A DNA stretch of 64,000 nucleotides from Candidatus Oxydemutator sp. (GTDB taxonomy: Bacteria; Pseudomonadota; Gammaproteobacteria; Poriferisulfidales; Oxydemutatoraceae), in contig OZ241883.1 of NCBI GenBank assembly GCA_965203445.1, forward strand, positions 768,001 to 832,000, in the 5' to 3' direction. How positions within the stretch are numbered: the first letter of the stretch is position 1; every line of letters starts with the position of its first letter. The notes under the pieces are model-generated. The model ran no database searches, was not told where the DNA came from, and saw only the letters and a program-made list of their open reading frames with translations. The position numbers and the translations under genes were made by a program. Below, in pieces: positions 1-64,000 of the stretch.

Positions 1-3000
1 CAAATTGCCCGGCAACTGATTGCGACCCCCGCCCCCTATCGGGTCCCAGTTGCCGCCCGACAAGTCCAGGTCGTTCAGCAATTCGTAGCCCTTGCACCTG
101 CCCGGACACGTCTCGAACTCGTCAAAAAGTGGAAATGCGGCTTCGTAGTCATCCACGTCTCCATCGGCCACGCCGCGCAAACCCATCCCGCCCAGATCAT
201 AGCCAATCGCCTCCAACTGCGACCTTGTCGTTACCTCTATCAGATTGTCGTTGTCGAGGTCGTAATCGGTTCCATGCGAGGCGATAGCACTGACGACCGC
301 GGAATCGGCGGCACTCAAACGCACGCCGTCCGGGGCTTGCAAACTGCTTAACCGCACCCGAAACGCCTCTCTCGACTCCGACGTCCCGTCCTCCGCTATC
401 CGGATCCCGAAAACCGCGCTGGCGGTGTCGACGAGAGTTACCGTCCCTCGCGTCGCCCCGACGAAATCGGCCGCCTCGGCGTGGCGGGCACCGACACCGA
501 CAAGCTCCACCGACCAACTCACCGTCACCGCGGCTCTGCTGCGAAAATCCAATTCCACCGCGTACGTTACCGTCGAGCCTTCCGCTATCGGATCGTCGCC
601 TCGCTGCGACAACACTACCAATACCGGCGGCTGCAAGCGCCGCTGCACGCCGACATTCGTGCTGTTGCCGGTGGGATAACGCGCGCTCACGCCGCGCAAC
701 ACCGGATAATCCGAACTACTCCCGAAATCCCACGGCGCGTCGTTGAAGTCGCCATCGCCGTCCAGATCCAACTGGTCCCAACCGGCGTAGATGGTGCCCA
801 CGGCCGTCGTCGGCGCGCGCAACTCGGTGGACGTCTTCGACGAACGATCCGGCGACGGCACGTTCGTGCCGCAGCACGCAATCTGCGCGGTGCGCCCGCG
901 GTCAAAGTAGCTCGACTGAATCTTGACGGATGATCCGCGCGACCCTATCAGACCACCGTCCTGGTTCCCGGTCTCTTCCACTCGCCCGATGCTGTAACTG
1001 GCGCTCACTACGCTCATGTCGCCGGCACCGCCTATCAAGCCGCCTTTCGCTCGATTCGGGGGAACGGTCGCGGCGCTCACCGACACGTTGGTATAACTCG
1101 CCACCACCCTCCCCTTTGCCCCGGTCAACGCGCCTACCAGGCCGCCCACTCCCCAGCCGCCCGTCACCGACCCGCGCACCACGTAACTCGACGCTATCCT
1201 GCCATAGGCAACCCCCGCCAACGCACCCGTCTGTATGCTGGTTTCATCCACCGTCACGTTCACGTCCACCAGACCCACGTTGCGGACGACACTGGCGGCG
1301 CCCAGGCCGCGGAACAAACCCACAAAGTCCCATCGGTTACTCCCGCCGACAATGCGCATGTTCTCGATAACGTGGCCGTGACCCTCGAACGTCCCGTGGT
1401 AACGGTTCTCATCAGGCAGCAAATTGCCCGGCAACTGATTGCGACCCCCGCCCCCTATCGGGTCCCAGTTGCCGCCCGACAAGTCCAGGTCGTTCACCAA
1501 CTCGTAGCCTTTGCAGCCGCCCGGACACCCGCTTTCGTCGAAAAACGGAAACGCTTCGTCGTAAGCAACCATGTCTCCATCGGCCACGCCGCGCAAGCCC
1601 ATACCGCCCAAGTCATAGCCAATCGCCTCCAACTGCGACCTTGTCGTTACCTCTATCAGATTGTCGTTGTCGAGGTCGTAATCGGTTCCATGCGATCTGA
1701 TAACGCTGACGACCGCGGAACTGGCGGCGCTCAAACGCACGTTGTCCGGCGCCTGCAATTCGCTCAACCGCACTCGAAACATCTCTCTCCGTTCCGGCGT
1801 CCCGTCCTCCGTTACCCGTATACTGAAAACCGCGCTGTCGGTGTTGACGAGGGTTATCGTCCCTCGCGTCGCACCGGAAAAATCGGCCGCCTCGGCGTGG
1901 CGGGCACCGACACCGACAAGCTCCACCGACCAACTCACCGTCACCGCGGCTCTGCTGCGAAAATCCAATTCCACCGCGTACGTTACCGTCGAGCCTTCCG
2001 CTATCGGATCGTCGCCTCGCTGCGACAGCGTCACCAATACCGGCGGCTGCAAGCGCCGCTGCACGCCGACATTCGTGCTGTTGCCGGTGGGATAACGCGC
2101 GCTCACGCCGCGCAGCACCGGATAATCCGAACTACTCCCGAAATCCCACGGCGCGTCGTTGAAGTCGCCATCGCCGTCCAGATCCAACTGGTCCCAACCG
2201 GCGTAGATGGTGCCCACGGCCGTCGTCGGCGCGCGCAACTCGGTGGACGTCTTCGACGAACGATCCGGCGACGGCACGTTCGTGCCGCAGCACGAACTCA
2301 GCCTGGCGCGCACGCGATCAAAGTAGCTTGCCTGAATCTCGGCCGACGTGGCGCGAGCACCCGCCAGACCGCCGACCTCGGAACCGCTCCTTCGCAGCAT
2401 CGCCACCGTGTAACTGGCGCTCACTATGCTCATGTCGGAAAGCCTGCCTGCCAGACCGCCCAACGGCCGATTCAGGCTATCCACCAATACGTCGGCATAA
2501 CTGGCAATGATGATTCCACTCCCGTCCAATGTGCCCACCAGACCGCCTATGCCCCAACCGCCGTGCACCTCGCCGCCCACCACGTAACTCGACGCTATCC
2601 TGCCGGAGGCAACCCCGGCCAACGCGCCCGTCTGTATGCTGGTTTCATCCACCGTCACGCTCACGTCCACCAGACCCACGTTGCGGACGACACTGGCGGC
2701 GCCCAGGCCGCGGAACAAACCCACAAAGTCCCATCGGTTACTCCCGCCGACAATGCGCATGTTCTCGATAACGTAGCCGTGACCCTCGAACGTCCCGTTG
2801 TAACGGTTCTCATCAGGCAGCAAATCGCCCGGCAACTGATTGCGACCCCCGCCCCCTATCGGGACCCAGTCCTCGCCCGACAAGTCCAAATCATTCGACA
2901 ACTCATAGCCTTTGCAGCCGCCCGGACACCCGTTTTCCTCGAAGCCCGGAAAGGCTTCTTCGTAAGCAGCCGCGTCGTCCCCATCGGCCACGCCACGCAA

Positions 3001-6000
3001 ACCCATCCCGCCCAGATCATAGCCAATCGCCTCCAACTGCGACCTTGTCGTTACCTCTATCAGATTGTCGTTGTCGAGGTCGTAATCGGTTCCATGCGAG
3101 GCGATAGCACTGACGACCGCGGAACTGGCGGCGCTCAAACGCACGTTGTCCGGGCCTTGCAAATTGCTTACCCTTACTCGATAACTCTCTCTCCGTTCCG
3201 ACGCCCCGTCCTCCGTTACCCGTATGCTGAAAACCGCGCTGTCGGTGTTGACGAGAGTTATCGTCCCTCGCGTCGCACCGGAAAAATCGGCCGCCTCGGC
3301 GTGGCGGGCACCGACACCGACAAGCTCCACCGACCAACTCACCGTCACCGCGGCTCTGCTGCGAAAATCCAGTTCCACCGCGTACGTTACCGTCGAGCCT
3401 TCCGCTATCGGATCGTCGCCTCGCTGCGACAACACTACCAATACCGGCGGCTGCAAGCGCCGCTGCACGCCGACATTCGTGCTGTTGCCGGTGGGATAAC
3501 GCGCGCTCACGCCGCGCAACACCGGATAATCCGAACTACTCCCGAAATCCCACGGCGCGTCGTTGAAGTCGCCATCGCCGTCCACGTCCAACTGGTCCCA
3601 ACCAGCGTAGATGGTGCCCACGGCCGTCGTCGGCGCGCGCAACTCGGTGGACGTCTTCGACGAACGATCCGGCGACGGCACGTTCGTGCCGCAGCACGCA
3701 ATCTGCGCGGTGCGCCCGCGGTCAAAGTAGCTCGACTGAATCTTGACGGATGATCCGCGCGACCCTATCAGACCACCGTCCTGGTTCCCGGTCTCTTCCA
3801 CTCGCCCGATGCTGTAACTGGCGCTCACTACGCTCATGTCGCCGGCACCGCCTATCAAGCCGCCTTTCGCTCGATTCGGGGGAACGGTCGCGGCGCTCAC
3901 CGACACGTTGGTATAACTCGCCACCACCCTCCCCTTTGCCCCGGTCAACGCGCCTACCAGGCCGCCCACTCCCCAGCCGCCCGTCACCGACCCGCGCACC
4001 ACGTAACTCGACGCTATCCTGCCATAGGCAACCCCCGCCAACGCGCCCGTCTGTATGCTGGTTTCATCCACCGTCACGTTCACGTCCACCAGACCCACGT
4101 TGCGGACGACACTGGCGGCGCCCAGGCCGCGGAACAAACCCACAAAGTCCCATCGGTTACTCCCGCCGACAATGCGCATGTTCTCGATAACGTGGCCGTT
4201 GCCTTCGAACGTCCCGTGGTAACGGTTCTCATCAGGCAGCAAATCGCCCGGCAACCGATTGCGACCCCCGCCCCCTATCGGGTCCCAGTTGCCGCCCGAC
4301 AAGTCCAGGTCGTTCACCAACTCGTAGCCTTTGCAGCCGCCCGGACACCCGCTTTCGTCGAAAAACGGAAACGCTTCGTCGTAAGCAACCATGTCTCCAT
4401 CGGCCACGCCGCGCAAACCCATCCCGCCCAGATCATAGCCAATCGCCTCCAACTGCGACCTTGTCGTTACCTCTATCAGATTGTCGTTGTCGAGGTCGTA
4501 ATCGGTTCCATGCGATCTGATAACGCTGACGACCGCGGAACTGGCGGCGCTCAAACGCACGTTGTCCGGCGCCTGCAATTCGCTCAACCGCACTCGAAAC
4601 ATCTCTCTCCGTTCCGACGCCCCGTCCTCCGTTACCCGTATACTGAAAACCGCGCTGTCGGTGTTGACGAGGGTTATCGTCCCTCGTGTCGCACCGGAAA
4701 AATCGGCCGCCTCGGCGTAGACGGGGCCGACGCCGACGGTTTCCACCAACCAACTCATCGTCGCGATGCCGACGACGCCGTCCAATTCCACCGCGTACGT
4801 TACCGTCGAGCCTTCCGCTATCGGATCGTCGCCTCGCTGCGACAGCGTCACCAATACCGGCGGCTGCAAGCGCCGCTGCACGCCGACATTCGTGCTGTTG
4901 CCGGTGGGATAACGCGCGCTCACGCCGCGCAACACCGGATAATCCAGACTACTCCCGAAATCCCACGGCGCGTCGTTGAAGTCGCCATCGCCGTCCACGT
5001 CCAACTGGTCCCAACCGGCGTAGATGGTGCCCACGGCCGTCGTCGGCGCGCGCAACTCGGTGGACGTCTTCGACGAACGATCCGGCGACGGCACGTTCGT
5101 GCCGCAGCACGCAATCTGCGCGGTGCGCCCGCGGTCAAAGTAGCTCGACTGAATCTTGACGGATGATCCGCGCGACCCTATCAGACCACCGTCCTGGTTC
5201 CCGGTCTCTTCCACTCGCCCGATGCTGTAACTGGCGCTCACTACGCTCATGTCGCCGGCACCGCCTATCAAGCCGCCTTTCGCTCGATTCGGGGGAACGG
5301 TCGCGGCGCTCACCGACACGTTGGTATAACTCGCCACCACCCTCCCCTTTGCCCCGGTCAACGCGCCTACCAGGCCGCCCACTCCCCAGCTGCCCGTCAC
5401 CGACCCGCGCACCACGTAACTCGACGCTATCCTGCCATAGGCAACCCCCGCCAACGCGCCCGTCTGGACGCTGCTCGCAGGCACCTCCACGTTCACGTCC
5501 ACCAGACCCACGTTGCGGACGACACTGGCGGCGCCCAGGCCGCGGAACAAACCCACAAAGTCCCATCGGTTACTCCCGCCGACAATGCGCATGTTCTCGA
5601 TAACGTAGCCGTTGCCTTCGAACGTCCCGTTGTAACGGTTCTCATCAGGCAGCAAATTGCCCGGCAACTGATTGCGACCCCCGCCCCCTATCGGAACCCA
5701 GTCCTCGCCCGACAAGTCCAAATCATTCGACAACTCGTAGCCTTTGCACCTGCCCGGACACGTCTCGAACTCGTCAAAAAGTGGAAATGCGGCTTCGTAG
5801 TCATCCACGTCTCCATCGGCCACGCCGCGCAAGCCCATACCGCCCAAGTCATAGCCAATCGCCTCCAACTGCGACCTTGTCGTTACCTCTATCAGATTGT
5901 CGTTGTCGAGGTCGTAATCGGTTCCATGCGATCTGATAACGCTGACGACCGCGGAACTGGCGGCGCTCAAATGCACGTTGTCCGGGCCTTGCAAATTGCT

Positions 6001-7870
6001 TACCCTTACTCGAAACATCTCTCTCCGTTCCGGCGTCCCGTCCTCCGTTACCCGTATACTGAAAACCGCGCTGTCGGTGTTGACGAGGGTTATCGTCCCT
6101 CGCGTCGCACCGGAAAAATCGGCCGCCTCGGCGTGGCGGGCACCGACACCGACAAGCTCCACCGACCAACTCACCGTCACCGCGGCTCTGCTGCGAAAAT
6201 CCAGTTCCACCGCGTACGTCACCGTCGAACCTTCCGCTATCGGATCGTCGCCTCGCTGCGACAGCGTCACCAATACCGGCGGCTGCAAGCGCCGCTGCAC
6301 GCCGACATTCGTGCTGTTGCCGGTGGGATAACGCGCGCTCACGCCGCGCAACACCGGATAATCCAGACTACTCCCGAAATCCCACGGCGCGTCGTTGAAG
6401 TCGCCATCGCCGTCCACGTCCAACTGGTCCCAACCGGCGTAGATGGTGCCCACGGCCGTCGTCGGCGCGCGCAACTCGGTGGACGTCTTCGACGAACGAT
6501 CCGGCGACGGCACGTTCGTGCCGCAGCACGCAATCTGCGCGGTGCGCCCGCGGTCAAAGTAGCTCGACTGAATCTTGACGGATGATCCGCGCGACCCTAT
6601 CAGACCACCGTCCTGGTTCCCGGTCTCTTCCACTCGCCCGATGCTGTAACTGGCGCTCACTACGCTCATGTCGCCGGCACCGCCTATCAAGCCGCCTTTC
6701 GCTCGATTCGGGGGAACGGTCGCGGCGCTCACCGACACGTTGGTATAACTCGCCACCACCCTCCCCTTTGCCCCGGTCAACGCGCCTACCAGGCCGCCCA
6801 CTCCCCAGCCGCCCGTCACCGACCCGCGCACCACGTAACTCGACGCTATCCTGCCATAGGCAACCCCCGCCAACGCGCCCGTCTGTATGCTGGTTTCATC
6901 CACCGTCACGTTCACGTCCACCAGACCCACGTTGCGGACGACACTGGCGGCGCCCAGGCCGCGGAACAAACCCACAAAGTCCCATCGGTTACTCCCGCCG
7001 ACAATGCGCATGTTCTCGATAACGTGGCCGTGACCCTCGAACGTCCCGTGGTAACGGTTCTCATCAGGCAGCAAATTGCCCGGCAACTGATTGCGACCCC
7101 CGCCCCCTATCGGGTCCCAGTTGCCGCCCGACAAGTCCAGGTCGTTCACCAACTCGTAGCCCTCGCACCTGCCCGGACACGTCTCGAACTCGTCAAAAAG
7201 TGGAAATGCGGCTTCGTAGTCATCCACGTCTCCATCGGCCACGCCACGCAAACCCATCCCGCCCAGATCATAGCCAATCGCCTCCAACTGCGACCTTGTC
7301 GTTACCTCTATCAGATTGTCGTTGTCGAGGTCGTAATCGGTTCCATGCGAGGCGATAGCACTGACGACCGCGGAACTGGCGGCACTCAAACGCACGCCGT
7401 CCGGGGCTTGCAAACTGCTTAACCGCACCCGAAACGCCTCTCTCGACTCCGACGTCCCGTCCTCCGCTATCCGGATCCCGAAAACCGCGCTGGCGGTGTC
7501 GACGAGAGTTACCGTCCCTCGCGTCGCCCCGACGAAATCGGCCGCCTCGGCGTGGCGGGCGCCGACTCCGACAAGCTCCACCGACCAACTCACCGTCACC
7601 GCGGCCGTGCTGCGAACGCCAAGTTCCACCGCGTACGTTACCGTAGAACCTTCCGCTATCGGATCGCCGCTTCGCTGCGACAACGCCACCAACGATACCG
7701 ACGGCCGCAAGCGCCGCTGCACGGCGACATTCGTGCTGTTGCCGGTGAGATAACGCGCGCTCACGCCGCGCAACACCGGATAATCCGAACTACTCCCGAA
7801 ATCCCACGGCGCGTCGTTGAAGTCGCCGTCGTCGTCCACATCCAATTTGTCCCAACCGGCGTAGATGCCC
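1..7870. repeat. Intragenic tandem repeat, ~1.41 kb period, ~5.5 near-identical units
   Basis: The motif caaat(t/c)gcccggcaac recurs at ~1, 1420, 2821, 4240, 5652, 7071; identical shadow ORFs recur with the same period. Confidence 0.95.
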
Positions 7871-10800
7871 ACGGCCGCTGTCGGAGTGCGCAGCTCGAAG
7901 AACTTCCTGGGCGACCGATCCGGCGACGGCGGGTTCGCGCCGCAGCACGACGTCTGCCCGGTGCGATCGCGGTCAAAGTAGCTTGACTGGATCTCCACCA
8001 TAGATCCACGATACCCCATCAAACCGCCTCTATGAGGCCCCCCGCCGGTCGGAACCCCTATCGTGTAGCTGGCGCTCACTATGGACACGCCCTGGGCGCT
8101 GCCTATCAAACCGCCCGCTCTTTGCCTCCTGCCATGCACCGCGGCGTCGCTATAACCGGCAATCACGCTTCCCCCGCGCGTCTCGCCTACCAGACCGCCT
8201 ACGGCCCAGCTACCGGTCACCACCCCGCCAACCGCGTAACTCGCCGCTATCCTGCCGTAGGCGATCCCCACCAACGCGCCTACCCCCACGCTTTCAGGCG
8301 CATGCACACTCACGTTCTCCATACCCACCGAACGGATCTTGCCGCCGGCGCCCAAGGCGCCGAACAAGCCCACGCCGTCATAACGATCACTGCCGACGGC
8401 TTGTGTGAACTTCATGTTCCTGACGATGTGGCCGTTGCCTTCGAATACGGCGTCGTAGCGGTCCGATGTTCCCCCTCCGCCTATCGGCATCCAGTTGTCC
8501 ACACTCGACAAGTCCACGTCGTTCACCAACTCGTAGCCCTTGCAACCGCCCGGACACCCGCTTTCGTCGAAACCCGGAAAGGCCCTGTCGTAGGCAGCCA
8601 CGTCTCCATCGGCCACGCCGCGAAAACCCATACCGCCCAAGTCATGGCGGATCGCCGCCAACTGCGACGTCGTCGCAACGTCTATCAGATTGTTGTCGTC
8701 GTGGTCGTAATCGCTTCCATTCTGTACGATGGCACTGACGACCGCGGAACTGGCGACGCTCAGGGCTATCCTGTCCGAGGCCTGCAATGCGCTCAAACGC
8801 ACCCGAAAACTCTCTCTCGGTTCCGTCGTTCCGTCCCTCGCTATCCCGACCCGGAAAACCGCGCTGTTGGTATTGACGAGAGTGATCACCCCTCGCGTCA
8901 CCGCGACAAAATCGGCCGCCTCGGCGTAGCCGTCGCCGACGCCGACGGGTTCCACCGACCAGCTCATCGCCACCACGACGCCACTGCTGGCGACGCTGTC
9001 GCTGACGTCCAATCCCACCGCGTACGTCACCGTCGAACCTTCCGTCAGCAGACCGCCGTTTCGCTGCGACAACGCCACCAATACCGGCGGCTGCAAGCGC
9101 CGCTGCACGCCGACGTTCGTACTGTTGCCGGTGGGATAACGCGCGCTGACGCCGCGCAACAACGGATAATCCAGACCGCTCCCGAAATCCCACGGCGCGT
9201 CGTCGTTGAAGTCGTCGTCACCAAGCTGATCCACGCCGTCCACGTCCAATTTGTTCCAACCGGTGTAGATGCCCACGGCCGTCGTCGGAGCACGCAAATC
9301 CCGGCCCGCCCTGCGCGTTGTCGCGGGCACGCGGATACCGTTGCCCCAAGTACTACGGGTGCCGTCGAAGTAACTGTTTTCTATCTCCCCTGGATTAACC
9401 CTGTTTTGGATACCGACCAGACCGCCGGCATTGTCGCCTCCCGCGAACAAACCGGACGAATAACTCGCTATGACCTTTCCGCTATTAAAATACACCAGAC
9501 CTCCGGCTAACGAACCATTCCCCACGACCCTTACCGCCACGTCGACATAACTGGCGACGATCAACCCACCATTCCCACCCACCAGACCGCCCGCAGCCCC
9601 ACCGAACGAAGGGGCCACGAGAGTCACTGTGCCACCCACCACGTAACTCGCCGCCACCTTCCCGTAATTGTCGCCCACCAGCGCACCTCCAGTATTGCGC
9701 CCGGACACGTCCACGTCCACCAGACCCACGTTGCGGATGACGCCATCCACACCCACGACACGAAACAAGCCTGTACGATTCCCCGGATCGTTCACATGCA
9801 GATTTCTGATGATGTGGCCGTTGCCTTCGAATACGGCGTTGTAGCGAAGCGACAAAGGAGACTCCTCCCCTATCGGTACCCAGTCCACACCAGCAAGGTC
9901 CACGTCGTTCAGCAATTCATAGCCGGTGCAGGTGTCGGGACAAGAGTCGAGCACGTCAAAAAACGGAAATGCGTCTTCGTAATCAATCACGTCTCCATCG
10001 GCCACGCCGCGCAAACCCATACCGCCCAAGTCATAGCGGATCGCCGCCAACTGCGACGTCGTCGCAACGTCTATCAGATTGTTGTCGTCGCGGTCATAAT
10101 CGGTTCCATGCGGCTCAATAAAACTGATGACCGAGGAACTGGCGGCACGCAAACGCACGTTGTCCGGGCCTCGCAAATTGCTTAATCTCACTCGAAATCT
10201 CTCTGCCCGTTCCGACGTCCCGTCCTCCTCTATCTTCACCCCGAAAACCGCGCTGTTGGTGTTGACGAGAGTTATCGTCTCTTGCGTCGTCCCGACAAAA
10301 TCAGCCGCCTCGGCGTAGCCGGTGCCGACGCCGACGGTTTCTACCGACCAACTCACCGTCACCGCGGCCCTGCTGCGAAAATCCAGTTCCACCGCGTACG
10401 TCACCGTCGAGCCTTCCGCCGCCAGACCGCCGCTTCGTTGCGACAACGCCATCAGCACCGGCGGCTGCAAGCGCCGCTGGACGCCGATATTCGTGGTGTT
10501 GCCGGCGAGATAACGCGCGCTCACGCCGCGCAACAACGGATAATCAAAACCACTTCCGAAATCCCACGGCGCGTCGTTGCGCTCGCCGTCGCCGTCCAGA
10601 TCCAACCTGTCCCAACCGGCGTAGATGGTGCCCACGGCCGTCGTCGGCGCGCGCAACTCGGCCGACGTCCTCGACGTATGCACGTCATTCGACGGCATGT
10701 TTCGGCCACAGCACGTAGTCTGACCGCTGCGCCCCCGATCATAGTAGCTTGCCTGAACGTCATATTCATCGGCGTCGAGTTCGTTACGCTGCCCCACCAG

Positions 10801-11598
10801 GCCACCCCTTCTGTCGCCTCCGCTTCGCACCTCACCTATCGAGTAACTGGCACTCACCACCGAACCTGCAATGGCTTCGCCTATCAGACCACCCGAATTG
10901 TTCATGGCCGCGTGCACTTCCACGTCCGCGTAACTCGCTATTATCACACCACGATTGACACCCGCCAGTGCGCCCGCCGACCAACCACCCGTCACGCCGC
11001 CGCCCGCCACCCAGCACGCCGCCACCCTGCCGTCGTTGCGGCCCACCAACGCACTCGTAAAAACACTGCCGTCCCCCACGCGCACGCGCGCGTTCCTTAC
11101 ACCCACGTTGCGGATCCTGCCGCCGACGCCCACGGCGCCGAACAATGCCGCGTAATCCATGTCTGCCGACGTGTCAATACGCAAATTGCTGATGACGTGG
11201 CCGTTGCCTTCAAAAACGGCGGTGTAATACGCCAACGGAGACCCGCCCCCTATCGGGTCCCAGTCCCTGCCCGACAAGTCCACGTCGTTCAGCAATTCAT
11301 AACCGGTGCAGGTGGTGGGACAACCCATGCCCTGCACGGCGTCGGGGAATGCAGCGACATAAGCGGCCGTGGAGGCATTGGAGGCGTTGCCGTCACCGTT
11401 CAGATCGTGGGTGATGGCCTGCAACTGCGTCGAATTCCGGACATCTATCAGATTGTTGTTATTGAGGTCATAGTCGGTGGTGCCCGTCGGGGTTTGGGCC
11501 GCGGCGCCTGCGGCAAAAACCATCAGCGCCAGGCACGCGGCAATCCTCATTGCCCATACCTTGGTCATACCGGATGTAAGGGGGGGCAACACGCGCAT
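1..11598 (-). CDS. Giant secreted adhesin-like protein 1 (partial, runs off left edge; >=3856 aa; >=9 GLUG-like beta-helix + Calx-beta modules)
   Basis: Absent from the ORF track, consistent with no stop inside the window. Manual translation from ATG 11598 gives MRVLPPLTSGMTKVWAMRIAACLALMVFAAGAAAQTPTGTTDYDLNNNNLIDV (Sec signal peptide, homologous to the ORFs at 25224 and 39203). The same frame at positions 1-51 reads NWDPIGGGGRNQLPGNL. Alternative starts 11550, 11568, 11658. Not every codon was checked by hand. Confidence 0.88.
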   Translation of the reverse strand, partial: MRVLPPLTSGMTKVWAMRIAACLALMVFAAGAAAQTPTGTTDYDLNNNNLIDVRNSTQLQAITHDLNGDGNASNASTAAYVAAFPDAVQGMGCPTTCTGYELLNDVDLSGRDWDPIGGGSPLAYYTAVFEGNGHVISNLRIDTSADMDYAALFGAVGVGGRIRNVGVRNARVRVGDGSVFTSALVGRNDGRVAACWVAGGGVTGGWSAGALAGVNRGVIIASYADVEVHAAMNNSGGLIGEAIAGSVVSASYSIGEVRSGGDRRGGLVGQRNELDADEYDVQASYYDRGRSGQTTCCGRNMPSNDVHTSRTSAELRAPTTAVGTIYAGWDRLDLDGDGERNDAPWDFGSGFDYPLLRGVSARYLAGNTTNIGVQRRLQPPVLMALSQRSGGLAAEGSTVTYAVELDFRSRAAVTVSWSVETVGVGTGYAEAADFVGTTQETITLVNTNSAVFGVKIEEDGTSERAERFRVRLSNLRGPDNVRLRAASSSVISFIEPHGTDYDRDDNNLIDVATTSQLAAIRYDLGGMGLRGVADGDVIDYEDAFPFFDVLDSCPDTCTGYELLNDVDLAGVDWVPIGEESPLSLRYNAVFEGNGHIIRNLHVNDPGNRTGLFRVVGVDGVIRNVGLVDVDVSGRNTGGALVGDNYGKVAASYVVGGTVTLVAPSFGGAAGGLVGGNGGLIVASYVDVAVRVVGNGSLAGGLVYFNSGKVIASYSSGLFAGGDNAGGLVGIQNRVNPGEIENSYFDGTRSTWGNGIRVPATTRRAGRDLRAPTTAVGIYTGWNKLDVDGVDQLGDDDFNDDAPWDFGSGLDYPLLRGVSARYPTGNSTNVGVQRRLQPPVLVALSQRNGGLLTEGSTVTYAVGLDVSDSVASSGVVVAMSWSVEPVGVGDGYAEAADFVAVTRGVITLVNTNSAVFRVGIARDGTTEPRESFRVRLSALQASDRIALSVASSAVVSAIVQNGSDYDHDDNNLIDVATTSQLAAIRHDLGGMGFRGVADGDVAAYDRAFPGFDESGCPGGCKGYELVNDVDLSSVDNWMPIGGGGTSDRYDAVFEGNGHIVRNMKFTQAVGSDRYDGVGLFGALGAGGKIRSVGMENVSVHAPESVGVGALVGIAYGRIAASYAVGGVVTGSWAVGGLVGETRGGSVIAGYSDAAVHGRRQRAGGLIGSAQGVSIVSASYTIGVPTGGGPHRGGLMGYRGSMVEIQSSYFDRDRTGQTSCCGANPPSPDRSPRKFFELRTPTAAVGIYAGWDKLDVDDDGDFNDAPWDFGSSSDYPVLRGVSARYLTGNSTNVAVQRRLRPSVSLVALSQRSGDPIAEGSTVTYAVELGVRSTAAVTVSWSVELVGVGARHAEAADFVGATRGTVTLVDTASAVFGIRIAEDGTSESREAFRVRLSSLQAPDGVRLSAASSAVVSAIASHGTDYDLDNDNLIEVTTRSQLEAIGYDLGGMGLRGVADGDVDDYEAAFPLFDEFETCPGRCEGYELVNDLDLSGGNWDPIGGGGRNQLPGNLLPDENRYHGTFEGHGHVIENMRIVGGSNRWDFVGLFRGLGAASVVRNVGLVDVNVTVDETSIQTGALAGVAYGRIASSYVVRGSVTGGWGVGGLVGALTGAKGRVVASYTNVSVSAATVPPNRAKGGLIGGAGDMSVVSASYSIGRVEETGNQDGGLIGSRGSSVKIQSSYFDRGRTAQIACCGTNVPSPDRSSKTSTELRAPTTAVGTIYAGWDQLDVDGDGDFNDAPWDFGSSLDYPVLRGVSARYPTGNSTNVGVQRRLQPPVLVTLSQRGDDPIAEGSTVTYAVELDFRSRAAVTVSWSVELVGVGARHAEAADFSGATRGTITLVNTDSAVFSIRVTEDGTPERREMFRVRVSNLQGPDNVHLSAASSAVVSVIRSHGTDYDLDNDNLIEVTTRSQLEAIGYDLGGMGLRGVADGDVDDYEAAFPLFDEFETCPGRCKGYELSNDLDLSGEDWVPIGGGGRNQLPGNLLPDENRYNGTFEGNGYVIENMRIVGGSNRWDFVGLFRGLGAASVVRNVGLVDVNVEVPASSVQTGALAGVAYGRIASSYVVRGSVTGSWGVGGLVGALTGAKGRVVASYTNVSVSAATVPPNRAKGGLIGGAGDMSVVSASYSIGRVEETGNQDGGLIGSRGSSVKIQSSYFDRGRTAQIACCGTNVPSPDRSSKTSTELRAPTTAVGTIYAGWDQLDVDGDGDFNDAPWDFGSSLDYPVLRGVSARYPTGNSTNVGVQRRLQPPVLVTLSQRGDDPIAEGSTVTYAVELDGVVGIATMSWLVETVGVGPVYAEAADFSGATRGTITLVNTDSAVFSIRVTEDGASERREMFRVRLSELQAPDNVRLSAASSAVVSVIRSHGTDYDLDNDNLIEVTTRSQLEAIGYDLGGMGLRGVADGDMVAYDEAFPFFDESGCPGGCKGYELVNDLDLSGGNWDPIGGGGRNRLPGDLLPDENRYHGTFEGNGHVIENMRIVGGSNRWDFVGLFRGLGAASVVRNVGLVDVNVTVDETSIQTGALAGVAYGRIASSYVVRGSVTGGWGVGGLVGALTGAKGRVVASYTNVSVSAATVPPNRAKGGLIGGAGDMSVVSASYSIGRVEETGNQDGGLIGSRGSSVKIQSSYFDRGRTAQIACCGTNVPSPDRSSKTSTELRAPTTAVGTIYAGWDQLDVDGDGDFNDAPWDFGSSSDYPVLRGVSARYPTGNSTNVGVQRRLQPPVLVVLSQRGDDPIAEGSTVTYAVELDFRSRAAVTVSWSVELVGVGARHAEAADFSGATRGTITLVNTDSAVFSIRVTEDGASERRESYRVRVSNLQGPDNVRLSAASSAVVSAIASHGTDYDLDNDNLIEVTTRSQLEAIGYDLGGMGLRGVADGDDAAAYEEAFPGFEENGCPGGCKGYELSNDLDLSGEDWVPIGGGGRNQLPGDLLPDENRYNGTFEGHGYVIENMRIVGGSNRWDFVGLFRGLGAASVVRNVGLVDVSVTVDETSIQTGALAGVASGRIASSYVVGGEVHGGWGIGGLVGTLDGSGIIIASYADVLVDSLNRPLGGLAGRLSDMSIVSASYTVAMLRRSGSEVGGLAGARATSAEIQASYFDRVRARLSSCCGTNVPSPDRSSKTSTELRAPTTAVGTIYAGWDQLDLDGDGDFNDAPWDFGSSSDYPVLRGVSARYPTGNSTNVGVQRRLQPPVLVTLSQRGDDPIAEGSTVTYAVELDFRSRAAVTVSWSVELVGVGARHAEAADFSGATRGTITLVNTDSAVFSIRVTEDGTPERREMFRVRLSELQAPDNVRLSAASSAVVSVIRSHGTDYDLDNDNLIEVTTRSQLEAIGYDLGGMGLRGVADGDMVAYDEAFPFFDESGCPGGCKGYELVNDLDLSGGNWDPIGGGGRNQLPGNLLPDENRYHGTFEGHGHVIENMRIVGGSNRWDFVGLFRGLGAASVVRNVGLVDVNVTVDETSIQTGALAGVAYGRIASSYVVRGSVTGGWGVGGLVGALTGAKGRVVASYTNVSVSAATVPPNRAKGGLIGGAGDMSVVSASYSIGRVEETGNQDGGLIGSRGSSVKIQSSYFDRGRTAQIACCGTNVPSPDRSSKTSTELRAPTTAVGTIYAGWDQLDLDGDGDFNDAPWDFGSSSDYPVLRGVSARYPTGNSTNVGVQRRLQPPVLVVLSQRGDDPIAEGSTVTYAVELDFRSRAAVTVSWSVELVGVGARHAEAADFVGATRGTVTLVDTASAVFGIRIAEDGTSESREAFRVRLSSLQAPDGVRLSAADSAVVSAIASHGTDYDLDNDNLIEVTTRSQLEAIGYDLGGMGLRGVADGDVDDYEAAFPLFDEFETCPGRCKGYELLNDLDLSGGNWDPIGGGGRNQLPGNL

Positions 11599-11766
11599 CA
11601 GCAGCAACCACAACCGCTCGTCTGCGACTCTCGCATCGCTTTTGAGTGGGAAGATCATCTCGCGTTGCACCTGATGAAACTATGGCATATGTGGCCTTCC
11701 CGTAACATTACCACAAGTTGTCCAGCGGATGGCCAACGATAAAAACCCCTCACCCTCCTTCTTTCC

Positions 11767-11787
11767 CCCTCTCCCGGAGGGAGAGGG
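11767..11787. repeat. CCCTCTCCC-N3-GGGAGAGGG palindromic element (REP-like hairpin)
   Basis: Perfect 9-bp stem; a similar copy at 54368-54386 and a degenerate one at ~53554-53573. Confidence 0.55.
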
Positions 11788-11875
11788 TTTGATCGGGGCC
11801 TGCGGCCATTCTTCCTTCATAGGAGAGAGTGGCCCTATATAATATGTGCTTCGATGCACACGCTACTATTGACCG

Positions 11876-12837
11876 ATGCGCGTCCTGGGCCTTGAGACCT
11901 CGTGCGACGAGACCGGCGTCGGGCTGGTGGACTCCGACGCAGGCGTCGTCGCCGAGGCGCTCTTCAGTCAGATCGAGACGCACCGACCGCACGGCGGCGT
12001 CGTGCCGGAGTTGGCGGCGCGCGACCACGTGCATAAGCTGCTGCCGCTGGTGCGCGAGGTGCTCGGCGACGACCTGCTGCGGCGTGTGGACGCGGTGGCC
12101 TACACCGCCGGCCCCGGCCTTGCCGGCGCGCTGCTGACTGGCGCCGTATTCGGACACGGCCTGGCGTGGGCGCTGGGCAAGCCGGCGCTCGGCGTGCACC
12201 ACATGGAGGCGCACATGCTCGCGTGCATGCTGCCGCAGGCGCCGCCGCTGCCGTACCTCGCGCTGCTGGTGTCGGGCGGTCACACCCAGCTGGTCGCGGC
12301 CCACGGGCTGGGCCGCTACGAACTGCTCGGAGACACCTTGGACGATGCGGTCGGCGAGGCCTTCGACAAGTCGCGCGCACCTTGGGCCTGGGTTATCCCG
12401 GCGGCCCGGAGATAGAGCGGCTGGCGCGGCGCGGGCGCGCCGGGCGTTTTGTGTTCCCGCGTCCGATGGCAAACCATCCGGGCCTCGATTTCAGTTTCAG
12501 CGGCCTGAAGACACACGCGCTGCACACCCTGCGCGGACTGCAACGCGACAACGACGACGGCGGCGACGGGCAAGACCGCGCCGACCTGGCGCGCGCCTTC
12601 GAGACCGCGGCCGTCGGCACGCTGGTGCAGCGCTGCCGGCGCGCGCTCGAACAAACCGGCTTCAGCCGCCTGGTCGCCGTCGGCGGCGTCGCCGCCAACG
12701 AACACCTACGCACCGAACTCGCCAAGTTCGACGCGCGCGGCACCGAAGTGATCTATCCAAAGACGAAGTGGTGCACCGACAACGGCGTCATGATCGCCAA
12801 CGCCGGAATGCTGCGCCTGCAAGTCAAGGGGGGTTGA
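11876..12837 (+). CDS. tsaD: tRNA N6-adenosine threonylcarbamoyltransferase TsaD, split by a 1-bp frameshift near 12370 and with a short C-terminus
   Basis: [45 protein letters not shown] in one frame; [33 protein letters not shown] in the next frame. A G appears to be missing in GAC AAG [G]TC GCG. Confidence 0.92.
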
Positions 12838-12866
12838 TCAGGGAGGGGAGACGTGCTTCAGGGGCG

Positions 12867-12935
12867 CGGCGCGCAACCCTCGGCACTGCTCATCTCCTGC
12901 GGCCGCCGCGAAAAAGGCACCGGGGCAACCTCGGC
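12867..12935 (+). pseudogene. pyrE: pyrE remnant (copy of ~39897-39965)
   Basis: cggcgcgcaaccctcggcactgctcatctcctgcggccgccgcgaaaaaggcaccggggcaacctcggc matches the intact pyrE with few substitutions, then jumps to the sequence found at 40133. Confidence 0.85.
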
Positions 12936-12936
12936 A

Positions 12937-15650
12937 ATGCCGACCCGTTGCCTACGGCGCCGAAAACGTCCTGCACCGACCCTGGGTCCCCGGCGCGAGC
13001 ACGAAACACCGATCAGCGGACAACACCTCGCCGTCGAAGTCCAAATCCGCGTCCACCGCGTAATTGCCGGCCGCGTCCGGGTCGCGGTACGCGCCCGCGC
13101 CCAACGACGTCAACGACCTCAGGTTGTGCACGCGGATCAATACCTCGTCCCGCTCGTCTATCACGCCGTTGCGATCCACGTCGCCCGCGAACATCGCATA
13201 CGTACCTTGCCCGACTTCGGCCTGCCCGTCCCCGTGCGACTGCGCGAACCGGAAGTCCACGCAGTAGCCGGCGTTACATCCCTCGCCGCCGGGCGCCAAT
13301 GCATTCGCGGATATTACCGACAGGTGGTTGCGGTGGTGCACCGACACGTACACCTGCCCGCCTTCGAGCAGTTCCGTCTCAAAACGCACACCGTCCAGGA
13401 ACAGCGCGTCCGCCGCCGTCGCCGCCTCCTCGTTGATCCCTGCGATACGACCGTCGCGCAACAGCAGGCCCGCGGCGCGCCCGCCCGGCGTCGGTGCCGA
13501 TGCCAACGCCGCGTCCGCGGTCGCGCCGGTGCGCAGCTCCACCAACACCCAGTCCACTATCGTCGAAGTTACGCCGCTCAATCCAGACCCCTCCCCCACG
13601 TGCGGCACCGTCGTCGCCGCCGAGTAGTTCCACGGAGCCACGTTATAGGGCTGTCGCCTCGGCAAAACGTCTATCAATCCGGTGCTCATGCCACGCGAAC
13701 CCCCATACGCACCCTGCAAATACACGCGCGCATTCACCACCACCACCAACCTGTCATCGTTGGCTATCGTTACGACCGTCGAAAACCGGGTCGTAGCAAC
13801 CGCAACGTTGTCGCCCTGCACACGCAACAGTCGCAACACCAGCTCCTCCTCCGGTTCTATCGCATCGTCATCCAACAGGCGCAATCGTATCACCGCCCTC
13901 GTCGTGCCCGCGGCCATCACCACCATGCCACGCCCCTCGTCTCTATAATCGGCACCCGCCGTCGCCGTGCCGCTTACCTGATAATGGATGGTTACGCTCC
14001 CGCTGATAACCGTAGTGGCAGGCGACAAAGCCACCTCGAACCGAAGCTCCACGTCGCTCTCCGTCGTGCGTATATGGGCCGGCGTCGCCAGCATCACCAC
14101 CGGTAGCAACGGCTGCCTCTGGCGCTGCACGCGGATACTCGTGGTGTTGCCGCCGGGATAACGCGCGCTTACGCCGCGCAGCACCGGATAATCCAGCCTG
14201 CTCCCGAAATCCCACGGCGCGTCGTCATTCAACGTCACGACACCCATGGCCGTGCTCGCCACGCCGTCCACGTCCAACTGGTTCCAACCGGCGTAGATGC
14301 CCACGGCCGCCGTCGGCGCGCGCAACTCGATGGACGTCCTGGACGACCGATCCGGCGACGGCTCGTTCTCGCCACAACACGAACTCTGCCCGCTGCGCGC
14401 GCGGTCAAAGTAACTCGCCTGAACGTCGTATTCGGCCGCGTCGGCTTCATCACGCCCCCCCACCAAGCCGCCCCGGTAGGTGCTTGCGCCGTGCGCTCCC
14501 CCCGTCACCCTGCCTATCGAGTAACTGGCGCTCACCACCGAACCTGCGGCGGCCCGGCCTATCAGACCACCCGAACGGAGCCCATCCGCGTGCACTCCCA
14601 CGGCCGCGTAACTCGCCAATACCGCGCCATAATTGGCACCCGCCAGACCGCCCGCCGCAAAAACACCCTCTACGCTGCCGCCTGTCACGTAACACGCCGC
14701 CACCTTGCCTTCGTTACGACCCACCAACGCCCCCGTATGCATACTGCCGCCACCCACCTCCACGTTCACGTCCCGCAAGCCTACGTTGCGGATCGTGCCG
14801 ACGCCGCTTACGGCCCCGAACAAGCCCGCGTTATCCAACCGCAGCGACGACTGGATACGCAAGTTGCTTACGACGTGGCCGTTGCCTTCAAAAACGGCGG
14901 TGTAATACTTTATCGGACGCCCACCCCCCAACGGCGTCCAGTTCCCCACGCTCGACAAGTCCACGTCGTTCGACAACTCGTAGCCTTTGCAACCGCCCGC
15001 ACAAGTCTCGGCCTCGTCAAAAAACGGAAAGGCCTCGTCGTAGGCAACCACGTCTCCATCAGCCACGCCACGCAAACCCGCGCCGCCCAAGTCATAGCGG
15101 ATCGCCGCCAACTGCGACGTCGTCGCAACGTTTATCAGATTGTTGCCGTCGGGATCGTAATCCTTCCCGTTCGGGGCGATGACGCTGACGACCGCGGAAC
15201 TGGCGACGTTCAAGCGCCGGCGCAACGCGCTCGACGCCACAAATCCGCTCACTTTCACTCGGAACGTCTCTCTCCTCTCCGGCGTCCCGTCATCCGCTAT
15301 ACTCACCTGGAAAACCGCGCTCCTGGTATTGGTCAGGAACAGAAATCCATCCCTGTCCCCGTCAAAATCCAACGCCTCGGCGTGGCCTTCGCCGGCACCG
15401 GTGTACTCCACGGACCAATTCATCACCAACTGGATGACGCTGGGAACGTCCAACTCTACGATGTACTCCACGTCCTGCCCCTCCGTTACCAGGTCGGCGC
15501 CCCGCTGCGACAACGTCAGCGACACCGGCGGCTGCAAGCGCCGTTGCACGCCGACACTCGTGGTGTTGCCGGTGGGATAACGCGCGCTCACGCCGCGCAA
15601 TACCGGATAATCCAAACCACTCCCGAAATCCCACGGCGCGTCGTCATTCA
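12937..15650. repeat. Near-identical 3' block shared with adhesin 3 (~25558-28270); first ~0.8 kb also shared with ~40133-40915
   Basis: Direct sequence comparison; all three proteins end ADLDFDGEVLSADRCFVLAPG(T/N)QGRCRTFSAP. Confidence 0.9.
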
Positions 15651-18600
15651 ACGTCACGGCACCCATGGCCGTGCTCGCCACGCCGTCCACGTCCAACTGG
15701 TCCCAACCGGCGTAGATGCCCACGGCCGCCGTCGGCGCGCGCAACTCGATGGACGTCCTGGACGACCGATCCGGCGACGGCTCGTTCTCGCCACAACACG
15801 AACTCTGCCCGCTGCGCGCGCGGTCAAAGTAGCTCGCCTGAACGTCGTATTCGGCCGCGTCGGCTTCATCACGCCCCCCCACCAGACCGCCCCGGTAGGT
15901 GCTTCCTCCACGTGCTCCCCCTGTCACCCTGCCTATCGAGTAACTGGCGCTCACCACCGAACCTGCGGCGGCCCGGCCTATCAGACCACCCGAGCGGAGC
16001 CCATCCGCGTGCACTCCCACGGCCGCGTAACTCGCCAATACCGTGCCATGATTGGCACCCGCCAGACCGCCCGTCGCGGAAACACCCTTTACGCTGCCGC
16101 CTGTCACGTAGCACGCCGCCACTTTGCCTTCGTTACGACCCACCAACGCCCCCGTATGCATACTGCCGCCACCCACCTCCACGTTCACGTCCCGCAAGCC
16201 CATGTTGCGGATCGTGCCGACGCCGCTTACGGCCCCGAACAAGCCCGCGTTATCCAACCGTAGCGACGACTGGATACGCAAGTTGCTTACGACGTGGCCG
16301 TTGCCTTCAAAAACGGCGGTGTAATACCTTATCGGATTCCCGCCCCCTAACGGCGTCCAGTTCCCCACGCTCGACAAGTCCACGTCGTTCGACAACTCGT
16401 AGCCTTTGCAACCGCCCGCGCAAGTCTTGACCTTGTCAAAAAACGGAAAGGCCTCGTCGTAGGCAACCACGTCTCCATCAGCCACGCCGCGCAAACCCGC
16501 GCCGCCCAAGTCATAGCGGATCGCCGCCAACTGCGACGTCGTCGCAACGTTTATCAGATTGTTGCCGTCGGGATCGTAATCCCTCCCGTTCGGGGCGATG
16601 ACGCTGACAACCGCGGAACCGGCGGGGTTCAAACGCACGTTGTCCGGGCCTTGCAAATCGCTTACCCTCACTCGAAACGTCTCTCTCCTCTCCGGCGTCT
16701 CGTCCTCCTTTATCCCCACCTGGAAAACCGCGCTGGCGGTGTCGACCAGAACCACCTGCCCGCTCGTCGCACCGTCAAAATCCAACGCCTCGGCGTGGCC
16801 TTCGCCTACGCCGGTCAACTCCACCGACCAATTCATCGTCACCGCGCCGGCGCCGCGAGTGCTCAAGGTCACCGCGTACTCCGCCTCCTCACCCTCCGAT
16901 TTTCTTCCGGCGCCCTGCGACAACGTCACAAATACACCGGCCGCCAGCCGCTGCGCTCGGATGCCGGTGGTGTTGCCGTCGGGGTAACGCTCGCTTACGC
17001 CACGCAACACCGGATAATCCAGATTCGTACCGAAATCCCACGGGTTGTCGTCGTTCAACGTCAAAACCCCCATCACCGTGCCCGTCGTGTCGTCCACGTT
17101 CAGACCGCTCCAGGCGGCATAAATGCCCTCGGCCGCGACCGGCGAACGCAACTCCCGGCTCGTCCTGACCGCCGTCGCCGACACGTTCGTACCGCCCGAT
17201 GATAAGCCGCCGCTATCTCTGTCATAGTAACTGGCCTCTATCGCGGTCGACGCGGCATCGTTTTGGCCCACCAAACCGCCATCGTTACGCGTCGCATGGG
17301 GCCAGACAACACGCGCCAGCCCTACGATTCCTAATGAATAACTCGCTATGATCTTCCCGCCGGGAGCGTTATAACCCACCAGACCACCGGTAGGGGATGC
17401 AGCCCCCCTGACGTACGCGTTGGCGTAACTGGCAATGATCGTCCCCTCATTGCCACCCACCAGACCACCCACGGTCCAACTGCCGATCACGTCTCCCTGA
17501 TCATCTTCGCCCACCACGTAACACGCCGCCACTTTGCCGCCGTAGTTGACCCCCGCCAACCCGCCCGTTGATATGCTGTTCATGTGCACGGCCACTTTCG
17601 CGCCCATCAGGCCCACGTTGCGAATGACACCGCTTGCGCCCAAGCCCCGGAACAAGCCCACAAAGTGCCAGACAACGTTCGGCGCGTTCACTTCCATGTT
17701 GCTGATAACGTGGCCGTTGCCTTCGAACACCGCTTTGTAAAGGTACTTCTCAGGCAGCCGGCCATCCACCCGGGGATCGAGCCCCCCGCCCCCTATCGGT
17801 TGCCAGGCCAAGCCCGACAAGTCCACGTCGTTCAGCAACTCGTAGCCCTTGCAGCCGCCCGCACACGCCCCGATCTCGTCAAAAAACGGAAATGCGCCTT
17901 CGTAAGCGGCTACAGCGGCCACGTCTTCGCCATCCACGCCGCCCAGACCCATACCTCTCAAATCATAGCGGATCGCCGACAACTGCGACGTCGTCATAAC
18001 GTCTATCAGACCGTTGTCGTCGGCGTCGTAATTTTTGCCATGCGAGGCGATGACGCTGACAACCGCGGAACTGGCGACGTTCAAGCGCTGGCGCAACGCG
18101 CCCGACGTCAAAAATCTGCTCACTCTCACTCGAAACGTCTCTCTCAACTCCGGCCTCACGTCATCCGCTATCCGTACCTGGAAAACCGCACTGCTGGTAT
18201 TGGTGAGGACCAGCACCCCATCCCTGTCCCCGTCAAAATCCGACGCCTCGGCGTGGCCGTCGCCGGCACCGGTGTACTCCACGGACCAATTCATCACCAA
18301 CTGGCTGACGCGACCATCCAATTCCACCGTGTATTCCACCACCTGCCCCTCCGTCAACAAGTCAGCGCCCCGCTGCGACAACGTCAGCAACACCTGCGGC
18401 TGCAAGCGCCGTTGCACGCCGATACCGGCGGCGTTGCCGCCGGGAAAACGCGCGCTCACGCCGCGCAGTACCGGATAATCAAAACCACTCCCAAAATCCC
18501 ACGGCGCGTCGTCGTTCAAATCATCGTCATCAAGCTGATCCACGCCGTCCACGTCCAATTTGTCCCAACCGGCGTATATGCCCACCGCCGACGTCGGGGC

Positions 18601-21600
18601 GCGCAACTGTAAGGACGTCCTCGACGTCTGCGCGTCCGACGACGGCGGCGTCTGGCCGCCACAGCACGATGTCTGCCCGCTGCGCCCGCGGTCGTAGTAG
18701 CTTGCCTGAACGTCGTATTTGTCGGCATCGCTTTCATTGCGCCTTCCCAACAAGCCGCCCCTTACGGTGCTTCCGCCATAGCGACCCCCGGACACCATGC
18801 CGACGGAGTAACTGGCGCTCACCACCGAACCTGCAATGGCTTCGCCTATCAGACCACCCGCCGTGTGGGCGTCCGCATGTACCCCCACGTCCGCGTAACT
18901 CGCTATTACCGCGCCACCATTGGCGCCCGCCAAACCGCCCGCCCCCCAAACACCCTTTACCCTGCCGGCTTGACCATCTACGCTGCCACCCAGCACGTAA
19001 CACGCCGCCACTCTGCCTTCGTTACGACCCACCAGCGCGCCCGTATGAACTCCTGCCCCCACGCTCACGAAAACGTCCCTCAGGCCCACGTTGCGGATCC
19101 TGCCGCCGACGCCCACGGCACTGAACAAACCCGCGTTATTCAACGACGGGCTCTCAATGCGCAAATTGCTTATGACGTGGCCGTTGCCTTCAAAAACCGC
19201 GGTGTAATACTCTAACGGAGACCCACCCCCTAACGGCGTCCAGTTCCCCACGCTCGACAAATCCAGGTCGTTCGACAACTCGTAGCCGGCGCACGTGCCG
19301 GGACAGGTGCTACTCTCGTTAAAAAATGGAAATGCCTCTTTGTAAGCATCCGCGTCGTCCCCATCAGCCACGCCGAGCAAACCCATACCGCCCAAGTCAT
19401 AGCGGATCGCCGACAACTGCGACGTCGTCGCAACCTCTATTAAATTATCGCCGTCGGGGTCGTAATCCGTCCCGCCGCTCCTTGCGATGACGCTGACGAC
19501 CGCGGAACTGGCGGCGCTCAGACGCAGCCCGTCCAAACCCCTCGGCTCGCTCAAGCGCACGCGGAACGTCTCTCTCCCCTCCGGCCCGTCGCCATCCTCG
19601 ATAGTAATCGTGAAAACCGCGCTGTCGGTGCCCGCCAGAACCACCTGCCCGCTCGTCGCACCGTCAAAATCCGACGCCTCGGCGTGGCCTTCGCCGACGC
19701 CGGTCAACTCCACCGACCAAGTCATCGTCACCGCGGGACCGTAAGCGCCCAATGCCACCGTGTACTCCGCCGCATCGCCCTCGAATGTTCTTTCGGCGCC
19801 CTGCGACAACGTCACCAATACGTCGGCCACCGGGCGCTGCACTCGGATGCCGGTGGTGTTGCCCTTGGGGTAACGCGCGCTTACGCCGCGCAGCACCGGA
19901 TAATCCAGATTGGTACCGAAATCCCACGGGTTGTCGTCGTTCAACGTCAAAACCCCCATCACCGTGCTCGACGTGTCGTCCACGTCCAGACCGCTCCAAG
20001 CGGCATAAATACCCTCGGCCGCGACCGGCGACCGCAACTCCCGGCTCGTCCTGACCGTCGTCGCCGACACGCTATCACCGCCCGACGATAAGCCGCTGCT
20101 ATCCGTGTCAAAGTAACTGCTCTCTATCGCGGTTGACGCGGCCGCGTTGATGCCCACCAGACCGCCGTTGTTACGCGCCACGTGCGACCAGTAAACGGGC
20201 GGCTGCCCCACGCTATCCAATGAATAACTCGCTATGATCTTCCCGCCGGAAGCGTTATAACCCGCCAGACCGCCGGCAGGGCTTGCGGCCACCCTCACGT
20301 CCACGTCGGTGTAACTGGCAATGATCGTTCCCTCATTGTGGCTCACCAGACCACCCGCGCCCCAACCGCCGCTCACATCTCCGTCGCGGTGCCCTCTGCC
20401 CGTCACCCAACACGCCGCCATTTTGCCGCCGTAGTTGACCCCCGCCAACGCGCCCGTCTGTATGCTGCTCCTGTGCACGAACACGTACACGTTCGCCAAG
20501 CCCACGTTGCGGATGACACCGCCTGCGCCCAAGCCCCGGAACAAGCCCACAAAGTGCCAGGGCTTACTCGACAGCACCGCTTCCATATTGCTGATAACGT
20601 GGCCGTTGCCTTCGAACACCGCGTTGTAAAGGTGCTCCTCGGGCAGCCTGCCGCCGACGCGGGGATCAAGCCCTCCGCCCCCTATCGGTTGCCAGGCCAA
20701 GCCCGACAAGTCCAGGTCGTTCAGCAATTCGTAGCCCTTGCAGCCGCTCGCACACGTCTCTTCCACGTCAAAATACGGAAATACGGCTTCGTACGCGGCC
20801 ACGCCTCCATAATCCACGCCGGCCAGGCCTCTGCCTCTCAAGTCATGGGTTATCGCCGCCAACTGCGACGTCGTCGCGACCTCTATCAGACCGTCGTCGT
20901 TGTCGTCATAGTCCCGCCCCTGCGGTGCGATGAAGCTGACGACCGCGGAAGCGGCGACGCTCAAACGAAAGTTGTCCGGACCCCGCAAATCAGAAAGCCG
21001 CACCCGAAAACGCTCCAGCCGTTCCAACCCGTCGTCCCGCGCTATCCCTATCCTGAAAACCACGCCGTCGGTGTCGACCAGAACCACCTCCCCGCTCGTC
21101 GCACCGGAAAAATCGGCCGCGGCGGCGTGGCCGGTGCCGGCACCGGTCAGCTCCACCGACCAATTCATCGTAACCGCGCCGACACTGGGAACGTCAAGTT
21201 CCACCGCATACGTCGCCGTCGAATCTTCCGTTGCCAGAACGTCGCCTCGCTGCGATAGCGTCGCCAATACCGGCGGCTGCAAGCGCCGCTGCACGCCGGT
21301 ACTCGTGGTGTTGCCGGTGGGATAACGCGCGCTCATGCCGCGCAGCACCGGATATTCCGAACTACTCCCGAAATCCCACGGCGCGTCGTCGTTCAAGTCG
21401 TCGTCATCAAGCTGATCCACGCCGTCCACGTTCAACTGGCCCCAACCGGCGTAGATGCCCATAGCCGACGTCGGGCCGCGCAACTCGGCGGACATCCTGG
21501 CGGGCGCACTGTTCGACGACGGCATGCTCGTACCGCAGCACGCACTCAACCCGGCGCGCCGGCGGTCAAAGTAGCTTGACTGAAGCTCCAAAAAGGAAGA

Positions 21601-24600
21601 ATCATTAAACCCTGTCAAACCGCCTCTATGACCTCCCCCGCCGGTCGGAACCCCTATCGTGTAGCTGGCGCTCACTACGGACTGGCCCACGCCCACGCCG
21701 CCGCTCACGCTGCCTATCAAACCGCCCGCTCTTTGTCCCCGGCCATGCACCGCCACGTCGCTGTAACTGGCAATCACGGTTCCCCCGAAGATCTCGCCCA
21801 CCAGACCGCCTACCGCCCAGGAACCGGTCACCACCCCGCCGACCGCGTAACTCGCCGCTATCCTGCCGTAGGCAGTCCCCGCCAACGCGCCTACCCCCAC
21901 GCTTTCAGGCGCATTCACGCTCACGTTCTCGATGCCTACCGAACGGATTTTGCCGCCGGCGCCCAAGATGCCGAACAAGCCCACGTCGTCATAACGATCA
22001 CTGCCGACGGCTCGTGTGAACTTCATGTTCCTGACGACGTGGCCGTTGCCTTCGAATACGGCGTTGTAGCGGGACGACCCCCTGCCTATCGGCGTCCAGT
22101 CCTCACCCGACAAGTCCATATCGTTCGACAACTCGTAGCCTTTGCAATCGCCCGGACACGTCCCGAACTCGTCAGAAAACGGAAATGCCGCGCTATAGGT
22201 GGTCGCATATGCTTCCCTGTCGGGCACGCCGTCGCCGTCCAAGTCATAGCGGATCGCCGACAACTGCGACGTCGTCATAACGTCTATCAGATTGTTGTCG
22301 TCGAGGTCATAATCGTTCCCGTTCCTGGCGATAACACTGTCGACCGCGGAACTGGCGGCATCCAGACGCACGCCGTCCGGGGCTTGCAAACTGCTCAACC
22401 GCACCCGAAACGCCTCCCGTAACTCCAGCGTCTCGTCCTCTGCTATCCCCACCCCGAAAACCGCGCTGTCGGTGCCCGCCAGAACCACCCGCCCTCGCGT
22501 CGCCCCGACAAAATCGGCCGCCTCGGCGTGCCCGGCGCCGACAAGCTCCACCGACCAACTCATCGTCACCACGGCCGCGCCGATGACCTCGTCGTCGGCA
22601 TTCCATTCCACCGCGTACGTCACCGTCGAACCTTCCGCTATCGGACTGCCGCCTCGCTGCGACAACGCCACCGCTACCGGCGGCTGCACGCGCCGCTGCA
22701 CGCCGATACTCGTGGTGTTGCCGGCGGGATAACGCGCGCTCACGCCGCGCAACACCGGATATTGGAAACGATTACCAAAATCCCACGGCGCGTCGTCGTT
22801 CAAGTCGCCGTCGTCGCGCTGATCCACGCGATCCACGTTCAACTGGTCCCAACCGGCGTAGATAGTGCCCGCCGTCGTCGTCGGGGCGTACAAATCACTG
22901 GAAGTCCTGGGCGTATCGTCCGGCGACAGCGGGTTCGTGCCGCAGCACGAACTCTGTTCGCTGCGCACGCGATCAAAGTAGCTCGACTGAATCTCGGCCG
23001 ATGTAGCACGCTTCCCGATCAGACCGCCGATCTCGGAACCGCTCCTTTTCAGCGTCGCCAACGTGTAACTGGCGCTCACTATGCTCATGCCGCTGGCCTC
23101 GCCTACCAGACCACCCAACGGCCGATTCTGGGTATCCACCAACACGTCATCAACATAACTGGCAATTATGATTCCGCTCCCGCCCAATTCGCCCACCAGA
23201 CCGCCTATGCCCCAACCGCCGTGCACCGCACCGCCCGCCACGTAACTCGACACTATCCTGCCGTAGGCAACCCCCGCCAACGCGCCCGTCTGTACGCTGC
23301 CTGGATGCACACTCACGTTCACGTTCACCAAACCCACGTTGCGGACGACACCGGCGACGCCCAGGCCACGGAACAGACCCACAAAGTCCCAACGGGTACT
23401 CACGCCGTTAACGCGGTCGTCAATGCGCATGTTCTCGATGACGTGGCCGTTGCCTTCGAACGTCCCGTGGTAACGGTTCTCATCAGTCAAACCGCCTGGC
23501 AACCGATTGCGCACCCCGCCCCCTATCGGGTTCCAGTCCTCATCCGACAAGTCTATATCGTTCGACAACTCGTAGCCTTTGCAACTGCCCGGACACGTCC
23601 CGAACTCGTCAGAAAACGGAAATGCCGCACTATAGGTGGTCGCATATGCTTCCCCGTCGGGCACGCCGTCGCCGTCCAGATCATAGCGGATCGCCGACAA
23701 CTGCGACGTCGTCGCTACCTCTATCAGATTGTTGTCGTCGAGGTCATAATCCTTCCCGTTCGATGCGATGACGCTGACAACCGCGGAACTGGCGGCATTC
23801 AAACGCACGTTGTCCGGGCCTTGCAAACTGCTCAACCGCACCCGATACGTTTCCCTCTCTTCCGACGTCTCGTCCTCTTTTATCCCTACCCTGAAAACCG
23901 CGCTGTCGGTATTGACCAGAACCACCCGCCCTCGCGTCGCCCCGACAAAATCGGCCGCCTCGGCGTGGCCGGCGCCGACAAGCTCCACCGACCAACTCAT
24001 TGTCACCTCATACCTGATGGGAAAATCCAATTCCACCGCGTACGTTACCGTCGAGCCTTCCGCCACCAGATCGCCGCCTCGCTGCGACAACGCCACCAAT
24101 ATCGGCGGCTGCAAACGCCGCTGCACGCCGGTACTCGTGGTGTTGCCAGTGGGATAACGCGCGCTCATGCCGCGCAGCACCGGATGATCCAAATCACTCC
24201 CGAAATCCCACGGCGCGTCGTTGAAGTCGCCGTCGCCGTCCAGATCCAACCGGTCCCAACCGGCGTAGATGGTGCCCGTCGCCGTCGTCGGGATGCGCAA
24301 CTGGCTGGAAGTCCTGAGCGTATTGTCCGCCGTCGGCGCGTTCGTGCCGCAGCACGAACTCTGTTCGCTGCGCACGCGATCAAAGTAGCTCGACTGAATC
24401 TCGGCCGATGTATCACGGGCACCCACCAGACCGCCGACCTCGACACCACTCCTTTTCAGCGTCGCCAACGTGTAACTGGCGCTCACTATGCTCATGCCGG
24501 AAGCCTTGCCTACCAGACCACCCAACGGCCGCTGCGGGCTATCCACCAACACGTTGGCATAACTCGCCACCACCGTTCCCGTGGCCAACTCGCCCGCCAG

Positions 24601-25224
24601 GGCGCCTATGACCCAACCGCCGTGCACCTCGCCGCCCGCCACGTAACTCGACGCTATCCTGCCGTAGACTATCCCCGCCAACGCGCCCGTCAGTACGCTG
24701 TTCGAAGGCACCCTCACGTCCACGTTCACCAAGCCCACGTTGCGGATGACACCGGCCTCGCCCAGGCCTCGGAACAAACCCACAAGGTCCCAACGGGTAC
24801 TCACGCCGTTAACGCGGTCGTCAATGCGCATGTTCTCGATAACGTGGCCGTTGCCCTCGAATACCGCGTTGTAACGGTCCGCAGGCAGCAATCCGTCCGG
24901 CAACTGATTGCGCCCCCCGCCCCCTATCGGGTTCCAGTCCCTGCCCGACAGGTCCACGTCGTTCAGCAATTCATAACCGTTGCAGGTGCCGGGACAACCC
25001 ATGCCCGGCACGGCGTCGGGAAACGCGGTGCTATAAGCGGCGGGGGCGGCGTTGCCGGCACCCGTCAGATCGTGGGTGATGGCCTGCAACTGCGTCGAAG
25101 TCCTGACGTCTATCAGATTGTTGTCATTGACGTCGTAGTCGACGCTGCCCGTCGGGGTTTGGGCCGCGACGCCGGCGGCAAAAGTCATCAGCAGCAAGCA
25201 CGCGGCAATTCTCATTGTCCACAC
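12952..25224 (-). CDS. Giant secreted adhesin-like protein 2 (4090 aa; 8 GLUG-like beta-helix/Calx-beta modules + shared C-terminal dockerin-like domain)
   Basis: ORF track. Signal peptide MRIAACLLLMTFAAGVAAQ; repeated DYDxDxNNLI...GYELxNDxDLS...FEGNGHV...GGLVG...PWDFG modules; Calx-beta-like EG...DF...DD..E..E.F.V.L domains. The true start may be ATG 25283 across a poly-C tract (see findings). Confidence 0.92.
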   Translation of the reverse strand: MWTMRIAACLLLMTFAAGVAAQTPTGSVDYDVNDNNLIDVRTSTQLQAITHDLTGAGNAAPAAYSTAFPDAVPGMGCPGTCNGYELLNDVDLSGRDWNPIGGGGRNQLPDGLLPADRYNAVFEGNGHVIENMRIDDRVNGVSTRWDLVGLFRGLGEAGVIRNVGLVNVDVRVPSNSVLTGALAGIVYGRIASSYVAGGEVHGGWVIGALAGELATGTVVASYANVLVDSPQRPLGGLVGKASGMSIVSASYTLATLKRSGVEVGGLVGARDTSAEIQSSYFDRVRSEQSSCCGTNAPTADNTLRTSSQLRIPTTATGTIYAGWDRLDLDGDGDFNDAPWDFGSDLDHPVLRGMSARYPTGNTTSTGVQRRLQPPILVALSQRGGDLVAEGSTVTYAVELDFPIRYEVTMSWSVELVGAGHAEAADFVGATRGRVVLVNTDSAVFRVGIKEDETSEERETYRVRLSSLQGPDNVRLNAASSAVVSVIASNGKDYDLDDNNLIEVATTSQLSAIRYDLDGDGVPDGEAYATTYSAAFPFSDEFGTCPGSCKGYELSNDIDLSDEDWNPIGGGVRNRLPGGLTDENRYHGTFEGNGHVIENMRIDDRVNGVSTRWDFVGLFRGLGVAGVVRNVGLVNVNVSVHPGSVQTGALAGVAYGRIVSSYVAGGAVHGGWGIGGLVGELGGSGIIIASYVDDVLVDTQNRPLGGLVGEASGMSIVSASYTLATLKRSGSEIGGLIGKRATSAEIQSSYFDRVRSEQSSCCGTNPLSPDDTPRTSSDLYAPTTTAGTIYAGWDQLNVDRVDQRDDGDLNDDAPWDFGNRFQYPVLRGVSARYPAGNTTSIGVQRRVQPPVAVALSQRGGSPIAEGSTVTYAVEWNADDEVIGAAVVTMSWSVELVGAGHAEAADFVGATRGRVVLAGTDSAVFGVGIAEDETLELREAFRVRLSSLQAPDGVRLDAASSAVDSVIARNGNDYDLDDNNLIDVMTTSQLSAIRYDLDGDGVPDREAYATTYSAAFPFSDEFGTCPGDCKGYELSNDMDLSGEDWTPIGRGSSRYNAVFEGNGHVVRNMKFTRAVGSDRYDDVGLFGILGAGGKIRSVGIENVSVNAPESVGVGALAGTAYGRIAASYAVGGVVTGSWAVGGLVGEIFGGTVIASYSDVAVHGRGQRAGGLIGSVSGGVGVGQSVVSASYTIGVPTGGGGHRGGLTGFNDSSFLELQSSYFDRRRAGLSACCGTSMPSSNSAPARMSAELRGPTSAMGIYAGWGQLNVDGVDQLDDDDLNDDAPWDFGSSSEYPVLRGMSARYPTGNTTSTGVQRRLQPPVLATLSQRGDVLATEDSTATYAVELDVPSVGAVTMNWSVELTGAGTGHAAAADFSGATSGEVVLVDTDGVVFRIGIARDDGLERLERFRVRLSDLRGPDNFRLSVAASAVVSFIAPQGRDYDDNDDGLIEVATTSQLAAITHDLRGRGLAGVDYGGVAAYEAVFPYFDVEETCASGCKGYELLNDLDLSGLAWQPIGGGGLDPRVGGRLPEEHLYNAVFEGNGHVISNMEAVLSSKPWHFVGLFRGLGAGGVIRNVGLANVYVFVHRSSIQTGALAGVNYGGKMAACWVTGRGHRDGDVSGGWGAGGLVSHNEGTIIASYTDVDVRVAASPAGGLAGYNASGGKIIASYSLDSVGQPPVYWSHVARNNGGLVGINAAASTAIESSYFDTDSSGLSSGGDSVSATTVRTSRELRSPVAAEGIYAAWSGLDVDDTSSTVMGVLTLNDDNPWDFGTNLDYPVLRGVSARYPKGNTTGIRVQRPVADVLVTLSQGAERTFEGDAAEYTVALGAYGPAVTMTWSVELTGVGEGHAEASDFDGATSGQVVLAGTDSAVFTITIEDGDGPEGRETFRVRLSEPRGLDGLRLSAASSAVVSVIARSGGTDYDPDGDNLIEVATTSQLSAIRYDLGGMGLLGVADGDDADAYKEAFPFFNESSTCPGTCAGYELSNDLDLSSVGNWTPLGGGSPLEYYTAVFEGNGHVISNLRIESPSLNNAGLFSAVGVGGRIRNVGLRDVFVSVGAGVHTGALVGRNEGRVAACYVLGGSVDGQAGRVKGVWGAGGLAGANGGAVIASYADVGVHADAHTAGGLIGEAIAGSVVSASYSVGMVSGGRYGGSTVRGGLLGRRNESDADKYDVQASYYDRGRSGQTSCCGGQTPPSSDAQTSRTSLQLRAPTSAVGIYAGWDKLDVDGVDQLDDDDLNDDAPWDFGSGFDYPVLRGVSARFPGGNAAGIGVQRRLQPQVLLTLSQRGADLLTEGQVVEYTVELDGRVSQLVMNWSVEYTGAGDGHAEASDFDGDRDGVLVLTNTSSAVFQVRIADDVRPELRETFRVRVSRFLTSGALRQRLNVASSAVVSVIASHGKNYDADDNGLIDVMTTSQLSAIRYDLRGMGLGGVDGEDVAAVAAYEGAFPFFDEIGACAGGCKGYELLNDVDLSGLAWQPIGGGGLDPRVDGRLPEKYLYKAVFEGNGHVISNMEVNAPNVVWHFVGLFRGLGASGVIRNVGLMGAKVAVHMNSISTGGLAGVNYGGKVAACYVVGEDDQGDVIGSWTVGGLVGGNEGTIIASYANAYVRGAASPTGGLVGYNAPGGKIIASYSLGIVGLARVVWPHATRNDGGLVGQNDAASTAIEASYYDRDSGGLSSGGTNVSATAVRTSRELRSPVAAEGIYAAWSGLNVDDTTGTVMGVLTLNDDNPWDFGTNLDYPVLRGVSERYPDGNTTGIRAQRLAAGVFVTLSQGAGRKSEGEEAEYAVTLSTRGAGAVTMNWSVELTGVGEGHAEALDFDGATSGQVVLVDTASAVFQVGIKEDETPERRETFRVRVSDLQGPDNVRLNPAGSAVVSVIAPNGRDYDPDGNNLINVATTSQLAAIRYDLGGAGLRGVADGDVVAYDEAFPFFDKVKTCAGGCKGYELSNDVDLSSVGNWTPLGGGNPIRYYTAVFEGNGHVVSNLRIQSSLRLDNAGLFGAVSGVGTIRNMGLRDVNVEVGGGSMHTGALVGRNEGKVAACYVTGGSVKGVSATGGLAGANHGTVLASYAAVGVHADGLRSGGLIGRAAAGSVVSASYSIGRVTGGARGGSTYRGGLVGGRDEADAAEYDVQASYFDRARSGQSSCCGENEPSPDRSSRTSIELRAPTAAVGIYAGWDQLDVDGVASTAMGAVTLNDDAPWDFGSGLDYPVLRGVSARYPTGNTTSVGVQRRLQPPVSLTLSQRGADLVTEGQDVEYIVELDVPSVIQLVMNWSVEYTGAGEGHAEALDFDGDRDGFLFLTNTRSAVFQVSIADDGTPERRETFRVKVSGFVASSALRRRLNVASSAVVSVIAPNGKDYDPDGNNLINVATTSQLAAIRYDLGGAGLRGVADGDVVAYDEAFPFFDEAETCAGGCKGYELSNDVDLSSVGNWTPLGGGRPIKYYTAVFEGNGHVVSNLRIQSSLRLDNAGLFGAVSGVGTIRNVGLRDVNVEVGGGSMHTGALVGRNEGKVAACYVTGGSVEGVFAAGGLAGANYGAVLASYAAVGVHADGLRSGGLIGRAAAGSVVSASYSIGRVTGGAHGASTYRGGLVGGRDEADAAEYDVQASYFDRARSGQSSCCGENEPSPDRSSRTSIELRAPTAAVGIYAGWNQLDVDGVASTAMGVVTLNDDAPWDFGSRLDYPVLRGVSARYPGGNTTSIRVQRQRQPLLPVVMLATPAHIRTTESDVELRFEVALSPATTVISGSVTIHYQVSGTATAGADYRDEGRGMVVMAAGTTRAVIRLRLLDDDAIEPEEELVLRLLRVQGDNVAVATTRFSTVVTIANDDRLVVVVNARVYLQGAYGGSRGMSTGLIDVLPRRQPYNVAPWNYSAATTVPHVGEGSGLSGVTSTIVDWVLVELRTGATADAALASAPTPGGRAAGLLLRDGRIAGINEEAATAADALFLDGVRFETELLEGGQVYVSVHHRNHLSVISANALAPGGEGCNAGYCVDFRFAQSHGDGQAEVGQGTYAMFAGDVDRNGVIDERDEVLIRVHNLRSLTSLGAGAYRDPDAAGNYAVDADLDFDGEVLSADRCFVLAPGTQGRCRTFSAP

Positions 25225-25241
25225 CCTGCTATGCGGGATCA

Positions 25242-25262
25242 GGGGGGGGGGGGGGGGGGGGG
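25242..25262 (-). repeat. G21 (C21 on coding strand) homopolymer at the 5' end of adhesin 2
   Basis: 21 consecutive G; the paralogous position has G8 (39221-39228), and adhesin 1 has G7 (11580-11586). Confidence 0.9.
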
Positions 25263-25280
25263 TAGGCGGATGTCGCGCAC

Positions 25281-25295
25281 CATGCGCTGATTATA
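25281..25295 (-). promoter_or_regulatory. -10 box TATAAT 6 nt upstream of ATG 25283 (candidate leaderless start)
   Basis: Minus strand TATAAT-CAGCGC-ATG; identical arrangement at 39262-39248. No convincing -35. Confidence 0.6.
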
Positions 25296-25440
25296 ATCCT
25301 GTATGTTCCCTAAAACCGTCCCCCTGAGAAGTCTCCGAAAAACACGGGCGGTTCAAGGTAAGTTGGCGTCGGGCATCAGCGGATAGGCGAGGCGGTCGCT
25401 TCTCTCACTATAATATAGACACGGGGCTTACCACCTTGCG

Positions 25441-25557
25441 TCAGCGGGCGACATCGCGCGCGCGGCCATCGCCATCATCCGCGACGCCGGCGCGCAACCC
25501 TCGGCACTGCTCATCTCCTGCGGCCGCCGCGAAAAAGGCACCGGGGCAACCTCGGCA
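25441..25557 (+). pseudogene. pyrE: pyrE remnant (copy of ~39848-39965) inside a duplicated intergenic block
   Basis: ggccatcgccatcatccgcgacgccggcgcgc...aaaaaggcaccggggcaacctcggc matches pyrE; upstream 25263-25440 matches 39230-39410. Confidence 0.88.
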
Positions 25558-25572
25558 ATGCCGACCCGTTGC

Positions 25573-28500
25573 CTACGGCGCCGAAAACGTCCTGCACCGG
25601 CCCTGGGTCCCCGGCGCGAGCACGAAACACCGATCAGCGGACAACACCTCGCCGTCGAAGTCCAAATCCGCGTCCACCGCGTAATTGCCGGCCGCGTCCG
25701 GGTCGCGGTACGCGCCCGCGCCCAACGACGTCAACGACCTCAGGTTGTGCACGCGGATCAATACCTCGTCCCGCTCGTCTACCACGCCGTTGCGATCCAC
25801 GTCGCCCGCGACCATCGCATACGTGCCTTGCCCGACTTCGGCCTGCCGACCCCCGTGCGACTGCGCGAACCGGAAGTCCACGCAGTAGCCGGCGTTACAT
25901 CCCTCGCCGCCGGGCGCCGATGCATTCGCGGATATTACCGACAGGTGGTTGCGGTGGTGCACCAACACGTACACTTCCTGACCTTCGGGCAGCTCCGTCT
26001 CAAAATGCACGCCGTTCAAGAACAGCGTATCCGCCGCCGTCGCCGCCTCCTCGTTGATCCCTGCGATACGACCGTCGCGCAACAGCAAACCCGCGGCGCG
26101 ACCGCCCGTCGTCGGCGCCGATGCCAACGCCGCGTCCGCGGTCGCGCCGGTGCGCACCTCCACCAGCACCCAGTCCACTATCGTCGAGGTTACGCCGCTC
26201 AATCCAGACCCCTCCCCCACGTGCGGCACCGTCGTCGCCGCCGGGTAGTTCCACGGAGCCACGTTATAGGGTTGTCGCCTCGGCAAAACGTCTATCAATC
26301 CGGTGCTCATGCCACGCGAACCCCCATACGCACCCTGCAAATACACGTGCGCGTCCACCACCAACCTGTCGTCGTTGGCTATCGTTACGACCGTCGAAAA
26401 CCGGGTCGTGGCAACCGCAACGCTATCGCCCCGAGTACGCAACAGCCGCAACACCAGCTCCTCCTCCGGTTCTATGACGTAGTCGTCCAACAGGCGCAAC
26501 CGTATCACCGCCCTCGTCGTGCCCACGGCCATCACCACCATACCGCCATCCTCGTCTCTATAATCGGCACCCGCCGTCGCCGTGCCGCTTACCTGATAAT
26601 GGATGGTTACGTCCTCGCCGATAACCGCAGTAGCAGGCGACAAAGCCACCTCGAACCGAAGCTCCACGTCGCTCTCCGTCGTGCGTATATAGGCCGGCGT
26701 CGCCAGCATCACCACCGGTACCGACGGCTGCCTCTGGCGCTGCACGCGGATACTCGTGGTGTTGCCGCCGGGATAACGTATGCTTACACCGCGCAACGCC
26801 GGATAATCGAAACGACTCCCGAAATCCCACGGCGCGTCGTCATTCAACGTCACGACACCCATGGCCGTGCTCGCCACGCCGTCCACGTCCAACTGGTTCC
26901 AACCGGCGTAGATGCCCACGGCCGCCGTCGGCGCGCGCAACTCGATGGACGTCCTGGACGACCGATCCGGCGACGGCTCGTTCTCGCCACAACACGAACT
27001 CTGCCCGCTGCGCTCGTGGTCAAAGTAGCTCGCCTGAACGTCGTATTCGGCCGCGTCGGCTTCATCACGCCCCCCCACCAGGCCGCCCCGGTAGGTGCTT
27101 GCGCCGTGCGCTCCCCCCGTCACCCTGCCTATCGAGTAACTGGCGCTCACCACCGAACCTATGGCGGCCCGGCCTATCAGACCACCCGAGCGGAGCCCAT
27201 CCGCGTGCACTCCCACGGCCGCGTAACTCGCCAATACCGTGCCATGATTGGCACCCGCCAGACCGCCCGTCGCAGAAACACCCTTTACGCTGCCGCCTGT
27301 CACGTAACACGCCGCCACCTTGCCTTCGTTACGACCCACCAACGCCCCCGTATGCATACTGCCGCCACCCACCTCCACGCTCACGTCCCGCAAGCCCACG
27401 TTGCGGATCGTGCCGACGCCGCTTACGGCGCCGAACAAGCCCGCGTTATCCAACCGTAGCGACGACTGGATACGCAAGTTGCTTACGACGTGGCCGTTGC
27501 CTTCAAAAACGGCGGTGTAATACTTTATCGGATTCCCGCCCCCCAACGGCGTCCAGTTCCGCACGCTCGACAAGTCCACGTCGTTCGACAACTCGTAGCC
27601 TTTGCAACCGCCCGCGCAAGTCTCGGCCTCGTCAAAAAACGGAAAGGCCTCGTCGTAGGCAACCACGTCTCCATCAGCCACGCCACGCAAACCCGCGCCG
27701 CCCAAGTCATAGCGGATCGCCGCCAACTGCGACGTCGTCGCAACGTTTATCAGATTGTTGCCGTCGGGATCGTAATCCTTCCCGTTCGGGGCGATGACGC
27801 TGACGACCGCGGAACTGGCGACGTTCAAGCGCTGGCGCAACGCGCTCGACGTCAAAAATCCGCTCACTCTCACTCGAAACGTCTCTCTCCTCTCCGACGT
27901 CCCGTCATCCGCTATCCCTACCCGGAAAACCACGCTGTTGGTATTGGTGAGGAACAGCAACCCATCCCTGTCCCCGTCAAAATCCAACGCCTCGGCGTGG
28001 CCGTCGCCGGCACCGGTGTACTCCACGGACCAACTCATCGCCAACTGGCTGACGCTGGGAACATCCAATTCTACGATGTACTCAACGTCCTGCCCCTCCG
28101 TTACCAGGTCGGCGCCCCGCTGCGACAACGTCAGCGACACCGGCGGCTGCAAGCGCCGTTGCACGCCGGCACTCGTGGTGTTGCCGGTGGGATAACGCGC
28201 GCTCACGCCGCGCAACATCGGATAATCCAAACCACTCCCGAAATCCCACGGCGCGTCGTCGTTCAACGTCCGCACGCCCATGACCGTGCCCGTCGTGTCG
28301 TCCACGTTCAGCTTGTCCCAACCGGCGTATATGCCCATCGCCGCCGTCGGGGCGCGCAACTGGACCGAGGTCCTCGACGTCTGCGCGTCCGACGACGGCA
28401 TGCGCTGGCCACAGCACGATGTCTGCCCGCTGCGCCCGCGGTCATAGTAGCTTGCCTGAACGTCGTATACGGCGTCGTCGGTTTCGTTACGCTGCCCCAC

Positions 28501-31500
28501 CAGGCCGCCCCTTCTGGGACCTCCATCTTGTGAACCCCCGGTCACCTTGCCTATCGAGTAACTGGCACTCACCACCGAACCTGCAACGGCTTCGCCTATC
28601 AGACCACCCGAGTTGTTCCTGGCCGCGTGCACTGCCACGTTCGCGTAACTCGCTATTACCACGCCATGATTGACACCCACCAGACCACCCGCCGACCAAC
28701 CACCCGTTACGCCGCCGCCCGCCACCCAACACGCCGCCACCCTGCCGTCGTTGCGACCCACCAACGCACTCGTAAAAACACTGTCGTCCCCCACGTTCAC
28801 GCGCGCGTTCCTTACGCCCACGTTGCGGATCGTGCCGCCGACGCCCACGGCGCTGAACAATGCCGCGTAATTCAAGTTCGACATCGAAACGATACTCATG
28901 CTGCTTATCACAAAGCCGTTGCCTTCAAAAACCGCGGTGTAATACGCCAACGGACTCCCGCCCCCTATCGGGATCCAGTCATCGCCTGACAAATCCAGGT
29001 CGTTCACCAACTCGTAGCCTTTGCAGCCGCCCGGACACCCGCTTTCGTCGAAAAACGGAAACGCTTCTTCGTAAGCAACCACGTCGTCTCCATCAGCCAC
29101 GCCGCGCAAGCCCATACCGCCCAAGTCATAGCGGATCGCCTTCAACTGCGTCGTCGTCATAACGTCTATCAGATTGTTGTCGTCGGGGTCATAATCGTTC
29201 CCATTCGAGGCGATGACGCTGACGACCGCGGAACTGGCGGCGCTCAGACGCAGCCCGTCCAAACCCCTCGGCTCGCTCAAGCGCACGCGGAACGTCTCTC
29301 TCCCTTCCGATCCGTCGCCATCCTCGATAGCTATCCTGAAAACCGCGCTGTCGGTGCCCGCCAGAACCACCTGCCCGCGCGTCGCCGCGGAAAAGTCGTC
29401 CGCATCGGCGTGGCCCATGCCGACGCCGGTGAACTCCACCGACCAGGTCATCGTCACCGCGGGACCGTAAGCGCCCAATGTCACCGCGTACTCCGCCTCC
29501 GCGCCCTCCAATTTGTTTCCGGCGCCCTGCGACAACGTCACCAATACATTGGCCACCGGGCGCTGCGCCCGGACGCCGGTGGTGTTGCCCTTGGGATAAC
29601 GCGCGCTTACGCCGCGCAACGCCGGATAATCCACATTCGTGCCGAAATCCCACGGGTTGTCGTCGTCCAGCGTCGAAACGCCCATCACCGTGCTCGACGT
29701 ATCGTCCACGTTCAGACCGCTCCAGGCCGCATAAATGCCCTCGGCCGCGATCGGCGAACGCAACGCCCGGCTCGTCTGTACCGCCGACGACGACACGTCC
29801 ACACCGCCCGACGATAAGCCGCTGCGTTGTCTGTCAAAGTAACTGCTCTCTATCGCGCCATCGTTGTGGCCCACCAGACCGCCCATGTCCCTGTCTCGCA
29901 CGCCGCGAACTCGAACATTCTCCAGTTTCACATTTCTCAATGAATAACTCGCTATGATCTTCGCGCCGGGGGCGTTATAACCCACCAGACCACCGGCACC
30001 GGCCGCACCCGTCCCCACCGTCACGTCGGTGTAGCTGGCAATGATCGTTCCCCCATTGAAGGCCACCAGACCACCCACACCCCAACCGCCGATCATATCT
30101 CCATCGGGGTGCCCTCTGCCCGTCACCCAACACGCCGCCACCTTGCCGCCGTAGTTGACCCCCACCAATCCGGCCGTCTGTATACTGCTTGGATGCAAGG
30201 CCACGCGCACGTCCGCCAGGCCCACGTTGCGGATGACACCGCCTACGCCCAAGCCCTGGAACAAGGCCACAAATTGCCAAGGCCTCCCCCCACTGACTAC
30301 TCTCATATTGCTGATAACGTGGCCGTTGCCTTCGAATACTCCTTTGTAAAGGTATTCCTCGGGCAGCCGTTGACCGGGGCCGCGGGCATCGCGTAGCCCG
30401 CTCCCTATCGGTTGCCAAGTCAGGCCCGACAAGTCCAGGTCGTTCAACAATTCGTAGCCGGTGCAGCCGCGCGTACACGTCTCCCCCACGTCAAAAAACG
30501 GATACGCGGCTTCGTACGCGACTACGTCTCCATAATCCACGCCGGCCAGACCTCTGCCTCTCAAATCATGGGTTATCGCCGCCAACTGCGACGTCGTCGC
30601 GACCTCTATCAGACCATCGTCATTTTCGTCGTAGTCCCTACCCTGCGGTGCGATGAAGCTGACGACCGCGGAAGCGGCGACGCTCAAACGAAAGTTGTCC
30701 GCGCCCTGCAAATCAGAAAGCCGCACCCGAAAACGCTCCAGCCGTTCCAACCCGTCGTCCTCTTCGATGGTTATCCTGAAAACCGCGCTGTCGGTATTGA
30801 CCAGAACCACCTCCCCGCTCGTCGCACCGGAAAAATCGGCCGCGGCGGCGTGGCCGGTGCCGGCACCGGTCAGCTCCACCGACCAATTCATCGTAACCGC
30901 GCCGACACTGGGAACGTCAAGTTCCACCGCATACGTCGCCGTCGAACCTTCCGTTGCCAGAACGTCGCCTCGCTGCGATAGCGTCGCCAATACCGGCGGC
31001 TGCAAGCGCCGCTGCACGCCGGCACTCGTGCTGTTGCCGGTGGGATAACGCGCGCTCATGCCGCGCAGCAACGGATATTCCGAACTATTCCCGAAATCCC
31101 ACGGCGCGTCGTTGAAGTCGCCGTCGGCGTCCACATCCAACTTGTCCCAACCGGCGTAGATGCCCATAGCCGACGTCGGGCCGCGCAACTCGGCGGACGT
31201 CCTGGCGGGCGCACTGTTCGACGACGGCATGCTCGTACCGCAGCACGCACTCAACCCGGCGCGCCGGCGGTCAAAGTAGCTTGACTGAAGCTCCAAAAAG
31301 GAAGAATCATTAAACCCTGTCAAACCGCCTCTATGACCTCCCCCGCCGGTCGGAACCCCTATCGTGTAGCTGGCGCTCACTACGGACTGGCCCACGCCCA
31401 CGCCGCCGCTCACGCTGCCTATCAAACCGCCCGCTCTTTGTCCCCGGCCATGCACCGCCACGTCGCTGTAACTGGCAATCACGGTTCCCCCGAAGATCTC

Positions 31501-34500
31501 GCCCACCAGACCGCCTACCGCCCAGGAACCGGTCACCACCCCGCCGACCGCGTAACTCGCCGCTATCCTGCCGTAGGCAGTCCCCGCCAACGCGCCTACC
31601 CCCACGCTTTCAGGCGCATTCACGCTCACGTTCTCCAGACCTACCGAACGGATTTTGCCGCCGGCGCCCAAGATGCCGAACAAGCCCACGTCGTCATAAC
31701 GATCACTGCCGACGGCTCGTGTGAACTTCATGTTCCTGACGACGTGGCCGTTGCCTTCGAATACGGCGTTGTAGCGGGACGACCCCCTGCCTATCGGGAT
31801 CCAGTCATCGCCTGACAAATCCAGGTCGTTCACCAACTCGTAGCCTTTGCAGCCGCCCGGACACCCACTTTCGTCAAAAGACGGAAATGCCTCGTCGTAA
31901 GCGACCATGTCTCCATCAGCCACGCCGCGCAAACCCATACCGCCCAAGTCATAGCGGATCGCCGACAACTGCGACGTCGTCATAACGTCTATCAGATTGT
32001 TGTCGTCGGCGTCGTAATCTACTTCGTCCCTTGCGATGACGCTGACGACCGCGGAACTGGCTGCATCCAGACGCAACCGCTCCAAACCCCTCGGCTCGCT
32101 CAAGCGCACGCGGAACGTCTCTTCGCTTTCTTCCAACACGTTGTCATCCTTGATAGTGATCGTGAAAACCGCGCTGTCGGTGCCCACCAGAACCACCTGC
32201 CCGCGCGTCGCCGCGGAAAAGTCGTCCGCATCGGCGTGGCCCATGCCGACGCCGGTGAACTCCACCGACCAGGTCATCGTCACCGCGGGACCGTAAGCGC
32301 TCAATGTCACCGCGTACTCCGCCTCCGCGCCCTCCAATTTGTTTCCGGCGCCCTGCGACAACGTCACCAATACGTCGGCCACCGGGCGCTGCACTCGGAT
32401 GCCGGTGGTGTTGCCGTTCGGGTAACGCGCGCTTACGCCGCGCAACGCCGGATAATCCAGATTCGTGCCGAAATCCCACGGGTTGTCGTCGTCCAGCGTC
32501 GAAACGCCCATCACCGTGCTCGACGTATCGTCCACGTTCAGACCGCTCCAGGCGGCATAAATGCCCTCGGCCGCGATCGGCGAACGCAACGCCTGGCTCG
32601 TCTGTGCCGCCGACGACGACACTCTCAGACCGCCCGACGATAAGCTGCTGCGTTGTCTGTCAAAGTAACTGCTCTCTATCGCGGTTGACGCAGCATTGTT
32701 GACGCCCACCAGACCGCCGATGTTCCTATCTGGCATTGATATGCCGCCAATTCGAACCGACTGCAGTTCCACCTCTCTCAATGAATAACTCGCTATGATC
32801 TTCGCGCCGGGGGCGTTATAACCCACCAGACCGCCGGCATTCATCGCACCCAGCCCCACGTACACGTCGGTGTAGCTGGCAATGATCGTCCCCTCATTGA
32901 CGGCCACCAGACCACCCACGCCCCAACCGCCGATCACCCCGACGTCCCTACCACCAATCTCCCCCATAGGCCCCCTCACGTAACTCGCCACCACCTTGCC
33001 GCCGTAATTGACCCCCGCCAATCCGCCCGTCTGTATACTGTTCGGATGCACGAACACGTCCACGTCCGCCAGGCCCACGTTGCGGATGACACCGCCTGCG
33101 CCCAAGCCCTGGAACAAGGCCGCAAAGTGCCAGATAATATCCCGGCTGCCGCCCACTATCATATTGCTGATAACGTGGCCGTTGCCTTCGAACACCCCTT
33201 TGTAAAGGTGCTCCTCGGGCAGCCGTTGACCGTCGCCGCGGTTATCGCGTCCCCCGCCCCCTATCGGGTTCCAGTCCTCGCCCGCCAGGTCCAGGTCGTT
33301 CACCAACTCGTAGCCGGTGCAGCCGCGCGTACACGTCTCCCCCACGTCAAAAAACGGAAACGCGGCTTCGTACGCGACCACGTCTTCATAATCCACGCCA
33401 GCCAGACCTCCGCCTCTCAAGTCATGGGTTATCGCCGCCAACTGCGACGTCGTCGCGACCTCTATCAGACCATCGTCATTTTCGTCGTAGTCCCGCCCCT
33501 GCGGTGCGATGATGCTGACGACCGCGGAAGCGGCGACGCTCAAACGAAAGTTGTCCGGCCCCCGCAAATCAGAAAGCCGCACCCGAAAACGCTCCAGCCG
33601 TTCCAGCACCTCGTCCCTCGCTATCTCCACCGTGAAAACCGCGCTGTCGGTATTGATCAGAACCACCTCCCCGCTCGTCACACCGTCAAAATCGGCCGCG
33701 GCGGCGTGGCCGGTGCTGGCGCCGGTCAACTCCACCGACCAATTCATCGTAACCGCGCCGACGCTCGGAACGTCAAGCTCCACCGCATACGTCGCCGTCG
33801 AGCCTTCCATTGCCAGAAAACCGCCTCGCTGCGACAGCGTCGCCAATATCGGCGGCTGCAAGCGCCGCTGCACCGCGGCACTCGCGGTGTTGCCGGTGGG
33901 ATAACGCGCGCTCATACCGCGCAGCAACGGATAATCCAGACTACTCCCGAAATCCCACGGCGCGTCGTTGAAGTCGCCGTCGCCGGCCACGTCCAACCTG
34001 TCCCAACCGGCGTAGATGCCGGTAGCCTCGGTCGGGATGCGCAACTCGGCGGACGTCTTCGGCGTATTGTCCGGCGACGGCGGGTTCGTGCCGCAGCACC
34101 GCGTCTGTCCGGTGCGCTCGCGATCAAAGTAGCTTGACTGGATCTCCACCGTAGAGAGACGAAACCCCATCAAACCGCCTCTATGGCCTCCCCCGCCGGT
34201 CGGAACCCCTATCGTGTAGCTGGCGCTTACGATGGACACGCCCTGGGCGCTGCCTATCAAACCGCCCGCTCTTTCCCCCCTGCCATGCACCGCGGCGTCG
34301 CTATAACCGGCAATCACGCTTCCCCCGCGCATCTCGCCTACCAGACCGCCTACGGCCCAGCTACCGGTCACCACCCCGCCAACCGCGTAACTCGCCGCTA
34401 TCCTGCCGTAAGCGATCCCCACCAACGCGCCTACCCCCACGCTTTCAGGCGCATGCACGCTCACGTTCTCGATGCCTGCCGAACGGATCTTGCCGCCGGC

Positions 34501-37500
34501 GCCCAAGGCGCCGAACAAGCCCACGCCGTCATAACGAGGACTGCCGACGGTTCGTGTGAACTTCATGTTCCTGACGATGTGGCCGTTGCCTTCGAATACC
34601 GCGTTGTAGCGGTCCGATGTCCCTCCCCCGCCTATCGGCGTCCAGTCCTCACCCGACAAGTCTATATCGTTCGACAACTCGTAGCCTTTGCAACCACCCG
34701 GACAAGTCTCGAACTCGTCAAAAAACGGAAATGCCGCGCTATAGGTGGTCGCATATGCTGCCCTGTCGGGCACGCCGTCGCCGTCCAGGTCATAGCGGAT
34801 CGCCGCCAACTGCGACGTCGTCATAACGTCTATCAGATCGTTGTCGTCGGGGTCATAATCGTTCCCATTCCTGGCGATAACACTGACGACCGCGGAACTG
34901 GCGACACGCAAACTCACGTTGTCCGGGCCTTGCAAATTGCTTAGCCGCACCCGAAACGTCTCCCGCAACTCCGGCACCTCGTCCTCTACTATCTCGACCT
35001 GGAAAACCGCGCTGTCGGTGTTGACGATGGTTATCGTCCCCGTCGTCACCACGGGAGGATTGGCACGACTGGTACTGGTATCGGGAAAATCGGCCACGGC
35101 CGCGTGGCCGGCGCCGGCACCGGCATCGGTCAATTCCACGGACCAAGTCATCGTAATCGCGGCGCTGATGGGAAAATCCAATTCCACCGCGTACGTTACC
35201 GTCGAGCCTTCCGCCACCAGATCGCCGCCTCGCTGCGACAACGCCACCAATATCGGCGGCTGCAAACGCCGCTGCACGTCGGCATTCGTAGTGTTGCCGG
35301 CGACGGGATAACGCGCGCCCACGCCGCGCAGCACCGGATAATCCAAATCACTCCCGAAATCCCACGGCGCGTCGTTGCGCTCGCCGTCGCCGTCCAGATC
35401 CAACTGGTCCCAACCGGCGTAGATGGTGTCCGCCGTCGTCGTCGGGTTGCGCAAATCGAACGATGTCTTCGGCGTATTGTCCGGCGACAGCGGACCCTCC
35501 CGGCCGCAGCACGAACTCTGCCCGCTGCGCCAGCGATCAAAGTAGCTCGACTGAATCCCGGCCGATGGACTGCGCCCCCCCGTCACACCGCCGATCCGGA
35601 AACCGCTCCTTCGCATCGTCGACAACGTGTAACTGGCGCTCACTATGCTCCTGCCGACGACGGTGCCTGCCAGAGCGCCCAACAGCCGAGACATGCTATC
35701 CACCAACACGTTGGCATAACTGGCAATGATGATTCCACTCCCGCCCACGGAGCCCACCAGACTGCCCGTTTGAAAACCGCCGACCACCGTGCCACCCACC
35801 ACGTAACTCGACGCTATCCTGCCGTGGGCATCCCCCGCCAACGCGCCCGTCCGGAAGCTTTCTACATCCACGCGCACGTACACGTCCACCAGACCCACGT
35901 TGCGGACGATACTGTCGGCGCCCAGGAAGCGGAACAAACCCACGTACTCCCAAGCGCGATTCCCGCCGTCAATGCGCATGTTCCTGATGACGTGGCCGTT
36001 GCCTTCGAACACCCCGTTGTAACGGTTCTCATCGGGAAAAGGGGCATTATTAAAAGTGCGCGGCCCACCCCCTATCGGGTCCCAGTTCTCGCCCGACAGG
36101 TCCACGTCGTTCAGCAATTCATAACCGGTGCAGGTGGTAGGACAACCCATGCCCTGCATGGCGCCGGGAAACGCGGTGTCATAATCGGCCGCGGCGGCGT
36201 TGCCGGCACCCGTCAGATCGTGGGTGATGGCCTCCAACTGCGCCCGATTCCGGACGTCTATCAGATTGTTGTCGTCGGTGTCATAATCAAATCCATTCGC
36301 TTCAATAACGCTGATGACCGCGGAGCTGGCGGCACGCAAACGCACGTTGTCCGGGCCTTGCAAATTGCTTAGCCGCACCCGAAACGTCTCCCGCAACTCC
36401 GGCATCCCGTCCTCTACTATCCCGACCTGGAAAACCGCGCTGGCGGTGTTGACGATGGTGATCGTCCCCGTCGTCACCACGGGAGGATTGGCACGACTGG
36501 TACTGGTATCGGGAAAATCGGCCACGGCCGCGTGGCCGGCACCGGCACCGGTCAATTCCACGGACCAAGTCATCGAAATCGGGTCGGCGCTGCGAGCATC
36601 AAGTTCCACCGCGTACGTTACCGTCGAACCTTCCGCCACTACGTCGCCGCCTCGCTGCGACAACGCCACCAATATCGGCGGCTGCAAACGCCGCTGCACG
36701 CCGACATTCGTGGTGTTGCCGGCGACGGGATAACGCGCGCTCACGCCGCGCAGCACCGGATATTCCGACTCACTCCCGAAATCCCACGGCGCGTCGTTGC
36801 GCTCGCCGTCGCCGTCCAGATCCAACTGGTCCCAACCGGCGTAGATGGTGTCCGCCGTCGTCGTCGGGGTGCGCAAATCGAGGGATGTCTGCGGCGTATT
36901 GTCCGGCGACAGCGGGCCCACCCCGCCGCAGCATGAACTCTGCCCGCTGCGCCAGCGATCAAAGTAGCTCGACTGAATCTCGGCCGTTCCAAAAAAACGC
37001 GATGCACTACGCCCTCCCGCCAGACCGCCGATCTGGGAACCGCTCCTTTGCATCGTCGACAACGTGTAACTGGCGCTCACTATACTCATGTCGGCGGCGG
37101 AGCCTACCAGACCGCCCAAAAACGCCCCCGAGCTATCCACCGACACGTTGGCATAACTGGCAATGATGATTCCACTCCCGGCCACGGAGCCCACCAGACT
37201 GCCCGTGAGAAGATCGCCGACCACCGTGCCACTCACCACGTAACTCGACGCTATCCTGCCGTAGGCATCCCCCGCCAACGCGCCCGCGAAGCGGCCTTCA
37301 TCCACGCGCACGTACACGTCCACCAGACCCACGTTGCGCACGACACTGTCGGCGCCCAGGCCGCGGAACAAACCCACGTACTCCCAAATGCCACTCCCGC
37401 CGTCAATGCGCATGTTCCTGATGACGTGGCCGTTGCCTTCGAACACCCCGTTGTAACGGTTCTCATCAGGCATATTATCATCAGGCGAATTATCCAGCCA

Positions 37501-39203
37501 ATCGCGCGGCCCACCCCCTATCGGGTCCCAGTTCTCGCCCGACAGGTCGACGTCGTTCAGCAATTCATAACCGGTGCAGGTGCCGGGACAACCCATGCCC
37601 TGCATGGCGCCGGGAAACGCGGTGCCATAGGCGGCGGGGGCGGCGTTGCCGGCGCCCGTCAGATCGTGGGTGATGGCCTCCAACTGCGCCCGATTCCGGA
37701 CGTCTATCAGATTGTTGTCGTCGGTGTCATAATCAAATCCATGCGCTTCAATAACGCTGATGACCGAGGAGCTGGCGGCACTCAAACGCACGTTGTCCGG
37801 GCCTTGCAAATTGCGTAGCCGCACCCGAAACGTCTCCCGCAACTCCGGCATCTCGTCCTCTACTATCCCGACCTGGAAAACCGCGCTGTCGGTGCCCGCC
37901 AGAACCACCTGCCCTCGCGTCGAACCGTCAAAATCGGCCGCCTCGGCGTGACCGGTGCTGGCGCCGGTCAACTCCACGGACCAATTCATCGTAACCGCGC
38001 CGACACTGGGAACGTCCAATTCCACCGCGTACGTCGCCGTCGAACCTTCCGTTGCCAAAACGCCGCCTCGCTGCGACAGCGTCGCCAATACCGGAGGCTG
38101 CAAGCGCCGCTGCACAACGATATTCGTGGTGTTGCCGGTGGGATAACGCGCGCTCATGCCGCGCAGCAACGGATATTCCGAACTATTCCCGAAGTCCCAC
38201 GGCGCGTCGTTGAAGTCGCCGTCGCCGTCCAGATCCAATCTGTCCCAACCGGCGTAGATGGTGTCCGCCGTCGTCGTCGGGTTGCGCAAATCGAACGATG
38301 TCTTCGGCGTATTGTCCGGCGACAGCGGGCCCACCTGGCCGCAGCACGAACTCTGCCCACTGCGCTCGCGATCAAAGTAGCTCGACCGAATCTGGGCCGA
38401 TAGACTGCGGCCCCCCGCCACACCGCCGATCTGGAAACCGCTCCTTCGCATCGTCGCCAACGTGTAACTGGCGCTCACTATGCTCATGTCGGCGACGCCG
38501 CCTGCCAGACCGCCCAAAAACGCCCCCGGGCTATCCACCGACACGTTGGCATAACTGGCAATGATGATTCCACTCCCGGCCACGGAGCCCACCAGACTGC
38601 CCGTGAGAAGATCGCCGACCACCGTGCCACTCACCACGTAACTCGACGCTATCCTGCCGTAGGCATCCCCCGCCAACGCACCCGTCAGGCGGCTGCCTCC
38701 ACCCACGCTCACGTACACGTCCACCAGACCCACGTTGCGCACGACACTGTCAACGCCCAGGCCGCGGAACAAACCCACGTACTCCAAGCGCCATTCCCGC
38801 CGTCAATGCGCATGTTCCTGATGACGTGGCCGTTGCCTTCGAACACCGTGTTGTAACGGTTCTCATCGGGCAAATTATCATCCCAAACGGGCGGCCCACC
38901 CCCTATCGGGTTCCAGGCCCTGCCCGACAGGTCCACGTCGTTCAGCAATTCATAACCGGTGCAGGTGCCGGGACAACCCATGCCCGGCACGGCGTCGGGA
39001 AACGCAGTGCTATAAGCGGCGGGGGCGGCGTTGCCGGCACCCGTCAGATCGTGGGTGATGGCCTGCAACTGCGTCGAAGTCCTGACGTCTATCAGATTGT
39101 TGTCATTGACGTCATAGTCGACGCTGCCCGTCGGGGTTTGGGCCGCGACGCCGGCGGCAAAAGCCATCAACAGCAAGCACGCGGCAATTCTCATCGTCCA
39201 CAC
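25573..39203 (-). CDS. Giant secreted adhesin-like protein 3 (~4540 aa; 9 modules + shared C-terminal domain), split by a 1-bp frameshift at ~38785
   Basis: ORF 38709..39203 (signal peptide, near-identical to the adhesin 2 N-terminus) joins ORF 25573..38787 if one G is restored in GCT TGG [G]AG TAC; the paralogous module at ~35945 has the extra base. Confidence 0.88.
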
Positions 39204-39468
39204 CCTGCTATGCGGGATCAGGGGGGGGATAGGCGGATGTCGCGCATCATGCGCTGATTATAATCCTGTATGTTCACTAAAACCGTCCCCCTGAGAAGTC
39301 TCCGAAAAACACGGGCGGTTCAAGGTAAGTTGGCGTCGGGCATCGGCGAATAGATGAGGCGGTCACTTCTCTTATTATAATATACACGGGGCTTTACCAT
39401 CTCGCGTCAGCGCGCGGCGTTCTCGCCGCCGCACGCATGGCCGCCGGTTCGTCGGCTACAATCCGCTC

Positions 39469-40116
39469 ATGGACGACAATGCCGAGCAATTCCTGCGCTT
39501 TGCGCTGAAATACAAGGCCCTGCAATTCGGTTCCTTTGAACTGAAGTCCGGCAGAATCAGCCCCTACTTCTTCAACACGGGCGTCTTCGACGACGCCGGC
39601 GCGCTCGCGCAATTAGGGCACTTCTACGCGAACGCCATCGTGCGCGATGCAGCCCCATTCGAGGTCCTCTTCGGAACCGCCTACAAAGGCATCCCGCTGG
39701 TGTGCGCAACCGCGCTGGCCCTGCACCGGGAATTCGGCGTCACCAAGCCTTTCGCCTACAACCGCAAAGAGGCCAAGACGCACGGCGAGGGCGGGCGCCT
39801 CGTCGGCGCGCCGCTGCGCGGGCGGGTGCTGATCATAGACGACGTCATCAGCGCGGGCACCGCCGCGCGCGAGGCCATCGCCATCATCCGCGACGCCGGC
39901 GCGCGGCCCTCGGCACTGCTCATCTCCTTCGACCGCCGCGAAAAAGGCACCGGGGCAACCTCGGCGGCGCAAGAACTACAGCGACGGTTCGGCGTCCGCG
40001 TGACCAGCATCGCCGACGCGACCCAGCTGGCGGCGATGCTCGAGGCAGACCCCGCGCATGCCTCCTCGCTCGAGGGCTTCCGCGCCTACCGCAAACGCTA
40101 CGCGGCCGCCTCCTGA
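39469..40116 (+). CDS. pyrE: Orotate phosphoribosyltransferase
   Basis: FGSFELKSGRISPYFFNTG, LFGTAYKGIPL, NRKEAKTHGEGG, IIDDVISAGTA PRPP-binding motif. Confidence 0.97.
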   Translation: MDDNAEQFLRFALKYKALQFGSFELKSGRISPYFFNTGVFDDAGALAQLGHFYANAIVRDAAPFEVLFGTAYKGIPLVCATALALHREFGVTKPFAYNRKEAKTHGEGGRLVGAPLRGRVLIIDDVISAGTAAREAIAIIRDAGARPSALLISFDRREKGTGATSAAQELQRRFGVRVTSIADATQLAAMLEADPAHASSLEGFRAYRKRYAAAS

Positions 40117-40146
40117 AGCCACTCCCGAAGCCATGCCGACCCGTTC

Positions 40147-43100
40147 CTACGGCGCCGAAAACGTCCTGCACCGACCCTGGTTCCCCGGCGCGAGCACGAA
40201 ACACCGATCAGCGGACAACACCTCGCCGTCGAAGTCCAAATCCGCGTCCACCGCGTAATTGCCGGCCGCGTCCGGGTCGCGGTACGCGCCCGCGCCCAAC
40301 GACCTCAGGTTGTGCACGCGGATCAATGTCTCGTCCCGCTCGTCTATCACGCCGTTGCGATCCACGTCGCCCGCGAACATCGCATACGTGCCTTGCCCGA
40401 CTTCGGCCTGCCGACCCCCGTGCGACTGCGCGAACCGGAAGTCCACGCAGTAGCCCGCGGTGCAGCCCTCGCTGCCGGGCGCCAATGCATTCGCGGATAT
40501 TACCGACAGGTGGTTGCGGTGGTGCACCAACACGTACACTTGCCCGCCTTCGGGCAGCTCCGTCTCAAAACGCACGCCGTCCAGGAACAGCGCATCCGCC
40601 GCCGTCGCCGCATCCTCGTTGATCCCTGCGATACGACCGTCGCGCAACAGCAGGCCCGTCGCGCGACCGCCCGGCGTCGGCGCCGATTCCAGTATCGCGC
40701 CCACGTTCGCGCCGGTGCGCAGCTCCACCAGCACCCAATCCACTATCGTCGAGGTTACGCCGCTCAATCCAGACCCCTCCCCGACGTGCGGCACCGTCGT
40801 TGTCGCCGGGTAGTTCCACGGAGCCACGTTATAGGGTTGTCGCCTCGGCAAAACGTCTATCAATCCGGTGCTCATGCCACCGGAGCCCGCATACGCACCC
40901 TGCAAATACACGCGCGCGCCCACTATCGGATCCACTATCGGAAGCGCCGGAAGTATGGTCACAGCGGCCGAAGACGCGGCCGCGGATACCTGGTTGGCGT
41001 GCGCGCCACCGCCGCCGGTCGCGCGTTCCAGCAGGACGCGAAACTCCTCCGGCTCCTCGACCTCGCCGTCCACGCGCAGGCGCAGCGTCAACGCGCCGGC
41101 GGTGTGGCTCGCTGCGATCAGCGCCGTGGTCGGCAACGCCGACAGCGGGTTGCCCGCCTCGTCCGCAAAGTCCGCCGGCGTTACGCCGGTGCCGCTTATC
41201 ACAAAGTGCACCGTCATCTCCTCTGACACCGGCACCGATTCGCTGCTCACCGCGAAGACGAAGGACAGACTCTGGCCCTCGTGCGCGTCCGCCGCGCGCG
41301 CTCCTTCCACGCCGACCTCACGGTCGCTCGGGAGAATGTGACCGAGCGCGGAATTGCGCGCACCGATGCGGTGGTAGCCGCGACCGCCCTGAACACCCGT
41401 CAGGACAACGCGGAAACTCTCGCGCGGTTCGACGTCGTCGTCCTGGAAAGTGGCCACCGTCACGACGCCGGCGCTGGTGCCGGCGTTGATCACCGCGCTG
41501 CCGGTAACCGGAAAACCGCGGTGGCGCGACGCGCTATCGGTCGCGTCTGCGAAATCGCGGGCCGCGGCGGCGGCCGCGCCGTCCACGGCGACCGCGGCCG
41601 TGATCGCCCACGTCACCGTCAAGGTCGAGGCGGCCACCGCGGACGCGGTGATCGGAAAAAAGAAAACGTCGCCCTCGCGGCCGGCGATCTCGGCGTCCAA
41701 CGCGATCTCGACCGGATCGCTGGCGCCGATTGTGACGCTGGCCGAGGACTCGCTCAGGAACACGATGAAAGATTCCTCGCGTTCGGAAACGGCGTCGTCA
41801 ACGGCGCGGAAGCGAATGGCGCCGCGGCCTTCGTTCGTCGCGGTCCGGTACGTCAAAGGCAGGCGGTCGAAAAATCCGGGAGGAAGAGGAAACTCCTTTC
41901 CGACGATCTGAAAGTCTTGCCGCCGGACGCCGCCCACGGCCGCAGCGGCGACTTTGTACCGGATTTCGGTACGCGCGGTGGTGGCCGCGGCCACGCTCAA
42001 CGCCGCGCTCTCTCCTTCGGCGACCGCGATCACCGGCGGCGTTATCGTCGCCGGCTGCGGCTGGATGACGGCGACGCGCGAGGAATCACCGGGCAGCGTC
42101 TCGCCGGGCAGCGGAAGGCTGCCGTCGGTAATCGCGGTGGCGATGAACCGAAAGGTCTCGGCGCCTTCGCGCTCGCCGTCAATATTCGTCCATAGATCGA
42201 AACGACCCGTTACCCTGCTTACCCGCAAGCTGCCGCGCAACGACGTCAGCGGCTCGCCCGCTTCGTTGCGCGCGAAATCCGCGGCCGTGATGCCCGTGCC
42301 GGTTATCTGATAGTGCAAAAACTCGTCGACGTATCGCGGAATGAACGTGGGGTATTGCGGAGTGTACCCGAGTATGTCCGGGACGCGCACAAGTGTAAAG
42401 GGCACCGAAATCTGATTCTGGAATCCGAAGGAGAAGCGTATGCTTTCGCCCTCGAGGACCCTCGCGCGATCCACGGACACGCTGCGGATGCGGCTGCCGT
42501 CGTCGTTGATGATAACGCCCACCCCCGAAGACGGAACGCCGATCGCGTGGGACCTGCCGTCGCCGTCCACGACTGCGGTCAGGGCGACCTGAAAAACCTC
42601 CCGCGAGCGCGGCTCGAACTCGTCGTCGTCGGTGATGGGAACGTGGATGGCGCCGCTGGCGGCCGCGTCCGCGTCCACCGTGATCATGCCGCTGAAAGGC
42701 AGGTTTCCGGTGCGCGCCACGGCCGCGCTCGTCGTGCTCGCAAAGTCTTCTATCGAGATACCCGTCGCCGCGGAGGGGCCGCGCCTGCGGCGGTTGATAC
42801 GACAGCCTTCGGGGCACGCTGGGGAGACTCTGAATTCATCGTAGAACTGCGAAAGCGAAACACCCGCGGCGCCCGGAGCCGCGGAGACGGCATAAGAAAT
42901 ATCGAAGGTCCCGGTGGCGGCGTCCGGCAGCAGCACGGTGAACACCGCGCTGCTGCCCTCGGCCACCGCCACCGGTTGCGGCGCCATCCGCATTCGCCGG
43001 TCGCCGGCGCCTATGACCGCACTCGCGGGCACGGCCGAGGGGTTGTTCGCATAGGGGCCGCCGCCGCCCGCGACGTTGCGCAAAACGACCTGAAACCTCT

Positions 43101-46100
43101 CCGCCTCCTCGGCGTCGTCGTCGTCGCGCACGCGCAGCGTGAACGCGCCGGTGGTGCGCCCGGCACTGATCGTCGCGGTCGCGTGCAACGCCGCGAGCGG
43201 GTTGCCGAAGGCGTCCTCGAAATCACCCGCGGTGATACCCGCGCCGGTGATCGCAACGCGCGCCGTCAGCGCCTGCGTCAATGCCGCCGAACCGTCGCTC
43301 AGCGCGAGCACGAACGCCAGGCTCCCGCCTTCGGCGACGGCCGCGGGGCGCACCGCGCGCAGCGTGATCTCGCGGTCGCCGGAAACGATATAGCCGAACG
43401 CGGCGCTTTGGGTGCCGACGCCGTAGTGGGCGGGGTCGTCGCCGCCTCCGGTAACCCCGGTCAAGACGATCCGCAACGCCTCCCTGGGTTCAAACTCGGT
43501 GTCGTCGAAGACGCGCACCGCCACCGCGCCAGTGGCGGTGCGCGGCGCGACGACGGCCTGGCCGATGATCGGGAAATCACCGCCGCGCGCCACGGCGGCA
43601 TCGTCCGGGTCGGCGAGGTCGCCGATTGCGGCGGCGTTCGCACCCGCCGCTCCGGCCGCGGCGGTAATTTTCCAATGCACCGTCAACGTCGAAGCGACCG
43701 CGGTGGCGCCGTCGCCTACCCGGATACGCCAGGACAAGGCCTCGCCGCTCTCTTCGGCGACCGTGCCCGCCTCGACCGAAACTCCTATCGGATCATTGGC
43801 GGCTATCGTCGCGCTCGCCGAAACGCCGTTGCCCAAGGTCACGACGAACGCCTCGGTGTTCTCGGAGACGTCGTCGTCGTATATCGGCAGCGCGATCACG
43901 GCGTTGCGGGTCGCCGCGGTGTCCACCGTCACCATGCCGGTGAAGGGCAGGGCGCCCGGGCGCGGTGCACCGGGATTGGCGGGGTCTGCAAAATCTATAG
44001 CCTGCACGCCGCGCGCGCCGGTCGCGGCCACGGTGTAGATTACCGCGACCACGCCGGTGGCGGCGTCCGCTGCGGTGACGGTGAACGTTGCGGTCGCGCC
44101 TTCGTCCACCCGCTGCGACGCGGGCGCCAGCGCCAGCGGCACAGAGGCGTTGATCGTCGCACTCGCCGAAGACGCGGCGGCGGCGATGCGATTCACGTGG
44201 GTGCCGCCGCCGCCGGTCGCGGCACGCAACGTGACCCGAAAGCGCGCCGCCTCGCGCCGTACGGCGCGCACGCGCAGCACGAGCGCGCCGTCGGTGCGTC
44301 CGGCGGCGATGATCGCGGTCGTCGGCAACGCCGCAAGCGGTGCGCCGGCCTCATCCGTGAAGTCTTGGGCGGCGACGGTGCCGCTGAGCGTGAAGTGGAT
44401 CGTCATATCCTCGGACAGCGCAGCCGAACCGCTGCTCAACGCAAACGGAAAGACAAGACGCCCGCCGGCGGCCGCGGCCGCGGGTCGCGGCGTTCGTATC
44501 CGAACCTCGCGCTCGCTTCGTTCGATGCGGCCAAACGCCGATTGCGTGCCGACCACGTAGTAGGCGTCGTCGGCAGGCGCCGCCTCGACGCCGGTCAGGA
44601 CGATCCGAAAGGTTTCGCGCGGCTCGAACTCGTCGTCGTCAAACGTCGGAATCGAGATGCCGCCGGTGGTCGCCCGCGCCGCGACGACGGCGACGCCGCG
44701 CAGCGGAAAGCCGCTGAGGCGAAGCCCGGCGGGACACGAGTCGCGGTCAAGCAGGCAACCGCCGCGCCGGGCGACCGCGGCGCTCGTCGCATCCGGGAAG
44801 TCGCCGATCTCGACCGCGTTCGTATCTTGTGTCGCCGGCACGTCGGCGGTGACCTCCCAACGCACCGACAGGTCGGAAGCGGCGGGCCTCGAGGACGATA
44901 AGACAAAAGACAGTGTGGTGCCTTCCTCCTGCGATACATCCCGCGTTATCGAGAGCGTCACCGGATCATTGGCGTTGATCACAGCCGTAGCGCGCGCGCC
45001 GTTCTGCAACGTCACGGTGAACGATTCCGGACGCTCGGAAACGTCGTCGTCGTATATCGGCAGCGTGATCACGGCGCTGCGGGTCACTGCGGTGTCCACC
45101 GTCACCATGCCGCTGAAGGGCAGGACGCCCGGGCGCGGCGCGCCGGGATCAGCGGGGTCTGCAAAATCCTCAGCCTGCGCGCCGCGCGCGCCGGCCGCGG
45201 CCACGGTCCAGGTGACCGCGACCACGCCGACGGCGGCGTCCGGCGCGGTGACGATGAACGTCGCGGCGGCGCCCTCGTCCACCCGCTGCGACGCGGGCGT
45301 CAGCGCCCACGGCGCTTCGGCGTTGATCATGGCGCTCGCCGAAGACGCGGCGGCGGCGACGTGATTGGTCTCGCTGCCGCCGCCGCCGGTAGCGCGCCGC
45401 AGGCGCACGCGGAACTCTTCCGCGCCCTCGATCTCGCCGTCCGCGCGCGGGCGCAACCGCAACGTCGCGGCGCGCGCCCCGGCGCGGATAACCGCCGTCG
45501 TCGGCAGCACCGCAAGCGGGTCGCCGAAATCATCCGCAAAGTCGCCCGCGGTGATACCGGTGCCGCTTATCTCTATATGCAACGTCAGATCCGCGAACAG
45601 ACCGGCCGACGCCTCACTCAACGCGAACGTGAAGTCGAGATAGCCCCCCTCGTCCGCGCCCGCGATGCGCGGCGCGCGTACCGAAATCTCGCGGTCGCTT
45701 TCAAAAATGTAGGCGGCGGCGCTCGTCAGGCTGGTTTCGTAGTACGCGATGTCGTCGTCTCCGGCCACGGCGACGCGCAGAGATTCCAAAGGCTCGACCT
45801 GCTCGTCGTCGAACGTTGCGACGACGAAATCCACCAGGGAACGCCCCGCCGGGATGACCAGCGTGCCGGTCACCGGAAAACCGCCGGCACGCGCCGTGGC
45901 ACCGTCCCCCGGAGCGGCGAGATCGCCGACCTCGATGCCGCGCGCGCCCTGCGCGTCGTCCTCGCCGCCGGTGATTTCCCAGACCAGCGTCAGCGTCGAG
46001 GCGGCGACGACGCCGCCGAGATAGACGACAAAAGTGAATTCGCCCCCTTCCGCGACGTGTTCATCCTCGCCGATCACGAGCGCGATCGGATCGCTGGCGC

Positions 46101-48531
46101 GGATCGTGGCGGTGGCCGAGGCGCCGTTGTGCAGAGTCACGGTGAACGCCTCGGCAAGTTCGGAGACGGCGTCGTCGTATAGCGGAATAGTGACGACCCC
46201 GGTGCGCGTAGCCGCGGCGTCCACCATCAGCACGCCTTCGAAGGGCAGCGCGCCCGCGCGCGCGACGCCGGGGTCGGCGGCGTCGGCAAAGTCCTCTATC
46301 TGAACGCCGCCGGCGGCGGCCGCGGCCACGGTATAGGTGACCGCCACCACGCCGACGGCGCCGTCGGGCAACGCGACAACGAACACCGCGTCCTGCCCCT
46401 CGTTTGCGTCCACCGGAGTCGGCGGCGTTATCCTCAGCGGGCGGTTGCGGTCGTTGATCGTGGCGCTGGTCGCCGCGGCCGCGGCCAAAACGTTGTTGGT
46501 GTGCGCGCCGCCGCCGGTCACCCGCTCTATGCGAACGGCAAATTGCTCGTCGCCTTCGGGCGCGCCGTCGCGTCGCGCGCGCAAGCGCAAGCCGGCGACG
46601 CGGCTGCCTGCAATGATGACCGCGCTCGTCGGCAGCGACGCCAGCGGGTTGCCGGCTTGGTCCTCGAAATCGTCGGCGGCAACGCCGCTGCCGGTGATCA
46701 CAAAGTGCACCGTCACGTCATGGCCGAGGTCCGCGGTCGCCTCGCTTACGAAGAACGCAAAGTCGAAACTTCCGCCCTCGTCCGCGGCCGCGGGCGTCCG
46801 TCTTTCTACGCCGATCTCGCGGTCGCTTGGAAGAATATAGCCGGGCGCCGAAGCGAGCGCGTCGGAGATCCGATAGCGGGCGGTGTCGCCCCTGCCCTGC
46901 GCGACGCCGGTCAGCCTGAGCGCCAGCACTTCCCACGGTTCGACGAGCGCGTCGTCGAAAACGGGCACGACGATGACGCCGACGGCGCTTCCCGAAGCGA
47001 TGACCGAGGTGCCGCGCACCGGAAAGGCGCCGCCGCGGGGAGCGCCCGCGTCGCCGGCAAGCGCAAGGTCGTCGCCGTGCGCCCCGGCCACGTTGATTCT
47101 GAGCGCGTCCGAGGCCGTGGCGATCTCCCACGTCAGCGTCAGCGTCGAAGCGGCGGCGGTGGCGCCCGAATCGAGTCGAACCGGGAACACGAGGGCGCCG
47201 CCCTCGCTTGCGACTAGTGCGCCGGCCACGCCGAGCGCGACCACGTCGGCGATGGCGACGACCCTGCTGGCCGAAGACGCGGCGGATACGTGGTTGGTGT
47301 GCAGGCCGCCGCCGCTCACGCGCCTCACGCGGACGCGGAAGCGTTCCGTCCCCTCCGCTCTGCCGTCAGCGCGCAAACGCAGCGTCAGCGTGGTCGAAGT
47401 CTCGTTCACCGCGATGGCCGCCGTCGTCGGCAACGTCGCGAGCGGGTTGCCGCGGGCATCCTCGAAGTCGTCCGCGCTAACGCCGGTGCCGGTAATCACA
47501 AAGTGCACCGTAAGAGCATCAAAGACGGCGGCCGACGCCTCGCTCAGCGCGAACGTGAAGTCAAGATGCTCGCCCTCGACGGCGACGCCCGTGCCCGGGC
47601 CCTCGACGCCGACTTCGCGGTCGCTCGCGGCGACGTAGGCGAGCGCGGTGCCGGGCGCGCCGATTTTGTAGTAAGCGCCGTCGTCGTCTCCCGCGATGAC
47701 GCCGACTAAGGCGACCCGGAAAAACTCCAGAGGTTCGACCTCGTCGTCGTCGAAGATGGGCACGTAAAATGCGCCGTTCGCGCCGCCCGCCGGAATGACT
47801 ATCGTGCCGGTTATCGGAAAGGCGCCGACGCGCGCGGCGCCAATGTTCTCCGAAGCGGCGAAATCAGCGACTTCGACGCCGCGCGCGCCTTGCGGCCCGG
47901 GCGACCCGGGCGGCCCGGGCGGGTCGGCGGTGATCTCCCAGGCCAGCGTCAACGTCGAAGCGGCCGTGGTCTGCCCCGAGTCCAGCTCCACAAAAAAACT
48001 GAATTCGCTTATTTCTTCCAAGGCATTCGCAAGATCTCCGTCCAGTATGAAGCCGCTGATTTCTATCGGATCGCTGGCGGCTATCGTCGCGGTCGCGGAA
48101 ACGCCGCCGCCCAGGTCCACTATGAAAGACTCGGCCCTTTCGCTGTCATCGTCGTCGTAAATAGAAACGACGATGAATCCGGTGCGAGTGACCGCGGTGT
48201 CCACCTCCAGCCTGCCACTGAAGGGCAGCGCCCCCGCGCGCGCCACGGCCGTGCTCGTCGGACTGGCAAAGTCCGCTATCGAAACGCCGCCCGACGGCGT
48301 CGCGCGCACCGTGTAGGTGACGCTGACCACGCCCGCGGCGTCGCCGGGCAGTGTGACCACGAACACCGCGGCGGCGCCTTCGGACGTCGCCGCCGGCGGC
48401 GGGCGGATGCCGATGCCTTCGGACTGTGCAAGCGCCGCCCCCGACGCGCCGCCTGCGACGACAAACAGCGTCGCCCAGAGCAGCGAGAGCAGCGACCGCC
48501 AAGCGCTTTCCTTATCCTGCAAAAGCGACAT
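40147..48531 (-). CDS. Giant secreted Calx-beta repeat protein (2794 aa) with the shared C-terminal dockerin-like domain
   Basis: ORF track. N-terminal signal peptide (..LLSLLWATLFVVAGGASGAALAQ); about 19 Calx-beta-like domains in a three-domain periodicity (PIYDDDxSE, FDDxxxEPxE, GNPLAxLPTTA); no GLUG modules. Confidence 0.9.
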   Translation of the reverse strand: MSLLQDKESAWRSLLSLLWATLFVVAGGASGAALAQSEGIGIRPPPAATSEGAAAVFVVTLPGDAAGVVSVTYTVRATPSGGVSIADFASPTSTAVARAGALPFSGRLEVDTAVTRTGFIVVSIYDDDDSERAESFIVDLGGGVSATATIAASDPIEISGFILDGDLANALEEISEFSFFVELDSGQTTAASTLTLAWEITADPPGPPGSPGPQGARGVEVADFAASENIGAARVGAFPITGTIVIPAGGANGAFYVPIFDDDEVEPLEFFRVALVGVIAGDDDGAYYKIGAPGTALAYVAASDREVGVEGPGTGVAVEGEHLDFTFALSEASAAVFDALTVHFVITGTGVSADDFEDARGNPLATLPTTAAIAVNETSTTLTLRLRADGRAEGTERFRVRVRRVSGGGLHTNHVSAASSASRVVAIADVVALGVAGALVASEGGALVFPVRLDSGATAAASTLTLTWEIATASDALRINVAGAHGDDLALAGDAGAPRGGAFPVRGTSVIASGSAVGVIVVPVFDDALVEPWEVLALRLTGVAQGRGDTARYRISDALASAPGYILPSDREIGVERRTPAAADEGGSFDFAFFVSEATADLGHDVTVHFVITGSGVAADDFEDQAGNPLASLPTSAVIIAGSRVAGLRLRARRDGAPEGDEQFAVRIERVTGGGAHTNNVLAAAAATSATINDRNRPLRITPPTPVDANEGQDAVFVVALPDGAVGVVAVTYTVAAAAAGGVQIEDFADAADPGVARAGALPFEGVLMVDAAATRTGVVTIPLYDDAVSELAEAFTVTLHNGASATATIRASDPIALVIGEDEHVAEGGEFTFVVYLGGVVAASTLTLVWEITGGEDDAQGARGIEVGDLAAPGDGATARAGGFPVTGTLVIPAGRSLVDFVVATFDDEQVEPLESLRVAVAGDDDIAYYETSLTSAAAYIFESDREISVRAPRIAGADEGGYLDFTFALSEASAGLFADLTLHIEISGTGITAGDFADDFGDPLAVLPTTAVIRAGARAATLRLRPRADGEIEGAEEFRVRLRRATGGGGSETNHVAAAASSASAMINAEAPWALTPASQRVDEGAAATFIVTAPDAAVGVVAVTWTVAAAGARGAQAEDFADPADPGAPRPGVLPFSGMVTVDTAVTRSAVITLPIYDDDVSERPESFTVTLQNGARATAVINANDPVTLSITRDVSQEEGTTLSFVLSSSRPAASDLSVRWEVTADVPATQDTNAVEIGDFPDATSAAVARRGGCLLDRDSCPAGLRLSGFPLRGVAVVAARATTGGISIPTFDDDEFEPRETFRIVLTGVEAAPADDAYYVVGTQSAFGRIERSEREVRIRTPRPAAAAAGGRLVFPFALSSGSAALSEDMTIHFTLSGTVAAQDFTDEAGAPLAALPTTAIIAAGRTDGALVLRVRAVRREAARFRVTLRAATGGGGTHVNRIAAAASSASATINASVPLALAPASQRVDEGATATFTVTAADAATGVVAVIYTVAATGARGVQAIDFADPANPGAPRPGALPFTGMVTVDTAATRNAVIALPIYDDDVSENTEAFVVTLGNGVSASATIAANDPIGVSVEAGTVAEESGEALSWRIRVGDGATAVASTLTVHWKITAAAGAAGANAAAIGDLADPDDAAVARGGDFPIIGQAVVAPRTATGAVAVRVFDDTEFEPREALRIVLTGVTGGGDDPAHYGVGTQSAAFGYIVSGDREITLRAVRPAAVAEGGSLAFVLALSDGSAALTQALTARVAITGAGITAGDFEDAFGNPLAALHATATISAGRTTGAFTLRVRDDDDAEEAERFQVVLRNVAGGGGPYANNPSAVPASAVIGAGDRRMRMAPQPVAVAEGSSAVFTVLLPDAATGTFDISYAVSAAPGAAGVSLSQFYDEFRVSPACPEGCRINRRRRGPSAATGISIEDFASTTSAAVARTGNLPFSGMITVDADAAASGAIHVPITDDDEFEPRSREVFQVALTAVVDGDGRSHAIGVPSSGVGVIINDDGSRIRSVSVDRARVLEGESIRFSFGFQNQISVPFTLVRVPDILGYTPQYPTFIPRYVDEFLHYQITGTGITAADFARNEAGEPLTSLRGSLRVSRVTGRFDLWTNIDGEREGAETFRFIATAITDGSLPLPGETLPGDSSRVAVIQPQPATITPPVIAVAEGESAALSVAAATTARTEIRYKVAAAAVGGVRRQDFQIVGKEFPLPPGFFDRLPLTYRTATNEGRGAIRFRAVDDAVSEREESFIVFLSESSASVTIGASDPVEIALDAEIAGREGDVFFFPITASAVAASTLTVTWAITAAVAVDGAAAAAARDFADATDSASRHRGFPVTGSAVINAGTSAGVVTVATFQDDDVEPRESFRVVLTGVQGGRGYHRIGARNSALGHILPSDREVGVEGARAADAHEGQSLSFVFAVSSESVPVSEEMTVHFVISGTGVTPADFADEAGNPLSALPTTALIAASHTAGALTLRLRVDGEVEEPEEFRVLLERATGGGGAHANQVSAAASSAAVTILPALPIVDPIVGARVYLQGAYAGSGGMSTGLIDVLPRRQPYNVAPWNYPATTTVPHVGEGSGLSGVTSTIVDWVLVELRTGANVGAILESAPTPGGRATGLLLRDGRIAGINEDAATAADALFLDGVRFETELPEGGQVYVLVHHRNHLSVISANALAPGSEGCTAGYCVDFRFAQSHGGRQAEVGQGTYAMFAGDVDRNGVIDERDETLIRVHNLRSLGAGAYRDPDAAGNYAVDADLDFDGEVLSADRCFVLAPGNQGRCRTFSAP

Positions 48532-48647
48532 GGCGGCATTGTAACGAACCGCGCAGGCTGTTATCCGCCTGTGGCCAACCTTATCCGCCGGCGCGGTGGC
48601 GGGCTTCTACGGGAATGACGGACTCGGGGGCGGGGCGGCGCCACGGC

Positions 48648-49499
48648 CTACCGTATCATCGTGCCGACGCCTTCGTCGGTCAGCAGTTCGAGCAGCAGCG
48701 CGTGCTCGACGCGCCCGTCTATGATGTGCGCCGAGTGCACGCCGTCGCGCACGCCGTTGAACGCGCATGCGACCTTCGGCAACATGCCGCCGTGAATGAC
48801 GCCGCGCGCAACCAGCGCCTCGACCTCGCCCCACGCGATTTCGGTAATCAACCCGCCGTTCTCGTCGAGCAGGCCGGGCGTGTTGGTCAGCAGGATGAGT
48901 TTCTCGGCCTGCAAGTGCGTCGAGATGGCGCCGGCCGCGGCGTCGGCGTTGACGTTGTATGACAGGCCGTCCTCGCCAACGCCGATGGGCGCTATGACCG
49001 GCACCGCCGAACGGCGGTGGGCGAAATCGGCAAGCGCCGGCGACACGCGCGCGACTTCGCCGACCCGCCCCAGGTCCCGTCCGTGTTCGTCCGGCGGCAA
49101 TTTGCGCGCGCTCAGTATGCCGCCGGCGGCGCCGACGAAGCCCTGGGCTGTGCCGCCGTGCGCCGTGATCGAGGCGACGATGCCGCGGTTGACCTCGGCC
49201 AGCGTCTCCTCGACGACGCGCATGGCGTCGGCGCAAGTTGCGCGCAGACCGTTGACGAAGCGCGTTGCTATGCCGGCTTTTTTCAGGTTGCGCGAAATGT
49301 CGGGGCCGCCGCCGTGCACGATAATCGGCTCCATGCCGACCGCCTTCAGCAGCACGACGTCGCGCGCGAAACCGTGCCGCAGGCGCGCGTCGGTCATCGC
49401 GCTGCCGCCGTACTTGACGACGATCACGTGGTCGCGGAAGCGCTGTATGTACGGCAGCGCCTCGCTGAGAATCTTTACCCTGCGCTTCGCGTCCTGCAT
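48648..49499 (-). CDS. argB: Acetylglutamate kinase
   Basis: LSEALPYIQRF, VVKYGGSAM, VHGGGP, YNVNAD, GGMLPKV, LLLELLTDEGVGT. Confidence 0.97.
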   Translation of the reverse strand: MQDAKRRVKILSEALPYIQRFRDHVIVVKYGGSAMTDARLRHGFARDVVLLKAVGMEPIIVHGGGPDISRNLKKAGIATRFVNGLRATCADAMRVVEETLAEVNRGIVASITAHGGTAQGFVGAAGGILSARKLPPDEHGRDLGRVGEVARVSPALADFAHRRSAVPVIAPIGVGEDGLSYNVNADAAAGAISTHLQAEKLILLTNTPGLLDENGGLITEIAWGEVEALVARGVIHGGMLPKVACAFNGVRDGVHSAHIIDGRVEHALLLELLTDEGVGTMIR

Positions 49500-49502
49500 C
49501 GC

Positions 49503-50885
49503 TCAAAAGGGCACGTCGAGCGTCGGTTCCGTCTGCAACAGCGCGTCGCGGAACAGGCCTTGGATGCGGCGCAGGCCGGGTTCGGTGTCGGCCTCGAAGC
49601 GCGCCACCAGGCACGGCGTCGTGTTCGACGCGCGCACCAGGCCCCAGCCGTCGTCGAACTCGGCGCGCACGCCGTCGAGCTCGTTGACGCGCCCGCCGGC
49701 GTCGCTAAAGCGCGTGCGCGCGTGCGCGGCGAAACGCCGCATGAACCGATGTTGGCGGCCTTCGCGCCCGAAGTGGACGTTGATCTCCGGCGTCGCGTAC
49801 GCCTGCGGCAGTTCGCCGAAGACGTCGCTGCAACGGCGTCCGTCGGCGGCCACGATCTCGAGCAGGCGCGCGCCCGCGTAGAGGGCGTCGTCGAAGCCGT
49901 ACCAGCGGTCGCGGAAGAAAATATGCCCGCTCATCTCGCCCGCCAGCAGCGCGTTTTTGTCCTGCAACGCGGCCTTGATAAACGAGTGGCCGGTGCGGCT
50001 CATGTGCGCGACGCCGCCACATTGCTCGACCAGCGCGGCCAGATGGCGCGACGACTTGACGTCGTAGATGACCGCGGCGCCGGGGCGGCGGCGCAGCAGG
50101 TCCTTGGCATAGACCATCAACTGGCGGTCGGCCCAGATCACCTGGCCGCGATCATCCACGACGCCCAGACGGTCGCCGTCGCCGTCGAAGGCGAGGCCGA
50201 CGTCGAGGCCGTCGCCGCGCACGGTCTCGATCAACGCGGCCAGGTTGCCCACGTCGCTCGGGTTCGGGTGGTGGTTCGGGAAACGCCCGTCGACGTCGCA
50301 GTAGAGGCAGGTCAGCTCGCAGTCCAGGCGCGCGAACAGCGCCTGGGCCGCGGGCCCGGCGGCGCCGTTGCCGCAATCCACCGCGACGCGCAGGCGCCGC
50401 GCCAGACGCACGTCGGCGGCGACGCGCGCGACGTAATCGTTAAGCGGTTCGCATTGGCGACGGGCGCCGCGCCCTTCGTCGAAGTCGCCGGCGACGACCG
50501 CGGCGTGCAGCCTTTGGACATCGTCGCCGGCGAGGGTGTGGCCGCGTATCATCATCTTGACGCCGTTGTATTCGGGCGGGTTGTGGCTGCCGGTAACCAT
50601 CAGGCCGGAACCGGCGCACAGTTCGTGCGCGGCGAAATACAACAGCGGCGTAGGCGCAAGACCGACGTCCACGACGTCGGCGCCCGACGCGCGCAGGCCG
50701 TCGCCCAACGCGCGCGCAAGGCGCGCGCTCGACAGCCGCCCGTCGCGTCCGAGTGCTACGGCGCCGAGGCCCGGATGACACGTCGCGACGGCGCGCCCGA
50801 TGGCATACATCGTCGCCTCGTCCAGCTGCTCGTCGACGACGCCGCGAACGTCGTAGGCGCGAAAAATATCACCCGCGACGGGCAT
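49503..50885 (-). CDS. algC: Phosphomannomutase/phosphoglucomutase
   Basis: IFRAYDVRG, TGSHNPPEYNG, FDGDGDR, GEMSGH, VRASNTTP; start placed at ATG 50885. Confidence 0.95.
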   Translation of the reverse strand: MPVAGDIFRAYDVRGVVDEQLDEATMYAIGRAVATCHPGLGAVALGRDGRLSSARLARALGDGLRASGADVVDVGLAPTPLLYFAAHELCAGSGLMVTGSHNPPEYNGVKMMIRGHTLAGDDVQRLHAAVVAGDFDEGRGARRQCEPLNDYVARVAADVRLARRLRVAVDCGNGAAGPAAQALFARLDCELTCLYCDVDGRFPNHHPNPSDVGNLAALIETVRGDGLDVGLAFDGDGDRLGVVDDRGQVIWADRQLMVYAKDLLRRRPGAAVIYDVKSSRHLAALVEQCGGVAHMSRTGHSFIKAALQDKNALLAGEMSGHIFFRDRWYGFDDALYAGARLLEIVAADGRRCSDVFGELPQAYATPEINVHFGREGRQHRFMRRFAAHARTRFSDAGGRVNELDGVRAEFDDGWGLVRASNTTPCLVARFEADTEPGLRRIQGLFRDALLQTEPTLDVPF

Positions 50886-50963
50886 CGCCGCCTCCGCGCG
50901 CGTCCGTGGCGCCGCGCCGCGCCCGCTGCGTCCCAAAACCGCTCTCCACGATGCGCGTCTTCG

Positions 50964-51422
50964 CTAATACCGACCCGAATGTCCGAAGCCGCCAGCACCG
51001 CGCGCGCTTTGCTCGAAGTCCGCGACCACCTCGAAACGTACGCGCGCGACCGGCACGAACACCATCTGCGCGATACGCTCTCCCGGTTCGACGCGGTAGC
51101 TGCGCGTGCCGCGGTTCCAGCACGACACGAACACCTGCCCCTGGTAGTCCGAATCGATCAGGCCGAGGCCGTTGCCGAGCACGATGCCGTGTTTGTGCCC
51201 CAGCCCCGAACGCGGCAGGATGACCGCGGCGTAGCCGGGATCGCCGACGTGCACCGCAAAACCGGTCGGAATCAGCGCCGCGTCGCCGGCGTCCAAGGTT
51301 ACGGCCTGCTCCACGCAGGCGCGCACGTCCACGCCGGCGGAACCCGCGGTCGCGTAGTCCGGTAGCGGAAAATCGTCGCCTAAGCGCGAATCCAGTATCT
51401 TAAGCCGTATCGCTTTGCTCAC
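50964..51422 (-). CDS. dut: dUTP diphosphatase
   Basis: [36 protein letters not shown] motifs. Confidence 0.97.
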
Positions 51423-52689
51423 GCGCGTGCGAAGTTTCGCGGTAGCGCGCGACGATGCACCGCATCAGCCGCGCCGCCAGTTCGGTCTTCGGCGCCGGGC
51501 CGAGGCGCGTGCTTGGGCGCGCGCCGCCGCCGCGCCAGTACACGTCCACCAAGTTGTCGTCGCCGCCGTAGCCGTAGCCGTCGCCGGCGCCGACGCGGTT
51601 GGCCACGACCACGTCGAGATTTTTTTTCAGCAGTTTCGCCTTGGCGTTGGCCTCGACGGCCTCGGTCTCGGCGGCGAAGCCGACGCGGAACAAATGCGGA
51701 TACCGCCGGCCCGCGCTCTCGAGGACGTCCTCGGTCTCCACCAGCTCGAGCGCGAAGCCGCCGGACGAGTGCGCGGACTTCTTGATCTTGCGCCGCGCCG
51801 CCGTCGCCGGACGGTAATCGCTGACCGCGGCGCAGGCGATGAAGACGTCGGCGTCGGCGAGTTGCGCACGGGCCGCGGCCGCCACGTCCGCGGCCGAGGT
51901 CACGTCTATGCGCCGCAGCGTGCCGGCGACCGCGGCCGGCGTCGCCAGCGCCACCGGCCCGGCTATCAACGTGACGTCGGCGCCGAGGTCGCACGCCGCC
52001 TGCGCCATCGCAAAACCCATGCGCCCCGAACTGTGGTTCGTAAGGCAACGTACCGGGTCCAGCGCCTCGCGCGTCGGCCCGGCCGTGACCACGACCTTGC
52101 GCCCCCGCAACGGGCGGTCGCCGAACAGCCGCCGCAGGCGCGCGACAATTTCATCCGCCTCGATCATGCGCCCGGCGCCGGAATCGCCGCACGCCTGGGC
52201 ACCCGCCGCCGGCCCCCAGATCAGCACGTCGCGCTCGCGCAGGCACGCGACGTTGGCGCGCGTCGCCGGGTTTTCCCACATGCGGCGGTTCATCGCCGGC
52301 GCGACCGCCACCGGGCCTTCCGCCGCCAGGCAGGTCATCGAGAGCAGATCGTCCGCCAGACCGTGCGCCAGTTTCGCAAGCAGGTTCGCGCTGGCCGGCG
52401 CGACCAGCACCAGGTCGGCCCACTGTGCGAGATCAATATGCTTCATGCCGCTGCCGCCGTCGCCGCCAGCGTCGTCATTGTCGCCGCCGGCGTCGAAAGC
52501 GTCGCTCTCGACCGGCCTTCCGGCGAGGCCGTGCAGCGTCAGTTCGGTGATAAAAGCGCGCGCGGCGGCGCTCATCACGACGCGCACTTCGCACTCGGCG
52601 CGGCGCAATTCGCGCACCAGCACGGCACTTTTATACGCGGCGATGCTGCCGCAGACGCCGAGCAGCACGTTGGGGCGGGCGGCGGACAT
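51400..52689 (-). CDS. coaBC: Phosphopantothenoylcysteine decarboxylase/synthetase
   Basis: [56 protein letters not shown]. Confidence 0.96.
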
Positions 52690-52989
52690 GGCCGACAGTG
52701 TATCGAGAGGCCGGCGAACAGTAAAGAAGGCGCGACGACGGATTCAATGACAATGACGGATTACACCCGGTTCATCCGGCTTGCGAAATCGAATCTCGTT
52801 TCCCCGAAATTGCCGGCCCTCGCCATTCTTACTCAACGGCGAAAATCCGGCAAACGGCGGCGCGCGCGGCCGCGCACCATGCCGGATTGTCGGTTATCCG
52901 AAAATCCCGCCTGAACCAGATAAGAGATTGTCGCATCGGCATCCCCCATCCGCGGACCACCGAGGCGAAGGGCGCGTGCCCGATACGCT

Positions 52990-53472
52990 TTATTCCTCTT
53001 CCCGGCGCCAGTGACCGGAACGACCGCCCGCTTTTTCCATCAGGCGAACGTCGCTGATGATCATGGCGCGGTCGGCCGACTTGCACATGTCGTAAATCGT
53101 CAACAACGCGATCTGCACCGCGGTCAGCGCCTCCATCTCGACGCCGGTGCTGGCGCGCGTCTCGACGCGCGCGCGACATACGACCGACGGCGGCTCGGCG
53201 ACGGTCTCGAAGTCCACGGCGATCGCGGTCAGCGGCAGCGGGTGGCACAACGGCACCAGGTCGGCGGTCTTCTTGGCGGCCATGATCGCGGCCAGGCGGG
53301 CCGCGCCCAGGACGTCGCCCTTGCGGTGGGCGGCGGAGGCGACGCCCTCCAGCGTCTCGCGCGACATCAGAATGCGGCCTTCGGCGACGGCGCGACGCCG
53401 CGTCGCGTCCTTGTCGCCGACGTCCACCATGCGCGCCTCGCCGCGTTTGTCGAAATGTGTGAACCCGGCCAC
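52990..53472 (-). CDS. moaC: Cyclic pyranopterin monophosphate synthase
   Basis: [51 protein letters not shown]; start placed at GTG 53472. Confidence 0.95.
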
Positions 53473-53772
53473 CAGAATACCCGCGCCCGCAAACTCGCGG
53501 ACGACACGTCTGATAATAGCAGACTCCGCCGTCCCCGTAAGGACGGCCCTGAACCCCTCTCTGAGGAGAAGGGTAGGAGGCAGGGTGCGGAAGTTCAATG
53601 TTTCAAAGGAGGACGTGCTCTATTTACTTTTGACGGTTAACAAGGCTATTATGCATAGGTACTTGGTGGGCGATCTGAAAAATCTTGAAGACCAACTGAA
53701 ACAAAATGAAACATGACAAGCGCATGCAGACGGACGCAGTACCCGCCACGCGTGCACTGCGCCGCTGATGCA

Positions 53773-53970
53773 ATGCCTCGGAAAATCAGAGAACTTATTG
53801 CTGAATTAGAAAGAGCCGGGTTTGCTAATCGTGGTGGTAAAGGAGGACACAAAAATTTCACACATCCAAATGTTTCTAAACCAATAACTATTTCTGGCAA
53901 TAGTGGACAAGATGCCAAACGGTATTAAGAAATAGCGGTTAACAAGGCTATTAAGGAGGCAAAAAAATGA
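53773..53970 (+). pseudogene. hicA: HicA-family toxin with premature TAA (53926-53928)
   Basis: MPRKIRELIAELERAGF..RGGKGGHKNFTHP..ITISG..GQDAKRY*EIAVNKAIKEAKK*; the reading frame continues to a TGA overlapping the next ATG (ATGA 53967-53970). Confidence 0.78.
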
Positions 53971-54206
53971 AAGAAAGTGCAAAATATGCAAAAATTGTAG
54001 AATGGTCGGATGAAGACCAATGCTATGTTGGCAGTTGCCCAGGATTATTCTATGGAGGCTGTCATGGCGATAACGAAGAAAGTGTATTTTCTGAACTTTG
54101 TGTTATCGTTGAAGAAAATATTTCCTTACTGAAAAAGCAGGGAAAGACTTTGCCATTATCAACTTCGGGCAAAGACTATGCAAACAAAATGCTTGATCTT
54201 GCCTGA
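53967..54206 (+). CDS. hicB: HicB-family antitoxin (short form)
   Basis: YAKIVEWSDEDQCYVGSCPGL..GGCHGD...G.TLP pattern; AT-rich, coupled to the hicA-like gene. Confidence 0.78.
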   Translation: MKESAKYAKIVEWSDEDQCYVGSCPGLFYGGCHGDNEESVFSELCVIVEENISLLKKQGKTLPLSTSGKDYANKMLDLA

Positions 54207-54436
54207 CAAATCGCCCCAGCGGACGACTACGCCGCCGCCGAGTTTCATCGTTAAGCACCGGCGCTTGTGCGCCAGTTTCACTCAGGTCGCGGATTGCCAT
54301 GCGCTTGTTACCGCGCAAGCGTGGATGGGCAAAGATGGCAGCGGCGTCATCAGGCCCCCACCCCAGCCCTCTCCCAGAGGGAGAGGTGAACTGGCGCGCC
54401 AGTGTATATAGTCCTCTTAGTTCCCGATACCAAACG

Positions 54437-54676
54437 ATGATAACCGTCAAATATTTTGCGTATCTGCGCGAGCGCGTCGGGCGCGGCGAGGACGCGGTCG
54501 CAGCCGAAGGCATCGCCACCGTCGGCGAGTTGCGGCGTCTTCTCGCGGGCGGTGGCGGCGCGGCGGAGGAAATCGGCGGCGCGCTGTGCGCGGTCAACTA
54601 CGAATACGCCGACGACGACGCGCCGGTCGCGGACGGCGACGAGGTCGCGTTCTTCCCGCCGGTCACCGGCGGCTGA
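54437..54676 (+). CDS. moaD: Molybdopterin synthase sulfur carrier subunit
   Basis: MITVKYFAYLRE...AVN...DGDEVAFFPPVTGG, C-terminal GG. Confidence 0.95.
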   Translation: MITVKYFAYLRERVGRGEDAVAAEGIATVGELRRLLAGGGGAAEEIGGALCAVNYEYADDDAPVADGDEVAFFPPVTGG

Positions 54677-54704
54677 GCACGGGCGCCGTCGGCGCGACGC
54701 GGCG

Positions 54705-56090
54705 TTACTGCGGGCGCAACGCGAGAAACATCGCGCGCTTGCCGCGCAGCAGATTCAACAGGATCGGCTGGCTTTTTTTGACGAGACGGCGAAAACTCTC
54801 TAGGTCGGACACCGGGCGGCGACTGACCGACAGGATCAGGTCGCCGCTGCGCAGGCCGTTGCGGCGCGCCGGGCTGCCGGGCGCGACTTCCTTGATCAGG
54901 ATGCCGGCGCGCTTCGGCCCTTCTTGCTCCTGCACGACCAGCTGGGCGCCGGCCAGCCTGCGGTCTATGCGCCCGCCTTCGGTCGCCTCGACCTTGCGCG
55001 CGACGATGACCGCGCTGATGTCCAACCTTTCGCCGTCGCGCAGCACCCCAAGCTCGACCTCGGAACCGACGCGCAACAGACCGATGTAGTTGCGCATGTC
55101 GGCGCTGTTCTCAATCGGATCGCCGTCCACCGAGAGCACGACGTCGCCCGATTTCAAGCCGGCTTTGTCGGCCGCGGAGTCCGGTTCCACCTCGACGATG
55201 ACCGCGCCTTTCTGGCGCTCAAGACCGAAGGCCTCGGCCAGATCCGGCGTCAGCGGCTGGACGACCACGCCCAGGCGCCCGCGCCGGACTTCGCCGTGAT
55301 CGATCAGCTGCCTCGTGATGTTCATCGCCATGTTGACTGGAATCGCAAAACCGATGCCGATGTTGGCGTTGGGTCCCAGGATCGCGGTGTTGACGCCGAT
55401 CAACTCGCCCTTCAGGTTGATCAGCGCGCCGCCCGAATTGCCCGGGTTGATCGAGGCGTCGGTCTGGATGAAATCCTCGTAGGATTCGATGCCCAGCCCG
55501 CTGCGACCGAGCGCGCTGATGATGCCGAGGGTCACCGTCTGCCCAAGACGAAACGGGTTGCCGATCGCGACCGCGAAATCGCCGACTTGCAGTTGTTCCG
55601 AATCGCCGACCGGGATCTCGACGAGATCGTCGGCTTCGATCCGGATGACCGCGACGTCGGCCTCGGGGTCGGCGCCGACTACCTCGGCGCTGAAACGCCT
55701 GCCGTCGCCCAGCGTGACGTAGACGTCGTCGGCACCGTCTATCACGTGGTGGTTGGTGATCACGTAGCCTTCGTCGGCGTCTATGATGACGCCCGAACCG
55801 ATGCCGCTGCGGCGGCGCTCGCGCGTATCGTCGCGCGAGCGCGGCGGCTGCTCGAAGAAGCGCCGGAAAAACGGATCGTTGGAAAAGGGAAAGTTGCGCG
55901 AACGCCTGACCATCACGGTCTTCTCGGTCGAGATGTTGACGACCGCCGGCAGCGCCTTTTCCAGGATCGGCGCGAGCGTCGGGACGCCGCCGACTTCCGG
56001 CAACGCCGCGCGCCCGGGCGGCGCGCTCAGCGACAACGCAAAAACCACAGCCGGCAGCCAGCCGGCGACAACGGATTGCAGTCTGTTCAT
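54705..56090 (-). CDS. DegQ/DegP (HtrA) periplasmic serine protease
   Basis: Signal peptide, GSGVII, TNHHV, IQTDASINPGNSGGAL, two PDZ domains. Confidence 0.95.
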   Translation of the reverse strand: MNRLQSVVAGWLPAVVFALSLSAPPGRAALPEVGGVPTLAPILEKALPAVVNISTEKTVMVRRSRNFPFSNDPFFRRFFEQPPRSRDDTRERRRSGIGSGVIIDADEGYVITNHHVIDGADDVYVTLGDGRRFSAEVVGADPEADVAVIRIEADDLVEIPVGDSEQLQVGDFAVAIGNPFRLGQTVTLGIISALGRSGLGIESYEDFIQTDASINPGNSGGALINLKGELIGVNTAILGPNANIGIGFAIPVNMAMNITRQLIDHGEVRRGRLGVVVQPLTPDLAEAFGLERQKGAVIVEVEPDSAADKAGLKSGDVVLSVDGDPIENSADMRNYIGLLRVGSEVELGVLRDGERLDISAVIVARKVEATEGGRIDRRLAGAQLVVQEQEGPKRAGILIKEVAPGSPARRNGLRSGDLILSVSRRPVSDLESFRRLVKKSQPILLNLLRGKRAMFLALRPQ

Positions 56091-56196
56091 CAGTGCATTT
56101 TACTATGAACGTCGCGCGGTGCTTGTGGCTTAGCCGCTCGGGCGCGGCGCCGAGGACGGCCGGCGCGCGCGATTCACCGCGTCGCCGGTTGCCGAC

Positions 56197-56239
56197 AAAA
56201 ACGGGCGCCGCGCCCGCCGCGTGAGGCGGGCGCGGCGCC
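56197..56239 (-). terminator. Rho-independent terminator of the hsp20 gene
   Basis: 15-bp GC stem (56204-56218 / 56225-56239) followed on the minus strand by a T5 run (56197-56201). Confidence 0.75.
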
Positions 56240-56266
56240 GCAACACGTCACCGCTACGGCGAAGAC

Positions 56267-56695
56267 TCAGGACACTTCGACCGTGATTTTTTTCGGCAAC
56301 ACTTCCTCTTTCTTGCCGATGGTGATGGTCAACACGCCGTCTTTGCTGTTGGCGGAGATGCTCTCGGTGTCGGCCACCGCGGGCAGCGTGAAACGCCGCT
56401 GGTAGCTGCCGCTTATGCGCTCGACGTGGATGTACTCGCCGTCTTCTCCGCCGTTGTCACGACGGCGTTCCTCGGCGTGCTTCGCGTTGACGACGAGTTC
56501 GTCGTCTTCTACGTGCACGTCTATGCCGTCAGGCGTAACCCCCGGCAGGTCGAGCAGGAAAGTCCAGCCCTTGTCGTTTTCCCTGACGTCTACCGCCGGC
56601 GTCGCCGGACGGGACACGTCGGCGGCGGCGTGCGAAGTCGCGCCCAGCCACCTTCTCATGCCGTCAAAAAACGGATCGTAGTTTGTCAGATACAT
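56267..56695 (-). CDS. Small heat shock protein (Hsp20/alpha-crystallin)
   Basis: PAVDVRE, DLPGV, ERISGSYQRRFTLP, DGVLTI; AGGAGG RBS at 56702-56707. Confidence 0.93.
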   Translation of the reverse strand: MYLTNYDPFFDGMRRWLGATSHAAADVSRPATPAVDVRENDKGWTFLLDLPGVTPDGIDVHVEDDELVVNAKHAEERRRDNGGEDGEYIHVERISGSYQRRFTLPAVADTESISANSKDGVLTITIGKKEEVLPKKITVEVS

Positions 56696-56734
56696 GTTTC
56701 ACCTCCTCGCGTTTCGGTTCGCGGTTACTCCCAA

Positions 56735-56762
56735 ATCTGGGGGCGGAGAAAAAAAATTCAAG
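56735..56762 (-). promoter_or_regulatory. Sigma32 (RpoH)-type promoter of hsp20
   Basis: Minus strand CTTGAA-N14-CCCCAGAT, close to the consensus CTTGAA-N13-17-CCCCATNT. Confidence 0.75.
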
Positions 56763-56796
56763 GGCGCATCCGTGCCGCCGCGGTTATTTGCGCGGG

Positions 56797-57300
56797 TTAC
56801 TTGCGCGCGCCGCGACGCTCCTCGAAACGCCCGGCGTCGCGGTTCTTGACGACGCGGTCGCCGTCGAACACGGTGCCGTTCATTGCGACGTATACGCCCG
56901 GCGCCAGCAGTTGCACCGCGGCCAGCGCAAAACCGGCGTTGAACGCGGCGTCACTGTCTCGAAAGCGCGCCGGGGTCGCGGCCCCGGTCAGCACCACGGT
57001 CTTGCCGGCGACGGCGTCGCCGGCGAGCAGCGCGCGCGCGGTGTCGGCCATCGTGTCGGTGCCGTGGGTTACGACGAAGCGCCGGTTCGGGTCGCCGGCT
57101 ATGCGCTCGCGCAACAGGCGGCGGTCGTCGTCGGTCACGTCGAGACTGTCCTTGCCGATGAGCGCCTCGACGCGGTAATCGAAGACGACGTGCGCACCCT
57201 CTAGCAGCGCGCCGATCTGCGGCTCGCCGATACGGTAATCGCTGAGCGCGTCGTAGTAATTTTTGTCGAAAGTGCCGCCGGTGGCGAGTATGATGATCAT
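56797..57300 (-). CDS. Short asparaginase-domain protein
   Basis: ILATGGTFDK, KDSLD, VTHGTDTM, VVLTGA, DAAFN; start ATG 57300 lies within the duplicated target. Confidence 0.88.
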   Translation of the reverse strand: MIIILATGGTFDKNYYDALSDYRIGEPQIGALLEGAHVVFDYRVEALIGKDSLDVTDDDRRLLRERIAGDPNRRFVVTHGTDTMADTARALLAGDAVAGKTVVLTGAATPARFRDSDAAFNAGFALAAVQLLAPGVYVAMNGTVFDGDRVVKNRDAGRFEERRGARK

Positions 57301-57301
57301 A

Positions 57302-58555
57302 TGGGAATTATATGCAACGTTTGACAAAGCCAAACCTTGTATCCATTTGACGCTTCACGGGCCGAGTAACCTCGCCGCCTCCACGTCCAGCAGCCCTATT
57401 CCCGAGGGCCAGTACGTTCAACGCGGCATTCACATCCGCATTATCCCTATGCCCACAAACAGTACAGATAAATACTGCCTGGGTCTTTCTGTTTTCTTTA
57501 TCAACGCTCCCGCACTTGTTGCACGTCTGGCTTGTATATGCGGGATTGATGTAATTCGTATTCGTCTTGTAGTCCAGACACTGGTGGAACTTGCCCCAAC
57601 AAGACGCCAGGATTGCGCGGTTCAATCCGGCCTTTGCGCGGACATTCGTTGCGGGGTTATCCTTCGTTCCCTTGGCCCTTCTTGTCATCCCCCGATTGTT
57701 CAACTTCTCCAGATGGACAAGAGTGTATCCGTCGGCCACCCGCCTGGATACATCGTGGCACCAGTTTTGTCTGACGTGTCGCAACGTGGCTTGTGCTCTT
57801 CGGTGCAGCAACTGTGCGCGCATCCATCTGTTCGACGCCTTGATCCCCTTCTTGTGGTTCGGCCCCTGGCGCCTGGCCATCATTCTCTGATAATGCCTGA
57901 CGCGCCGCTCATGCCTTGTCGTATCCGGCATACAATACATCGTCCCGTCGGACAATGTTACTTGGCCGACGTTGCGGTCTATGCCGACTTCCCATACAGG
58001 CTTCCATGCTTCGACCTGCTCGACCTCGTATGTGATATACGCATACCACTTGCCGTATTCCCTCTTGACCGTACCGGACTTGGGCACACCGCCCGGGTAT
58101 GGGTTATGGCCAAGCAACAACACCTCGCCTATCCTCTGGATGTGCAAATAACAACCCGTCAGACGGAACGTTCCCGCCACCAACGGGAAACTATCGGGAC
58201 GGATATGCTTGGCATGGAAACGCGGCAGGCCGCCTTCCTCTTTGCAGAATTGTTTGTATGCGATTTCTATCGGTCTCAAAGAGTTCTTTACTATGTTCGC
58301 CGAATATTCCCGTAGCCATGTATCGTCATCCCTGCGCAACTCCGTGAAACGTTTACCAAGCGAATAAAATCGGTAATCGCACTCGCCATCTGTGGCATAC
58401 TCGTTACGCAACTTGCCCACAAAGTGATTCCACACGTACCGGCACGCGCCGGCCGTACCCGACAACTTGCGGGCCTTGGCTTGCGTCTGCGGATGCAAAC
58501 GGTATCTGATTGTCCGGTGTGCTTTCATCTTGTCAAACAAAGTATATAGTTCCCA
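57302..58555 (-). mobile_element. Non-autonomous tnpB-only element with 26-bp terminal inverted repeats and 6-bp target site duplication (ATCATA)
   Basis: TIRs 57302-57327 TGGGAATTATATGCAACGTTTGACAA and revcomp of 58530-58555 TGGGAACTATATACTTTGTTTGACAA (21/26 identical); ATCATA at 57296-57301 and 58556-58561; lower GC than flanks. Confidence 0.85.
57308..58528 (-). CDS. tnpB: RNA-guided endonuclease TnpB (apparently intact RuvC)
   Basis: N-terminal YRLHP...GACRYVWN; RuvC-I GIDRNV, RuvC-II HLEKLN, Zn ribbon TSQTCNKCG...FICTVCG, RuvC-III NADVNAALNV. Confidence 0.93.
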   Translation of the reverse strand: MKAHRTIRYRLHPQTQAKARKLSGTAGACRYVWNHFVGKLRNEYATDGECDYRFYSLGKRFTELRRDDDTWLREYSANIVKNSLRPIEIAYKQFCKEEGGLPRFHAKHIRPDSFPLVAGTFRLTGCYLHIQRIGEVLLLGHNPYPGGVPKSGTVKREYGKWYAYITYEVEQVEAWKPVWEVGIDRNVGQVTLSDGTMYCMPDTTRHERRVRHYQRMMARRQGPNHKKGIKASNRWMRAQLLHRRAQATLRHVRQNWCHDVSRRVADGYTLVHLEKLNNRGMTRRAKGTKDNPATNVRAKAGLNRAILASCWGKFHQCLDYKTNTNYINPAYTSQTCNKCGSVDKENRKTQAVFICTVCGHRDNADVNAALNVLALGNRAAGRGGGEVTRPVKRQMDTRFGFVKRCI

Positions 58556-58556
58556 A

Positions 58557-58862
58557 TCATATTTTCAGGCGCTCGACGATGTGGCCGCCGACGAGATGCC
58601 GCTCGACGATCTCGTCCACGTCTTCCTTCGATTCGTAGCGGTACCAGGTGGCGTCGGGGTAGAGTACCGCGACCGGCCCCTCGGCACAACGGTCGAGGCA
58701 GCCGGCGCGGTTGACGCGGAAAGCGCCCTGCCCCGAAAGGCCGAGCGCCTTGAGCTTGCGCTTGGCGTGGTCGCGCATCGCCTCGGCGTCGTGGTCGGCG
58801 CAACAGGCGCCGTCGTCGCGCTGATTCACGCAAAAGAACAAATGACGTTGGTAGAAAGACAT
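58557..58862 (-). CDS. Thioredoxin-like [2Fe-2S] ferredoxin
   Basis: HLFFCVNQR...CC, RVNRAGCLDRCAEGPVAVLYPDATWY, HLVGG..VERL. Confidence 0.92.
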   Translation of the reverse strand: MSFYQRHLFFCVNQRDDGACCADHDAEAMRDHAKRKLKALGLSGQGAFRVNRAGCLDRCAEGPVAVLYPDATWYRYESKEDVDEIVERHLVGGHIVERLKI

Positions 58863-60141
58863 GTGGAAAAGCCGTAGCCGGACGGACAATGATACAACAC
58901 GTCCGTATGGGAGGGCGCAGCAGGAGCTGCGCGAACGGCTGCGCGCGGGCGCCGACCGCTGCGTGATGTGCGGCCTGTGCCTGCCGCATTGTCCGACCTA
59001 CGGCGCGACGCGCAACGAGGCCGATTCGCCGCGCGGGCGGGTCGCGCTGATCGCGGCCCTCGCACGCGACCAACTGCGCACCGACGCGGCGCTTGCGACG
59101 CACCTCGACCAGTGCCTGCATTGCCTGCGCTGCCAGCGGGCGTGCCCGGCGAACGTCGCCTACGCCGGGCTGATAGACGGCGCCAAGGAACTGCTGCACG
59201 GCAAGGAAGCGCTGGCGGGGCCGCCGTTGTGGTTGCGTTGGGTGGTGGATTACGCGGCGGTGCGGCGGACGTTGGCCTTGGCGACAAGGGTCTGGCAGCG
59301 AAGCGGATTACAGGCGATGACGCGGCGGAGCAAATGGTGGCGGAAGACGAAAATCGGGCGGCTGGAGGCGATGCTGCCGCGCGCGCCCGCGCGAACACGC
59401 ACACCGTGGTCAACGCAAGAGCAAGCGCCTCGCGACCGCGAGGCGCGAAGTGCCGATGCCGACCTGTTCACCGGGTGCGTCGCCGAGATCGGCGATCAGG
59501 AAACGTTGAAAGCGGCGCGGCTGCTGCTGCACGCGGCCGGGTTCACGGTGCGGGTGCCGAAGGGGCAGGGGTGTTGCGGCGCGCTCGATCAGCATTCGGG
59601 AAATCCGCATAACGCGCGGCGCTGCATCGAGCGCAACCGCGCGGCGTTCGCCGGAACGGCGCCGATTATTTCGTGCGCGACCGGCTGCGGCGCACAATGG
59701 CGGCAACACGGCGGCGAGACGGCGGCGCGGCATTGCGACGTTCTCGACTTTCTGGCGGAGCACGGGTCGGCGCTCGCGTTCAGGCCACTGCCGGGAAAAG
59801 CGGCGTTACACGTCCCGTGTACGCAGCGCGATGCCGGCGGGTCGGCGGCGGCGCAACGCTTGCTGGCGCGTGTTCCGGCCCTGGCGCTGACCGATCTTCC
59901 CGACCGCAGCGGCTGTTGCGGCGCGGCCGGCCTGCACCTGTTGCGCCAGCCTGAGATGGGCGCGCGCCTGATTGCGGATAAAATAGACGCACTCGAGGCG
60001 ATGAACGTGAAGACACTGCTTACCACCAACGTCGGGTGCGCGATGCACTTTCGGCGCGCGCTGTCCGAGCGCGGGCTCGACGTCGCCGTGCTGCATCCGG
60101 TTTCGCTGCTGTGCCGGCAGCTTGCGGGAAGGACGCCGTGA
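58861..60141 (+). CDS. GlcF-like Fe-S protein (two 4Fe-4S motifs + CCG domains); true start probably further downstream
   Basis: CVMCGLCLPHCPTY, SPRGR, CLHCLRCQRACP, FTGC, GCCGAL, GCCGAAG, NVGCAMH. Confidence 0.85.
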   Translation: MWKSRSRTDNDTTRPYGRAQQELRERLRAGADRCVMCGLCLPHCPTYGATRNEADSPRGRVALIAALARDQLRTDAALATHLDQCLHCLRCQRACPANVAYAGLIDGAKELLHGKEALAGPPLWLRWVVDYAAVRRTLALATRVWQRSGLQAMTRRSKWWRKTKIGRLEAMLPRAPARTRTPWSTQEQAPRDREARSADADLFTGCVAEIGDQETLKAARLLLHAAGFTVRVPKGQGCCGALDQHSGNPHNARRCIERNRAAFAGTAPIISCATGCGAQWRQHGGETAARHCDVLDFLAEHGSALAFRPLPGKAALHVPCTQRDAGGSAAAQRLLARVPALALTDLPDRSGCCGAAGLHLLRQPEMGARLIADKIDALEAMNVKTLLTTNVGCAMHFRRALSERGLDVAVLHPVSLLCRQLAGRTP

Positions 60142-60812
60142 GCGGCGACGGGAAGGGCGGCGTGAACAACGATGCCGACGGGCGCGGGCTGCTCGACCGC
60201 CTGATAGAGCGCGCGGACGACGCGCTGCGCACGTTGTGCGCGCCGACGGCGCGGGGCGCGCGTCCGCACCCGGCGGAAGGAATCGGCGAGGCCGACCTGA
60301 GCGACGAGGAAAGAGCGTTGTCGGCGCGCCTGATGCGCGTCAACCACGCCGGCGAAATCGCAGCCCAAGGGCTGTACCACGGCCAGGCCCTGGTCGCGCG
60401 CGGTGCGCACACGCGCGCGCGCATGTTGCAGAACGCGCACGAGGAGGCCGACCATCTCCACTGGTGCAAAAAGCGCATCGAGGAGTTGGGCGGGCGCACC
60501 AGTTTTCTCGCGCCAATGTGGTACGCCGGCTCGTTCGCAATCGGCGCCGCCGCCGGCCTGTTCGGCGACCGCTGGAACCTCGGCTTCGTCAAGGAGACCG
60601 AGGAGCAGGTCGTTGCGCACTTGCAGTCGCACCTTGCGCGCGCGCCGAGCCGCGACCGGGCGACGCTTGCGATTATCGAGCAGATCAAACGCGACGAGGC
60701 CGAACACGCGCGCGCCGCCGAACGCGAGGGCGCGGGCGAACTGCCGAAGTGCGCAAAGCAGGGTATGCGCATAGGCGCCAAGGTGATGACGACCGGCGCC
60801 TGGTGGGTGTAG
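60138..60812 (+). CDS. coq7: Demethoxyubiquinone hydroxylase Coq7
   Basis: LMRVNHAGEIAAQGLYHGQ, EEADHLHWC, LGFVKETEEQVVAHL, DEAEH di-iron motifs; GTGA overlap with the upstream gene. Confidence 0.93.
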   Translation: MSGDGKGGVNNDADGRGLLDRLIERADDALRTLCAPTARGARPHPAEGIGEADLSDEERALSARLMRVNHAGEIAAQGLYHGQALVARGAHTRARMLQNAHEEADHLHWCKKRIEELGGRTSFLAPMWYAGSFAIGAAAGLFGDRWNLGFVKETEEQVVAHLQSHLARAPSRDRATLAIIEQIKRDEAEHARAAEREGAGELPKCAKQGMRIGAKVMTTGAWWV

Positions 60813-60876
60813 GAGCTGCAAAGGTTCCCTATTCGCGCGCGCTCTTTTGCTTTATCGCGTTTATAATGGGCAAACG

Positions 60877-60952
60877 GCCGGTGTAGCTCAGCTGGTAGAG
60901 CAGCTGTTTCGTAAACAGCAGGTCGGAGGTTCGAGTCCTCTCGCCGGCACCA
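60877..60952 (+). tRNA. tRNA-Thr(CGT)
   Basis: 76-nt cloverleaf GCCGGTG...CGCCGGC ACCA; anticodon stem GCTGT/ACAGC, loop TTCGTAA; GGTTCGAGTCC T-arm; TATAAT at 60862-60867. Confidence 0.95.
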
Positions 60953-60983
60953 CGGCGCGCGCCGCACCCGACGCGCCCCCGAT

Positions 60984-61056
60984 GCGCCCGTAGCTCAGTG
61001 GATAGAGCGCTGCCCTCCGGAGGCAGAAGTCGCAGGTTCGAATCCTGCCGGGCGCG
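60984..61056 (+). tRNA. tRNA-Arg(CCG), CCA not encoded
   Basis: GCGCCCG...CGGGCGC-G acceptor, CTGCC-CTCCGGA-GGCAG anticodon arm, GGTTCGAATCC. Confidence 0.93.
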
Positions 61057-61076
61057 CTTCCCGCGCTTCCCTTGCG

Positions 61077-62639
61077 TCAGCGCGCGCGCGCAAACTCGGC
61101 CAGCCTGACCCGCAGCGCCAACAGCACCAACCAGTAGACCGCGGCGCCGAGCGCGACCAGCCCGGTCAGCGTAAGCACGCGCCTGGCAACCGCCCAGTCG
61201 CTCCAGCCGGCGAACGGCGGGATCAGTGCGACCAGCAGCGCGGTCATCGCCAGCGTCGCGACGAGTATCCTGGCGAGCAGGCGCCACGTTTGCGGCGGCA
61301 CGCGGTACACGCCGTCGCGCGCAAGTGCGCGGTAGAGCAGCGCGACGTTGACGTAGGCGGCGACGCTGGTCGCGATTGCAAGCGCGGTGTGCGCGGCCGG
61401 CGTGCCGGAATACTCCCACGCGACGACGAAGATCACGTTCAGCGCCATGTTGGTGATCATCGCGACGACCGCGATGCGCATCGCCCGCCCCGGCTGCTGG
61501 CGCGCGTAAAAACCGCCGGCGAGTATCTTGACCAACATGAACGCCGGCAGGCCCGAGGCGTAGGCGATCATGCTGAAGCGCGCCATCTGCGTGTCGTGCA
61601 ACGTGAACTCGCGGTACTGGATCAGCGAGATCAAGATCGGCCCGGCCAGCAGCATCAGTCCGGCGAGGCACGGCAGCGCCAGCAACAGCACGCCGCGCAC
61701 GCCCCAGTCGAGCGCGGCGCGGAAACTCTCCGAATCGGCCGCGGCGTGGTGCTTGGACAGGCCGGGCAGCAGCACCGTGCCGATGGCGATGCCGAACAAC
61801 GCCAGCGGCAGCTCGACGAAGCGGTCGGACAAATACAGCCAGCTGATGCTGCCGGTGACCAGAAACGACGCGATCAGCGTATCGAACAAAAGATTGATCT
61901 GCATGACGCCGGAACTCAAGACCGCGGGCGTCATCAGCCGCGCGATGCGCCGCACGCCGGCATGGTCGAAACCCAGGCGCGGACGCACGACGAAACCGAT
62001 GCGCTTGAGCCACGCTATCTGAAACAAAAGTTGCGCGACGCCGCCGACTAGCACGCCCCACGCGAGCGCCGTGATCGGCTGCTCCATCAGCGGCGCCAGC
62101 CACAACGCCGCCGCGATCAGCGACACGTTCAGCAACACCGGCGTGAACGCGGGCGCGCCGAAGCGCCCGTAACTGTTGAGGATGCCCGCGGCCAGCGCCG
62201 TCAGCGAGATGAACAGCAAATACGGAAACGTGATGCGCAACAGTTGCGCCGCCAGATCAAAGCGCTCGTGCTCGCCCACGAAACCGGGGGCGAACAGGAA
62301 TATCAACACCGGTGCCAGCAACACGCCGGCGGCGGTTACGCCGAGCAGCACGGCAGCGAGCGTGCCGGCGGCGCGGTCGGCGAGTTCGCGCGCCTCGGCC
62401 ACGGTGCGCCTGGTCTTGTATTCCTGAAACACCGGAACGAACGCCTGCGACAACGCGCCCTCGCCGAACAGCCGGCGTAAAAAGTTCGGCAGACGAAACG
62501 CGACGAGAAAGGCATCGGTCGCACCCGACGCGCCAAAGGCGATGAAGATCGCGGCGTCGCGCACGTAGCCGAGCACACGCGAGAGCATGGTTATAGCGCT
62601 GAAGGTCGCGCTGGAGCGAAACAGAGTGGGAGTGGACAT
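61077..62639 (-). CDS. murJ: Lipid II flippase MurJ (MviN)
   Basis: SRVLGYVRD, DAFLVAFRLPNFLRRLFGEGALSQAFVP, RITFPY, LYLSDRFVELP; multi-TM. Confidence 0.97.
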   Translation of the reverse strand: MSTPTLFRSSATFSAITMLSRVLGYVRDAAIFIAFGASGATDAFLVAFRLPNFLRRLFGEGALSQAFVPVFQEYKTRRTVAEARELADRAAGTLAAVLLGVTAAGVLLAPVLIFLFAPGFVGEHERFDLAAQLLRITFPYLLFISLTALAAGILNSYGRFGAPAFTPVLLNVSLIAAALWLAPLMEQPITALAWGVLVGGVAQLLFQIAWLKRIGFVVRPRLGFDHAGVRRIARLMTPAVLSSGVMQINLLFDTLIASFLVTGSISWLYLSDRFVELPLALFGIAIGTVLLPGLSKHHAAADSESFRAALDWGVRGVLLLALPCLAGLMLLAGPILISLIQYREFTLHDTQMARFSMIAYASGLPAFMLVKILAGGFYARQQPGRAMRIAVVAMITNMALNVIFVVAWEYSGTPAAHTALAIATSVAAYVNVALLYRALARDGVYRVPPQTWRLLARILVATLAMTALLVALIPPFAGWSDWAVARRVLTLTGLVALGAAVYWLVLLALRVRLAEFARAR

Positions 62640-62902
62640 AGAGATCAGGCCGGCGTTCTATCGGACGGGACAGGCGGCACGCACGCCATGATAATGGAAT
62701 CCACACCCAGAAACAAAAGACGGGCGGTAGGGGGCGATGGTGGTGGCCCCATACAAATCGTACGTCAGTGCAATTCAGTGCCTCAGTGCGGGACGCTCAC
62801 GCCATCTTGAATTGTCAGCAAGTTGCTGCGCATGCCGTATTTGTTCGTCTCTGATCTTCGCGCGCAAGGTCCGGCAAAACAATGTTTGCATGGGACGCGA
62901 CG

Positions 62903-63325
62903 TTATCGGGGAGTTTCATGCGCCCATTTGTCCCGCCTATCCAACTCCATCAGGGCTTCACGCACAAACCCGTCCGGCAGCATGCGTGTATCTTCATAAC
63001 GCGCGCGACGGTGTGCGCCATCCACGTTGACCGAGCACAAGGCGCCACCGCCAGAATCGCACAAAAGTATGACCGAACGTCCGAATCCACCCGGAACGTC
63101 AATGGCGATTTCACCGTCCAGCGTAGCATAGACCTCAAAGCGCCAAGGCAAAACCTTGTACATGGCCCGCAATAGCCTGCGTGCATTCTTCAGCGCTTTA
63201 TCTGATGGTACCGGGAAACCTTCTTCACGCACTTCCTCCTTCGCCTGATCCAGATCACACAGGGCATCACGCAAGCCGGGATTCGGATATATCATCTCTC
63301 CACTCGGAAAAGATAGAAGTGTCAA
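62903..63325 (-). CDS. Hypothetical protein
   Basis: 140-aa ORF with protein-like composition in a lower-GC patch; start uncertain; no family recognised. Confidence 0.55.
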   Translation of the reverse strand: MTLLSFPSGEMIYPNPGLRDALCDLDQAKEEVREEGFPVPSDKALKNARRLLRAMYKVLPWRFEVYATLDGEIAIDVPGGFGRSVILLCDSGGGALCSVNVDGAHRRARYEDTRMLPDGFVREALMELDRRDKWAHETPR

Positions 63326-63460
63326 ACCAGAGCAGAAATGTCCTATTGTCGGCGCAATATCAAACCGGTCGACTGAAATTTCAATTCCGTCGCAATTTCC
63401 CGATAACGCGCAGGAATTGTTGAACCAGTCGGGTTGGTGACTCTGTAAGCATGGGCGGGC

Positions 63461-63691
63461 TCAGGTCGAGGGGATGAACGTCAACATCAGGCCGACCCCG
63501 GCAAGAATAACGACAGTGGCGCTCAAAACGACGCGATATATCAATCCGGTCAACTTGGTCTCAAGGCGGTGCAAATCCGCTTTGGTGGCCACTTCCTCGA
63601 CATGGGCAATCGAGTCCGCCGCCACCCTCGCCTCCTCTTCGGTGACGTCGGGAATGCGCCTGAGCAGTTGATAAAGGGCTATGGTGCTCAT
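63461..63691 (-). CDS. Small coiled-coil membrane-anchored protein (DUF1640/CCDC90-like)
   Basis: MSTIALYQLL...VATKADLHRLETKL followed by a C-terminal hydrophobic helix. Confidence 0.65.
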   Translation of the reverse strand: MSTIALYQLLRRIPDVTEEEARVAADSIAHVEEVATKADLHRLETKLTGLIYRVVLSATVVILAGVGLMLTFIPST

Positions 63692-63769
63692 GATCAGAGC
63701 CAGATTATAACATGCCCCGGCATATCCGGCACCGGTGTGTATGGGGCTGTCAAGCCAAAGCACGGACTA

Positions 63770-64000
63770 TACCCCCGTAGCAAACGCCGCAAGTGGCGCT
63801 CGCATACTCCCATCTCTACAGCCGCTTGAGACTGCGTAATGCGCCTCGATGCGACCTTCTCAAGCACCGACAAACGCTCTATTTCTTTGTGCGACATAGT
63901 CCACTTCTCCTCGTTCATGGCGTCTCCCGCCCGCAGGCTCTGTGAAAATGCCGTATTGTGTCCGATTAGGACATCTGTGCTTTGAAGAATAGGACATTAC
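63770..64000 (-). mobile_element. Truncated IS1202/ISNCY-like element: left end plus transposase N-terminal HTH fragment
   Basis: MSHKEIERLSVLEKV...TQSQAAVEMGVCERHLRRLLRGY resembles this family's N-terminus and breaks off after ~50 aa; the window end reads (minus) GTAATGTCCTA...GATGTCCTA, with ATGTCCTA repeated at 63990-63997 and 63967-63974. Confidence 0.65.

What the first reader, a model, noticed from the sequence alone, without database searches (positions are those of the whole stretch)
57296..58561. TnpB-only element with TG...CA terminal inverted repeats and a 6-bp target duplication: not an IS200/IS605 architecture
Seen: a 1254-bp unit filled almost entirely by an intact tnpB (start 1 nt inside one TIR boundary, stop within the other), bounded by 26-bp inverted repeats (21/26 identical, ending TGGGAA...TTCCCA) and flanked by a direct ATCATA repeat. 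Known: IS200/IS605 (Y1 TnpA) elements have subterminal hairpins, no TIRs and no TSD, and IS607 (serine TnpA) elements recombine at a 2-bp core. TIR plus TSD is the signature of DDE transposases. Inference: an RNA-guided nuclease carried by a non-autonomous element mobilised in trans by a DDE enzyme, or by a tyrosine recombinase with a 6-bp core. This would be a bacterial parallel to Fanzor capture by TIR transposons. The atypical RuvC-I motif GIDRNV may mark the clade.
Basis: partly seen in the sequence, partly recalled or inferred. Interest (0 to 1): 0.88.

Follow-up and report, generated by a model that had tools for sequence, protein, structure and literature searches.

The report
TnpB cassette riding IS1595 transposon ends
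A 1.25-kb mobile cassette carries only the RNA-guided nuclease gene tnpB between the inverted-repeat ends of an IS1595-type cut-and-paste transposon, so it must borrow that transposon's enzyme to move, which is a rare arrangement in bacteria that resembles how related nucleases travel in eukaryotes.

Summary
The unit is 1252 bp (57303-58554). It ends GGGAAT...ATTCCC and has ~25-bp inverted repeats. It is flanked by an 8-bp target duplication, not a 6-bp one (GATCATAT/AATCATAT, 7 of 8). A contig from another public run joins 57294 directly to 58555. That is a natural empty site holding one copy of the 8-mer.

The complete 2.38-Mb genome holds 13 intact copies and 1 truncated copy, all within the same kind of ends. 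In 9 of 16 end pairs the 8-bp duplication is perfect, and it differs from copy to copy. The genome has no Y1 TnpA and no serine recombinase. It has one IS1595-family DDE transposase, in a 2616-bp element with the same ends and an 8-bp duplication.

TnpB relatives in MAGs of several phyla sit in the same architecture (61 of 75 intact loci). Related autonomous IS1595 elements share the outer 12 bp and carry lineage-specific inner repeats that match the cassette classes.

The RuvC triad is intact. The 3' end folds into a covarying omega-RNA-like structure whose last stem uses the inner repeat. Insertion sites show a TnpB-specific purine just 5' of the duplication (38 of 38), which is a TAM-like footprint.

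DDE-linked prokaryotic TnpBs were published in 2023. IS1595 is not named in the texts I could read.

The parts
57303..58554 (-). The whole mobile unit (1252 bp): a tnpB-only cassette bounded by IS1595-type terminal inverted repeats.
   Evidence: The termini were fixed by comparing 13 full-length copies. They are confirmed by the empty-site contig of run X5, which skips 57295-58554. G+C is 53.3% against 63.6% for the genome.
57295..57302 (.). Copy of the 8-bp target-site duplication on the 3' side of tnpB (GATCATAT). It overlaps the ATG (57300-57298, minus strand) of the downstream asparaginase-like gene.
   Evidence: 7 of 8 identical to the other copy. One search shows that the empty site keeps a single copy, AATCATAT.
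58555..58562 (.). Copy of the 8-bp target-site duplication on the 5' side of tnpB (AATCATAT). It overlaps the TGA stop (58559-58557, minus strand) of the upstream ferredoxin-like ORF.
57303..57328 (.). Terminal inverted repeat at the 3' end of tnpB. It has a conserved outer 12 bp (GGGAATTATATG here; family consensus GGGAATTATATA) followed by a lineage-specific inner part (CAACGTTTGACAAA).
   Evidence: The tnpB stop codon TAA (57310-57308) is supplied by the repeat.
58529..58554 (.). Terminal inverted repeat at the 5' end of tnpB (reverse complement GGGAACTATATACTTTGTTTGACAAG). It ends 1 nt before the ATG.
57308..58528 (-). tnpB: 406 aa from ATG (MKAHRTIRY...), stop codon included. It has an intact RuvC D-E-D triad and two CxxC pairs.
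   Evidence: Pfam gives Cas12f1-like_TNB 6.8e-16, HTH_OrfB_IS605 1.4e-07 and OrfB_IS605 1.4e-05 (the last below its cut-off). It matches ISDra2 TnpB 8bf8/8exa over its full length, E 1.3e-18. Motif conservation was checked in 86 relatives.
57303..57450 (-). Predicted omega-RNA (reRNA) scaffold overlapping the 3' end of tnpB and running to the element terminus.
   Evidence: RNAalifold on 67 relatives gives 4 helices. Of the cells, 97.0% are paired against 86.6% in shuffles (0 of 500 reach the observed value). The covariation score is 0.336 against 0.157 (0 of 500). There is no Rfam match. Expression was not tested.
57315..57339 (-). Terminal hairpin of the predicted scaffold. Its 3' arm is the inner part of the terminal inverted repeat.
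   Evidence: One search gives the c1 fold. The inner repeat is paired as the 3' arm in 70 of 71 relatives. One search shows that an element's own upstream arm pairs better than the arms of other repeat classes.
57283..57302 (-). Predicted guide template: the flank just beyond the 3' terminus, made of the duplication copy plus downstream host DNA. This is an inference.
   Evidence: The position follows from the canonical TnpB layout. It agrees with the TAM-like footprint lying directly 5' of the duplication on the other side.
58563..58565 (-). Positions -1 to -3, 5' of the duplication in tnpB orientation (AAA here). This is the site of the TAM-like footprint.
   Evidence: Position -1 is a purine in 38 of 38 perfect-duplication TnpB cassettes, against 7 of 18 or 12 of 18 for autonomous IS1595 elements.

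Best explanation
The unit is a non-autonomous derivative of an IS1595-family (DDE) insertion sequence. It resembles a 'mobile insertion cassette': two ~25-bp IS1595-type terminal inverted repeats enclose a single passenger, tnpB with its omega-RNA, and no transposase.

Shown by the data:
- The unit moves as a whole by staggered-cut DDE chemistry, which leaves an 8-bp duplication.
- Copies sit at many different AT-rich sites.
- An empty allele with one copy of the 8-mer exists in nature.
- The only transposase in the genome able to act on such ends is one IS1595-family enzyme encoded elsewhere.

Inferred:
- The outer 12 bp of the repeat is the shared cleavage end, and the inner ~13 bp is the binding site of a particular transposase lineage. 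The inner repeat of copy c1 (…GTTTGACAA) resembles that of IS1595 relatives in other genomes (…AACTTGACA) and not that of the resident enzyme (…AAATCTACA). This copy may therefore be stranded now.
- TnpB is an active RNA-guided nuclease. Its guide RNA scaffold is transcribed from the 3' end of the gene, ends at the transposon terminus, and has absorbed the inner repeat as the 3' arm of its last stem.
- The guide is read from the duplication plus the downstream flank. TnpB would cut unoccupied copies of the site that carry a purine-ended motif directly 5' of the 8-mer (a TAM). That would favour retention or copying of the cassette by recombination.
For: Architecture:
- The inverted repeat is 21 of 26.
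- There are 13 intact copies plus 1 truncated copy, all ending GGGAAY...RTTCCC.
- The 8-bp flanks are identical in 9 of 16 end pairs in this genome and in 30 of 61 related loci, with a shifted control never above 6 of 8.

Mobility:
- Run X5 holds an empty-site contig that joins 57294 to 58555. Run X3, from another study, holds the filled left junction.
- Two copies at different sites are 1370 of 1371 identical.

Partner:
- The 2616-bp element has the same repeat and a perfect duplication, ATCAGAAA.
- It encodes an IS1595 transposase. This is the only DDE_Tnp_IS1595 hit in the genome.
- The genome has no Y1_Tnp and no Resolvase.
- Eighteen autonomous IS1595 elements in this genome and its family relatives share the outer repeat and an 8-bp duplication. 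Their inner repeats match cassette classes; for example, the G001 element matches c6.
- The IS1595 family is described as usually having 8-bp duplications, and its eukaryotic relative Merlin as having GG termini (PMC8101967, introduction passage).

Nuclease and RNA:
- The D-E-D triad and zinc fingers are conserved in 86 relatives.
- The protein matches ISDra2 TnpB over its full length.
- Helices in the last ~150 nt covary.
- The terminal hairpin uses the inner repeat in 70 of 71 relatives.
- An element's own arm beats at least 90% of foreign arms in 28 of 71 elements, and in 11 of 30 non-redundant repeat classes.

TAM-like footprint:
- Position -1 is a purine in 38 of 38 cassettes, and -2 is G or T in 31 of 38. 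There is no mirror motif on the other side.
- Autonomous elements show a purine at -1 in 7 of 18 (reverse orientation, Fisher p 2e-7) or 12 of 18 (forward, p 6e-4).
Against: - No transposition or cleavage was tested. Trans-mobilisation rests on shared ends and on the lack of any other transposase.
- The resident transposase's inner repeat (class A) differs from that of c1 and of most cassettes. The near-identical pair e25k/e1131k carries class B ends, for which no cognate enzyme is present. Either cross-mobilisation happens or an enzyme has been lost.
- c1's repeats are only 21 of 26 and its duplication 7 of 8, which fits an old and possibly immobile copy.
- The exact empty site is not seen in the three same-genus genomes. 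They have 84-229 bp there and lack the ferredoxin-like ORF.
- The RNA helices lie in coding sequence, the sequences are related, and the structure was derived from the same alignment, so the statistics overstate support (caveats).
- Terminal-hairpin energies are only modestly below shuffles: median z -0.86, and 17 of 71 below -2.
- The footprint is short (about 2-3 informative positions), unlike the 4-5-nt TAMs of studied TnpBs (recalled). It could reflect another orientation-dependent selection.
- No RNA data could be laid on the element.
Confidence: 0.85

Rival explanations
1. It is an ordinary IS200/IS605 (IS1341-type) or IS607 element, moved by a Y1 HUH or serine TnpA. On this view the apparent inverted repeat and flanking repeat are chance, or reflect a TAM repeated at the right end.
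For: tnpB is of the ISDra2 type. There is a hairpin just inside the 3' end. With a single copy, a flanking repeat cannot be told apart from an end that resembles its target.
Against: - Thirteen copies have the same inverted termini but different 8-bp flanking repeats.
- The empty allele holds exactly one 8-mer.
- No hairpin is apparent at the 5' end (by eye).
- No fixed 4-5-nt target precedes the element.
- The complete genome has no PF01797 and no PF00239, while the control genomes gave hits.
- IS200/IS605 and IS607 lack inverted repeats and duplications (PMC13565253, sections 5.1-5.2, passages).
Confidence: 0.02
2. tnpB inserted, by its own homing or by an IS605-type event, into the middle of pre-existing miniature inverted-repeat elements. 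The repeats and the duplication would then belong to the MITE and not to a tnpB-carrying unit.
For: Short elements with the same ends exist in the genome: 163 bp at 113341-113503 and 180 bp at 757576-757755. About 30 unpaired terminal motifs are present.
Against: - The empty allele in run X5 has no MITE, only the bare target.
- Whole units, ends included, are 1370 of 1371 identical at two different sites.
- The 180-bp element is a deletion derivative that still holds the first ~105 nt of tnpB.
- All 14 TnpB hits lie within such ends, and the tnpB stop codon lies inside the repeat.
Confidence: 0.03
3. The cassette is mobilised by the DDE enzyme as described, but TnpB has no homing role. It would be inert or decaying cargo, or an exapted RNA-guided regulator (TldR-like), and the purine at -1 would come from something other than a TAM.
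For: [quoted passage not shown] This argument is made in PMC13565253, section 6.2. The footprint is short. No expression or activity data exist.
Against: - There are 13 intact ORFs in one genome and 75 intact of 80 related loci.
- Catalytic residues are conserved, whereas exapted TnpBs are reported to be inactivated (PMC10691335 passages).
- RNA structure is conserved at the 3' end.
- Intact tnpB cassettes outnumber the transposase 13 to 1.
- The -1 constraint is absent from tnpB-less elements that use the same ends.
Confidence: 0.15
4. The unit is moved by a tyrosine recombinase that exchanges strands in a 6-bp core.
For: In this one copy a 6-bp ATCATA stands on both sides.
Against: The repeat is 8 bp and differs at every copy, so there is no conserved core. 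The partner element with the same ends encodes a DDE transposase and no integrase.
Confidence: 0.01

Closest known systems
DDE-transposase-associated prokaryotic TnpBs (branches DDE-1 to DDE-6 of Altae-Tran et al. 2023, PMC10691335; listed as ISL2, IS630 and IS1031 in Kojima 2026, PMC13565253)
   Same: A prokaryotic TnpB sits inside a transposon with inverted terminal repeats. The 3' end of tnpB lies close to a transposon end. Solo TnpBs are found within ends like those of transposase-bearing elements, which suggests mobilisation in trans (passages read).
   Different: - The transposase family here is IS1595. That name and ISXO2 do not occur in the main text of PMC10691335. The supplements, which may list the families, were closed.
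- TnpB and the transposase were never found within one pair of ends: 61 cassettes with two recognisable ends, and 18 autonomous elements with a perfect duplication.
- Several repeat classes match several transposase lineages.
- The insertion sites carry a TAM-like footprint.
Fanzor1 and Fanzor2* elements in eukaryotic TIR transposons (Bao and Jurka 2013, PMC3627910; PMC10711439)
   Same: A TnpB-family nuclease is carried by cut-and-paste elements with inverted repeats and duplications, and is often non-autonomous. For example, MuDr-type ends occur without the transposase. Transposase-constrained terminal bases are built into the guide-RNA scaffold (PMC10711439, section 27).
   Different: - The host is bacterial and the protein is the size and type of ISDra2 TnpB.
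- In Fanzor1 the duplication is predicted to be part of the scaffold. Here the footprint lies directly 5' of the duplication, which suggests that the guide starts at the first duplicated base (inference).
- Merlin, the eukaryotic relative of IS1595, is not among the superfamilies named for Fanzor1 in PMC3627910.
IS1595 family insertion sequences and their passenger-carrying forms
   Same: The termini begin GG(G), the inverted repeats are ~25 bp, and the duplication is 8 bp. The partner encodes Zn_ribbon_IS1595 plus DDE_Tnp_IS1595 (family description in PMC8101967).
   Different: The cassette has no transposase. Its only gene is tnpB. My recollection that this family includes passenger-carrying members (Siguier et al. 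2009) comes from no call.
Mobile insertion cassettes (MICs; name and definition recalled, not taken from any call)
   Same: IS ends flank a passenger gene with no transposase, and movement depends on the parent IS.
   Different: The passenger is itself a mobile-element nuclease with a guide RNA that overlaps one end. No paper in the library holds both 'TnpB' and 'mobile insertion cassette'.
IS200/IS605 IS1341-group tnpB-only elements
   Same: The element carries only tnpB, of ISDra2 type, with a structured RNA at its 3' end.
   Different: Those elements have no inverted repeats, make no duplication, insert next to a fixed TAM and depend on a Y1 TnpA. None of this holds here.

Membership tests
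IS200/IS605 (IS1341 group) | No terminal inverted repeats; subterminal hairpins at both ends | tested here: not met
   Inverted repeats of ~25 bp are present in 13 of 13 full copies. A hairpin is found only at the 3' end. The 5' ends were read by eye.
IS200/IS605 (IS1341 group) | No target duplication; insertion 3' of a fixed tetra- or pentanucleotide | tested here: not met
   The duplication is 8 bp and variable. The empty site holds one copy.
IS200/IS605 (IS1341 group) | Y1 HUH TnpA available in cis or in trans | tested here: not met
   PF01797 gives 0 hits in the complete single-contig genome, while 6 of 14 control genomes gave hits.
IS607 | Serine recombinase TnpA; no inverted repeats and no duplication | tested here: not met
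   PF00239 gives 0 hits, while 12 of 14 control genomes gave hits. Inverted repeats and a duplication are present.
IS1595 family (as a non-autonomous derivative) | Terminal inverted repeats beginning GG and shared with a transposase-bearing element | tested here: met
   The outer 12 bp are the same in the cassettes, in the resident 2616-bp element and in autonomous elements of related genomes.
IS1595 family (as a non-autonomous derivative) | 8-bp target-site duplication | tested here: met
   The family description is in PMC8101967.
IS1595 family (as a non-autonomous derivative) | Encodes a Zn-ribbon plus DDE_Tnp_IS1595 transposase | tested here: not met
   The cassette encodes only TnpB. The transposase lies elsewhere. 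The unit is therefore a derivative and not an autonomous member.
IS1595 family (as a non-autonomous derivative) | Actually moved by that transposase | not testable with these tools
   Support is indirect only: shared ends, no other transposase, polymorphic and near-identical copies.
TnpB / OMEGA RNA-guided nuclease | RuvC D-E-D triad and zinc finger | tested here: met
   Conserved in 86 relatives. The catalytic residues align with those of ISDra2 TnpB.
TnpB / OMEGA RNA-guided nuclease | Structured guide-RNA scaffold at the 3' end, reaching the transposon end | tested here: inconclusive
   Covarying helices and a terminal stem are predicted. There is no Rfam match and no RNA data.
TnpB / OMEGA RNA-guided nuclease | TAM next to the target | tested here: inconclusive
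   The footprint is a purine at -1 in 38 of 38 cassettes and G or T at -2 in 31 of 38. It is absent from tnpB-less elements. No assay was done.
DDE-associated TnpB (Altae-Tran 2023) | Inverted terminal repeats; solo TnpB within transposase-type ends | tested here: met
   Whether this clade is one of the six published branches could not be checked, because the supplements were closed.

The most novel reading that the evidence does not exclude
A whole clade of canonical, catalytically intact TnpB/omega-RNA systems may have become an obligate rider on IS1595-family DDE transposons. The clade has spread across several bacterial phyla, judging from MAG record titles. It never shares its ends with the transposase and outnumbers it 13 to 1. 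Its ends are swapped to match whichever transposase lineage is at hand. Its guide RNA has taken the transposase-binding repeat into its last stem. Its insertion sites carry a natural TAM footprint, which implies RNA-guided homing or drive for a cut-and-paste element that makes a variable 8-bp duplication. This would be a DDE family not yet linked to TnpB in print, and a tractable bacterial model for what Fanzor-type nucleases do for TIR transposons.
Probability: 0.45. Interest if true: 0.75.

Novelty: new member of a known kind. Interest (0 to 1): 0.6.

Why it matters
TnpB is thought to pay its way by re-cutting the scarless donor site left by IS605 or IS607 excision. Why such a nuclease should help a DDE transposon, which already leaves a break, is an open point raised in the 2026 review (PMC13565253, section 6.2). 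It is also central to understanding Fanzors in eukaryotes.

This locus offers a bacterial case with several useful properties:
- many natural copies;
- an identified partner transposase;
- a natural empty allele;
- a predicted guide RNA that overlaps the transposase-binding site;
- a site footprint that predicts the TAM.

All of these can be tested in E. coli. The case also shows that tnpB-only genes annotated as 'IS200/IS605 family' can belong to a different transposon family. Finally, these compact (406-aa) nucleases come with a predicted scaffold boundary, which is useful for characterising them.

Tried and rejected
- **Variable inner repeat as guide.** I considered that the variable inner repeat might be the guide and that TnpB targets its own ends. 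I rejected this. The arm upstream of the hairpin shares only about 6 nt with the 5'-end repeat (c2 and c4, read). The inner repeats match transposase lineages instead.
- **A -35 promoter box at -6 to -1.** I considered this as the source of the footprint and rejected it. C at -2, as in TTGACA, occurs in only 1 of 38 sites. The promoter scan of the region gave 3 weak matches against 1.1 ± 1.1 in shuffles.
- **Stop codons or Shine-Dalgarno sites of host genes.** I considered these as the source of the footprint. ATG or AGG-like words are common near -4 to -1 (by eye). A sharply placed 38 of 38 purine that is absent from tnpB-less elements fits a positional requirement better. This alternative is not excluded.
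- **Empty site in same-genus genomes.** G001-G003 have only 84-229 bp between the two neighbouring genes and no ferredoxin-like ORF, so they give no exact empty site.
- **Rfam.** There was no match at E up to 1 in 57200-58650.
- **RNA evidence.** No RNA holder was listed. All four runs laid were contigs, so nothing can be said about expression or RNA ends.
- **Literature searches for prior description.**
  - 'TnpB' + 'IS1595': 9 papers, none on this association judging from the listing.
  - 'TnpB' + 'IS1016': 0 papers.
  - 'TnpB' + 'mobile insertion cassette': 0 papers.
  - 'IS1595 family' + 'passenger': 14 papers, none on TnpB judging from the listing.
  - '1595' and 'ISXO2' anywhere in PMC10691335: 0 occurrences.
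  - Supplements of PMC10691335 (Additional Files 10 and 11, Table S1) could name the DDE families, and I could not see them.
- I ran no global TnpB tree against IS605 and IS607 references, no structure prediction, and none of the search for homologous proteins, the search of protein representatives or the protein-atlas search.
- **Rows dropped.**
  - Of 80 related loci, 5 with broken ORFs and 14 with a poorly recognised end were left out of the 61.
  - L052 was dropped from the RNA sets because its end was misplaced.
  - The four long-lineage G000 copies were left out of alignment A1.
  - Only sites with an 8 of 8 duplication entered the logo.

Full report
**What is in the window.** Between 57295 and 58562 lies a 1252-bp unit (57303-58554). 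It is filled by one intact minus-strand gene, with ATG at 58528 and stop TAA at 57310-57308.
- Pfam identifies the 406-aa product as a TnpB: Cas12f1-like_TNB 6.8e-16, HTH_OrfB_IS605 1.4e-07, and OrfB_IS605 1.4e-05, the last below its cut-off.
- It aligns over its full length with the solved ISDra2 TnpB (8bf8/8exa, residues 7-381 against 7-377, E 1.3e-18).
- ATCATA stands on both sides.
- The neighbours are an asparaginase-like gene (Pfam Asparaginase 2.6e-23) and a small ferredoxin-like ORF (2Fe-2S_thioredx 1e-4, below its cut-off). Both are on the same strand as tnpB.

**Copies in the same genome fix the boundaries.** The window lies in a complete single-contig genome of 2.38 Mb.
- A DNA search found 21 matching places, eight of them full-length at 75-81% identity.
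- Reading the ends and scanning for the terminal 12-mer showed that every copy ends GGGAAYTATATA...TATATARTTCCC.
- The directly flanking 8 bp are repeated. They are identical in 9 of 16 end pairs, 7 of 8 in two more (this copy among them), and different from copy to copy.
- The 12-mer with at most 1 mismatch occurs 30 + 32 times. My composition estimate for a 63.6% G+C genome is under one per strand.
- All 14 hits of the TnpB zinc-ribbon (TNB) domain in the genome are these units: 13 intact and one truncated.

**A natural empty site.** Contigs of four public runs were laid on 56600-59300.
- A 2905-nt contig of run X5 covers 56815-57294 and 58555-59268 with adjacent record coordinates. It skips exactly 1260 bases (one 8-mer plus the 1252-bp element) with nothing between.
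- On the minus strand the empty allele reads ...AAAATATGATTATC... The TGA of the ferredoxin-like ORF overlaps the ATG of the asparaginase-like gene. The duplication lets both genes stay intact after insertion.
- A contig of run X3, from a different study, spans the filled left junction. The insertion is therefore polymorphic among related populations.
- The three same-genus genomes searched gave no exact empty site. They have only 84-229 bp here and lack the ferredoxin-like ORF.

**The partner.** One pair of the same termini, 2616 bp apart at G000:C1:1978350-1980965, has a perfect duplication, ATCAGAAA.
- It encloses a 307-aa protein with DDE_Tnp_IS1595 (1.2e-43) and Zn_ribbon_IS1595.
- It also encloses a 449-aa fusion of an N6/N4 DNA methylase with an HNH domain.
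- This is the only DDE_Tnp_IS1595 hit in the genome. A 43%-identical N-terminal fragment lies at 512999-513433.
- The genome has no Y1 TnpA and no resolvase-type serine recombinase. Both searches gave hits in control genomes.
- The IS1595 family is described as usually having 8-bp duplications and a zinc-finger plus DDE_Tnp_IS1595 transposase. Its eukaryotic relative Merlin has GG termini and 8-9-bp duplications (PMC8101967, introduction passage).
- The unit is therefore a transposase-less derivative of an IS1595-family element with tnpB as its only passenger.

**Why the inner repeat differs between copies.** The repeat has a conserved outer 12 bp and about 13 inner bp. The inner part differs between copies but matches between the two ends of each copy. 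There are at least seven classes in this genome. I first suspected RNA or guide pairing, but the evidence points to transposase specificity.
- IS1595 transposase homologues occur in 17 of 19 genomes of the family, the window's own genome included.
- Their elements share the outer 12 bp and the 8-bp duplication. Eighteen elements, the resident one included, have a perfect duplication.
- They carry their own inner repeats, several of which match cassette classes. The G001 element matches copy c6. The G004, G015, G017 and G018 elements (...AACTTGACA) resemble the copy in the window.
- The inner part is therefore best read as the lineage-specific transposase-binding site (inference).
- The ends are modular. 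Repeat classes A and B each occur on two TnpB lineages that are only 58-67% identical. TnpBs that are 83% identical carry different classes.
- Two class B copies are 1370 of 1371 identical at different sites, although no class B transposase is present. This points to cross-mobilisation or to a lost enzyme.
- The window's copy (repeats 21 of 26, duplication 7 of 8, no cognate enzyme in the genome) may be stranded.

**Spread.** A scan of one genome per species returned 80 loci with TnpBs 36-59% identical to this one. They lie in MAGs whose record titles name Gammaproteobacteria (several groups), Rhodothermales, Thermodesulfobacteriota, Dadabacteria, Spirochaetia, Poribacteria and Caldilineaceae.
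- 75 of the 80 have intact ORFs.
- 61 have both termini matching at least 10 of 13 positions of GGGAATTATATAC.
- The units are 1.2-1.43 kb, which means solo tnpB.
- The 8-bp flanks are identical in 30 of the 61 and 7 of 8 in 5 more. A control 8-mer shifted by 8 nt peaks at 2 of 8 and never exceeds 6.
- No transposase lies inside any unit. One locus has a separate IS next to it.

**The nuclease and its RNA.**
- The RuvC residues (G-x-D-[RM]-N, x-x-E-x-L, N-A-D-x-N-A-A) and two CxxC pairs are kept in the 86 proteins aligned, judging from the dozen most frequent variants listed for each motif.
- ISDra2 has GVDVGI where this protein has GIDRNV.
- RNAalifold on the last 160 nt of 67 units predicts four helices. 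Of the cells, 97.0% are paired against 86.6 ± 0.6 in shuffles (0 of 500). The covariation score is 0.336 against 0.157 (0 of 500). Slid controls reach at most 47% paired.
- These helices lie in coding sequence, the rows are related, and the structure came from the same alignment. This is support, not proof.
- After a conserved GUGAAnCGUsAAAUnGAUAC comes a hairpin of variable sequence whose 3' arm is the inner repeat. It is closed by AUAC/GUAU and followed by AUAAUUCCC and the duplication.
- The inner repeat is paired in this way in 70 of 71 units, though energies are only modestly below shuffles (median z -0.86).
- An element's own upstream arm pairs better with its repeat than arms from other classes do: -9.38 against -6.99 kcal/mol. 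The own arm beats at least 90% of foreign arms in 28 of 71 elements, and in 11 of 30 non-redundant classes.
- The same bases thus seem to serve the transposase as DNA and the guide RNA as structure. This is what PMC10711439 (section 27) proposes for Fanzor and IS607 scaffolds.
- Rfam has no match. No RNA run could be laid.

**A TAM-like footprint.** I aligned 38 reconstructed targets with a perfect duplication, in tnpB orientation.
- Position -1 is a purine in 38 of 38 (G 27, A 11).
- Position -2 is G or T in 31 of 38, and position -3 is A in 20 of 38.
- The first duplicated base is A in 31 of 38.
- No mirror motif appears on the other side.
- Seven further sites with a 7 of 8 duplication, read by eye, also have a purine at -1.
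- In 18 autonomous IS1595 elements the first-base A preference is present in one orientation (12 of 18). The purine at -1 is not: 7 of 18 in that orientation (Fisher p 2e-7) and 12 of 18 in the other (p 6e-4).
- The constraint therefore travels with tnpB and not with the ends.
- Its place is where a TAM should lie if the guide starts at the first duplicated base, that is, if the scaffold ends at the transposon terminus. The element's own 3' junction, which ends ...CCC, would lack it.
- I read this as selection for sites that TnpB can re-cut when they are empty. This is inference, and other orientation-dependent selection is not excluded.

**Comparison with what is known.**
- IS200/IS605 and IS607 have neither inverted repeats nor duplications (PMC13565253). 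Membership in those families fails on every mobility feature tested.
- The idea is not new in kind. Altae-Tran et al. 2023 report six DDE-associated TnpB branches, all with inverted terminal repeats. They also report solo TnpBs within ends nearly identical to those of transposase-bearing systems, and suggest mobilisation in trans (PMC10691335). Kojima 2026 lists their families as ISL2, IS630 and IS1031.
- IS1595 is not named in either main text. No paper in the library links TnpB with IS1595, IS1016 or mobile insertion cassettes in this sense. The supplements that could settle the matter were closed.
- I therefore file this as a new member of a known kind. Added points of interest are the exclusive trans arrangement, the modular ends, the RNA-repeat overlap and the footprint.

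**Verdict.**
It is real, but the register is shifted by one base and the duplication is 8 bp.
The tyrosine-recombinase alternative is rejected.
- Novelty is moderate.
- Confidence is about 0.85 in the architecture and partner, and about 0.5 in the homing role of TnpB.

Noticed in passing
L032:1-2556 (G000:C1:1978410-1980965; the whole element is G000:C1:1978350-1980965, outside the window): The resident autonomous IS1595-family element carries a 449-aa passenger that fuses an N6/N4 DNA methylase (6.4e-50) to an HNH endonuclease domain (6.3e-12). A same-genus genome has a 2534-bp element with the same gene pair but a different inner repeat (L035; the MTase there was identified only by reading the ORF)..
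   Followed up: partly
G000:C1, about 30 places outside the window, for example 68723, 436463, 937490, 1176262 and 1533995: Unpaired copies of the 13-nt terminal motif GGGAATTATATAC stand alone in G+C-rich surroundings. Several have a partial second copy directly outside them (for example GAATTATAT|GGGAATTATATAC). They could be scars of end-to-end insertions or deletions. They could also be retained -10-like boxes, since the reverse complement contains TATAAT. This is unexplained.
   Followed up: partly
G000:C1:113341-113503 and G000:C1:757576-757755 (outside the window): Two miniature elements with the same ends. The 163-bp one has an unrelated interior. The 180-bp one is a deletion derivative that keeps the first ~105 nt of tnpB and the terminal hairpin but not most of the predicted RNA scaffold.
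   Followed up: partly
window 58557-58889 (minus strand): The 110-aa ferredoxin-like ORF upstream of the element is missing at the syntenic place in three same-genus genomes, which have 84-229 bp between the neighbouring genes. It is present in the empty-site contig of run X5 and matches DNA in genomes of another family.
   Followed up: partly
L036:1033-1237: Next to an IS1595 element of a related genome there are four copies, 68 bp apart, of a unit that starts with a terminus-like GGGAATTGTCTAGTGCAGAA. The first copy is diverged. I did not look further.
   Followed up: no
window 57311-58528 (protein residues ~285-310): After RuvC-II this TnpB has an insertion (…TRRAKGTKDNPATNVRAKAGLNRAIL…) that is absent from ISDra2 TnpB. 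It aligns well with a 540-aa solved chain deposited only as 'Transposase' (9j09_A, E 1.9e-21).
   Followed up: no
window 54705-56695 (minus strand): The ORFs just downstream of the asparaginase-like gene look like a small heat-shock protein (56267-56695) and a DegP/HtrA-type protease (54705-56090). This is from reading the translations only, and neither was scanned.
   Followed up: no
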